From NCBI GenBank assembly GCA_965287045.1, contig OZ336886.1:25668001-25732000 (forward strand): a stretch of DNA of 64,000 bases. Reading direction: 5' to 3'. Positions within the stretch are counted from its first letter, which is position 1, and the number at the start of each line of letters is the position of its first letter. Below are positions 1-64,000 of this stretch, piece by piece. The translations under genes were made by a program, and so were the position numbers. The notes beneath the pieces are model-generated. The model was not told where the DNA came from. It did no database searches and worked only from the letters and a program-made list of their open reading frames with translations. The stretch is from Carcharhinus amblyrhynchos. Taxonomy: Eukaryota.

Positions 1-224
1 ACTAGGAGATCTCCTGACACTGACATCACCACCCCATTCTCGTATTCTCCCCTTCCCTCCCACCATTGGTATGGAGCTCCCCCCTTCCTGGCCAATCACC
101 ACCCTTGCAGGGATTCCTTTCCTTACCGGATCACCATCACTACAAAGCACCCCCTTCCCTTCCCGATCAGCACGCCTGCAAATTTCTCTTTGTCTGTGAA
201 ATCACACATAAACAGGATGGTGAA

Positions 225-590
225 GATGATGTTTGGCTTCACTTGCCTTCATCGTTCAGCGCTTTGAGTACAGGAGTTGGGACATAATGATACAATCGCA
301 GAATACATTGGTACGCCCACCTTTGGAATATTGCGGACAATTCTGGTCGTCCTCCTATAGGAAGGATGTTAGTAAACTGGAAAAAGTGAAAAAGATATTT
401 GTTACTGACTGGAAGGTTTGAATTATAAGGAGAGGCTAGATAGGCTAGTACTTCTTTCCCAGGATCACTGGAGAATGAGGGGTCACCTTATAGATGTTTA
501 TAAAATCATGAGGGCTATAGATAAGGTGAATACCCAAGGTCTGTTCCCCAGGGCAGGAAATCCAAAAGTAAAGGCACAGGTTTAAGGTGT
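225..590 (+). mobile_element. CR1 LINE ORF2 3' fragment, degenerate
   Basis: LAFIVQRFEYRSWD...LVRPPLEYCGQFWS...RKDVSKLEKV matches the CR1 RT C-terminal region seen intact at 27083-28157. Confidence 0.85.
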
Positions 591-689
591 GAATCGCATT
601 TCTGACCTCCCATGTTACCTCCCTGATTCACCAGGCTGATTGACTGTCATGGCAAATGTGTAAGATTGTCACTGACCATGACAATTTGT

Positions 690-905
690 GAGGTCAAATG
701 AATTTTTTGAGGCACTGTATCCACTTCCACAAAGTTTGACACTTGGTATTGACCTCTAAAGAATCTGCTGCCACTGTATTGTAGTGTCTGGAGAGTCTCC
801 CAGCTCCCCACTGATCCAGGACATCTCTTACCTTTTCCATCTCCTCAAACAACATTTCCATTCCACAAACTTTGAAGCCTGCACACTCCCTTGCTATGTC
901 ATTCT
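690..905 (-). mobile_element. PIF/Harbinger Myb/SANT-like accessory ORF remnant
   Basis: ORF 694..990 contains ARECAGFKVCGMEMLFEEMEKVRDVL...EVNTKCQTLWKWIQCLKKF, resembling the trihelix pattern RF...LE.LVEEV..RR.VL...VN...RTW.QCRKKF. Confidence 0.7.
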
Positions 906-1593
906 TCAGTGTTTCACAGATCTGACTTCCTATGTGACCACATCGCCTGTTCCAGCTACATTTCATCTTCCCTTTTTGAAATGTAAGCAAGTTTTAACTG
1001 ATCTCAGCCACTCACAATACTGACTCCCTGCTCAGACCTCCAGCCCATCAACAACACAATTAGTGCTGCTTGGGCACCACAATGCTTCAGAACAACAGCT
1101 ACACTCCCGCACTGTACTAAATTAATGCAGGTTAATTATACATTGCACTTGCTGTGCTCATTTTTGAGGATCATAAAACGAACCTCCTTTGTCTTGGAAT
1201 GAATAAGGAAGGAGACTAGGAAAACCAAGAAGATTTAATGTATCTAGGAAAAACACATTTTCTGTTGGCAATGAACTTATTTCTGATATTCAAGAATTAA
1301 GCCAAAATGTGGCATCGCCCCACAAGATTTCTGTCCTTCATGACTGCAGATTATATTTAGAACAGGGAGGAGACTTGGAGAAAAACAATATTTTAAAATA
1401 ATTCAACTTTATGAGATGGAGTTCTAATTTAGAAAATGAAGTTGTATTTGATTAAGAGAATACCTACATAACATCCCATACTTTCTCTTTCACTTGACAG
1501 CGGCATATAATAAATGCCCAAATAGACATGTAATTTCAATGAAATTGGAGATACAAAAAGGATTTTTATAAATTAATTTTATTAGCTGCAAGC

Positions 1594-1730
1594 AGCAGGA
1601 TTTTTCAGTCACGTCCAACCCGAGACTGAAAATTCTATTCAAGGTTAAAGGACCTTTAAATGGCTCGTGAAATTTTCCATCCCACTCGCAACAATTCCCA
1701 CGGTGGGCAGGACCGGAAAATTTATCCGAA
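1594..1730. mobile_element. Short non-autonomous DNA transposon (MITE), related to 63531-63657
   Basis: Imperfect terminal inverted repeats (caggattttt ... ggaaaatttatcc) and internal similarity to 63531-63657. Confidence 0.5.
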
Positions 1731-4700
1731 ACAGCTTTTTCCTTTCTAAGTCAATAAACCAACAGTGGATACAGTTATACTGTCATTTTCATGTCTCTGC
1801 ACAGTGGATTCAGGTATATATCAATTGGAAAATAATTGTAGCTCTGCCTCTTTAAGAATCTGGCCCTCAAGTGCAACAATGGTGGGAATTCGCTAAAATG
1901 AGGTATACTTATAAATTAGCAATGGCTTCTGCACAAGTTCAATCAGGTACGAAGAGCTATTTTTTCTCAGTGAAAACTGCTATGACCACAGTTTACCTCA
2001 CACAGGTTTGCACTCTACAGAAACTACAGTGAACTTATGTTACTGTATCTGCAGTCTTAATTCTGTGCTGCAGCCTTAATGTGTGTTCTTGACAGTAAAT
2101 CAAATTGATTAAAATACCATTGAATGTGTTCTACTGGTTATTTATAGTAACACATCCAACAATGATACTCAGAATCTTATTAAAAAAATTGATTTAAAAA
2201 ATGCCCAAGTACTTTACTTTTCCTCTAATTACGAGTATATGGAATGTGGATTAGTTAGAACACATTGATGAAATGGTTATACATTGTAAAGCATTTGCCT
2301 TAATTTCTCTACAATACAGACAAACAATGCTCCAAAATTCAAATTTCAAGATGCTTTCCTTAAGTAAAGTGTGCAAGCATTCTTGATGCCATGAATAACA
2401 GAAACAAACATATTAAAGGCTCCTGGTAAAATGAAGAGCTGACTACTTATGAGATTCTGGCAGCCAAATAAGATTGATGTCTTGGATAAAATAGCTATTG
2501 CAGCGCAATTAAATCTATGGTTCATCACTATAATCTGTATTATTCATCTTTTTCAAGAATAAAGAAATCGTTAATTTTGTTGCAGCATATTTCTGTAATT
2601 GGGGATTTTGCAGCCTCTAATATCAGCTAATGGTTAAATTTCAATTTTGAAATTTTGCAGGTACACTTTCTATTTTAAATGTGTAAAAGTTGCTATTTTT
2701 ATAATTCAAGTAATGCATTTGAGTATATTTACAACAATCATAATTGCAGCATTTCTGAGTGATTCCGTCGCATGACATTTCACTTAAACAGCTTCTGGTT
2801 GTCTGACATAATTAAAATTTACTTTACAATACCAATAATTCATTAAAACAGTAAAAGCTTATCGCCAGTTAATAGACTCAAGCCACATGTATGGCAGCCA
2901 TTTCTTCAGTACTACTCCAAAACCTCATTGTTATTTTCCATAATTCCCCTTTCAAGACTCATCACAATCCACTCAAATAGATTCTTCGGTAGGATGTTCC
3001 AGTCCCACCCAAATTACTGGACGTTTGCCTGGCTCATCACATCTGCCACGGAGGATGTGCCATGCCAGAGTCGAATATCCCACCCCATTCAATAGATTAG
3101 ATTTTGCAATGCATTTGTTGAACAGTTTTCTCTCGCAAATCACAAAAGTTCCCATAAGCCAAAACATTCCCCAACGATCCAGAAGACGTATTTTTTTGAT
3201 GATTCTCTTTGCTGAGCCCCATGACCAGCAGATTAAGAATTATCTTTACTTGCAGTAATCTACTTATTGGATTTGCCACAGTATAATACCATTATTTTCA
3301 AACTGACAGGGTACTGAGCATAGACCAGAGATTTCACAAGTTGAAGTAACTGGAGATAATTATTTCCAATAAATGGAATTATGAACCACAAATAAATCTT
3401 GCAAATGCTGCATGTACTGGAAAGCTCATAGCCTGTTTGATTAGCAGCTCTCTGAGGGAGAAGTTCCTGTTGCTGAGAAGTGGAGATTCCAACTCAAGCC
3501 ACTTGATGGTTGTGGCCTTCCTCCAGAAGTAGACATGCCCATAGAAACATAAAACCACTCATGTTTGGATGAAGCACAACACATGGTTATTCAAACTATT
3601 TTAATTGATTATCTGAATATTGACATGTATTATTCCTTCTTCTCATTCAAACACATGAAAATAAACTATTTTAGCTCTTAGTAGTTCGAAATAAATCTAA
3701 CAAGCCCACTGGTCATCATGTGTGATTATGGTCTTTACTGGTCCTAGCATCTTGATAGAACTTTTGTTAACATTCGCAGGACAATGAATAGAATATCTTG
3801 GTCTGTCAAATCTTTTTAATATTTTGGAATCCCTCTTATTCTTCACATGGTCTATCAGCAGGCTTTGATAAGAATATTCAGCCCCACTGCAGTTACAAAA
3901 TACTAAAGAAATGTAATAAACATTGATCTAAAAAGTTAGTAACAATATGATACATTGACATATCATATCATCTACCTTCCTGAAATTAACAAGATTTCAA
4001 GGTTGTAACAGACCATACTTGTATAAGAAGAAAACATTCATATGCAATTTCCATCCTCCTTATGTCTTTATGAGCTATGCGCTAACCAAAATCTACCTGC
4101 ATCTAAGTGCAAATTTGATTCAAGAATACTCTGAGAACCATGCTTCATTTGCTCCTTTGTTGCCAAGGCTGGATGGAAAGTCAGAACTGCCAGCCTAATT
4201 TTAAATAGAATTCTGTCATCTTCATTCACAATGTTTAAAAATTTGCGTAACGTGCATCGAGACTTCCTCTCAACCCTGTTACCAGGTGGATTTCAACAAA
4301 CTTCACAACACATGTAGTGAAATCAGTTTGTGGCTACAAGTGGCTTTTAAATTCTCATTTTGTACCCAATTTAGATAATCAGTTATCAGACTAAAACACG
4401 GGGAAACATATTTCAATACAACAAGGAGGCTTAAAATTACTGGTAAATCCCATTGCAATTTCATGTGCCTGTAATACTGTTGTTTTAAGCCTACTATACA
4501 TTTATGGAATAGTTTGCAGATTAAGAACTAATTTCTGTTTCAATCATCTGCCTTTTATCCAGTGAAATATAAACCTTATCAAATTTATCTTGAACCCTCT
4601 CATTTCAGGAAAATAAAGAACGTGAGTAATCGAAGTGTTGGTTAATTTGGCTGTATTAGTGAGAAGAACAGATGACCGCAAAATAGAATGGAAGCTTTTA

Positions 4701-6544
4701 CCTACAGAAAATAGAAATAAGGATTACCACATCACTAAATTTCCTCAAAAATGGGAAATTAGAGGAATTTCAGTATGGAACTTCTGCAGCACGACACTAA
4801 AGTGGGAAAGTAGTGGGTCATGGTCAAAATTTACAAAAATAACTGTGGTTGATGAAATTCAACACGGAGAATGCTGAATCAGCTAGTGGAGAAGCATGTG
4901 ACCTGTGACTGCCAGTAGATTCAACGCTTACTATGTTCAGTCCACCACTCAGCTTTATTCGCCAGTCTAAGACTATCATGTTGAATTTGTACAGTGCTTG
5001 AATCAGTCCATACATTGAATTCCAAGTTCAGTTTTGTTCACCAGGGCACTAAAGAAACAAGCAGCGTACAAAGATGCAGTGGAAAATAATGTGGCAGATG
5101 ATTAGTTTCTGAAAAAAGCATTAAGGCTGAAAAATACAAAAACATTCAACTGAAGCATAAACGGAAGAGAGCTAAATGATAAATAATAACCTATCTGGAA
5201 CACTATGTCAAAGTAAACCATGATAGTTCTGGTAAGAATAAGCTGATCAAACATGCAAAAAACTGAATAGTCTTATAGAGGTGAAAATGGAGGAATAAAC
5301 TCAAATTTTGCAATTATTAGTTACTCTGCTGGGGAATCCATATGTTTCTATAAAAGAATGGGCAAGATGGGCAAACTGTTCTTCCTCATTTATCTTTGTG
5401 TACGTGGAGAATTCAGAGAAGTGTTTCCTATCTGTTATGGAACAAAAGTTACATTTATAATTGTGTAAAACAACTTTGGATCTTAATTGTAACTTCGTCC
5501 TTCAATGCAAAACCAGTTGACCATTAATCACAGCTACAATTTTCTGATTAGTTAAGGCTATTGCATTATTTCAGAGACCGACATACTAGACATTAGGTAT
5601 TAGAGTTAGTAAAGGCAGAGAACTGATTATCTGCAACACACGTTAAGCGTTAGATTCCTTTCAAATGATTATCAGCAAGACACTTTTTCAATGTGACACT
5701 GAAATATTCTCAGATTCTCTATCTGGCCAGTACCATCAAATCTCCTTATTATCATGCTACTTTGTTCTGGTTGTCATACAATTTCAAAAGAAGAAGAAAA
5801 TAATTCCCTTTTCATTTCTATCTTTTAGCATGCTTCAGGCAATAATGAATGTGCTTTGTGTCTCAATTTTCTGAGCATTAGCATCACAGCATCCCTGAAA
5901 CAAAATCATTGTCTTCCTCATCTAACAACACAAAAAATCTGTAGCATAGAGATTAACATCAAATTTCTTTCCTGATCTGAATGCACATTCTGTATTCATA
6001 TCCTATTTGGTCCCATCACATATGTTAACTTGCTTCATGTCCATGTGAATGTACTTTCATATTTCAATTGGGATTATTAGAGAATTTTGTACTCTTCATA
6101 CTGGTCATTTTCTCTGTTGACTTAATATTAATTTCTCTGTTGTTTTTAGCGTATGCAGTATGATTTCATGTTCTTTTATTCACAAGTAAGTGCCTTGGTA
6201 CTGTACAAAAATATTTGCTCTATGATTCACAGCTATTCATTCTCCATCAATGGTATATAGTCTGCATAAACAAGGCAGCCAGAAATTCTGTTTATGGTCT
6301 CAACCTACTAGAATATCTGCATGTGCAAATATCATGGAAAAATGAAGCCAGATGCATCTTAATGCCATACAGTTGATTAGATGTCCACCACATATTGTCA
6401 AGGTTCACAATATAACAACAGTCATCAGGCTGAGATAACAAAACAGCAGTTGATACCCCGAAGACCCAGGCTCAGATTTCAGTTGATACCACTGGGAATA
6501 TTCCAGTTGATCACTAATTAGAAATAAAACTGCAAACTGGTGAG

Positions 6545-9500
6545 TGTAGAATGTTCAGGCTTGCAAAACTTAATGTGGCACTTGGAAATAGTACTACACA
6601 TATTATGATGTAGAGAGTCACATGGGAGTAGTATAGTAGTGAGACTGCATTAGAATAGCATTCAATCAGCCTGGATTCTATTACATATGTATGCAGCTAT
6701 GTGTTATCAATAAACAGCTACTGCTCAACCATACAAGCCTTTAGATTTCTTCATGAGACAATATACAAGCTTTCAACATGGTGGCAGCTGGTGAAAGATG
6801 CCAAAATTCTCAAAAATGAAGTAATAAAAAAACTGCAGACTGACTTGTGATATGAGCGCCCAACTTGAAGACCTAGAGATCAGCTAAGAAGCACCATTAC
6901 AGGCATGGAGGCTGAAGGCAGAAGAAAGGTCGACCGCGCAGTGTAAGAGGACTCCACCAGAGCACATGGAAGTGTTGCAAGACTCAACAAAAGCAGTCAA
7001 AGGATCTAGCCAGACCATAAGTAAGGCTGAATTAAGCTTTTAAATTCAGTGCAATAATTAGCAGATCAATTGTTTCAATGAGGGTGGCTTGAAGAACTCT
7101 GCAACCTGGATCCAGAGTTGGTGTTATAACACATGGCGATTAAGTGCTAACAGAAAAAAAAGAGAAGTCACAGCAAAAGATTGGCTTCAATTCGATTCCC
7201 AAAGCTTAGGAAACTAAAACAATTTGTTCAAAAGATGTTCTACAAAAATGTGTAAGTTTAAAATGGCTCTGTAATTGTGACGGAAACTCAACAAACTCTG
7301 ATAAGAGCAGAAAGAGAAAGAAGGATCATTGCAAAGTTGCAATTCGCTAGTGAATACTTAAATATTTGTTTTGCCAGGAATTACAGATTCCAACACCTCT
7401 CAAGCTCCCAAAGGACTCTGCAATGATACAGTAAGATAGAAAGGGGCATCCACATTGTTAAAATGCTCTTGAAGAAAAGTGACAACTTTTGATATACCCC
7501 ACTACAATGCAGATTAGCCCCACTGAAGCTGCTGATGGACAGAAAAATTTGTATTCAACTTCCTATGCTACTGAAGAAACTAATCCCAGGATTGGCAGAC
7601 AGGCATTAAATTCAGGACCAGGAACAGTCCCATCAACGGTGACAAGCTTCCATTTGCAATAAAAGGTACTGTACTAGAAAACTTTCTAGGCTGAACAGCG
7701 GTGGCTAGGTTCGAAACAGGGATCTTGACAGAGAACATGTCATTGTCCTGATGGATGAAAATCAATGACAGTCTTACTTCATAGATACCTCAGAAGTCAT
7801 CTCCTCATGCCTTATGGTAAATCTCTTACCATACATTTGAGTGAACTAGATGTCAAACCCAAATAACTGCAACACCAAGTATTACTATTTCAACTCCAGT
7901 CTAACAAAGTCAGTCCAAAGAGGTTGTAACTACTCAAATCTTGAAAAAAAAAGATCTGGAACTTGTAAAGCCTCCAGAGTGATTACTTAAAGTCAGGGAC
8001 TTGGGGGTGGGGCTTGGTAGAGGTTGCATGCTAATATTGTTGTAAACAAATTTGGGTAAAGACTTGAGGGTGTAGTGTAGTACCAGGATGTTTGGGACTT
8101 TAAAAGTAAATGTGGGACTGGGGTAATATTACTATTGTGACCCTTTTTAAAGTGGTTTTGCTTTAAAGTGCTTTTTTTTGTGCCAAGGTTCCACTTAAAG
8201 TGGAGTAATCCCTGTTTTAATAGTTATGAACGGGGTGCTTACATCCTCACACCTCAACGTGATGACACCATCACATTGGGGTGCTTGCACAGCCAGCTCC
8301 AGAAAATGTGTGTGAAGCCTAGCTTGCGATCGTTGCAATTTTATCCTTTCTCTTCATTTGAGGAGCATTATTTTGCTGTATTTTCAGGTAACCCACTGCA
8401 CTGAACTAAATTTTAATTTTAAACTTTTTAATGTACCCTCATAGTTTTGGAAGAATTCTCCACTGGACTGTATCTTACAGTACAGACACTGCACCATAAA
8501 CTTTGTTTTCCAAGTTCCTTTGCTGCTAGTACAGTATGCATTGTACTGTACAGCACTTTGGAGGAACCTGGTGTAAACTTGGTGTTTCAAAACAGTTTCT
8601 GCAATAAAGAAACCTGCAAGGCAAGGCACCAATCTTAAACTCACTTACTGTACAGTATTTGAGACTTGTGATCCCACCTGACCATTAGCCAGAGCTGCCC
8701 TGCAACAGGTAGCAGTAAGCCTGCTGCTGCAAGAAATAAGGAAAAACCTCACCCTAGCTTGAAATTAGATGTTTGAAAATGGCTTGAGGCAGGAGAATGC
8801 ACAGCTAATGTTGCGAGTGAGCTTGGCTATCAAATACAATAATGGGAACAATTTATGGTAACACTGACAAAGTCTTACACCTTTAAGTGCTGGCAGGCTG
8901 AGTCAGTCTAGAAGCAGCATTATGACAAGCATGGAAAGACTCTTGGCTGTTTGGATTAAGGCCAAAATCAGTGACAGGTGCCTCAGTTTTTGGGATCCAA
9001 GAAAAAGCCAAAAGCCTGTACAAAGCCTTACAGAATGAGCAGGTAGGAGTTCACAGCCAAAAAGGATGGTTCAACCATTTCAAGAAGCATGCCTGTCTAC
9101 ACATCATTAGAGAGTCTAGCAAGGCAGCTACTGCTGATACATAAACAGCTGTTGATATCCCTGCTATGTGAAGAGAGTCACTGAAGGAGGTGGCTACTCA
9201 GCAAAAGAGATTTTCAATGTTAATGAAACAGAACCTTTCTGGAAATGATACATCAGCAAACACATATTTTGCAAGAGAAGGCAGCACCAGGATTCAAAGC
9301 TGCCAAAAACTGACTAACTGTTCTCCTTGCTGGGAGCACTGAAAGAGATTTTAAGTTAAGTTAGTATGTCAGTGTGAGACATTTAGAGGTTACTTTGAGA
9401 AGCATCTGTGTGCCATCTGGCACACGAATAAGAAAGCCTGGATGATGGAGGCATTCTTTCAGGAATGGTTCTCTCCATTTGCCATCCCTACCTAGAGGGC

Positions 9501-11045
9501 ATATTGTGTGAGAGAAAATCTTGCCTTCAGATTTTGCTCCTATAGGATAATTACCTGGATCATCTTATCAGCCTCGATGAAATCTCTGAAAACGTGAAGG
9601 TGATTTTCCTGCTACCCAACAGGTCTGCAATGATACCTGTCCATAGATTAGGGAGCAATAGCAACATTCAAGGTCTACTGTCTCCACTGTACCTTCTCTC
9701 AACTCATCAAGGAAACTGATGGTGAGAACACATCATCAGCCAGGGAATTTTGGCATGGCTACGACCTTGCTGATTCTTGGGAGGAAGTCACATCATTGTA
9801 TCTGAATGGTATGTAACGGAGGCTGTGGTCTGAGTGTGCTGGTGGCCAAGAATCTCATGACATTCTTCCTGAGGTTTCACATGAAATCATGACTTTGGTA
9901 AAGGAGGCTAGCTTTGATGAAGTGAATGAGGCTGATATGCTGAAATTGCTTGCATCCTATGCAGTATAATTGTCTATTGAGGACTTAATGCAGCTAAAGT
10001 CAACAAGCTGAAGAGGATGACAGTGCTGAAACACCACCCATTTGAGTTTTATCAAAGGAACAACTGTCAAGATTTTTCTAACTCATGGACAAAGGGATGA
10101 AAATTTTAACAGAGAACGACCTGAACAAAGAACACAGTGCCGGAGAGAACAGAGCATTCAATGATTCCATGAGCTGTTTAAAGGTCTACCAGAAAAAGTA
10201 AAAGTAAGCTGTCTAACAGACCTTGGATACACTTTTCTAGTGTGTTGGGGATCCTGGCCCTTTATGCCATTAACTCCACCAAGATCTGGTTGTTGCACAC
10301 AACTTTCAATTCAAAAGAAGCAATGTTTTCAAAAGATCCTCAAAATCCAGTGGCAAGAAAGGTGGTGCAACAGCAAGGTCTTCCCCTGAGCCAAAATGGC
10401 CAACATTAAGGCTCTAAATCGCAACTCTGATGCTCTAAATCATTCAAAGCCACCTCTGCTGAAATGCTTTAGGCATGCCCTCAAGCATTTCTGAGTATGT
10501 CAAACATCACCAGCAACTTACGGTGACCAACCAGAATGGGAGTTCAGTTGGGAATGTACAAACAAAATAAAACACTTGCCCACATGTGGTAGAGTCTGCA
10601 GATTATTCATTGCACTTATTGTATCAGCAATTCCAGAACCCATAACTGGAGCAAAAGCAATTCACCCCCAGCCGGGGTGACTGCTTACGAGACACTAGTT
10701 GTCTAACTTATATTAATACAGTATGTCTGTCATATTCAGTGATTTCTCTTCTATTTTGCAATTTATTTCAGATAGGAATGCACAGCATTGCACATGTATT
10801 ATACAGAGTTTCAATTTTGTATATTGATTTTTCAGGCAAAATTTGTCCTCAGGAACCTAAGTCTGACTTCAACATTGATTCCCATGGGAAACCATGCTTC
10901 ACATAAAGGGGTTTCACTGAAAGTGGTAATTTTCAGAAACACAACCATCACATTAATTGAACGCTCCCCATATATATGTAGTAAATAAACAGTTATCATT
11001 TAACCATTCAGGCCTTGAGACCTTTTCTTGAGACAACAAGCTTTT
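6545..11045 (+). mobile_element. Old, internally deleted Gypsy-type LTR retrotransposon
   Basis: 5' LTR ~6545-6778 (TG...CA) is followed by PBS-like TGGTGGCAGC. An integrase remnant at ~7370-7570 reads IERGIHIVKMLLKK...LAPLKLLMDRK. The 3' LTR is split into ~8076-8133 and ~10971-11045, both similar to the 5' LTR. Confidence 0.7.
8135..10970 (+). mobile_element. Tigger/pogo DNA transposon with pseudogenised transposase (~8730-10230)
   Basis: Frameshifted motifs MERLLAVWI, IQEKAKSLY, GWFNHFKK, GGYSAKEIFNVNETEPFWK and APGFKAAKN.LTVLLAG are typical of Tigger1/TIGD1-like CENP-B/DDE transposases. Confidence 0.88.
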
Positions 11046-11149
11046 TTTTGTCCTAATCAGGGAGAAGTTTTTAATCTTACTGCTGGTAAGCTTGTCATGT
11101 GAGAACTACAGGACATTTGGTGTGCTCAAGATAATTATGTGCAGAAAGT

Positions 11150-11695
11150 ATCATCAGGACACAACAGTGATAAGGGATTTAACACATAGGGGAATAGATT
11201 GGCATTTGTGTGAGTATAGCTGTGATCCCAGGATGGTACAACCTTCCTAGTCCAGGGTCAAGGATATCACTGACAGGCTGTAACACCAAAGAGAGATTAC
11301 AGAAAATGATAACGCAGGTGAATGCACGGTTCATGATTCCTGGGGAACTGCGCCCAATTCCCCGGAAGGTGAGACATGAACTAACAGTTTGCATGTCAAC
11401 AAGCTGAGATCAATAGTATAGTATGGGGGGGTGGAATTGGGCAGAGTGAACATTAATTTCTGAAAGGAAGACAAATTTTTGACAACCCTGTTAGAGCCTT
11501 CTGAGGATATAACCAATAGAATATATTAGACAGAACCAGCTGATGTGGTGTGTTTGGATTTTCAGAGGGCATTGGATAAAGTCACACACAAGAGGTTAGT
11601 TAATAAATTTAGACCACGTGAGATTAGGAATAATATAATGGCATTGATTAGCTAAAGAGCAGAAACACAGACTAGCGGGCTGAGAATAGTGAGGT
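11150..11695 (+). mobile_element. Old CR1 LINE fragments (ORF1 esterase-like and RT start); RT continues at 17243-17560
   Basis: RVKDITDRL-type ORF1 motif, then EPADVVCLDFQRALDKVTHKRL. RT sequence (NISKFVYDT...) resumes after the LTR element. Confidence 0.7.
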
Positions 11696-11854
11696 ATGGC
11701 AAGGAGCAGGGCCTGGGCCTGCGATGATCTGGATGTGGGAACCATCTGAAATTTATGATCCTTTCCCAACCACCACCACCGACCACCCCCATCCCTCCAC
11801 CAGGTTCCATTGCCACCACACCACTGACCTCCCCCCCTGCCCCCCCCCAAGATC

Positions 11855-14800
11855 TATGATAAGGCAAATATAAGGTACATATGAATTAACAAGCCAAATA
11901 TGTGTGAACATACATTGCACAATAGATGACAGATGCGACTAAAACAAATTCCACGAATTACTCAACAGTTCCACTCAGACATCAGTAGCAGCCAATATCA
12001 CTGAAACTCTCTGCCTCACAAGGAATTCCAGTCTTCACCTTTGAAGATCTTCCTTGGAATTCTCTCCGACAGTCGCTCCAACTTAGATGACTTTGAAATC
12101 CTGCAAGGTGGATCATTTTCAATCTTGTCTCACAAGATTCTGTTCCTCTGGATCCCAGAGTACTCCTTCAAGCACCAACTCACAAGCACAATTTCATCTC
12201 CTCAGCCACATCAAGCAGAACACAAATATTCCAAAGGGGTAACTTTGCCCCAGTCGCTCATATCACAGTGTCACTAGTCTTCAGTTGCCTTCTTGGTTCT
12301 TCAGGGATTCTCTTGAACCCGCTTCAATTGCCAGACACAGATGGCATCACCAACAGCCAACCTAACAGAGTTTCAATTGCACCTCTTGAGATTCTGTTCC
12401 CTTGGATTCCCAAGAATGCATTCAAACAGCAAATTACAGACTCAGCATCTGATCTTTTGTCACACTAAGCAGAATGTTATTGCTCCAAAGGGATACTCTA
12501 ACCCTACTGACCCACAGTGCTTTCCTGTTCAGAACTCATTTTTCTGTTCCTCTCCTTTTCCTTAACTTAACTGGGGCCTGTTTTTTCCCCTTGTCTCTAT
12601 CCCTCATCCGTGACTTTGTTTTGGGACGTCTCCCCATCCTTTCACTTCTCTTGGGGATCTCCTCAGACCCTTGCCTGAGACACAATTTCCCCCTCTCTTT
12701 ATATTCAATTGTGCTGGCCTGTCCTGAGCCCAAAGTACTTATAAATTGTAGCACTGTGCATGCATAGCCCACTCCCGGCACACAAATACACAAAGTCCAA
12801 GGTCTGTTAGGAGTTCCCAACCTCTGAATTCATCAGAGTAAGTAGAGCTTACATTCCCTTGGAAGAAAGAACGCTTCAGTACAGATAAATTTTTCATTTT
12901 GTTCTACAATTATACTTGCTGTATTATAGTTATGAAAGTTTAACCAAAGCAAAGGTCAATACACGTAATAAGTAGGAATAGGAGGATTTAAACATCAAAT
13001 AACTATCTTACTCAGAATCTGCCTTTTGTCCTGCACCCTTTCTTTAAACTTTAAATATAATACCAATAATTACATGATTTTTGGCTACAATCCCTGCATG
13101 ATCAACCAAAGGTATTGAAGATAAATTAAAATTTTCTTTAGAAACATCTTAGCCAGCTTGAACTCTGCTTTGAACTCTGAATTTCAATTTTGCTGGTGTG
13201 ACTGCAAACCAATACTCTAGCTGCCTTCCCCTCTTCACATATGGATGCATATTTGTCACACTATATGCAACAAGTGACTTCTGCATAGGTATTGCAACTT
13301 TAATACGGAAGAATATGAGGGGGTTTTCTTCGTTCTTTCTGTTAATGGAAACATGCCTCCAAAAGGTCTTTAAGTTTGCCAAGGGAACTGGGTGTGTCTG
13401 CTGACAATGAGCTTCAAAATTATCTTCCTCAATACTGCCTTCGTAACAGACTTTCTCTTTTCATTATTTTGATCAACAACTGATTAATATGTTTGCATGA
13501 AGGGAGTTTTGCTATCTGTACTCAAGTCAATTTTACTTTATTCACAATTTGTGCCAGAGCCTTCAGAACATATTCACACGCTTCCTATTGATGTTGCCAA
13601 ATTTGAATTATCATTTCCACTTTTTTTTATAATTTTATTTATATACTTGTTTCTTCTCTTATTTTCCAATTCGTTTTTAAGTTTTTCAGTTAGCTGCAAA
13701 ACCTTTATACAAGTTTAACAACTTTGCATGGACATTCGGGTACTTTTAAAATATGGTTACTGACCACTTTTCAATTCACTCATGAGCTCCTCAATCTTTC
13801 TCTTTTAATTTTCCTCATGTGCTTTTAATGTCTGGATCTGCTCTCACATATCAATGTTTCATCTTCCATGTTCTCCAGATCGTATCAGAGATCAACTGCC
13901 CTTTTCAAAATGCAGTTCCAACAGTTCATCAGTCTTGATTTTTAATTCTGCTTTCAACAAACTGTTCTGATTCATCACCAACATCTTCTCCTGGTCAAGG
14001 CATTTCTGCTGATACTTAGGGACTTCTGATGCTTGAAGTTCAACAAGTTTTACCTTAACATCTACCTTTGTTGAATTTGCTTCTACAAGTTTATCATTCA
14101 GACATTTCAAGTTCTCATTCAAGTGTTCTACTTCCTACCACCAACACTCAAATGCTCTCACTAGATCTTGTTTTTCATTAGCAAATTCATTTCTTGTGTG
14201 TGAAAGTTGGTCCTCAACACTAATCAGATTTTCCTTCAATTGCTCATTATTGGCAATATGCTTCTCATGTGTGGCCACAATAAGTTTTAGGAGTTTGACA
14301 AGATTAGCAGAATCGAACACTGGCTGCATCACAGTAACATGGTGATAACTATCTATGATAGCCAAATCAGTGTCCAGAAAAAAATTTACCCCTTCAATAG
14401 ATAAACTGGGAACAATTTCCACAGTAACAATTCCATTTACTCAGTCAAACTGTAAACTGACTTTATACAAGGGAACAAGTTCACTTCATCAAACTATCTG
14501 GAATACAAAATGCATCATCAACCACCATCAGTGACTTATCTGCCCGAATGTTTCTCAAAATATTGATTTGTTTACTTTATTTGACACAAGCATGAGCAAA
14601 CATTTCTCCCTTTGAGATAAAACTTCTAAAACCTGCATTGGCATGATTCACTTCAAGGGAGAATTATCTGGACTACCCTGAGTCATATCCTCCTTTCTAG
14701 GTCTGAGGGAATGTATTTCACTTGTACTATTGCTATGAGTTTATCACTTTTTTTTTATAAGCCTCTTTAAACATTTATAGGACTGTGACCAGTTTATCAT

Positions 14801-17242
14801 TAGATTTCCAACAACTGGCTTTGAGCTGCCCTACCTTATGACAAAAAAAATACCAGTTTCTTTGCATCCTTTTTATTCTCGACGTCATCATTTTTATTGA
14901 CTGGAAAAAGCTTCTGCCTTCTGCATAAAGTTAGACTGTTTTCTATTGCCCCAGTTTCCCCAAGGATTTAAAACTGGAGATCTACTGCCCACGAGTTGCC
15001 TCTATGATTTATCATATCCATCAGCCAAAACTACTGCCTCTCCTATCCTAGAAAACTTATGGTATTCCAGGTATGACCCATAGTACTATTTTGAAATTCT
15101 TCCAGAGTTTGCACCCTTAAATTCCAAATGTTTGTTCTGAGTTCTGTGATTGAAAACACATCATTTCTTTCTCCCTGGAAAATACTATAAATGTCTCACT
15201 CAATCTTTTCTTTGAAGATCAAAATTCCAATTGATATGCTGCAGAGACCAACCCGTAAGCAGTAAGTACAGCAGTTTAACTACTTCATAATCGGAAAATC
15301 TTTCTTCTGAAAGGCAAGAATACATAGTCATAGCCTGATCAACCAAAACATTTTAGAAAATGAGAGTCCTTGTGTCCTTTGGCTATTTTAGCTTTGCAGC
15401 AACATTTTCAAATGAGATAAAATATCTCAACTCCATATTCCATGAATTTACACAATAAGCAAAGGCTCTTTATAATATCAAAGCTCGGAATAGGACTCAT
15501 TTCCTCACCTGAACTACTCCACTCCCTTTCATCCAGTAATCCTAATATTTTCTCTAGCCAGTTCAGCTATCTAATTTCTTTCTCTCTTGGGAGCTTTCGA
15601 TCTTTTTTCTTACATCTTTCCTCCCTCAGTGACTTTTCTCTCTGCAGTTCGAGCTCTTTCATTATTTTTCCATCTTAAGTTGCTTTATCTGCAACTGAGT
15701 TCCAATGCGAGATGCCGTACTATTACCTCAGTTACATCTGCTTTCATAGCTCCTGCTTTTAACTCTAATTCAACATTTATGCAATTAACCTAGCCTAGGT
15801 TAGTTGTTTGAAATAATTCAAAAATAAATCTTCCCTCTTCAGAGAAGTTACAGCAATTAACAAAGCAATTCTGATTTTCAATTGGTGTAGCAAAATTCAA
15901 CATGGAAATCCTATCAAACTTAACCTCAGCAAATATCAGCACTTATATTTATCCATGCATTTGGAATCCAACGAGATCTTCCTCCAATTTATGTTATGAA
16001 CCTTGGCCAGACCCCCACGTCTTCGGTAAGATTTGGCCTGGGACCACTGAAGTTTTGTTTAAAGTAGACAAACTCTTAGATTCAATACAATTGCTTAGCA
16101 AAAAGAGTCACAAGATTCCAAGTGTTTTGAGCAAATAAAAATGAGCTTTACTATACAAGGTCAGAGCAACAAAGCAATTTACAATATAATATTCAAAGCT
16201 AATATGGGTTACGTATGAATCAACAGGAAAACTGTGGTTGAACACACCACACTGCACAACAAATGACAGATGCAACTAAAACAGATTCCACAGGTTTCTC
16301 AACAACTCATCCAAATACTGGTAAAACTGGGTCAATCGATCTCACTAAAATCCATGTCTTTCACAAGGGGTTAAAATCTTCACCTTTGAAGATCTCACCT
16401 TGGAATTCTCCCCAACAGTCACTCCAACTCAGACAGCTTCAACAAAAGCCCACCTTGCAGTGTTTCAATCTTGTCTAGTGAGGTTCTGTTCCTTTACGTT
16501 TCTGAGTACTCACCAAAGCACCAAATTATAAACAAAATTCAGCTCTTCGGCACAGTGGGCAGAACACTGCTCCTCCAATGACTTACAGCATATAGTCACC
16601 AAACTTGATCTGTCTTCTCAGATATTTAAGATTATTTGTGAGCCCTCTTCAATTAGTAAACTTGGACATCACCAACAATAGTCTATCTTTCAGGGTTTCA
16701 GTTTTGTCACCTGCAGTTTTGTTCACCTGAATGTCCAAGTATGCGCTCAAACACCAAATTACACAAACTTCAGATCTTTGGCTGCGCCATGCAGTACACT
16801 ACTGCCCTACAGTGGTACCCTTGTACCAAAGGCCAGCAGCCCTTTTCTTATTTGGAGCTTGTTTCTTTGCCCCTCTCTTTTTCCTCAACTTAAATTGGAT
16901 GCTGCTTCTGTTCACCTGTCTTCTACTTGGGGCTTTTTTTGGGAGATTTCTCCCAGTCCTCTTTCTCCTTTTTTGGACTTCTCAGTCTCCTCTTCCTGCC
17001 CTGCCTGGGACCCAAATTTTTCAAGGCACTCCACTTCCCATCACCTTACCCAGATTCTCATATCTTTATTTCACTTACCGTAAGCGCATAGACGCTGAGC
17101 CTTTTCTGGGCACAGAGAACTTATGAATTGCAGAACTGTGCATCCCGTTCCCAGCTTGCGCATACTTAAAAAGTCCAAGATCTGTTAGAAGTTGAAGTTT
17201 CCAACTTCAAAGCACAATAGGGTAAGTATAGCTTTCATAACA
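11855..17242 (-). mobile_element. Non-autonomous Gmr1/Gypsy-like LTR retroelement (gag-protease plus TPR-like cargo)
   Basis: Diverged direct repeats ~11855-12853 and 15992-17242; the latter is bounded by TGTTATGAA...TTCATAACA. Degenerate PBS next to 15991 and PPT-like tract near 12855-12870. Gag capsid/SCAN-like motif (YFISFENVAAKLK.PKD...AVLTAYGLV), zinc-knuckle relic (CHKVGQLKASCW, ~14810-14850) and protease relic (ILRNIRA for ILRDTGA). Confidence 0.82.
13540..14280 (-). pseudogene. TPR: Intronless TPR (nuclear basket nucleoporin) N-terminal coiled-coil copy inside the LTR element
   Basis: EKQDLVRAFECWW*EVEHLNENLKCLNDKLVEANSTKVDVKVKLVELQASEV.KYQQKCLDQEK...LKAELKIKTDELLELHFEKG, then NVHAKLLNLYK and LENKRRNKYINKIIKKVE. 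These align by eye with recalled human TPR segments [52 protein letters not shown]...ELKTKTDELLALGREKG, NAHIKLSNLYK and LENKRINKYLDEIVKEVE. Stops, frameshifts and an internal deletion are present. Confidence 0.85.
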
Positions 17243-17560
17243 GTAATATTTCCAAATTTGTTTATGACACACAACCAGAATGCGAGTTCTCAGAAACTTT
17301 CAAGGGGATTTAGATAGATTAAGTGAATGGACAGGAATGGACAAGAAATTATCCAGTTGAGGAGGATAACCAGAAATGCAGTGTATTTTTTAAATGGTGA
17401 AAGAATGGGAAGTGATGCTCAAAGGGACATGAGTGTCTTGTTCATAAGTCACAAAGTTAAAATGCAAATAAGGAAGGCAAATTGTACAGTGCTATTTATT
17501 GCAAGGGGATTTGAATAAAAGGAGGAAAGTCTTGTTGCAGTTGTTTTGAGCCTTGGTGAG
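17243..17560 (+). mobile_element. Old CR1 RT fragment
   Basis: NISKFVYDT...QGDLDRLSEW...QRDMSVL...IRKAN..LFIARGFE. Confidence 0.75.
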
Positions 17561-18439
17561 TAAAATTCAGCACGAAAATCTTAGCAAACTTAACCTCAGC
17601 AAATATCAGCACTCATATTTATCCATACATTTGGAATCCTGAGATTCACAAGCCTAAAACCTTTGCCAGGTGCCAAAAATTAAATACTGCAGAGGGTCTA
17701 GAGGAGTATATTATATGTAGGGGTGAAGCTACATGGATATTTTGAAAGCAAATAGAGGGTATGAAAAAATATTTGGAAAAATACCCAAAGAAAATCCGAG
17801 GATGAATTATAAATACAAAAAGAGCAAGTGAATAAACTAAGAAAGGAGAAGGACCTATTACAACCAGAATGGAAACCTGCCCCTATCTCAGAAGTCTGAT
17901 ATCGTTTGCATTGAACAACATTCATGTGAACTCAATTGATATTGGTGACACTCAAAAGCAATCATTTAGCTATCATTTATCATCCATTGCACTCAAAGTA
18001 ATGATTTAGCTATTATGTGATATCAATTACACTTAAAAGTAATCATTTAGTGAATATTTGACATTGGTTTTAAGTGCAAACAATAATTTTGGTTATCAAA
18101 CTGTACAAGTACCATAAGCATCAACTGTCACAAACCATAGTGCTTAAACATTCGCAGTTAAATCACTTAAGCATTTGGACACCAAAAACAATCATAAAGT
18201 TTATTTTCCCTATTTCTGAGTTCATAAAGATTCATACACCACAAAACTGAGATAACTTTAGAAGATGCACTCATTTTTGATGAATTTTCTTTGTGTCGTT
18301 CTTTGTAACCTTTACTCATGCACTTGCTCTATTTACTCTTCACACTGTAGCCCTCTCTAAGCATAATAGAAACACATTTGGAATTGAACCAACCCCGATG
18401 CATACAAACATTTGTCCAACATGAATCTAACTACAGATT

Positions 18440-18790
18440 TTACACTTCTGGTCACTGCATTATAGAAAGGATGTAATGATACAAGAGGGCACAGAGGAGA
18501 TTTACAAGGATGTTGCCAAGGCTGAAAGATATTAGCTGTCTGCTCAGGTTGTTTTCACTGGGACAGGCAAAACTGAGGAAAAACTTAATTGGAATGCATA
18601 TAATAAAATTTGATAAAGAATGGGTAAGAAGGGCCTGCTTCACTTAGCAACAAGTTCAATAGAAAAATTAGAAAAGAATGGAGGAGGGTTTTTACAAATT
18701 CCATAACCTACAAGAGTTGGAAGTGGGATTAGGTTGGGTGGCTCTTTCTTGGTCCAATGGCCATTTTGTCATGTAGATTTTTATTATTCT
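18440..18790 (+). mobile_element. Old CR1 3' fragment
   Basis: Similar to the CR1 ORF2 end (gcacagaggagatttacaaggatgttgcc) and 3' UTR. Confidence 0.65.
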
Positions 18791-20582
18791 AAAACTGAAC
18801 ACTTTTAAGTGTTCCTTAAGTGCTAACATGATAGCCAGGTGTCTAGTTTCAAGAAATTTGCTGCTTTAGATTGTCCAGGTCCTTTGGAGAAATCACAGTT
18901 GAAAGCAAGTCAGTGTCTCACTGTAATCTGATAATTGAGCAACAGTCATTTAAGAATTCTGCTGACAGTGCCCAAAAGACATGCTGTGTAAGCATTATTA
19001 CAGGAGATTGTTTGGCTGGGATAAATTATTTAGTACTTCAAGGTAGAGGCTGTGAAATATTTACTTCTCCTTTCCGTTGCAAAGGATATCAACATAGAAA
19101 ACAGCAAAATTTCTACAATGGCCAAATATCAAATTTATTTGAGAAGCAAGGAAATTGTAATGAGTGAAAATATGTTGAGATAGAGAGATTAATAGATGGT
19201 TCGGAAGAGCAAGGAAAATTAGGCAAGATACAACCATGTATATGACTTGCCTGTACCTGAATTACATTGATTGCTTCAGCCAGATATTTGCTTTATGTCC
19301 CAATAACATGCGTTTTTGAGCATAAATATACAAGAAATTCGACCCCTATTTTTGATATCAACGAGTTTGGAAAACGATAGAGAATGGAACCATAAAAGCG
19401 GAACAGAATTGACTTGTGACTAATGCTACAAAGCATAAGAGGAAAATACAACAATGGTGTTGCACTAAAATTAAGATTTGACAACAATATTCATAAAAGT
19501 GTCAGATGATTTAGAGGAAAGTCAAAAAAGGGAGCTGAGGTACAGATCATCAAAGATCTAAGTTAATGTCAAAACAGCTCAAATAACTTAGCCTAATCCT
19601 GTTCCTAATTTTTCTCTTATATTCCATTGCTCATAAAATACCGTCAACTGCAATTCAGAGAGCAATTAATTGTGCTAAATGTTCTGAAATAATTTGGCGT
19701 AGAAAATACCAGGTTAAGTACATGTATTGTTTATCATATAAACATGGAAATTTTGTACACTGCACTAAGTACATAACAGCCTATGTTTAAAATACATGAG
19801 GCACTGTGGGCATTCATTACAGCAAATACATATTTAAAAATTTCAATGTTTCTCTGCTAAACATGCAGTTTTTATTTTTAATTTTCCATGAACATCTAGT
19901 TATTTCCTGCGGTCACAACATAAATCACTGTTCCATCAACCCACTGATAAATTCCTATGTTCACTATGCTAATTAATTCTATATACAAAAGAAATGCATC
20001 TATAATATATTTGCCATTTAACTAACAAGAATCAAAGTTAACACTTTTCTATGTAACTTCCAGAGCACTTCTGCTTAGCATATAGTTCTGTTGGCAAGTA
20101 GAATGAATTGACAAACTGAAGCACTTACTGAAACACACCTTTCAGCAAAAATATTTTACGGGCAAAACAAAATCATAAATCATGTAAAGAACATTAGTAA
20201 AGTATTCTTTAGAGCTCATATTTAAAGGGCTTGTTAAAACTGAGAAATATATAACTGCCAAATACAGTGGTAATGAAAGAGTTTATATTCTGAAATTTTA
20301 CAGCAGACTAGTTCTAAAAGATACAAACATTTGGAATGAATCTGTTTCTAGGTAAAGGTTTATTAGGAAATACTGGCCTGGATAGGTTGGCTGAATGTAT
20401 AAAAACTGCTGTAACATTTCTACATTGAAGCATTAGTTCAGATTATGCTACATTACATCACAGAAAATCAACAGGACAGTATTCTCCCACGTTCCAAGTT
20501 AATAATAGCAAAATACAACAGGTAACATCATGATCATATAGATGGTAACAATGATGTTTCCTGTTTCACATACATAGAATGC

Positions 20583-20742
20583 TATGGAGATATTATGTTG
20601 GACTGGGGTGGGCACAGTAATAAGTCTCACAATATCAAGTTAAAGTCCAACAGGTTTATTTGGCACCAAGAGCTTTTGGAGCACTGCTCCTTCATCAGGT
20701 GACTCATCAGGACTTTAACCTGGTGTTGTGAGACTTCTTACT
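20583..20742 (-). mobile_element. Mini Penelope-like insertion with inverted pLTR arms and 13-bp TSD
   Basis: Inverted arms 20616-20648 and 20710-20742. Flanking direct repeat ATACATAGAATGC at 20570-20582 and 20743-20755. Sequence is shared with the 3' end of the Penelope element at 21610. Confidence 0.85.
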
Positions 20743-20779
20743 ATACATAGAATGCAGCAGTTAGTGGGAGTGCAGTCAG

Positions 20780-21605
20780 CTTGTTGCCTGCAGTTTTTCT
20801 TTTCCGCATGTACCGAGATTACCAACTTAGACAATAGCTTCCATAATTGCTAAATGTAATTCTCGGAGCCCTCTGTTGAATTTTGTTAGGGGGCAGTCTT
20901 CAATGGTGTGAGTCACTGACTGTGGTACACCACACTGCAGTTAGAGTTTCCAGCAATTTGCTGCACGATCTTAGCGCAGAAACAGCTGAGATGTGCCAGA
21001 TGGAGAGTCAGTTGCAGGTTGAAGCTGACTGTGGGATCTGTGATCAAAGAGTGGTTTCTGTTGATGACATGTTGGTTCCGTTCCTGCTGCACAGGGCCTC
21101 TGCTGTTCTTCCTTGGCACGGTGGTCTTAGTCATAAAGACTAGCGTGGTGGGAGGAGAGCAGCAGGTACATTGGTAAGGTCATTGTGTAGTAGCAGGCTT
21201 GACTTGATGTAAACCTTCTCCAGGACCTTTCTTGTTGCAACCTTTGTCCTTATGTGAGGGGGCAAGATGTTGCTCGGGACTGGGAGTCAATGGAGTTGAG
21301 TTGATTGGAAAGTACTTGAGATGATATGCATTGCTATTTTGAGCTGGTATCTACAAGCCTGATATGGGATGAGTTGTACCATACTGGTGCACAGTACTCT
21401 ACAATCAATGCAGAGTTATAAGATAATGGCAAGAGCTGAGGTCCTTAAAGTTTGAGCACCCATGAAGAGTCAACAAGTCTGCTCAAGAGGCTGTTTAATG
21501 TTTTAATCTTTGTTGCTCTCTTGCTCAGATTTTTTTTGTATGTCAATTTTCGGTGAAAGGGAATGTCAAGATAAACAGGATGTCGTTTGTGACTTATTCT
21601 CTTGA
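20780..21605 (-). mobile_element. Old non-LTR LINE (RTEX/RTE-like) 3' part; continues at ~22345-22520
   Basis: HPVYLDIPFHRKLTYKKNLSKRATKIKTLNSLLSRLVDSSW...VEYCAP.W resembles the RTEX-type post-RT region. Confidence 0.7.
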
Positions 21606-21609
21606 TGAG

Positions 21610-22340
21610 GACTGGGGTAAGCACAGTAAAACGTCTCACAACATCAGGTTAAAGTCCAACAGGTTTATTTGGTAGCACAAGCTTTCGGAGTGTCGCCCCC
21701 TTCTTCAGGTGAGCGAGGAGTTGTGTTCACAAATAGGGCATATATAGACTCAAGCTCAATTTACAAAATAATGGTTGGAATGCAAGTCTATTGGTAATCA
21801 AGTCTTAAAGCTACAGACAATGTAAGTGTAGAGAGGATTAAGCACAGGTTAAAGAAGTGTGTATTGTCTCCAGCCAGTTTGTGAGATTTTGCAAGCCCAG
21901 GCAAATTGTGGTGGTTGCAGATAGCATGACATTAATCCAAGATCCTGGCTGAAGCCATCCTCATGTGTGCGGAACTTGGCTATCAGTTTCTGCTCAGCAA
22001 TTCTGCGTTGTTATGAAGGCTGCCTTGGAGAACGCTTACCCGGAGATCAGAGGCTGAATGCTGACGTGTTCCCCAATAGGAAGAGAACACGCCTGCCTGG
22101 TGATTGTCAAGCAATGTTCATTCATCTGTTGTTGTAGCTTCTGCATGGTCTCCCCAGTGTCCTTGGGGCATCCTTTCCTGCAGTGTATCAGGTAGACAAC
22201 ACTGGCCGAGTCTCAAGGATATGTACTGTGTACCTGGTAGATGGTGTTCTCACGCGAGATGATGGCATCCGTGTCATTGATCTGGCACGTCTTGCAGAGG
22301 TTACTGTGGCAGGGATGTGTGGTGTTGTGGTGCAAAAAGC
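21610..22340 (-). mobile_element. Penelope-like element 3' portion (GIY-YIG endonuclease plus pLTR)
   Basis: NLCKTCQI...VVYLIHCRKGC...GETMQKLQQQMNEH...RIAEQKLIAKFRTHEDGFSQDLG, followed by the pLTR. Confidence 0.9.
21676..21711 (-). ncRNA. Minimal type I hammerhead ribozyme motif in the Penelope pLTR
   Basis: Minus strand reads CAC-CUGAAGA-A-GGGG GCGACA CUCC-GAAA-GCUU-GUG: both core boxes, stem I CAC/GUG, stem II and a palindromic AGCU stem III. Confidence 0.65.
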
Positions 22341-22549
22341 GTCGGTCAACCTTGGACCAATATTATTTATCAGTGCCACCTGTGGAAGGGTCTGTCACTC
22401 ACAAATTGGCCTCCAAACTGCAACAGAAGATGCTCAATACGAAAGTGACATACATTCTGAGTGCAGCCCATCATCTCTCTAGATAGATGGATGCCTAATT
22501 AGCTGACTAATCAATGGCAAGCTTTTCCTTACACTATCAAAACAAATCA

Positions 22550-23020
22550 CACAACTGGAAAGAGTGCAAAGAAAATTTAGGAGGATTGTTGCTAGGACTA
22601 GTGGCCTGAGTTATAGGGAGTGGATGGTCAGACTAGGGTTTTATTCCTTGGAACATAGGAGAATGAAGTGTATAAAATCATCAGGGCTATAAATAGGATG
22701 AACACACACAGTCTTCTTCCCAGGGTAGGGGAATTGAAAACTAGAGGGCATAGGTTTAAGGTGAGGGGGGAAGAATTTTAAAGGGGACCTGAGGGGAAAC
22801 TTTTTCACATAGAGGGCGGTGTGTATATGGATTGAGCTGCCAAAAAAAGTGGTTGAGGCATGTTCAATAACAACATTTAAAATGCGTTTAGATAAGTACA
22901 TGGATGGGAAAAGATTAGAGGGATATGGGCAAAACATGGGCACTTGGGACTAGCTGGGAGGGCATCATGGACCAATTGGGCTGAAGGGCCTTTTCCCATG
23001 CCATACTGCTCTATGATTCC
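22550..23020 (+). mobile_element. CR1 LINE 3' fragment
   Basis: LERVQRKF...TRGHRFKVRGEEF.RDLRGNFFT plus a CR1-type 3' UTR. Confidence 0.85.
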
Positions 23021-23944
23021 AAATTTTGAATACCTCTATCACAATGCCTCTTAATCTTCACTGTTTACTAAAAACACTGCAACTTTTTTCTGCTGTTTTG
23101 TTAAATAAGCCTCATTATTATTATCTTACTCAATCACGTTTAGGCCTTTCCAAGGTCTTAACATACTTGAAGTAAGGCACCTGAAACTGAAAACTAGTAT
23201 AACTGGCCTAATCAAAAATTTGCACAGAACATTTCTGAAAGGACAAATATGTTGTTGACGTTTTATGTCTTGCACTATGTTTCCCTGTGGCTTTCTCCAC
23301 AATATTTTAACTAATCAGAATTGATTTGTCAACCAATCAATACTTTTTCTTCCTGTAGAATAAATTATGATCATTTGAAAATTGACATTTTTACTTTTAT
23401 CCTAATAAGTGGGAGACAAAAAGCTTCAGCCACATGTTTCTCCTTTCAGCAATACTCAAGTTCTGTACTACCAAGTGACAAGTGCAAATTTGATATAGTC
23501 TCTTGAATTTATATTCTTGGTTCCCATTTATAGCATTCAGGATCTCATATTTTATTTGACACCAGCCTCATCAACTCATCTTCCAACTTCAAAAATTTGT
23601 ACGTCTAAACCTTGAAAAATCATGTTGCACTTCTACTCTTTTTCAGGTTTTACCATTTGTTGTATGCATCCTATTCTTTCTTCCAAGACCTATTACCTCA
23701 CACTGCACAACACTGAATTTAAGTCTAAGTTCGCTTGCGATTGCTTGCAGTAATTTTTAAAGTTAATCAGGAAGCACTAACCCCCAGTAACTTCTCTGTC
23801 CTCTGTAAATTTTAATACATTTGCTCATACTAGAGTCAAGAACATTTCTATGTATTCATAACAATATGTGTAACATTGATCTGAGTGTAGTGGGGAAGAA
23901 ATCACTGCCGTTATGTATAAAAACGTTCATTCACGTGCAAAGAA

Positions 23945-24285
23945 GGCGAGGCATTATCTTAGTGGTATTTTTGCTAGATTATTAATCCAGAAACTCAGCT
24001 AATGTTCTGGGGACCTGGGTTTGAGTCCCACTATGGCAAATGGTAAAGTTTGAATTCAATAAAAATGTCTGGAATTAAGATCATGAAATCATTGTCATTT
24101 GTCGGAAAACCCCATCTGGTTTAGTAATGTCCTTTGGAGAACGAAATCTGCCTCATTTACCTGGTCTGGCCTACATGTGACTCCAGAACCACAGTAATGT
24201 GGTTGACTCTCAACTGCTCTCTGAACAAGGGCAACTAGGGATGGGCAATAAATGCTGGTCCGCGCCCCATGAATTAATAAATAAA
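23945..24285 (+). mobile_element. tRNA-derived SINE (same family as 37050-37350 and 55985-56315)
   Basis: A/B-box-like head (gggtttgagtccc) and a shared body (tttgaattcaataaaaa..tctggaatt) in three copies. Confidence 0.8.
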
Positions 24286-25639
24286 AATTCTCATTAAATT
24301 TGAATGAGACCATATTTTAGGACTATTTGCTTTTAGTTTGTAAAAACACATCATATTACAGGAAATCTATTTCAGCCCATTTCTTAGCTTCTAATGAAGA
24401 ATTTGTCATAATTCTTCACTACAACAGAAACATTAAATTTAAGGACTGGAGTCTTCTTAGAATCTGAGTGCATTCCAGCTGTGCTTGCAGTGATTATATA
24501 ATCCAATTTATCATAATCAATAAAACAAATATGCTTATAATAGTCTGCAAGCACTGCACTTTGCCACTTTCATAACTGAGCACTTTACTTTAGATCAGAT
24601 TAAACAATAATGGTCGTAGAACTTCCTAACTGTTCCAGTCAATGTAGTCATTGAGATGTAGTCTTCCATTCACCCCTCATTAACACCTGAAGTAGAAAAA
24701 TATGGACTTACTTTTTATTCAGCTGTGCAATGAAATAAAGCATCTTCATAATTTGATATTAAAACCACTTAAAAGTGAAAGTGAAAAATATAAAGGTCTA
24801 TTTAGCTATCGAAGGCGAGGAGTTGCGTCAACAAGACAGGAAGAAAAATCTCTTGTCTCAATGCAATTAGAAAAGTCCATGCATGCACCAATTTACTGGC
24901 ATGTATTGGAAATATAGATTTGCATCTATGATTTTCTCTGAGCTAATTCCCTGGTCTCAAAAATTCCCTCGACAGGAAATATTGGGCAGAATTCTCCCAA
25001 AAACATTCTAAGAGTCAAATTTGCAGGAAAACTGGAGTAATTCACGTTGGTTTTTCAGTGGAAGTATACATGAGAATCTCCCACACTCTGCACTGCAGAG
25101 ACCACCAGTGTGAATATCATAGAACACAGAAAAACTACAACACAAACAGGCCCCTACAGTGCTGCAAGCCCAACACCCCCACGGCCCAATCGCTGCACAC
25201 CCGACCATTCCCGGGCCAGCCTTGACCCTTCGCACCCCCCCAATCCCACAATGCCCATATTACCAGCCCTCTGCCCTGCTCCCCCCTACTGTTCCACCAG
25301 CCCCCTCAGCAGTTTTGACACACCCCCACCCCCAGGCAGTGTCAAACCCCCAGGAGACAGACCCCCGCCCCAGCAGTGCAGGCCCCAAGGAGACAGCCCA
25401 TGCTCCCCAATGGTTGAACCTGCAATCCACCAGCCCATCTCAATCAATGGCCTTCCTTCTGCCCTGATCAATCCCAAATGCAGAGTGGCAGCGGAACCCA
25501 CCCACACCGACTGATCACCCCTAGGCCCTGCCCCCCTAGACTCCACCTCATAGGCCCAATGAGTATGCCAAGGTGTCCCTGGACATGGGCACTTTGGCCC
25601 TTAGGCAGTACGAGGGGGCACAGGCTGGCACTGCCAGGG

Positions 25640-25872
25640 TGATGTGGAGATGCCAGCTTTGGACTGGGGTAAACACAGTAAGAAGTCTCACAACACCAGG
25701 TTAAAGTCCAACAAGTTTATTTGATAGGAAACCCACAAGCTTTCGAAACGCTGTTACTTTGTCAAGTGAGTGGAAAGTTCTGATCAGGGCATATATGCGT
25801 TCCGAAAGCTTGTGGGTTTACTATCAAATAAACTTATTGGACTTTAACCTAGAATTGTGAGACTTCTTACTG
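25640..25872. mobile_element. Mini Penelope-like insertion with ~75-bp inverted arms and ~10-bp TSD
   Basis: Inverted arms 25677-25752 and 25797-25872; flanking ACTGCCAGGG at 25630-25639 and 25869-25878. Confidence 0.85.
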
Positions 25873-26048
25873 CCAGGGCGCCCATGCCCACAGGGCATCA
25901 CCCCCCTGGCTGCCTGACCCCCTTAGGGGTCCAAATGCCCCCCTTTCACTCCAGCGGGGTTGTTCCCATAGTTCCCTGAAAATGGGGAGCTGGCGTAATC
26001 CCCACTGCACTCTGGCCGGATGGGAAATGTTAGCGGGCCCAGGTAATT

Positions 26049-26350
26049 CATAAGAAATAGGAGCAGGAGTAGGCCATCTAGCCCTTCGAGCCTGCCCCGC
26101 CATTCAATAAGATCATGGCTGATCTGTTGTGGCTCAGTTCCACTTTCCCGCCCTCTCCCCATAACCCTTAATCCCCTCTCTTATCAAAAACCCATCAACC
26201 CGCGTCTTAAATATATTTAGCGAGGCAGCCTCCACCACTTCAACGGGCAGAGAATTCCAGAGATTCACCACCCTTTGAGTGAAGACGTTCCTCCTCAAGT
26301 CCGTTCTAAACTGCACCCCCCTTATCTTGAGGCTGTGCCCTCTAGTCCTG
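26049..26350 (-). mobile_element. Young 5'-truncated CR1 3' end
   Basis: Near-identical reverse complement of ~27850-28150; ORF ends GYGERAGKWN. Confidence 0.93.
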
Positions 26351-27082
26351 AAAGTCCAATTCAGTCCAATTCAGTCCCGGGCTGACGAATTACACCAAAA
26401 ACAGATTGAAAATATATGAAAATTACTTACCTGGTCTTACCAGCAGTTTCCAACGCAGATCTGATGGCTCCAGAAATCAAGGCGCTGGAGGATGCGCTTG
26501 CAGCGGGAACTCATGCATGAATCCCACACATGCCCGCCTGAGAGATTCTCCCACCCCAATATGCTAGAAAATTAGCATCGTAGGTGAGAAATCACCCCGT
26601 TAAATAGTGCTCCAAAGTGTCAAAGGAGAAAAACTCAAGAACAAATCACTTTTTGTACATACCCTGAATATCTGTAAGAATATTTCACACAAAACATTTC
26701 AGTCATCATGATCGAAAATGTGAAACATATTTGCTTGCACAAAAATATTGTTCTATTATTATGAAAGTAGATATGTTATAAAAGTAAAATATTTGAATCT
26801 CTAGTTTTTAAAACTATTCGTAACACCTTGATCCTAGATGTCACCAATTCAGAGAAATATTCCACATTAGTAATATAGGAAATTTTAGGATTCAGCTATC
26901 CCTCAGTCATCCTCACATCAGTTAGCTTGTCCATATTTCCATTGGACCTGTTTTGAATGTACTCTTCAGTGTTCTGCAATGAAAAATACCTACAATGCAA
27001 TTCAGAGTTCTAATATGATTTATTTAGCTTATTTTGGTATATGAAATTTGTTCTTTGATGATCAAATCAGAAGGAACAGTAT

Positions 27083-28157
27083 GGCAGAGAGTGGGGGTCA
27101 ATGGGTGCTATTCGGATTGGCGGTTGGTGACTAGTGGGGTGCCCCAGGGGTCGGTGCTGGGGCCTCAGCTATTTACCATTTATATAGATGATCTGGAGGA
27201 GGGAACCGAGTGTAGGGTGTCGAAATTTGCTGATGACACCAAGATTGGGGGAAAGGCAAATTGTGCGGAGGGTGTGGAGAGTCTGCAGAAGGATCTAGAT
27301 AGGCTGGGCGAATGGGCCAGGAAATGGCAAATGGAATTTAATGTTGGCAAGTGTGAGGTGGTCCACTTTGGTAGGAAGAATGGTAGGAAGGACTATTACT
27401 TACGTGGAGAAAAACTGCAGCAGGCGACGGTGCAGAGGGACCTCGGGGTCCTTGTGCATGAGTCGCAAAAACCCAGCTTGCAGGTGCAGCAGGTGGTCAG
27501 GAAGGCGAATGGGATGCTGGCCTTCATAGCGAGGGGGATTGAATATAAAAGTAGGGAGGTCTTGCTGCAGCTGTATAGGGCATTGGTAAGGCCGCAGCTG
27601 GAGTACTGTGTGCAGTTTTGGGCGCCGCACCTGCGCAAGGATATTTTGGCCCTGGAGGGAGTGCAGAGGAGGTTCACTAGGCTGATACCGGAGTTGAGGG
27701 GGTTGAGCTATGAGGAGAGGCTGAATAAACTAGGCTTGTACTCGCTAGAGTTTAGAAGAATGAGGGGAGATCTCATTGAGACGTATAAGATGATGAATGG
27801 GATGGATAGGATAGAGGTGGAGAGACTCTTCCCGCTCAAAAAAGACAGTAGGACTAGGGGGCACAGCCTCAAGATAAAGGGGAGGCGGTTTAGAACGGAG
27901 TTGAGGAGGAACTTCTTCACTCAAAGGGTGGTGAATCTCTGGAATTCTCTGCCCGTTGAAGTGGTGGAGGCTGCCTCGCTAAATATTTTTAAGAAGCGGG
28001 TTGATGGGTTTTTGATAAGAGAGGGGATTAAGGGTTATGGGGAGAGGGCGGGAAAGTGGAACTGAGCCATAACAGATCAGCCATGATCTTATTGAATGGC
28101 GGGGCAGGCTCGAAGGGCTAGATGGCCTACTCCTGCTCCTATTTCTTATGTTCTTAT
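27083..28157 (+). mobile_element. Young 5'-truncated CR1 LINE with uninterrupted RT C-terminal ORF
   Basis: QRVGVNG...SGVPQGSVLGPQLFTIYIDDL...KFADDTK...RTRGHSLK open to the stop at 28065; GC/CpG-rich; 3' tail ATTTCTTATGTTCTTAT. Confidence 0.97.
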
Positions 28158-28224
28158 CTCCCTATCTCCCATTATCATCATCGCAACAAGCAGCAAGATC
28201 ATAAACTACCAATACCTTGACTTA

Positions 28225-29290
28225 AGAACATAAAAATTAAGAAAAGAGTAGGTTGCTCGGCCCCTCAAGACCTTTCTACCATTCATTAAGTTCATGACTA
28301 TCTAATTTTAAACCTGAACTTCACATTCCTGTCTACCTCTGATCACCTTTCACCTATTTGCTTATTGAGAATCAAAGACTTGGCTTCAATCATCCTTTAA
28401 GGAAAAGAATTTCAAAGTCTCACACCACCAAGGGGGAAAAAATCCTCACCTCTGTTTTAGATGGGTGAACCCCTTATTTTTAAACTTTGGCCCAGAGACT
28501 GAGATTCTGCCACAACAAGAAGCTTCCTTTTCCTCATCCATCCTGTCAAGTCCCCTCAGGATTTTATACATTTCAATCAAGTTGCCTCTTACTCTTCAAA
28601 ACTCTTGATTGATTTTGGTGAGTTGACTGAAGTGTACAAAATTATGAGGGGAAGAGACAGTATAAACAGGATAAAATTGTTTCCCCGGCAGAGAATTCAA
28701 CTACCAGAGAACATAGATTCAAAATAAGTGGCAGGTATAGAAGGGGTATGAGGAAGAACTTTATTTGCAGAGGGTAGTGGGTGTCTGCAATTCATTGCCT
28801 GAGTTTGTGGTGGAGGCAGAGACTCTAAACTCTTTTAAGGAGTACTCAGATCTGCACTTTTAAAATGCTGTAAGCCGCAGGGCTATAGGCTGGGTGCAGG
28901 AAGGTGGGATTAGAAAGAACAACTTTGTGTCCTCAGCTGGCATGAACAAGTTGGACCGAATGGCCTCTGCCGTAACTTTTGCAGCCTCCTTACGTCCTCC
29001 TTACAACTTAGTTTCCTACTATTTTGAGTCATCCGCAAATTTAACTATACCATTGATTCCTTCATTCAAATCATTTTGATAAATTGTAAAGAGTTGAGGC
29101 CCCAGTATAGATTCCTGTGACATACTGTTCTTCACGTTCTGACAATCAGATAATGACCCATTTATGCTGACTCTTGATTTCCAGTTAACCAGCCAATCTT
29201 CTATCCATGCCAATATGTTACCCCTAAACCATGTGCTTTTACTTCCCGCAAAAATCTTTAATAAAGAATCTTATCAAATGCCTTTTGATT
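28225..29290. mobile_element. Cluster of older CR1 fragments (minus ~28225-28600, plus ~28600-28980, minus ~29010-29290)
   Basis: CR1 3' ends and the RT motif SQESILGPQLFTIY..DL...VKFADDSK (ORF 29019..29213). Confidence 0.8.
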
Positions 29291-29879
29291 TACTGTTATA
29301 CAGGTCACAATTCTGCTCTCTTCAAACACAAACCTAGTTTTGATGAGCAGCATCTATAGTCGTTGATGTTGGATGCTATTCACAATTCAAGTAGTAGCAA
29401 TATTAAAATCACACAGAACGTTTTCATATTTTAATGAAATGCCAATGGCGACATGCATATCCCATTAAAAGCTTGAAATGAGTTTTATACACACGTGGTA
29501 TGTCTGCAGTGGGCTTCAAACTTATTCAGTTAACTTTTCTGCTGAAAGCCTGGAGAAAAAGAGGTATATATTGAGGAGAAGATGATGGATTTTAGATGGG
29601 GAATCCAACACAGTGGAACAAATAGGTTTTCAAAAGTGCTTTTGGAACAAGCAAGGTCAAGTTGTTTTCTAAGTGCTTCCAGAGCAGAGATATAGGGCCT
29701 GATTTTAACTCTGTGCAAGTGGCTGGGTTTTGAGATTAATCAAAATCACACAAAATCGTAAGTGCTATTAAATATGGAATTGAGTCAGCATTTAAATCCG
29801 ATTCAAACACCTTTGCTATTCCCAGAAATCATGAATTTTTTTTAAAAAAATGGACAAGTGCACTCTCAACAAGTTGAGA

Positions 29880-30175
29880 GAAAGCCATCTGGTCTAATAA
29901 CATTTGCAGGTACAGTAATGTGAAAATCTAGCAGACAAGTGACATATAGAAAGTTCCAAAGACTAAGAATAAATTTTGGATAGGACACAAGGAGTATTCT
30001 CTTGCTCTGCCATGGGAGTTTCTTTATTTCCACAGGAGAAGAAAGATGGGTATCATTTGATGTCTCATCCAAAAGACAGCCTGCATTCCGGTAATGCTGA
30101 AGGATCAGTATCCACTTGAACTCCTGACCATCTTAATCAGAACGGCAAGTGCTACCAATGAACTAAAGATGGCAT
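29880..30175 (-). mobile_element. DeuSINE/SacSINE1-like fragment
   Basis: Reverse similarity to 45500-45900 (ctgtcttttggatgagac...). Confidence 0.55.
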
Positions 30176-31171
30176 TAATTGACTCAATTTCACAACTTGC
30201 CATGGTGAACTTTAGAGCTTGATATTACAAAAAGATAATCCCGAGGCTGAAAGCAGATCCCAGCTGTCTGTGGAGGATGGTGGGACCTGGAGGCAGGGTG
30301 TGAGATTTTATCAGAAACATCCAATTAAAAGACCACTATAGCTCAGTTTAAGGATAGAGGCCCAGCTATCAGAGATTCCAGCTGAAACGGAGGGCTGGTA
30401 GATTAGAAGCACCACCAATAGAGGTGGCTGCTGTTGAGGCAGAGGGAGAAAAGGGCACCTCCATTTAATGATGCCCGCAAAGTGCAGGTGCAATATTTTG
30501 TTAATGTGCCAGTGTCATATTGACAGAAACTGGCAATTAGAGGGGTGGGCCCGCCAATGGTGGAGTTGCAGAGAAATGTCAGTGTCATCGAGGGTCCTTC
30601 CATGGTATGGCCATAAAGGAATGCACACCCAATTCTCCTCATGCTTGGGAATGGCTTGGAGGCTCCCTCAATTTACCCATCCTGATGCTGGGTAAGATGC
30701 TGGCAAGGAGTCAGGAATTAGCCATTAATTGGCCAATGCCATTCCCACTGCTGACAATATCCCCTGGCTTCCATTCTAACACTTCTCACTGCTATATTAC
30801 AAGAACTCCCGCTTCCCAACCTGACCCCAAGGGCTTCTAAAATTCAGCTCATAGATTCTGAACATCTCAGTGTTCATACCAAAATCATTGCAGCACTGAA
30901 TCTTACACTATGATCAAAGACCTTGAATAGTGTCCTCTGACAAAATGTATAGATGGACATGCATTCTAGGTGCATTAAGAGTTCTAATTAATAAAGTTGG
31001 CAGAGGAACCAAAATGAGCAATTACATATGCTGGGTGATTGCAACGTGAGCAGCACACTAACTTAGTGCTCTCTGCTCATTTCAATTATTTTGACGTTCA
31101 CCTAGCGCTAACCACACTGTTGATCAAATAAATGCATCAGCAGGGAACCAAAACTGTGCAAAGAATATCAT

Positions 31172-31340
31172 GCCAATGTTTGAAGTCAGGATGACCTTTT
31201 GGCAGAGCTCTGATAAAGGGTCACCCTGACTCAAAACGTTGGCTCTATTCTCTCTCCACAGATGCTGTCAGATCTGCTGAGATTTTCCAACATTTTCTGT
31301 TTTTGTTTCAGATTCCAACATCCACAGAATTTTGCTTTTA
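31172..31340 (+). repeat. Penelope-related short repeat with inverted, degenerate hammerhead motifs
   Basis: Imperfect palindrome 31172-31243 centred on AGAGCTCT; related copy at 46640-46826. Confidence 0.65.
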
Positions 31341-31639
31341 GCCAGTACTGAGTGGCCATCTTAATTGCAGTGAATCAAACTCAGATGACACAAAATTCCG
31401 ATGTCAATGTAGTCAACCATTCCCACTGGCAGAATAGCAAATCTCAGAATGACATCCATGATAAACCAAAATTCTGCACTGATCACTCCAGATTAGCTAA
31501 ACCTGACTAAATTCATCATATGACGATGCCAACCAATCAGAGCAGAATTAAGCCATACAATAACATAAAATCATGGAGTACTAGGTAAGCATCATTTGGC
31601 ATTGCGATCCCCCTGTGAAATGATATACAAAACCTACAA

Positions 31640-32160
31640 TATTAAACCTGTGAAAAGGAAGGTGAAGTTGACACAGCAGGTGTAAAACTGAGGTGCGAAG
31701 CTCAAGGCAGACATGCGAAAGAGTGGGAGAGTCCACCATTAAGTTTTTCCACCATTATGAAGCACAAAGTGAACAGCCTAGAACAGTTTGAAAAATAGGC
31801 ATTTTCTCCAGCAAGGAAGATGATGAGAATGCCAGCCTATCCTGACTTTGAAGAAGCTCTGCTAACACAGTTCAATGCAGCCCAAGCAGAGAATGCTCCT
31901 ATCTCCAATTCAATTCTTCAGGAAAAGGGAGGTATCTAGCAAAGAAGCTGGACCACATGGAGTTCAACTACAGCGAGGGATGGCTGAACTGATTAAAAAC
32001 AAGGCACAGTATCATTTTCCATGTGGTTAGGGTCAATGATGAGGGTGCAGCATCTGTGGCAGTACTGCCAGATGATTAGCTCCAAAATGGTTCTACCATG
32101 TCTTTATTGGAGTGAAATCAAAGTTAAAGGTCATGAAATGGTTACCTGGCACAAAATGGA
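31640..32160 (+). mobile_element. pogo/TIGD4-like transposase remnant (CENP-B HTH region)
   Basis: RKMMRMPAYPDFEEALLTQF...NAPISNSILQEK...EFNYSEGWLN*LKTRHSI; appears to resume at ~32610 (ILNKYE...GLFY). Confidence 0.8.
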
Positions 32161-32161
32161 C

Positions 32162-32609
32162 TCTGGGAAAAGATATTAAGAGGCACTAACTTTGGGCACA
32201 GACAGTACACAAAGAGTTAAAACCTGTAGTGTTTAAGTTACCTTGAGGCACCTTAAACATGAGATAAAAGCAGACCCAAAACAATGAAATTGATAATGAG
32301 TTCAGCCATTCTTGGGGGGACATAAGTGTACATAACAAGATCAGCCATTGATCGGGACATAACTGCATAAATATATCTACTCTATGTACAACGATATGAT
32401 AACTGTCGATGTCCGTACTTGTCTGCTCAACGTTTAACGATGTGCTAATGGCTAATGTCCGTACTGTCTATTATCTAACAAAAGGTATAAAAGATGCTCA
32501 ACTACCCATGTGTAGTTGAGAAGGTGCCGGCGCTTCTCCCAAAGCTTTGTCCGAATAAAACTGTTTGTCGAACCTCCAAATCTGACTCCGAACTGGTGTC
32601 TTTCCCACA
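32162..32609 (+). mobile_element. Solo LTR
   Basis: Imperfect inverted termini (tctgggaaaaga ... tctttcccaca), TATAAAA near 32486 and AATAAA near 32554. Confidence 0.6.
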
Positions 32610-34714
32610 GCATCTTGAACAAGTATGAAGAAACCGAGATGAAAGAGGACTGTTTTACTTTCCTCAGGAGTAGATGGGAGATTGAAACTCGAGGGGTGAC
32701 AGGGGGTTGGAACCATGGGAGTGGATGTGGGTGATTGAACCTGTTACATTGTGGCATTCTATCATCGACAGGATACAGGAAAGTTGCTGTTCTAGGCTGC
32801 CCTGGATCAGTGTTCCAGTCTTTACATGCTTATTGCATGATTGTTCAATGATTCTGCCTGAGAAAGGACTCCACCCTCTGGATTGATCATTTACTCTCAG
32901 TTTATAATGCTTCCTTAAGTGAGTGATTCACATCTGCTGTACTGTCTTTATTAAAGAGACAGAGGCCACATACACACAGAATGTCAGGGGCGGATGGTAT
33001 AATGGGACTTCAGCAGGGAATAGGGGAGTTGGAGATCAGGGTTGGGGGGTGGTGTCAGCAGTCGGCGGTGGTCAGAGTTCATAGTTGGGAGGGTGGATGG
33101 GGGTGGTCAGAGCTAGGCATAATCAGACATCTGGGATGAGCGGAGTGGGATTTGGAGGACTTGCGGCGGGGTGTTGCAACTCGGATTGGTTTTGTGGAGT
33201 CATAGGTTGAGGTGGCAGGGGTTGGTTGGAAGTGTCAGTCAGGTGGGGAGAGGGAACAGTTGGGCTGGATCTGAGGTCTGGAGGTGTTGGAGTCAGGGAA
33301 TGAAGGTCAGTCTTCAAGTGTGGGTTGGTTGGGTTGGGGGGTCAGGGAGTGTCGGGTGAATCAGAGATGGAAGGGTCAGTTTGAAGATAAGGGTTTCAAG
33401 GCTGGGGTGTTCAGCTCATGGGTAGATGGGAGGGAAGGTTTGGAGGTCAGGCTCCAGTTGGACTTTGGAAGTGGAGCGGCTCTAAGGGTAGGATGTCCAG
33501 TCAAGCCTGTGGGGCAACTGAGTGGTGGACTGGCGGGGGGGCGGGGAATTCCCATGAGAAGTTGAGGTATCGGGGAAAAAAAAAATTGTCTGTTTAACGG
33601 AGTCCCATGAGCTTTGGGGCAGTCCTTTGGGGAACTGGGCCTATGGAGGTGGAATTGTCAGTCTGGGTCTGGGTCAATTGATACCCGGAAGTTCTAATTT
33701 TTTTTTGAGTAACTGCTTTTTCGCATTGCGTCTTTGGGGTACCTTCCAAATTCAATGCTGAGGAGTTAGGAAGTTACAGCCCATGACATATGGCCCATAA
33801 GTATACACATGGAAGATGTCTTTTTGGAGCTCCAACAGCATTTAGAACACCCAAAAATGGGTGCGTCATATCCCAAATTCTCACCTTAAGGCTGAAATGT
33901 ACATACCAAATATATGTTACACGTACATTTTCAAAGTCTGCTTCAGTTGTGTAAGTCAGCACTGCACAACATATAGCAAATATTGGTGCCCGCTGAATTG
34001 TTTCATTTCATAAATTGGCATAACAAATTACAGCAAATAATTTAGAACTACAAATAGTTCTAGCAGCTTAATTGCAGGTTGGAGATGAAAATATAATGCA
34101 CATGATCAAAGGAGCACTGAATATGTCTTGTAAATCGGAAAGGGGGTACTACAATTCATTGGCCCCTGTCAGAAATCCAATAGAGCTGTTAAGCCTAAGC
34201 ACAAGCTAAATTCCTCATACGTTTGTCTTTCAAACAAATGAATAATTATACTGCTAAGAAGATCACTAACCCCAAATACATTTTGTGGAAAGTGTCAAAT
34301 ATATGCTCTGCTTCCAGGAGCAACATATGCCATACTTCATTAACTTTGAAGACAAAAGTCCTCAGTTGAACACCAGAAAATAAGCTTTACCTGCAACAGG
34401 TTCAGACTCGAAGTTTTTCAAAATTTTTTTTTAAATACACATTTTCCAACAGGTCAGTTTGTAGTAACATACAAATCTGATTTTGTGAAAATGCATCCTC
34501 AAGCCTTAGTATTATTTAGATTTGTTACTCAACATCTAAATGGCCAGGCAATATTATAAACACCAGCATTTTTCTAAAGAATTCAAGACATCTCCATGAG
34601 GAATTGTAGTCTCTATCATTATAAAACTATTCCTTAAAGTTACATGATAAATATTCTAAATTCTACTTAGTAAGCTCAACAATACTCATCAAATCCAATT
34701 AGATGACAATTCAA

Positions 34715-35035
34715 AAAAGCCTTGCATTTATATGCACCTTTCATGACGACTGGGTGTCTCAATGCGCTTTACAGCCAATGAAGTATAATCACGGTAGAAA
34801 TGCAGCAGCCAATTTACACAAAGGAAATACCCATAAATAGCAATGTGGTCAGGATCAGATAATTTGTTCTTTTAATGATGTTGACTGGGGGATAAACATT
34901 GTCCAAGATACCATGAATAGCTTCCCTGCTCTTCTTCAAAATAGCGCCATGAACTCACATCAACGTGAACGGACTTCTATTTAATGTTTCATTCACCTCC
35001 AAATGTGGAGCATTTCTCTGTACTGCACTGGACTT
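34715..35035 (-). mobile_element. DeuSINE/SacSINE1-like element
   Basis: Reverse similarity to 45500-45900, including the 3' tail. Confidence 0.6.
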
Positions 35036-35039
35036 AAAT

Positions 35040-35530
35040 AGTGCCCTTACATAGTAAAACCTCCCAAAGTGTTTCATAGGAACGTTATAACACAACACTT
35101 GACAAACAGCCATATAAAATGATATTAGGGCAATAAAAAATTAAAGCATGATAAAAGAGGTTGATTTTCAGTAGTATCGTAAAGAAGAAGAGAGAGGAGG
35201 AAAGGCCAAGACATTTAAGGACAGAATTCCAGAGCTTAGGGCCTTAGCAGCTAAAAGCACAGCCACCAATAGTGGAGCAATTAAAATCTGGGACACCCAA
35301 AAAGACGGGCATCAATATCTCAGGGTTATACAGAGGAGGTCAGAGAAATAGGGAGGATTGAGGACTTGGAAGAATTTGAAAACAAGGATGAGAATTTTAA
35401 AATCAAATTACTGCTTAACCAGGAATCACTGTAGATCAGCAAATATAAAGGTGAAATGATAAATGATGAACTCATGTGAGTTATGACAAAGAATGCTTAG
35501 CTTTAGATGACCTCAGGTTTACAAGGATAG
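35040..35530 (-). mobile_element. L2-like LINE 3' fragment
   Basis: agaattccagagcttagggcc...aaaacaaggatgagaattttaaa is a typical reverse L2 3' region. Confidence 0.55.
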
Positions 35531-35544
35531 CATTTAATAAGGAC

Positions 35545-35855
35545 CACTACAGTAGTTAACACTGTTGCCTAACAGCATAGGGACCCGGTTCAATTCCAAC
35601 CTTGGGTCACTGTCTTTGTGGAGTTTGCACATTTTCCCTGCGTCTGTGTGGGTTTCCTCCGGGTGCTCCAGTTTCCTCCCACACTCCAAAGATGTGCAGG
35701 TTAGGTTGATTGGCCATGCTAAATTGACCCTAGTTTCAGGGAGACTGCTGGGTAAATATTTGTGGTTGCAGGAATAGGGTCTGGGTGGGATTGTGGTCAG
35801 TGCAGACACAATGGGTCGAATGGTCTTGTTCTGCCCTGTAGGGATTCTATGATAA
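35545..35855 (+). mobile_element. V-SINE (HE1-like)
   Basis: tRNA head, V-domain (tggagtttgcac...gggtttcctccgggtgctccagtttcctcccac) and CR1-like tail. Confidence 0.88.
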
Positions 35856-37049
35856 CATTATTTAGCTATTCAATAAACTATGCATTTCAGATTAATTAAA
35901 GATCATCATAATAACTGAGTTATTCAATAAAATGCACACAGATTCTTCATGAACGATATAAGCAAACCGAATTACAGAAATGCAAACGCCAACCATGTAT
36001 TACAGCATTTCAGCCCGTAAATCTGAACAGAAAAATAACTTACATTACTTCATTTAAGTTTATGTACAGATCCCAAATAAGAATTGTATAGGTTTGACTT
36101 TTGAAAATGAGGGTAGAAGATAACAAACACACAAGTTGGCTGTTATCAAACAAATTGTAAGTATGTTATCAGTGATTCAGATTTTAGTATCACAGCAATC
36201 TTAAGGCTTTACTTTAATATTTTAAGAAGTGTTATGCCTTGATTGGCATTGCAGCAATGACTGAGACTGCAAGTGTATTAATTTACTGATGGAAATTTAG
36301 GATGAAAAAAAATGATTGATATAAAATAGATTGGCATTCTTGCAACAATGCAGTACCAATTTATCAAACTGCAGTTAAACATTGCCATCTACCATGGTTG
36401 GTACATCATAGGTTCATTATTGAATCTTGAAATGCTGGCTGGTCTAGGGGAAGGCAAGACTAGATGAGTTAAGAACACTTTAGACCCTTACAATAATTTG
36501 GTATTCATTTAAGTACTAATTACATTATCAATTAACCATGCAAGACATTGCAAATGGGTTGAGAAAAGGATAAGTCTTAACAGAGACAGTCAATTAAAAC
36601 AGAATCTTACAGCTCAGACTGAAGAAGTATGAACTGTAAAATACAAGTGAATGCTTTTTGCATTTAATAATTTAGCAATAATTTTTTTCAACATCGTGGC
36701 CAAGGGGACAGTAGTCAGTAACCGAGGGAAGGTAAGCTCAGGATTCTTATAGAATTGGAAGTTGGATTGTTGGCACCACTGTTGGATGAACTTACCACGA
36801 CCACCATGGCCAAAAAAGAGAACGTAATAGTTGTTTCCTCCCTTCCACTTACTCTTCTGTTACTCAGCAAATACCTGGCATAATGGGTTGTGCCCTCATT
36901 ATAGAGAGGTCGTGCAAAAGGCAGTCGGCCACAATAAATCATGAAACATGCTCCACTGAGTGCTGCATCGTTCCTCTAAGCGATCCAGGCAACGGAAACG
37001 GTGGTTTGAGCACCGCAATGGTCTGTTCAATTACATTATCAATGACGGG

Positions 37050-37350
37050 AAGGCAGTGGATAGTGGCAATGCTATTGGACTAGTAATCCTGAGAACCAGG
37101 ATAGTGCTCTGACAATTAGAGTTCAAATTGTACCATGGGCAGATGGCAAAATTTGAATTTAATAAAAATCTGGAATCAAAAGTTTAATGAAACCAGTCAC
37201 TAATATCCTTTAGGGAAGAAAATCTGTCATCCTTACCTGATCTAGCCCTACACTGACTCCAGATCGACAACAATGTGGTTGATTCTTTTACGTCCCCAGG
37301 GAGGCTGGCCCAGCCAGTGATGCCCACATCCCATGAATGACATAAAATAA
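37050..37350 (+). mobile_element. tRNA-derived SINE inserted in the Harbinger transposase
   Basis: Same family as 23945-24285. Confidence 0.8.
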
Positions 37351-37434
37351 AATTGCATGGCAACAACTTGGCTCTCATAAAATGTATGCTGCCCACATGT
37401 GGTTGATTTGCTCTAGTCATGCACCTGATGATCA

Positions 37435-37545
37435 AAGTGCATTCAAAGTGTCAACAATCAATGTGTCCTGCAACTCATATTAATTCTTGCAGCTAGCTGC
37501 GTTCTTCATCGATGCACGAGCTGAGTGATCCATCGCTAAGAGTTG
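37435..37545 (-). pseudogene. 5.8S rRNA pseudogene, 3'-truncated (first ~110 nt)
   Basis: Minus strand CAACTCTTAGCGATGGATCACTCAGCTCGTGCATCGATGAAGAACGCAGCTAGCTGCAAGAATTAATATGAGTTGCAGGACACATTGATTGTTGACACTTTGAATGCACTT matches vertebrate 5.8S, mostly with CpG-type transitions. Confidence 0.93.
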
Positions 37546-37800
37546 TACCAGGTTTCGATTCGGGTCTCCAGAGAGGCTGTCTGATCCTGGACCGCACAAA
37601 ATGCTCCCCTGCCAACGTGGCTATGGAGCTCCAGCTTGGCGTGGCCCACGGCAAGCCCTCAAGCGATAAGTGAAGAAAAAGGGGCGCTTGAATGGCATTG
37701 AGTGGCAACTCTGCTGCCGGGCCAAAGCTCGAACACGCTGTCACACCCCGCAGCAGACAGAGGCAGAGTTCTCTGACGCCATCGTTTGACGGAAGGCTCG
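37546..37800 (-). other. Probable rDNA ITS1 3' segment
   Basis: GC/CpG-rich sequence directly 5' of the 5.8S copy, ending where transposase homology resumes. Confidence 0.7.
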
Positions 37801-39011
37801 AGAGTTCAAATAAGGATGGTCCAGCAGACTGATGCGGAATAAAAACATCATGACAACTAACAGAACACCGACCATTCACTGTAAGCTGTGCTGGATATAT
37901 TTGCACCTGAAATGCACATTCAAGTTGTGGAAGCCTATGCGGTTCTGGTACATCTCCACATTTAGATGCAGCGTTCGATAAGCAAAACATGCAGCAAATA
38001 ACACTCTACATCATGGAGAATCCTCCTAATCTGTTGAAGTCCCATGCACAGTCCACCTGCTCATGCCTGGAAAGATACAATGTAACATTTGCTATCTCCT
38101 GAGATGCGCATTATTATTCAACCACCTCCCCCCGCCCCATTTTATTGAGCAATGGGTGGAAATATGGGAGGTACTAGCTTTTTCAGCATGGAAAGATCCA
38201 AATGTGAAGAAATTAATGAGAATGGTCACCTTCATAGCCATTGCAGCATCACATCATTCTACCCCGAGGTCAAAAGTCTGGCGGCAACAGGTGACACATT
38301 TCAGTGAACACCTCCTTCATAAAATGAAATACTGTAAACATTTCTCTTCGTTTAGCTTAAGATGAAAGAACACTTATTGAAGAGCTGGGGTGGACATGGT
38401 CTCCCACTGAGAATCCTTCGTTCCTCCTTTTCCTGTTTTTCCGATCAGCATGTCTGTCTTTGCATTATCTTTGCCCTAACCCTCCTTGTGATGATACAAG
38501 TCAAGACAGATGGAAATTACAGCAGCCATGACTGAGATTAAGTATCATAAATAGAATCCTTGAAGAGAGAAGAAAGACTGTCACAAAATGCAACACTACT
38601 GTCGACAAAGTTCATCAACTTTAAATAAGAGTACAAACCAGACCAACTTAACAACATCTAACAGAAATAAATCAGCAACCGAAATGTAGTTGATGATCCA
38701 ACTAAATAAAAGTGGTGGGCATTCCTTCTTCCTATTGCTGAATACATAGTTGGCTGTGCGAGGTTAGGAGAGGCTATTAGCAGGAGCACTGAAGTCGAAA
38801 ATGGCACCCTTATAGTCGAACTAGCACCAAATGCAAACTGATACCTTGATCAGACAATTCTGCATATTTCTGCTCCAAGTTCCTGACATCCGCAAAAGCT
38901 ATCTCACCAAGAAGGCACCTGGCTCAGCTCACACCAATGGTGTGCATACAAAAATCAAATGCAATTTTATACACAAAATCTCACCAGTAATATGATAAAA
39001 TGCATGCCATG

Positions 39012-39230
39012 AAGTCAATTCCCCGGCCGATCACAACAGTGGGATTCTTTAATCACACTGGAAGCACATTCCCAGCCCACAGGTTTCCTGGCGGCATGGG
39101 ATGCCTTCAAGTGGGATCTCACATCGACACTAGCAGAACCAGAGAATCCAGAAAATTGCTGCCAGCGAACGGCATGCCACACCTCTCCCACTGAGGAAAA
39201 CACAGGTGGGAAGCCAGAGAATCGCACCAG
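39012..39230. mobile_element. Short MITE-like element
   Basis: GC-rich island with imperfect inverted ends (gtcaattcccc ... agaatcgcacc). Confidence 0.45.
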
Positions 39231-41919
39231 TTGTCTATTTTTCCCCTGTTCAAATACTCATGCATAGAATTCCCATCCTCCCTTTCCAATGGTCTTTATT
39301 TCCAAGCATCCGAGATCACCTTTCCCTCTCCACAAGCTGCTACCGTGCCAATTACCAACACGTACATCAGTAAAATATTGTGGCTCCTGCAGGGATAATC
39401 CATGTGCTTTTTTAGGATGGCTTAGCAATCTTTATCTTTAGTAGAGAATTTCTAGGCACAGCAATACTTTGTATGGCAAAGTGTGAACAATAGAAGCACA
39501 TTACTGACAAATCACACTGTTTTTGCTTATGAAACTAACCACACCAGGTACCATTATATTTTTGGGGTAAAACATTAAAACAGTACTTTTTACACCTAGT
39601 TTGTTTCTGTTAATGTGAAAATGATGCATGCCAATCAATTAGCTACAATATTCTCATTTCCAAATTTTCTTACAAATTTAATAGCATATGTTAAGGAGAG
39701 CATAAGTTTGTTTGCATTACTTTATGTATCATCTCAAAGTGGCAATTAACATTCCATAGTGTGTTGAACCGAACAAACTAAAAACAATATATTGACAAAG
39801 AAATAGTGCACTTGAAAAGATTACAAACTGGATGCTACGTTTCTTGGCAGGACAGGGAAGATGGAAAGGAACTGAGTGATCCGTTTACTCCCAACCTCAC
39901 TGTCTCTGTTCATTCAATCAAGTGTCAGATGGCTATCTAATGACCATCCAGTTGGAAGGATGTCAATTATAGGTGCAAGGGAAGTTCCATGCCCAATTGA
40001 TACCACAGAGCCGGGACATCATGTGGCAGAGCAGCACTTCTGTGAAAAGGAAGTCGGTCATGGTTGGAAATGTAAATGCCCCTGCTCTCAGAGTCATTCT
40101 TTATTCTGTATTGAAAGCTCAAAAAACACAAAACATGTCATTAATAATCATACAGGCGCTACATCACTTTCCCCAGCAGAATGTGCTGGTACATTTAAAC
40201 AAGGTCCCAATGGCAGGTATTTTCTACTACCCTGAGCTGTCCCCTTACAGCAGGCTTAAAAGCTGTTTGTTCATCCTTCACCCAAAAAATGCAGGCTATG
40301 AAAAATTGCAGATGATTGGGTTATTAATAAGCTTAATAGTTTCTCAATTAACAATTTTGAAATGGCAGATGGCCTACTGATTTCCACACCAGCTCACCTT
40401 CCCCAACTTGGGAGAAAGGCTCAATAATGTCATGCATTACTGGCACAATGTTATCATGTCAAATTTTTCAGGGGACAGAGTACTCAGTTTGGGAACGCAG
40501 AATGTAACACTGCGTGCACTAAAGTCTGCAATTATCTTGTAGAGGACAAAGTGCAATTTGAACACTTTCAATACAATATTCTGATAACATGCATCCTTCA
40601 GTCCTTTAACCAACCTCACAATCCCTTCTGCTACATGTTATAACGTTCTTAAATGTATCGCCTAAGTAAACTTTATAACCCGCACATACATTAAAACCTT
40701 CAGGAGTGCAAGCAATAAGACCCTTATAGACACAAATCATTAGTAACAATGACAAGCTCAAACGATTCTTAGACATAAAAAGTGCCTATGCTAAACGTTA
40801 AATGCAATTTTGGCCCATCTATCAAATTACATTTCAGTGCTCTACAAAACTAAACTCATACTATTGACTCAAATTACAAACATTTGCAACTCATATTAGC
40901 CAGCTTAGTACTGCTGAATACTTACAAACCATTTTTATTGTTAAATAAACTAGTAATTAAGTTTTAGTTCACTCAAATTGAAATTGTAAATTGCAATGAA
41001 ATATAATAATAGGTTATTCATAAGTTGATATGCATTTGAAAGGGTATTACATAAAAATTCTGAACCTGGACAAAAAAATGGCATTTGAATGATCACATAC
41101 AGAAAGATGATTTTCTTGGGCAACATGCATAATTTAGCTTCACATACATCTAAGCAGGGGTAAGTACTAACAAGTGACTGTTCAAATGAAATGCATCTGC
41201 AGTTTCTGCATGTTATGATTCCCCAATAAGAAAAATCTCCAGAGTCACATTACAAGTCTAAGAGCAGTGACCTATTTAATGTCATTGAAGATGCAGCAAT
41301 ATGAAAAGAATTGCTTTTAGCTCACCAACTAATGATGGTAGTGCTCCCAACTGACTAAACTGATGAACGACTCCCAACAGTTCAACGCTATATGCGTCAG
41401 CTGATGCAGACAGCAGTCCCTTCGCAATTAAATAAAAGCTGCCAACTTTCAGTATGCACTGCTCTCACATGACAGCCCTAGCTTTGAAAATATTATGTTA
41501 TATTTTATCTGAATGCAAATTAACTGTATGAATTTTTGAATTTTGGCTAAAATGGATGCAATAAAATTCAGATACTAAAAGTAGCTTCAATTTAAAAAAA
41601 TGAGTTTTAAAAGGAATCTATACAGCAAAATATTCTTTAAAACGTAAATGTTCTGTCACTAAGTGGCAGGAGAAAGCAATAATTAACTAAACTCCCATGC
41701 AGTTTTAGTTAAACTAATGGTTCAATAGTGCTCAACAGTATGACAAGCTCAAAGACTAGAAAACATTAAGTGAAGTTATATTTTTGGAGTTTTTTTTGTT
41801 TAATGATCAATTTACATATTAGTGCATAATTATAAAATGGTCTGAGTATCAGATTCAACAAATTCATCAAATTCACCTACATTTGAATAGGGGTTAAAAT
41901 CAGTTATATTCTAACTCTC

Positions 41920-42504
41920 CCTAGTGGGGAGCCAGCAACCTACAATACTACAGGAATTGATTGTTTTCTCTCAAATGTCAGCATGGAACATGTGGGCAGA
42001 AAACATCCAATTAAAAAAAACTGCAGCAAAATATCATTTTTCACTCACTTCAAGAAGCCTAGAATTCAGTTTGTGTAATAGCTTGCTGGCATGTATCCAC
42101 TGTAGAAACATCTCAGCCAAGATGATAAGGAGGCGAGGTCTTGCTTTGCATACACAGCTTGCCAGTAGCAGCTGATAGAAATTGGACTTCCCCAGCAGCC
42201 TGGAGAGCTTGCACACGGCAACTCAGTAACAGGAAATTTCATAAGTGCGTGGCTGCCTCTAGCGAAAGCATCGTTGGTCACAGCTGGCTAAATGTCTCAC
42301 TGTTATGAAGAGAAAGGTGCAGACTAAATACTGTGGACGAGAGGGAACTTTGAGCAATAGCTTAATGTGCAGCCTGGAAAGTAATCTAACAATTCATATT
42401 CTTCACTGCTGGATCATTACTGAAAATCTACTCCACATACACATGGATTTTTACAACAGACGCAGCATACAGGCGTTGCGCTTTCATTTCTAATTTATCC
42501 AAAG
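41920..42504 (+). promoter_or_regulatory. Candidate INSYN2A promoter / 5' UTR exon
   Basis: Non-repetitive, GC-elevated island ending in a strong donor AAAG|GTAAGC (42504/42505), upstream of an acceptor-led first coding exon. Confidence 0.4.
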
Positions 42505-45499
42505 GTAAGCAATCATTTCTATTGGAATTTTAGAACTCTCTCATTTCCCACAACAAATATTTAAATTAATTTCTGACAGATTTAATTTAAAAATGCAGCT
42601 GCTGAATATGTATAACACAGACCTTAAATGCAGCATCCTTAATAGATTATCTTGAAAGGAAAATCATGTTTTACTTGCACTTTGTAACTGTAATCATTTC
42701 CAAAGTCTACAATACTTTCACATTGAATATAATTGCATTCAATTTGAGAAATCTGTCAACCAGAATCTTGTACAAACATCCAAATCAAAAGAGCTTTTTC
42801 ACCTGCATCCCCAATGCAGTAGTTTTTCTATCATCAAATAATTTATAAGTGTCTGCTTGACAGAAATAATTTAGAGAACAGGCAAGCAAAAAGCCTTCTG
42901 TAATACATTGTCCAGTGAGTTCTGATGGTCAACGATGACAAGTAGAAGCCACAAGACAAAGATGTGAAATAATAAGAACATTTCAGAGTAATCATAGTAC
43001 AGCTTGCTTTTTATTGTGTGCCTGTTACCCTGGAAATCCCCTTTAAAGATAAAGCAACGCACCATAGCTCTATGCTGCAGAAAACGTGATAAATAATACT
43101 CTCATAGCTTTTAAATCATTCATGAAAATATTCCTCAGTTTTGCAACTTTACAAAAATAAATTATTTTTTCTACACTGCGAGCAACAATCTGGAAACAAC
43201 ATCTCTAATATCAATTTTGAGCTTGCTACAGTGGCTTACAAATAGTTAGGCACAAGTGAACAGCAGCCCATCTTACCATTTTGTTTCATACCTCTGGCTT
43301 GCAGCATGGAAAGGATTACTTCATTTTAACCCTTCGCTTCCTCCTTAATGGGTAATTTGATCATCAACTTTAATGTTACATAAGATCAAATTTGCTGATG
43401 GATTGTGAGGATACTATTTTTGTTTTCCCATCTTTAATATTAAATGATTATAGAACATCTTGAGCATTCCAAAGTCAGACAGCTAAATCAGAATAATCTA
43501 CCAATCTAACAAACATGACCAATATCTCTCAACAGCTAGATGCATGAGCATCTATAGGTATTTACATTATTTTATATGATTTAATTGGCTTAGTCTGGGA
43601 AATAAATAGAAAGCTCAAACAACTAAAGTTATTTTCTGAAAAATAGCTCACACAATTAACACTGAAGGTTTAAAATTAAGAATACATAGTAAAAAAAACT
43701 AATTAGGTCCAACAAAAAGTGATGAAAAAAGACACTTTGTGGTGTTTAAAATTGGTTATCTAACTTATAAGCAAATGTTATGATCAAGTAATCAATGCAT
43801 GATGAGATAACTCAGTTATTTCTTTTAATCTCAGTATTTTGAGAGAAAAAATAATTCTAATATTAGCATTTTACTAATGGTCAAGTACACAGTCAATAAA
43901 ATTAGAGATACACCATCTCAGTGCTAACACAGTATATTTATTTGAAAGTTTTAAAAAATAAAACCTTGAGATTTTTCATCATATTACTATTAGACAGAAT
44001 TCCATCAATTCACATCAGCTTTTCATGAAGTTGATTTAGAGTTAGTAGACTTAAAAATTAAAATAACAGGAAAGCATTTATTGTCCAATGTTTTTGAATA
44101 ATATCAAGTATTAAATAGAATTTACAACTCATGTACCTTGCTAAGGATGGTCTTCATGCAAGTGATACTTTTTACTGGAAGCTCTAAATGAGGTTTTAAA
44201 AGGTGTCTGCTTTTATTAACTAGAGCTGTAAAATACTGTAAAAGACTCTACTGATCCTTGACTAAAACTTATTTGTTTAAAGAAATTTATGCATTATCTG
44301 ATCTTTTTCAATTTGGAACTGATTTGCATATAGAATTCATTGCAGATGGAATCTACATAATAATTGATTCAGTTGAGTATGCCCCTGGTCAGTTTGTCAT
44401 TGCTAAATTTACATTAGATGCACTGAAACACGACAATTTCAAATAGCACTTCTTGGTAAAAATCTATTCTTGGTACAGAAAAAATGGAGAAATTAATATT
44501 TTCTTACTTATACTGAGTAAGAATCATGATTTAGGTATAAAATATGAAAGAATTATAACTTGTAACCCAAAGGTAACATCACAATTATAATGCATAATCC
44601 CACTTCAAATAGATCTCACAAACTTTCTGCTTTTCTTTAAAAATTATTATCGCCATACCAAATTATACTGAATTTCATTATTTCCAAGACATATATCTTG
44701 ACTGCATTTTTATTTATTTTAAAAGTCAAATTTCCAATTATCCACATTATGAAATATAATCCAGTATATATGATAAATAATGAACATCATAGCACAATCA
44801 AATAGCTGTTTGAAAGCTAATAAATGTGTTCATTAAGGATAAACTGTAAACCAAACCAATTAATGATTCTGATTTCTCAATTTTTAACAATTAATATTTT
44901 CTATCTTTGACTTTTGAAAATTCTTTGTGAATCACTTGATATTAAACAGGAAGTAACTCTTATCATGTTACATGCCATAAAAAAAACAATAGTAGGAAGC
45001 AGAAGAGACAATTTTGAAGTATAGACCTCAAAAAGTAAGAGGATTATGTGACAGCCGAGAGGACATAATCCTTCAAACAGTTACACCATAGGTTCGTTAC
45101 ATTTTTAATTGTAAAGTATCCTTAAAGTATGTTAAACATTTAATGGTCTTGTAATATATGGAGCTCAAGATATTCAAATTGTACCTTCCAACACATCCCA
45201 ACTGGTTGCCTTTGGATCAGGTGAAGAGGTAGCATTGTCCTGGAACTACAATGATATTTGTCCACATCATGAATTATGAGTTACATAACTTTAGGAGGTA
45301 ATTGTGCAAAATTACAAGTACTTTCCACTTTCAAGGCATTTCTGCCTTTGACATTTCTTATTGACGTCACACAGAATTTCGAAGTCAAAAGAACAAATTA
45401 TTGCCAGCACAATGTTTATACTAAATTTCCCTACATCACTTTTATTATATCTTAAATTAGCTCCTTTTTTATAACCTGTTACTACATAGGGGCCTAGAT

Positions 45500-45900
45500 G
45501 TTGTGTCAGCTGTGGTTCAGTTGGTAGAACTCTGACTTGAGTCAGATGGTTGTGGGTTCAAATATTACTTCACAGACGTGTACAAAATTCTATAATGATA
45601 CACCAGTGCAATACTGAGGATGCACTGACTGTTGGAATCGTCCTCTTTTGGATCAGATATTAAAACAAGGCCCTGTCTCCTCTCTCAAATGGATGAGTAA
45701 GAGAGTATCCTCAGTGTCTTGGTCAATATTTATCTATCAATCAACATTTTTAAATTATTATCTAGTCATTATAACTTTGCTTGTTGGAGCTTGTTGTGTG
45801 CAAATTGGATGCTGTTTTTCCAGCACAATGGTGACCTCTCTTCAAAAGTACCTCCCTGGTTGTAAAGTCCTTTGGTGCCTCTGAGGACCTAAAAGTTACA
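45500..45900 (+). mobile_element. DeuSINE/SacSINE1-like SINE
   Basis: tRNA-like head (tggttcagttggtag...gggttcaaat), Deu-like domain (ccagtgcaatactgagg...cttttggatcagatattaaaacaaggccctgtc) and tail. Confidence 0.7.
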
Positions 45901-46639
45901 ATATAATTAGTCTTTCTTTTTCTTTTTAGCTGCCATAAAATGTACTGTGAAAATAAAGAACTGAATAAAAGAATGAAGAACGTAGGAGTAAAAGGGTTGT
46001 ATGCATGTGAACAATACAATGACTGTTGCTATGATACATGAAGTTAAGAAAGAGAAAAAAAAGGAAAATGTTCACTTTGGAAATAGTTATCTCTATTCAG
46101 CTGTTCAGTGTTATCTGAAGTAGAGTTTTTTTTTATAAACTGTAACAAGACAATTCACCTGTAGCAGGTTTAAAGGAAACAATATCTCTTTATGTTGTGC
46201 TGTCTTGGTTGAAAATGTAATGTTTTTAACAAAATCTATTTTATACTTCTTAATGCACTAATTTTTGGGCTTAAAGAAAGTAAATAGAGTTTGAATACCA
46301 TAAATCATTCTGCAGTAGAACAACAGCCAAGCATTAAAAAAGATACAAAGGTTCAACAGAACATTTCAAAAGTTTCATCATTTTAATTATGGGATACATT
46401 TTTGCTGTTGGGCATTGCGAGTCTGCCATTCACCCGTTGGCATTGGCCTTAGCCTTAGCCTAATTAGTTTTCATAGTTGGGGTTCACTAAAATGATTATG
46501 GCAAGATGTTACCATTGTGCGAGGATTAAACATATTGGGACAGAGGTGGGGCAAGAAATCAGGAGTCTCCTATGTGAAGCTCAGCCAGATGTGAGATTTA
46601 AAAGGAAGTGCTGAGGTACCAGACTAATGGTAGCTTCAA

Positions 46640-46826
46640 TATAAAAGCAAAATACTACAAACGCTGCAAATCTGAAATAAAACCAAAATGCTAGCAAATC
46701 CAGCAAGTTTGGTAGCATCTGGTGGAGAGAGAAACAGAATTAAAGTTTTGAATCCATATGACACTTCTTCAGAGCTCTGAAGAAGTTAGAGTGACTCAAA
46801 AAAAGACTCAGTTTCTCTCTTCACAA
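46640..46826 (-). repeat. Penelope-related short repeat with palindromic hammerhead cores
   Basis: Perfect 24-bp palindrome ACTTCTTCAGAGCTCTGAAGAAGT at 46763-46786; body related to 31172-31340. Confidence 0.65.
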
Positions 46827-48040
46827 GGTTAAAATGATCCCTATTTAAAGACTAAAACAAAGTAATTAGACTCTAATGTAAAACAAAGTCAATGGCTGTT
46901 GAAACATAGTAATTAGTCACATTTAAGGTGTTTGTGAAACTTCATCTGTTGTCCCCATCAAGTTTACTTAGAAAAATAAGATTTCTAATCTTTCCTTTTG
47001 GACCAAATATCCTTTTTGGTATGCATCCCATACCTTTCTGTTGTAAGGAGACCGCATTCTTACTGCAAACCAATCTCGGTAAATGAATATTCTCAGTAGC
47101 GAAGGTTCAGATTTATTCAAACACAGTCCAATAAAGATACAAATATAAAGTGTTTTTTTAAAATCAGGCATTTACATCATTGCTGTCAAATTGACAATAC
47201 TTGACTTTTGAAGCCGCTAAAGGGGCTTTTGCCTGCTGATTCCCTGAATGAATTCATCAGCACCTGCTTGTACTTAGCTTGTGCATTGACTCAAATCAAA
47301 GATTATATATTTCTTGGAAAGGTCTATTGCTTCATTTCCAGCACCATCGCCATTCCAGGTGTGTACTAATAAATACAGACTGTTATAAAAAGTTTAATTG
47401 CAATGAAACACCAACAAGAACAATTGTGATGATATATTCTGAAATGTCTTTTCAAGAATTAGATGTTCATTTGATTTGATTTAATATTGTCAAATGTATT
47501 GATAGAAACTTTAGATAGTTTTCAGTTGATCTCTCACCTTGAGACAAACCAGTCTTGCTCCAAAACAATAGTGGCCCTAGCACAGACTAGCAAAACCATC
47601 AGATTTATAAATTTATGTTTTTCCAGTTTTGCCATAATGTTTAAGCTGTAATACATTCAGGATCAGAATATTCTCTAGTGAAATCAGTCAGTAGGCCAGT
47701 GGGATGGAGTTGAGAGGGATGACTGAATTCAGAAAGGAATTACATAGCCTAAAATTAATTTTCAGTAACTTGCAAACATGTTTATTAGTGCTGGAGGAAT
47801 TTGGGTTAGAAAATAAGTTTTTGCTTATGTATGTATAAACTTAGCACTTTTAAGTAGGTGTGATCTGAAAGTGGTGTTTACCACTAATATTTTTAAATTA
47901 CAACATCTTGTTGTGGAGACAAGTTCATTGTATCAGTTCAATAATAATTTTGCAACAAAGCTTTTTATCCTTTAAGTTTGTGACACATTGCAAACTGTGT
48001 TTTAAAAATTATCTCCATTGTTTTCAATTATAGGTAAAAG

Positions 48041-49206
48041 ATGGTGAGTAAGGAACCAAGCAAATGCCAACTCAGTACAGAGAATGAAGCTGAGCAAGCA
48101 GCTTGCCAAACACTGGAAATGAAGTATGTACTGGATCCAAATAGGCAGATTAGAAAAAGAAATAAAGCCCTACAGGTGAGATTTAAAGATATTCGGGAAG
48201 CTCAGAATGAACAAGAGAAGAGGCTTTCTGCAGCACAGCAACTGGACAAAAAAACAATGAAAGCTATTTCTTATAAGGCAGCATATTGCAAATACATGAC
48301 AGTGCCTGCACGGAGGTCAATCCCAAATGTAACCAGAAGCACAGGTGTGCAGACATCACCTGATCTCAAAAAGCGGTATCAGACATTCCCTTTGGAAAGG
48401 AAGAAAGTGAATGTCATTAAAATTGCTCCAACAGTTGACACATTCAGGCGACAAAATAATGATTGGGCAGTTAATAGTAAGCCCAATAAAGACTCAGGAG
48501 TACTCACAATTAGCAGTGCAGAGGGGACAAATCAAAAGAACCCAGATACCAGCTCAAATAATATTTTCATCAAAGTGAATAAACAAGCTGATAGTGACAG
48601 CTTTGGTGATTCAAGCAGCAAAGATCCAGAAGAGCCCTCTCATGTATTAACGTTGACCGATTCTGACCCAACTGAGCAAAATTACCAGTTGTGCAATATG
48701 GCAAAATATGATAAGGGGGCATCAGAAAATCAGAACTTTAATCAATCAGCATTATGTGAGCTGCAGCTAACGGAGTGCTCCTCCTTCCACTTAACAGAAG
48801 CCAACTGTGAACTTAAACAGCTTGATTCTTCTAATTCTTTTACACAGGACTCCCCACAAAATGTGACAGCACGGGAAGTACATGAAAGAACTTTGCATCC
48901 AACCAGTCTGCATTCTCTGCCAGTGAATAGTCAAGCCTGTTCATTACAATCCCCGCAAAGTGAAGGAGAGCCCTCTGAATCCACTGTATCAAACATTACA
49001 CCCAGAGATGAAAGTCAAATTCAGTCTAATCAGGCAGCAGTATCTGTAATGGAGACAAATCAGCAAATCATGCCTCTTACAGAAGCGGTGGATCTGAAAG
49101 CACAGCTGCAAATAATGGAAAACCTGATCAGTTCCAGTCAGGAAACCATTAAGGTGTTACTTGGGGTTATTCAAGAATTAGAAAAAGGTGAAGCCCTCAG
49201 AGAAGG
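48041..49206 (+). CDS. INSYN2A: Inhibitory synaptic factor 2A (FAM196A), first coding exon
   Basis: MVSK...LEMKYVLDPNRQIRKRNKALQVRFKDI...KYMTVPARRSIPNVTRSTGVQTSPDLKK and DLKAQLQIMENLISSSQETIKVLLGVIQELEKGEA are INSYN2A motifs. Acceptor AG at 48032-48033; phase-2 donor GG|GTAAGA. Confidence 0.96.
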
Positions 49207-51529
49207 GTAAGATCACAAAAAATTGTTTTATGAAAAGGTATACACGTATATACTAGTTTAAAAATGAATGTCCAAATAACAGAAGTCAGGAATAGAACTG
49301 TTACATGACTATCTAGAAAGTGGGAGATAAGAATAAATGTCAAAATTATTAATGAAATACATACTGCATAAAACAGATGATTCAATTTTAATATATTGAT
49401 CAGTAAAATTCAATGTGGATTCTCCAAATTTCTAAACACCAAGTCTAACAGGACTAAATAAGTTAAACAGCACTTATACGTTTTAGATCAATAGGCAAAG
49501 TGCAATACACAACCAATAGTTCTACTGCCAGTTGCACTTCGCTGCAGGTTACAATGAGGTCATTGAAGAAATAACCTCTTCTTATCCCTGTTAAATAAAT
49601 GTACAAAGTTCTGCTCATGTGACACTCCATTCCAATGTCCCCCAGGAAGTTCTGGACCAGCTGGAGTATTTTCACTGTGGTGATGCCTCTGGTCAGAGTT
49701 ATACTACAGCCAGTGAGAACTGTAAGTGGTATAAGATGATTTCCTGAAGGATTATCATATTTCACAACTAAAGAGTGAGATTGTGATATGAGGAAAGTAT
49801 ACTGAGTATGTTAGTTATGTTCCACCACACTGTTCCTAAATTAAGGAAAATCTGTTATACTACGTTTGCAAAAACAATTACAATCCTTGTTTGATGTAGG
49901 TGGCACTTCATCTCTATTCAATCAAGCAGCATCAACATGAAGCACATAAGTCATATACACATGGCTGAATGAAGTTCCACTGGGAGGAGTTGATAACAAA
50001 CTCCTTTTTAATTTAGTTCAATCTGTAAAGACTCTTTTAAATGCCTTTAAAAAATCCTTACAAAACTGTTTTGTGAATTAAATCTGAAGTTCTCAGATTA
50101 TAAGTAATTGTGTTATTTTTGATTTTAAAAAGTAATCAGATTTGCAACCCAAACTAAGAAAAATTAAAATTCCACAAATTAGAAGGCGAGGACCAAAATG
50201 GGAAAATAAATAAAACAAGTCTATTAAAACTTAGGCAAGCTAGAAAAAGAAACACAACTGAGACCATTTTAACAATGTCCAAACCAGCAATTTTGAAAAA
50301 AATACATCAGGATATATTTTAAGAGTCATGTAGGATTTTAATAGACTAGTCAAGGAAGAGGGATATTTGATAGAAGTGAATTATAAAGGAAAAAATAAAA
50401 CAGAAGGTAAATTTGACGTACATTTGGAAGCACTTATATTATCTTTTCAAAACTAATCCAATTTATTCTTTATTAATATTTGATTATATGAGGCAGTAGG
50501 TAAGAAATCACTGTTGCTGTTATTAGGGGACAAGCAATTAGTGCAATCATATAACATTCTTTCTTCCAGTATTTTAATCCTTTAATATAGTAATTTCTAG
50601 TCTTTTATGTATTCAATCCAAGACATCATGATCGATTATTCAACAAAGAGCCATAGTCACCTTGGTGTGAACAGTAACCTTGACAAATGTTTCCAAACAA
50701 TCAACATTTTTCAGCTTTCAGCTTTTAAGTTACCAATAATTGATTTAGGAAATAGTTGAAATTAAGCTTTCAAACAATTCAAGTAACTAAATGAAAATAA
50801 TGTTTTTGCATTATGCAAAAAGCAGATTTTATTAAAATATATTTAATTTATTGTAAAGGATTAGACCTATGTTGATGTGAATATCGTCCAACTAAAAAAC
50901 AATGATGGCTTTATGTGCTTAGCTGCTGTATAAATGGCTTTTCTAATCAATTAATGTATTACATTCATGGAAGTCCTCAATACCATAATGCCTATTTGCT
51001 CCCTTTAAGAGTTTTATTTATTAAATTACTATCAGCCTTTATATGTGGTCTTTGTTTTCAATTGCATGATTGGAAATAATTGCCCTAGTATTAGTTTGAA
51101 GGCAGGGAGGGAGTAGGGTAGATGCTATTTTGTGGTTAGGATGCACAGAAGACCAGAGGAATAGGAGAGAGGTCAAAGACTGCAGCCAGGGAATGTAAAG
51201 GAGGGAAAAAGCGAGAGATTGGAAAGAAAAAAGGATGGTGGGAAATTGCAAATGGAGGGGATGGGGAAAAGGAGCAACATTACCACTGAGCTGCATGGGT
51301 GCATTGCCACACAGCCTCATTATAATATTAAAAGGAATGCGCCACCTCCTGGGAGCAGATTAGTTGTCTGCCTTCATCCTGCCTCCATTAAAAGTGGAAG
51401 TCAGTGAGCTTGAAATAGACTTAAGACTTAAACATCCCACATGGCTCAAATTCAGCCTTTTTTGAGGTTGAATGATCTTCAATAGTTCATAAATTGCAGC
51501 AAACTTTTTCTTCTTCATTTAGAAATATG

Positions 51530-51900
51530 GGTGTTATGGCTACCATTTATTGTCCATGTTTGGTTGCCCTGAGAAGTGATGGTGGGCCTCTTCTTGAATC
51601 ATTTTAGTCAATATGGTGAAGATGCAGTCACAATGTTATAGCAACTTGATACATCAGAGTGGCTTTCAATAATGCAAGAAAGTAAGAGTCAACATACAGC
51701 GTGGGCTAGGAGCCACATCCGTGTGCTTGATTCGGTAAGGGAGTCAAGTGTTTTTCCATAAGGGATATTCATGCATCAGTTGGGTTTTACTGGCAATCTG
51801 ACAACTTTGTGGATACTTTTTACTGATACTAGCATTTAAACTCAATTAAAAACTGAAAACATCCATGGTGAAATTTGAAATCTCACTAATATAGTATAGC
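51530..51900 (-). mobile_element. Degenerate tRNA-derived SINE
   Basis: Reverse similarity to the SINE family at 23945-24285. Confidence 0.5.
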
Positions 51901-52059
51901 TATATAAATAAGATTGAATGTGAACAATTGTTCAAGATATCCCAAAGATATTAAGACTGATTGTGCACACTCTCATTACTTTAAAGATTAAAAAAAAAAC
52001 CTTCTGCATGTGATCCTGCTTTGCATAATAAACAGAATATGGCCTTTAAAAGTGCCAAA

Positions 52060-52920
52060 AAAGTGCGAAAATGGGAGTTTCAGATCCGCATTTTCAGTGA
52101 GGCCACAAATGAAATTTTACGTCACTTTGTGCAAAAAATGATGCACAATCTATTTCCCACCAGTAGGAGAGGGGGCAAGGCTAAGGGCTGACCCCAACCC
52201 CCCTCTACAATCACTAGCCTCTTCACTCCTTTGGATATCCCCTCTCCCTCCCAGTCCAGTTGATCCACCCCATCAGCATGGCTGGCTCCACCTGGCCCAG
52301 TCAATCAGCCCCACAGACAGTTGCAGAGTGAGCAGCTCACCTCACCCCACCCCCCTCTCCCCTTGTGTTCCCTGATCACATTCCTACCCTTTTCCCTTAG
52401 GCCCACCCATCAGGTCCTGCCTCCTTGACACTCCACAGTGCCAGTGTCAGGCTGGCAGAACCAGGATGCCCAGTGGGCAGTACCAGTGCCAGGCTGACAC
52501 TGCCCATGGGGCACTGCCTATTCCTGCCCCCAATGTCCCTGAGGGCCTCCATGACCTCCAGTCCTACCTGCAAGGCTATCGTATCAAGTCCCAGTTGATG
52601 GGGACCATACACGATTCTCGCTGGTGAGGACCTTCACCCGCGAGGCCAGTGAGAACATTCACTGGTGAGGCCGCTAAGACAAGCAAGCTGTACGATAGCA
52701 TTCCAGAATCACTGATAACATCTGAATCAGCATTAACATTGCTATAAATACTGAGATCAGCCTTGCACCCAGCTAGGGCGTGAGGCTGATATTGCCAGAA
52801 ATCTCAGCCCAGTATGATCACCAGAGGCGAGAAACTGGGCATGAACCCAATTTTTCACCTCTCGTGCGATCTTACCATTTGCCCACCCATTCACCAGTGG
52901 GATGAGGAGGTCTGATTGCC
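52060..52920. mobile_element. Non-autonomous GC-rich DNA element related to 24983-26600
   Basis: Shared ggcagtacc/gccagg/gcccatg motifs and C-rich body. Confidence 0.45.
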
Positions 52921-53664
52921 TCCCTATTTGTTCTTTTGGAGTGGTGAAGATAAAGAAGAAAATGTTAAATTAGATCCACAAATATGTATGCCAAGGTCTG
53001 AAAATAAGTGGATCATCTAATTAGGCATGCAACTGCTCAATAGCATCATGTGCAACTTAGAACATAAAAATTGTGAATCAGACTGCAATTTCAGGCAGCA
53101 CCAAAAGCAAGTTAAAGCCCTAGATTTTCGCAATGGTGGAGAGATTCTCCATCATTGCAAAAATGGCGGGTGAGCTTAAAATCCAGAAGTTCCAACCCTG
53201 AACCCAGCACCTACCATTTTCATGGAGGTGGAAATGGGCCTGGGTCAGGGTGTGCACTTACAATTTCACAGAGGCAACTGCCCACTTAAATCAGCAACTG
53301 CTTCCATTATTTGTGATTTTGGGGAGCCAAGTATGTGAAACATGACAAGCACAGGTTTGACCTAGTTGGAGTAGGACTGAATTTTGGAGAGTTACTTGGG
53401 TAGGTGGCTATTCTTTTACAGAAGGAGGACACCGCTTTGGAGATGGTCATGGGCAAACTTTGGAGGAGGTCAGATACCCCTAGGGATTGAAGTAGGAATG
53501 AATGTGTGTAAAAAAAGATGAACTTCTTTACTGTCAAGCTCAATGTCAAAATGAACTGTCCAAGGCAACAAACAAACTGGTAAGCATTTAAAACTCCTGC
53601 ACCATAAATCTTCGAAAAAACTGTCTGAAGTACCTTTTAAAAAAGCTTGCTATTTCGCTTTGTC

Positions 53665-53905
53665 TGATTTGATTTAATTTATTATTGTCAGATGTATTGG
53701 TATACAGTGAAAAGTATTGTCTCTTGCGTACTGTACAGACAAAGCATACCATTCACAGAGAAGGGAAGGAGAGAGTGCAGAAGGTACTGTTAAAGTCATA
53801 GCTAGGGTGCAAAGAAAGATCAACTAATGTGAGGTAGGTCCATTCAAAAGTCTGATGGCAGCAGGGAAGAAGCTGTTCTTGAGTCGGTTAATACATGTCC
53901 TCAGA
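53665..53905 (-). mobile_element. LINE 3' end (Rex/Babar- or L2-like)
   Basis: gtccattcaaaagtctgatggcagcagggaagaagctgttcttgag plus a short (TTTGA)n-like tail. Confidence 0.55.
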
Positions 53906-55984
53906 AACATATGCCTGAAGGCTTATATTACCAGATTAATGCTGCAGACTTATAACACAACCTTTCATTTTCATAGTACGTTGCCTTCCATTTCACAGCT
54001 TTATTGATAGCTCCAAGTGACTATAAACCTATGAAGTGGGACTATAAATTCCAACGTTTGTTTCTAAGTGGGGATTAAGCACTTGAATGAAATACTTGCT
54101 TTTATAAGGATGTTGGAATATAAATATACTGAAATGGGTATGCATTATTAAGACTATTATTACTAAATAGTGAATTCATCAATGAATATAACTTTATTTA
54201 TTTAATCTCGACATGGTTTCTGAGTATGCCCTTGACAGATGCTGGGTGAGTTGGCATGGGTGAGTATAAAAGAATAAAGTTGATTGTCAGGCATTTGTTC
54301 ACATAAAGTTAGTACTAATTTGGCACAGGGGCTCTAAAAGGCCATAGGGTAGACAGAGAGGGAATTTGTGTTGGTATGGAGGGTATGAGGGTCCATGAGG
54401 GTGGGTGGGGCATGGGATGGCATGAATGGGCTTTGGAAGTGTGGTGGGAGGCTTTGCAGCAGTGTGAACTGGAGGGCTATTTTATGTTTTATTTAAACCG
54501 TCAACACAGCGCCAGGGCACAGGGAGGCCTTCCAACCAGCCAGCCTTTTCACTTTTGCAAAATGGTGTGACTCTCAAAGAACCCTGCCACTCTAGAACAA
54601 CTTTTATCCCAGGTCAAACTTGTGGAGCCGAGAAATGTTCCAACCTGCGCTCCCTACCCAAGAGCTAAAATCCAGGCCAAAATAATACTGTTTGCATGCA
54701 AAACAATACTGAAAAAGGGCTGCTTTCTTGCAGTCACATATAATTTGCAGCCTTATAATTTATACAAGGAATCTCACAGACTTTAATTTACAATATAGAA
54801 CACTTTATAGTAAACCTTCTGGCTTTTGCACTAACGTACTCAACTGCTTCTAGACAAACAATACTCTTGGTCTCTTCGAACTAGCAACCAATATTGGCAC
54901 TACAACAAGGAATCAGGATGTCATTATATTGAGAACTATTTTTGCTACAATAACATTATAGGGAATACAAATGTTTCTTTCAAAATACACATTACAGTTA
55001 TCTTTTGCTGTTAGCAATTTTCAACATTTCTAAAATCTTTAAGTTTCATTGCTGCCTGAGGGACAATACAAATTGCAAATGCAATATTGCTTCTGATATT
55101 ACTATTTCTTTGGGGAAATTGTTTTCAATTTCCAACAATAGAAATTCCTGTGCTGTGGAGAATAGAAACTAACTTAAGAACCCTGACATGTAGAATTACT
55201 TTTGCACCCCTGCTTTTTACTTGGAAAAACAATTGAATTTTTCCTTATCCTTTAATTTAGAATCCTTTACCAGAACAAAAAGCACGCTGCTTGTTTTTCA
55301 CTTGAAAGCACATAATAGCTCAAAACAAAATAGAGTTACAGCCAAAATCTTGCTTTGTCAAAAAAGACTGCTTACTTCTAGTTTTTTTTTAATTAGGTTT
55401 TTCCTAACTATTCATACCTGGATAGAGCTGGGCAATGGAACTGACTGGACTGCCCTACCGAGAGCCAACATGGACCCGATGGGCTGAATGCCCTCCTTCT
55501 GTGCTGCAATGACTTTGGCCAGTAACTTCCTGGCTCCCCAGTGTCAGATTTGGGGGGGTATCCCAAAGATGCACTGAGGAATCCCTCTTGGAAGTTCACA
55601 GGTAAGGCTTTATGCGGCATTTGGTCAGAGGCTTTAACATCACCTGGACAATTGCACTGCACTGGGAATTTTTACACCAGTTTTACACCAAAGTTACTCT
55701 GAAAGAATTAGAAAAAATAAAAACAATTCTAATTTCAGCGTAACTATCTGAAACACCCAGACCAAGACCTACATGGAATATGCCCCTACAGTCCGAATCC
55801 CCCAACCCCTCGCTCTTCAATCCCCAGAGTATTCCCAATGCATCTCCCTCCCACCTGAGGGATTCCCCTAACCCCCTGACCCCAGCTGCATCTTGTAATA
55901 TTCAACTTGTAATATCCCTCCCTCTGATCTGCCCTGCCCCCCAATGCCCTCTCCCCTTCCCAGGTCAGTCAAATTCCATTCAGA

Positions 55985-56315
55985 GAAGGCAGTGTGTCAT
56001 TACTGGACTAGTAATCCAAAGTAATCCAGAGATCCAGAGCAAGATCTGGGCATCTGGGTTCAAATCCCACCACAGCAGATGGTGAAATTTGAATTCAATA
56101 AAAATCTGGAATTATAAGTTTAATAGTGACCATGAAACCATTGTCAATTTTCTAAAAACCCATTTGGTTCTGCTATCCTTACCTGGTTTAGTCTACGAGT
56201 AACTTCAGATCCACAACAATGTGATTGACTCACAAATGCCCTCTGAAATTGAGGGCAGTTCTAGACAGTTAGTAAATGCTGGCTCAGCCAGTGACATCCT
56301 GTGAAATGAATTAAA
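55985..56315 (+). mobile_element. tRNA-derived SINE
   Basis: Same family as 23945-24285 and 37050-37350. Confidence 0.8.
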
Positions 56316-57829
56316 ATACTTACCTGAACACGCGCCTTCTCCCTGGCTGCTCAATTTCACTGGGCCCTTTAAACCAATCTGCTTTCCGGTAGCCAGTGTC
56401 ATAGAAAAAGAGACCTGGCCTCCTTGTGCTCGGTGGAGTTGCATCACACTGTGGCTTGCAGAAACACTTCCCCTGCAGGCTTCAAGCAGCTCTATTCAGC
56501 AGTGGTTTAAATAAAGTTTACCAGAGCAGGTCAGTGCACTTTGAACTCCTTTATTCCAGCAGGCCAGGACCTTGTGCTGTTAGGTGGAAGTAACGGTCCT
56601 CTATGACTCACGGCTTTAGGTAGCATACAGATTAAATGATATATAAAAATTGATTTTTTAATGACTATCCCTCCATGTAGAGCACTGGGATCAATCAAAT
56701 AAACCAAATCAGATCCCTTTATCCCTCCTTTATCTCTCTTATTCTGGGGGTCACAAGTCTTCTTCAACAGTCCTGCTGACACAGAGGTGGGAGATGCAAC
56801 AAAAATACCCAGACCATATCAATCAAATATTCATGGTTAAAGAGGGAATAAGAATGTAATTGTTATATTTAAAAGTTGAATTAATAAACACAATATACAA
56901 AGAATGACAGAAAAGAGAACAAAAATAAAAGAAAATGCTACATCAGGGCTATTATATGTTTAATATTGAAAATGGTCAATTCGCACAGAAGCAAGATGTT
57001 CAGATTACAACCTGTTGAACCTACTAAATTGAGAAGATAGCTGCAAAAGATCTGAATTTATAGTAAGGTGGAAGCTAAATGAATAGTAGCTATCTTGAAA
57101 TTGAAAAAAATCTGAGCTCCTTAGACTTGTTGGAAGTGAGGATAGCTTTTCCCCTCATCCTTTTCATAGTCTTAATATCCTTGCCTTATTTAAAAGCAGT
57201 AAAATGGTTACCCAAAATCTGGTACAACTGGCATCAATTCAGATGATATTCCCAACGGTTGTACCTTATTTCAGACACAATATGGTGATCTCATAACTAC
57301 TTAACTCCCAAAAATATTTTTTGATGGGACAACGAAGAACCAGGCATATCATCAATACTTTTGTGGTAAGGAAAAATTCAATAACTTGGAAAAACTATCT
57401 GATCAGGCAACAAAGCTCTGAACTGAGAATGATTGCTTTTTGTGATCAAGCTTCATCTGGTAAGATTAGTGGAAAGGCTAAAACTACAGCAATTGCTCAC
57501 TGGAGATAGAATTTGAAAATTCTGAGGGCATGTCATCTGAGGAAAGCATTGGGTTTTGGAGCAATTCCAAAATACAATCTGAAATAAAAGTGGAAGAGCT
57601 TCTCTTTCAAACCACATACAACAAAATGGCCAACAATGAAAGGAAATCATAACTGCTTCTCCATATTGCTAATAAAATATAGTGGTTCTAATTGTTAAAT
57701 ATAGACTTAACATATCTGTCATCCAAGCAGCCTAAGCAAATGCATCAGATATACCATCAGTGTAATCAAAAATCTTTATTGTAATTATATGTCAGATACT
57801 AGGCAAATGATGAGTCAAAAAAATCAGCT

Positions 57830-58065
57830 GGAATCCCTGTAAACCCTGTGCATTTATGATGGATAATTCCACCTATCCTACACATCTTTGGACATTAAGG
57901 GGCAATTTAGAGTGGCAATCCACTGAACATACACATCTTTGGATTGTAGGAGGAAACCCACGCAGACATGGAGAGAACGTGCAAATTCCACAGTCACCCA
58001 AGGCCGGTATTAAACTTGGGTCGCTAGCATTCTGAGGCAGCAGTGCTAACCGTTATGCAACGTTG
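57830..58065 (-). mobile_element. V-SINE (HE1-like), internally deleted
   Basis: Reverse similarity to 35545-35855. Confidence 0.8.
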
Positions 58066-58642
58066 CACACTTTCTCTGTTATTCTTAAATAAGTATACCC
58101 TTTCTGCATTTTATTTACGAACGACTGATACTTTTTCTATAACCTTAATGGACAAGTGCAACAACCATGCACCTATAGATTCATTTTGGTGAAAGGCTGC
58201 AGAGCACTGGAGAGGTATGTCATACATTGGTGGAGTGGACATCAATATTAATGTTTAAAAATGTTATGATGATTATACTGACATGCAATACACTGAGTGT
58301 CAAAGGAAATTCTGCCTGAAATTGTTTTAACGTTAACATGTTTTCCACATTAATGGCATGAAAAACAAATTAAATGTTAGTGTTGAAAAACAAATGTCAA
58401 GGTTATTTTTCTATCCTGAAAATGGAAAGAGACATTATTTATCAATCAATTTAAATATTTAAGTTAAAATGAAACTTTTAAAAGTAACACTCACATTAAA
58501 TGTTGGTAATTTAGTAAATCAATGCTAACTGGAAAACAAAAACTAAAATATGTAAAAAAATTCCCCAAGTTACTTTTCAACTATTCCCTCAAAACTAATT
58601 AAATTTACTTTTGCAATATAATGTGCATTTTTATCTTTACAG

Positions 58643-58714
58643 GCTCTCCTATCGAACAGGACAGGATACTGCAAATTGTGACACCTGCCGAAACAGTGCG
58701 TGCATTATTTATAG
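58643..58714 (+). CDS. INSYN2A: INSYN2A internal coding exon (72 bp)
   Basis: tttttatctttacAG|G CTC TCC...TAT AG|GTAAGG encodes (G)LSYRTGQDTANCDTCRNSACIIY(S), phase 2/2, continuing the upstream exon as in human INSYN2A. Confidence 0.96.
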
Positions 58715-59439
58715 GTAAGGTACTGAACAAAATAAAAACAAGATCATTTTTGATAACCTACCATCTCCTTAGAAATTCAAATTTCTTGTTCTGTCTCAAA
58801 AAAGTATATTTTTAAATATTACTTAATGGTAACAAAGACCTTCCTTCAGTTAATTATTTTTTGTTCTTTGAATGTATTTAAGTCTCTAAAAACAATGCCT
58901 TCTCAATCAATGCAAGAAAGCCCAAGACACCATCCTTTGGAATACTAGCAATGGTAACTGCCACACAAGTTCTTTGAATCAAAACTACATTTGTAGGTTT
59001 TTAAAATTCTTTCATGGAATGTGGGCATCACTGGAAAGAGCAGAATTTGTTGCGCTCAAGTAATCATCACATTAACTTTGAAGGAAAAGAGTTACTTCAA
59101 TGGGGGAGATCTGCAAAATCAAGCCACAGGAGAAAAATTAATACCCTGGCAAATACCTCCATTTTAGGTAGATATTGTATTCTTTGGCAGTAATGGTAAC
59201 GAGGTTCAACGAAGCAACAAGAATGCTGAAATGTCGCAGAAACAATGATACAAATCCAAACTCACACTAAATCAGAAAGAAAATGAGGGCTAAACTGGGC
59301 AGGTGGTCCAAGTGTGGAAAATGAACTTTTTAAAACAATGTAGGTAAGTTCATCCATAGTAAGCAATCTTAACGTCAATCTGCAATTGTTCAACCTCCCA
59401 AAGAAACAAGTTCCACATGCCATAGGCTGTGACTGGATG

Positions 59440-59597
59440 TGATCTAATCTAAGGATCATCATACCTCAGGTGAGAGGCAAGGTTGAGAAGGCGGGTCTTC
59501 ACGAATAGCCTCAGCCAGTAAGAGAATTGAACCCACACTGCTGACGGCACATTGCATCACTAACCAGCTGTCCAGTGAGCTGAGCTAAACTGACCCC
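59440..59597 (-). mobile_element. tRNA-derived SINE head
   Basis: Minus strand ggggtcagtttagctcagctc...gggttcaattctc with A and B boxes. Confidence 0.65.
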
Positions 59598-59609
59598 CAA
59601 ATATTGATT

Positions 59610-59691
59610 CCCAGTGAGCAGGGTTTGAACCTGCATGGGGAGACTTCATTGGATTTCAAGTCTAACATTTTAACCACTCGACCATCAATGT
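59610..59691 (-). pseudogene. tRNA-Ser(UGA) pseudogene
   Basis: Minus strand ACATTGATGGTCGAGTGGTTAAAATGTTAGACTTGAAATCCAATGAAGTCTCCCCATGCAGGTTCAAACCCTGCTCACTGGG is colinear over 82 nt with vertebrate tRNA-Ser-TGA, but the acceptor, D and variable stems are disrupted. Confidence 0.88.
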
Positions 59692-62519
59692 TGAAGAAAT
59701 AGGGCATAATTGTAAGGTTTGGGAATAAATTCAAAGAAAAGCTATTACTAGGGTTTTCAGTGCCCATATCTTCAGCTTACAACATCACTGCACTGATGTA
59801 GCTGGGTCAAATCATGTTGATTGTGCCTGCTTGATGCTTTGTACACAGGGCACGACTCACCCAAATCAACTCTAAGTGACCTTCAGAACAGTTCCAAGAT
59901 TACAAAATGTTATGCAGTGGGATAAGGATGAGACAAGAGGGAGCAGCTGCAGGACAGGGACAGAGAGCATAAGCCTTAATAGAATGTTCACTGTATGCTT
60001 CAACAATGAGGTTTTTGATGTTGGCTGTCTGCTGGTACATCTTTCAGCTGCAACTGGGGCATCTGATCTTCATGTCCACCAGCCTCGGTGATTCTCCTTG
60101 CTCATCTGTTGTGGAACTGTCAGTGAAGGGAGTTTCATGAGGTGTGCCAACAGCTTACATTCATTTGTACTTACAAGGGGGAGGAGGTCTTGGTCGATTA
60201 ATATATCCTGCGAGTGACAGGAGTTGAAAGAGGGCTGCCACCTGCTGGGGATTGTTAAATAAAACCAGGGTTAGGCTAGATTTAGAGTGGATTGCTGATT
60301 CAGGTATGCATGGGTCCAGATAACCAAGTTGCATGAAGTTGGCATTGAACATGAGACCTCACAGCTGTTACAGGACATAAATAGGAAAGAACACCTCTAT
60401 CAGTTAAATGCCTGTCTAAGAGTAAACACACCATGAAGCTGGACAGCCAAGGCACCCCCATCCTGGGTAAGGGGAGCCCCCTGATTTCCCCTCCTTCCCT
60501 TCAACACAAACCCACTACTCCTAGTTGTCATGCATTATCTCCCCATGTAACACAGAAGACTTTAAAGCAGGCCACTTGCCACCTTGCTCCCCCTGAATCC
60601 CATTGTGCCAGGGCCCAGCTTTTCAGGAGCATCACCAAATTACAACTGTGTGACTTCTGGCTGGGGAGTTAGGTGCTGAATCGGCTTCCAGCCCACTAAT
60701 GGAATGTAAATCATAGACTTGAATAATTATCAGGTTTCCGCCAGGTTGGGGCGGGAAGCTGATTGGGGTCAGGAGGCAGGCCGAGTAATTTTGCCACTCA
60801 GCAGGAATGCCCAATTCAGCAGGAAGTTGGGTGTCCGCCAGCAGCAAGCAGGATCACAACCTTTAGAGGAATCCTGTGCATTTGGAAAGGTAGCAACACA
60901 ACATTTAGAAATTCCACAATTAAGTGTACAAGTTGGTCTGGATTCCAATAAAGTGATTATGCTTGAAATGCATGTATACTAATGTATAATAATTACTTTT
61001 GAAAAGATATGAGGTGACTGATAAAGCTCCTTTCCTTACATCTGGTAGCCTCTCTTGCTCTGAAAGATAGTCAAAGTGCCAGTGGTCAGAATCCTTCAAC
61101 CCCGCCTGAGGCTGGGATTCTCTGTGAATGGAGTTTTGGCTGAGTTTCAAATTATGTATTCTTGCAGACAGCAGTGGCGGAGTGAAAGAGATCAGAAAAT
61201 CCCTGCCTTTATCAGTTGATTGTGGAATTTCATCAGTTCTAAGTGGTAGGCCCAATTCATATGGCTGCACTTTGGCCCTGATAAGAATACCCAGCATTTC
61301 AGCACTTCAGATGTGTGCAATAGGTACGGATATCTCTTCTCCCACACAAAAATCAAAGCATTTGAAAGTCAAAGACCTCCCACCAAAAGCCTTTCAAAAT
61401 ATCTGAGGGTGCAAGAGATGTGTTCTGCCAAAATTAATTTAGCACTTCATGAATTAAATCAATGTCATTATCTTTCTGTTTTTTCTACCTGTGGAATTAT
61501 TTAAAATGTAAATAAGATTTGTCATTGCTCTATGTAACAACCTGGCAGTATAGTTTTACTGCATTTTGGATTAAAAAGGAAAATAATATGGCCACATCGT
61601 GTTCATCATATTGCTGCTGATCTTTTTAAAAAGAGGCATTGCTATTCCTTTAGCATGCCTGTCCTATAGATAACACATTTGTGTGCAGGCTTTGATCCAT
61701 AAAACACCCGGAAAAAATTTCTTCACATTGTGCCTAAGGTTGGTTCACTCCAGATTTAACATTGGTTCACCAGGATAAGCAGCTCCATGGCTATGGCTCT
61801 CATGGGCTTTTCCAATAGTATTTATGGAGTGTGGTATGTGAATCATACAGGTAGTGGCCCAGTTCCACATGAGAATCAAGATATTTCTGAGTGGTCTACT
61901 CGAACAAATTTCTCCTCCTCAGTCTTTTTATTAAAACTATGGGCTGAGTTTAATCAGCATGGCCAAACTGCCCTCAGCAGCCAGAATGACATGGGAAACC
62001 ATTTAAGCCTTTGAGAGGCCCCCAGGCAATCTAACAACTAATTAGTTGTCACTGGGACTTCCATCTCTTTAAAAGACGGGAATCTATCTCCAACAACTGC
62101 CAACCAATCAGAAGGCAGGCAGCTCTTCAGTCTCATCAACACCCATGGCTCAGCCTGCACCCAATGGAAAAGAAGTTATCCTCACCAATGAAAACAGTGG
62201 CCAAGGCTGGAAGTGCACTCAGTGGAGAGGATATTGTTCTTATAAACATGAGAGTGAAATCTTGAATTGCCGAGGTCTGTCAGGCAGGTCTGGGAAGGAG
62301 ATGGGAATGGGTGTTTGGTGGAGTCAGATAGCATGTAGACGCAAGGGTAGCCAATGCCAGATGAACAGAGTGTGTCTGATTAAGAAGGCAGTTCTTTATT
62401 AAGCCCACAAAGAGGCTGCTAAGACTCACCAGGTTGTCTCCCCACAAAGCAGAAAGCCCACGACTATTGATAAAATGCTAGAGGTGCTGAAAAGAAACCT
62501 GTAATTGGCCACATAAGAA

Positions 62520-63876
62520 TGTTACACTCTAATATAGACCAATAACTTTTTGTTCAAAATAGAGAAATCTCAGTTACCCACTGGAAGAATAAAGCCACAA
62601 GATTCCATGGTTTTAAACAAACAAAATAATCTTTACAAATCTGAAAAGTAAAACAATCTACAATCTCTATCATACTCTAACATTCAGAATAAACATGAGA
62701 TAATCATGGTTAACAGGCAAACCATGGTCAAACCCACACTGCACATTAAATGGCAGATGTAACCAAGACATATCCCATGGTTTTCCTCAGCAGCCCTCCC
62801 ATACATCAGTGATCACTGAGAGTCACAATCTCTCATTCAAACTCTGTTTTCCTTACAAATGAAATTATAGCTTTTTAGAAGCAGTAGAAATTTGCCCAAG
62901 ACATCTGAAATACAGGAGATGCTTTAACAAAACATCAAATCCTCACTTTCAAAGATCTGGCCTCTGAATTTACTCAAAAGCCACTTCAACTTGGACAGCC
63001 TCAAGGACTGCTGAACTCACAATGCTTCATTTTCATCTCTTGAGACACGGATTCAGGAAGCTGCACTCCCACCTCCAATTATCAGTATACCTCAAAGTAT
63101 TTACAGTCCTCTAGATTCACTGGATGTTTTTGAACTTCAGTCTCCCTGCCACTCTGTCAACTCCCCAGGAATTCCCTTGAACCGCATCTGCACAGATCAG
63201 CTCCCAGGGCCTATCTGGGAGCTACAAACCACACAAAGTCCAAATTGCAATTAACAGCCTTACCGAATGTTCCCAGATCTTATCCTGTGCCCTAACAGCC
63301 TAGAGCCTGCTAACAGCAGCACATTTTTAGTGTGGTGCCTCTTCACCTGCTTCAAAATGCTCAGAAAATACACTGATATATTGAAAGCAAAAACCTTATG
63401 TTCCAATCATCTCCAGGGTAATGTAGCATTTCATTGTTGACCGAATGATTTTAAACTAATTTAGCTCCAAGTCCCAAAACAAAACAACTTTTCGGACTGC
63501 ACTTCTTTGCAAGCAGCAGAAACGTCACAGGTGGGATTTTCCGGCCACGCTCGCCCCGAAACTGGAAAATCCTGCCTGAGATCAATGGACCTTTCCATGG
63601 TCCGCCCCTCACTCGCTACGATTCCTGGGGAGAGTGGAATGGCAAAATTTGCCCCCTCATTTCTAGCTCTTCAGCTAAATAAGCACACCTGTTTTAGGAT
63701 CTTACCCTTCTAGCAGTTAATCCCTTAAATCAACATGGCCCCACCTTCTAATTGTAATAGCCTCCAAACTAGTTAGTTGCATTTATCCCATTTTCTGCAA
63801 TTAAATTTTCATCTTGCCAGAACAAAACATTATCTCTAAAATATTAACATGAACGATGATCTAGATATTTGTAACA
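62520..63876 (-). mobile_element. Solo LTR related to the LTRs of the 11855-17242 element
   Basis: TGTTACA...TGTAACA termini; 62595-62820 resembles 16105-16330 (cacaagattcca...ccacactgcaca..aaatg.cagatg). Confidence 0.65.
63531..63657. mobile_element. MITE inserted in the solo LTR
   Basis: Inverted ends gggattttcc and gcaaaatttgcccc; similar to 1594-1730. Confidence 0.55.
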
Positions 63877-64000
63877 AGTCGTGCAATTAGACCTCTTGAT
63901 AGGAGGGCAGTCCTTCACCGCGGTAAAATGCTATAGTGACAGGATAGAGAGGGCACTTCAAACTCTGATATCCCACGCCATTTTACAGACTCATCTGCTT

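Follow-up and report, generated by a model that had tools for sequence, protein, structure and literature searches.

Acutely transforming retroviruses carry Gag-onc fusions, in which host coding sequence is fused to the Gag of a defective element that is helped in trans. In LTR-mediated retroposition, a spliced mRNA replaces the internal ORFs between two LTRs without a poly-A tract, the template switch of the proposed model leaves microhomology at the switch point (median, 6 bp), and the product can itself be copied again as a non-autonomous element (Tan et al. 2016, PMC5131818). The crocodilian lineages CrocERV29 (KIT-ligand) and CrocERV31 (nectin3) are vertebrate LTR elements, shared across species, that carry a host mRNA under purifying selection (PMC4299795). 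Host fragments have also joined the proteins of TE families and become fixed there (Abrusan et al. 2013, PMC3597677), and the N-terminal coil of TPR, 140 to 230 residues long, is the part fused in TPR-MET, TPR-RAF and TPR-NTRK1, where it activates the kinases (PMC3258255). LTR-mediated capture, the crocodilian captures and Gag fusions are kinds of event that are already known.

We analyzed a 64,000-nucleotide stretch of the genome of the shark Carcharhinus amblyrhynchos (contig OZ336886.1, positions 25,668,001 to 25,732,000), called the window below, and the family of elements to which one of its insertions belongs. In this family, spliced TPR was captured, pol was lost, and the element amplified, branched and recombined. 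The high-copy TPR-bearing family is real and apparently previously undescribed. It resembles the products of LTR-mediated retroposition in its spliced cargo, in the absence of poly-A and in a switch match of 6 nt, but those products are young and occupy one or a few sites, whereas the shark family has at least 134 copies in several sub-branches. The portion of that article available to us does not mention an in-frame Gag-protease fusion, and the shark family keeps its frame through repeated rearrangement. The crocodilian elements are retroviruses of 6 to 9 copies that kept pol and hold the host ORF separately or in place of env, whereas the shark family is of Gypsy type, has lost pol and has its nucleoporin cargo fused into the polyprotein. 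With Gmr1-type Ty3/Gypsy elements it shares Gag and protease, long LTRs and a tRNA-Pro primer site, and it differs from them in having TPR in place of pol. Unlike Gag-onc fusions and TPR oncogenes, it is a germ-line family with neither kinase nor env and no sign of transforming activity. Neither TPR nor another nucleoporin appears in the text of PMC3597677 or in four of its five supplements, and we found no report of either in an element polyprotein in a search that lay mostly outside subscription journals and Repbase/Dfam. Gene captures by animal LTR elements are usually few, young or dead ends; here, a single capture gave rise to a family, hundreds of copies strong, that branched, recombined with sister families and kept one frame, and that thus leaves a rare fossil trace of selection acting on a domain of host origin in a Gypsy polyprotein.

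As an earlier note made from the sequence of the window had proposed, the minus strand contains TPR-like sequence: it matches Pfam PF25481 (E 4.6e-9), and the best protein match is whale-shark TPRb (67% identity, E 1.8e-30); TPR crystal constructs match the frame weakly. We mapped the host TPR gene to C9:56.26-56.29 Mb of the 2.9-Gb genome, where exons 1 to 13 have GT-AG joints and an open frame. The window copy aligned with the spliced host coding sequence (CDS) over nt 11 to 102 (72%), 310 to 789 (76%) and 841 to 895 (78%), for an overall 72 to 78% DNA identity to exons 1 to 12, and shorter pieces extend the match to about nt 1364. The reported lack of introns was borne out by this match to the host's own spliced exons: the similarity spans exon joints, and the host TPR introns have no match in the window. 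TPR begins directly behind the end of the protease, with about 19 nt of 5'UTR followed by exon 1 (14334-14243), an earlier start than the protein match implied. The capture stops where exon 12 does, at about CDS nt 1395, without poly-A. The piece in the window copy is not contiguous because of four inherited deletions, of 162, 39, 96 and 186 nt, and the stops and small indels in its exons 3 to 12 are private to this copy.

The element (Table 1) is flanked by two LTRs with 72% identity over 949 aligned nt (K2P 0.35), with TG starts at 17237 and 12853 and a CA end at 15992. It has the features of an LTR retrotransposon, namely, long TG...CA repeats, a purine run before the 3' LTR and, in siblings, a tRNA-Pro primer site. 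As the earlier note had stated for integrase and RT, neither these nor RNase H is present before the 3' LTR, and the tail downstream of TPR has no similarity to pol. No target-site duplication is readable for the window copy because its 3' LTR is truncated at about 11860; of 11 copies tried, both ends were found only in the TPR-less L082, which shows no clear duplication. The gag and protease frames of the window copy and three sibling pieces gave no Pfam match, and a related gag matches SCAN (PF02023) below the cut-off. In sibling L146, a natural frame of 200 aa has its closest match in a cluster of zinc-knuckle and retroviral protease proteins (score 0.94), a search of the protein database for longer relatives of it returned none, and sibling L084 retains the DTG protease motif.

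Table 1. Features of the TPR-bearing element, in positions of the window
Feature	Position	Strand	Basis
5' LTR, about 1.25 kb, TG...CA ends	15992..17237	-	LTR-LTR alignment; right end same in sibling copies
Decayed tRNA-Pro primer-binding site, 5 nt behind LTR	15964..15986	-	Siblings closer to complement of tRNA 3' end (by eye)
Broken gag with C-terminal zinc knuckle at about 14852-14808	14790..15880	-	tblastx against related gag loci, E 1e-6 to 2e-3
Broken aspartic protease	14363..14655	-	Frame shift near 14484 and stop near 14442; sibling spacing, translation
Captured TPR 5'UTR (about 19 nt) and exon 1 (CDS nt 11-102)	14243..14363	-	In frame with protease end
Captured spliced TPR exons 3-12 (CDS nt ~259-1395)	13520..14248	-	76-78% identity to host CDS across exon joints
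Non-TPR tail, 73 codons, closing the family's reading frame	13300..13520	-	Shared-stop pattern; stop at 13302
3' untranslated part, short purine run before 3' LTR	12854..13299	-	42 genome matches at 67-80%
3' LTR, final ~200 nt missing	11855..12853	-	LTR-LTR alignment

In a search of the genome, the motif used for the primer site marks tRNA-Pro(tgg) genes, and dozens of dispersed exact matches on G000:C43 and C79 suggest that these contigs carry large tRNA gene arrays. An 88-nt duplicate (90%) of 15882-15969, just behind the primer site, lies at 17553-17639 on the minus strand, 300 nt upstream of the 5' LTR, and is either what is left of a second element or the product of a local duplication. 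A short piece of the same LTR family, 75% alike, lies at 62712-62785.

The protease relic had been read as continuing into TPR in one frame. Its end does so, since 14135-14440 enters TPR and, after one TAG, the frame continues through 13892-14134; the protease stretch beginning ILRNIRA is in another frame in this copy because 35 nt are missing near 14484, where the spacing is 20 in the window copy and 55 in 24 of 45 siblings. The second half of the protease holds an additional stop, located between LVPLYKV and VTVEIV. The copy is dead, as had been stated, and more broken than was recognized. An unbroken Gag-protease-TPR frame is a property of the family, not of the window copy.

When the searches were pooled, TPR sequence was present at no fewer than 134 distinct loci, spread over 34 contigs. 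A search with the junction region gave 43 matches from the best 40 scored of 369 candidates, and a search with TPR protein gave 71 matches from the best 70 scored of 1548 candidates. To avoid circularity, we also picked 35 loci by gag DNA and 35 by protease protein, independently of TPR. TPR was present in 14 of the gag-picked and 19 of the protease-picked loci, and in 27 of the 32 loci from these two sets with a mappable protease end. The 108 loci from the TPR searches included just 7 of 33 copies that had been picked independently, which hints at a true family size of roughly 500 copies. A one-off retrocopy that landed in frame by chance, the alternative raised in the earlier note, is rejected by the number of loci, by the junction common to many copies and by the 27 independently picked carriers, and an L1-type processed pseudogene inside an element is rejected by the multi-copy junction and the absence of poly-A where TPR ends in 26 copies. 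We also rejected a domesticated retrogene: the best copy is only 83% identical to host exon 6 (40 scored of 139 candidates), and the longest stop-free frames over the junction are about 200 aa among the copies sampled. All copies examined are old and dead, with no intact copy, transcript or protein seen, and the family is apparently extinct as far as sampled. TPR-like matches in shark genomes are mostly element copies, which is a warning for annotation.

We looked for a protease-TPR chimera in protein collections and found none in 1 match, in 120 of 147 shorter TPR-like proteins or in 22 representative-library matches; P0123, the only match that covers the junction region, is noise. The shorter TPR-like proteins listed include the TPR oncogene-fusion entries P0111 and P0115. 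A ray protein annotated as TMED11-like, P0121, has an 80%-identical TPR stretch and is another TPR chimera or a gene-model error.

The family carries no pol. A same-strand match to integrase, RT or RNase H was found beside TPR at none of 68 TPR loci, in contrast to pol pieces at 12 of 17 related-gag controls; the only pol match among the 68 is on the opposite strand, 3.5 kb from TPR. Eight queries were used in this screen. A finding named in advance as refuting the proposal, a single-copy junction with its own target-site duplication or poly-A among siblings that carry normal pol, did not appear. Gmr1 elements are Ty3/Gypsy elements with integrase before RT and a SCAN-related Gag. Among the pol-bearing relatives, in L179 the protease is followed by integrase, the start of RT and RNase H, in that order, L152 also has integrase before RT, and L140 has integrase remnants behind the same protease subtype. 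The gag and protease of the family match these integrase-first relatives by tblastx (30 to 40% identity, E to 1.5e-6), and the native post-protease linker matches relatives with E 6e-5. Assignment of the family, which itself has no RT, to the clade named Gmr1 (PMC3670739) is supported by this homology of Gag and protease to elements of Gmr1 order. The proposal of a multi-copy, non-autonomous Gmr1-type family with spliced TPR mRNA in frame behind Gag-protease was thus well founded. A sister family with neither TPR nor pol (L082:3700-4480, L086, L094, L100, L108 and L142) has the same LTRs and gag with a different 3' region of about 700 nt, which some TPR copies gained by recombination. TPR was not needed for mobility, since such TPR-less, pol-less siblings also spread.

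The spacing of the junction between protease and TPR is identical, and in frame, in 20 of 34 copies, and 22 of the 34 are in frame overall. Sequence after the protease end corresponds in the copies to the final 19 nt of the TPR 5'UTR, followed by exon 1; identity to the host 5'UTR is 68% over its last 13 nt versus 32% further upstream (20 copies). A 6-nt word is shared, exactly at the junction, by the host 5'UTR and the native-linker copies L072 and L105. The capture is therefore likely to have arisen by a reverse-transcriptase template switch at these 6 nt, which the protease end and the TPR 5'UTR have in common. A donor sequence for the 3' switch, at about CDS nt 1395, was not found. In a second junction type (L055, L072, L074, L138 and L139), the native post-protease linker is kept and TPR starts from exon 2, and only 1 of 5 copies measured is in frame. 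Copy L080 (G000:C13:38.427 Mb) keeps TPR exons 1 and 2 undeleted and is a less-trimmed form.

The reading frame was preserved across the family. Natural stop-free frames run from zinc knuckle to protease in L146 (200 aa) and from protease to TPR exon 1 in L116 (199 aa). Stops shared between copies fall out of frame in 52 of 53 cases from late Gag to the junction (8 copies) and outside one phase in 43 of 43 cases in early Gag (9 copies), where the link to the frame is less sure because of a one-column offset near 15240. A stop is the commonest state in none of 289 TPR codon columns. In the 73-codon tail, all 9 shared stops are out of frame and are followed by an in-frame stop at 13302 in 10 of 10 copies. 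Deletion sizes were taken from block alignments, a permissive alignment having been discarded for spurious gaps. The modal net losses are 201 nt (162 + 39) in 16 of 25 copies, 96 nt in 11 of 15, 186 nt in 18 of 26 and 51 nt in 2 of 5, and a 147-nt deletion was read at its breakpoint in 5 of 6 copies, a branch in which net spacing over a wider span is 148, 148, 148 and 146. In a 16-copy branch, the 3' half is replaced after TPR codon ~233 by the linker of the sister family; one in-frame spacing accounts for 6 of the 11 copies measured, 7 of the 11 are in frame, and the swap enters the protease frame of the sisters in 2 of 3 sisters read. At their modal sizes, all six inherited deletions and both 3' joins keep the frame.

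From the modal spacings we infer a family frame of about 930 codons. The fusion had been suggested to be expressed as part of the polyprotein, and the frame statistics support its translation well; we infer translation because the junction, the deletions, the 3' joins and the shared stops all keep one frame. While active, the family very probably translated a single Gag-protease-TPR protein of about 930 residues.

The frame could also have survived without selection if TPR were a neutral passenger, captured in frame by chance, held in frame by in-phase slippage and spread only by the LTRs and packaging signals. Direct repeats in the TPR coiled-coil CDS are in phase in 53 to 73% of cases, and repeats of 6 to 10 nt lie at three of the six deletions, so slippage alone favors in-frame deletions; the other three, with repeats of only 3 nt, are nevertheless in frame. 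A tree of 64 copies (4 of 68 were left out for short coverage) is star-like, its internal branches being short (sum 1.29) and its terminal branches averaging 0.216, as a passenger would predict, and the comparison with the host is compatible with near-neutral change before amplification. The second junction type, with 1 in-frame copy in 5, also leaves room for a passenger. Against these stand a pair of nested branches, 0.125 and 0.089 substitutions per site long, in which no stop was fixed, the two in-frame 3' joins and a rough hand estimate of 0.005 to 0.015 for the junction and six deletions all keeping frame under the slippage bias. We consider a neutral passenger improbable.

The TPR residues themselves were loosely held. 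The dN/dS against host TPR, called for in the earlier note, could be obtained (0.12), but it is confounded, with copy decay alone reaching a dS of 0.35 of 0.575, and we did not use it as evidence because the host and element branches are inseparable without outgroup DNA. Within the family, non-CpG transitions have an N/S of 0.79 (p 0.011), or 0.77 (p 0.04) in gag- or protease-picked copies, transversions show no N/S signal (0.94), and the CpG-prone class goes the opposite way (2.2). Branch-diagnostic changes on supported branches number 42 N and 22 S, about 0.57 of the ratio of 3.34 for decay (p 0.026). The 61 inherited amino-acid changes include no stop, with 4.2 expected; their conservatism is no greater than under decay (BLOSUM62, -0.05 versus -0.07), and 22 of 61, versus 44%, fall in conserved or hydrophobic columns, with no sparing (p 0.15). 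Because no stops were inherited, yet the changes are neither conservative nor position sparing, selection appears to have acted mainly on the open frame and weakly on TPR residues.

Premature stops destabilize unspliced retroviral RNA. A pattern of purged stops and loosely held residues would be expected if the TPR residues were inert and served as open-frame filler, an open frame near the 3' LTR shielding the unspliced RNA from nonsense-mediated decay or normalizing Gag-protease processing. The stop-free yet unconservative changes point this way, as do the tolerance of large deletions and swapped ends while the frame was held and the continuation of the frame for 73 codons into non-TPR sequence. 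The branch-diagnostic ratio and the non-CpG transitions together go slightly beyond stop avoidance, however, and the TPR-less siblings get by on short frames. We regard filler as rather unlikely.

The explanation that we favor, at about an even chance of being correct, is an ancient Gmr1-type LTR retrotransposon in which spliced TPR exons 1 to 12 would have replaced pol in frame behind the protease, by the template switch at the 6-nt match, and which would have spread non-autonomously with integrase and RT supplied by pol-bearing relatives while translating Gag-protease-TPR. The TPR piece would have had a generic role as a self-pairing coiled coil behind the protease, standing in for the lost pol domains by dimerizing the protease or by gathering Gag on the element's own RNA. 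This role is proposed by analogy, since the same N-terminal part dimerizes kinases in the TPR fusion oncogenes. The 147-nt branch lacks codons ~138 to 187 and the second junction type lacks exon 1, so that little coil is common to all forms, and the heptad register of the deletions (54, 13, 17, 32, 62 and 49 residues), assessed by hand, shows no common pattern.

Two further readings turn on what host TPR does at the pore. TPR limits the export of unspliced Gag/Pol-CTE RNA, for which it needs pore anchoring that depends on L458 together with M489 (PMC3258255). The capture includes the match to L458 (CDS nt 1378) and ends at nt 1395, short of the match to human M489 (nt 1471), so it keeps the N-terminal coil without the full anchor. 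A coil released by the protease might therefore have paired with host TPR as a decoy and raised export of the element's unspliced RNA, and captured host fragments do help Drosophila telomeric elements to suppress silencing (PMC13534243). A host restriction factor would then have become an element-encoded antagonist kept through at least eight rearrangements, which we think is a long shot. In the available part of PMC3258255, where the limits of the fragment are not given, an N-terminal TPR fragment was mostly cytosolic and rescued retention instead of blocking it; this result and the loosely held, unspared TPR residues make the decoy a bad fit, and by acting in trans it would have aided all elements and given its carrier a weak advantage. 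We judge it quite unlikely overall.

In docking at the nuclear pore, the possibility raised in the earlier note, the TPR piece would hold the particle or its DNA at the basket and so help it to enter the nucleus or to choose its site. Nucleoporins are used by retroelements (PMC5909446, PMC3795039), and TPR coils build the basket struts as dimers (PMC11416316). Docking is nonetheless very improbable, because the capture stops short of the M489 match and lacks all C-terminal parts; moreover, the 16-copy branch ends near codon 233, conserved TPR positions are unspared, and the element has no integrase of its own. The best fit is thus a generic self-pairing coil, for which we see a fair prospect, or a plain open frame, which is appreciably less probable. 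As its cargo, the family took up a protein of the nuclear basket by which export of unspliced retroviral RNA is restrained, and the captured portion is the one that activates kinases in TPR oncogene fusions, so the family offers a concrete test of whether elements borrow a dimerizing module or antagonize the basket.

The family is old. Divergence from the column majority is 13 to 29% (median 19%, 64 copies), and LTR pairs have a K2P of 0.29 to 0.35 (five usable pairs of 11 tried). The window stretch was found in 23 public runs from 10 studies and seven organisms, none of them listed as RNA runs, and contigs of four runs match it at about 99, 98, 94 and 94%. The insertion is likely older than several species, because contig identity over the stretch itself is far above the identity between paralogues. 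Among 22 columns at which host and whale-shark TPR differ, the element agrees with the host at 12, with the whale shark at 9 and with neither at 1, and with outgroups it shares 3 host-derived and 3 whale-derived states. The capture may therefore lie near or before the split between host and whale shark; sharks are reported to evolve slowly (PMC10587355).

Several other features of the window and genome were seen. At L177 and L178 (G000:C1:112.67 Mb and C41:5.75 Mb), near-identical retrovirus-like loci unrelated to the TPR family have three long open frames that are gag-, pol- and env-like by position. In the window, 301-nt inverted arms, 97% alike, surround a 345-aa RT frame (Pfam RVT_1) at 26049-28150, which looks like a pair of young LINE 3' ends in opposite orientation and not like a DNA transposon. 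A 390-aa frame of the FAM196 family (INSYN2 type) at 48038-49210 on the plus strand (E 4.8e-98) is the one coding exon of the host that we identified in the window.
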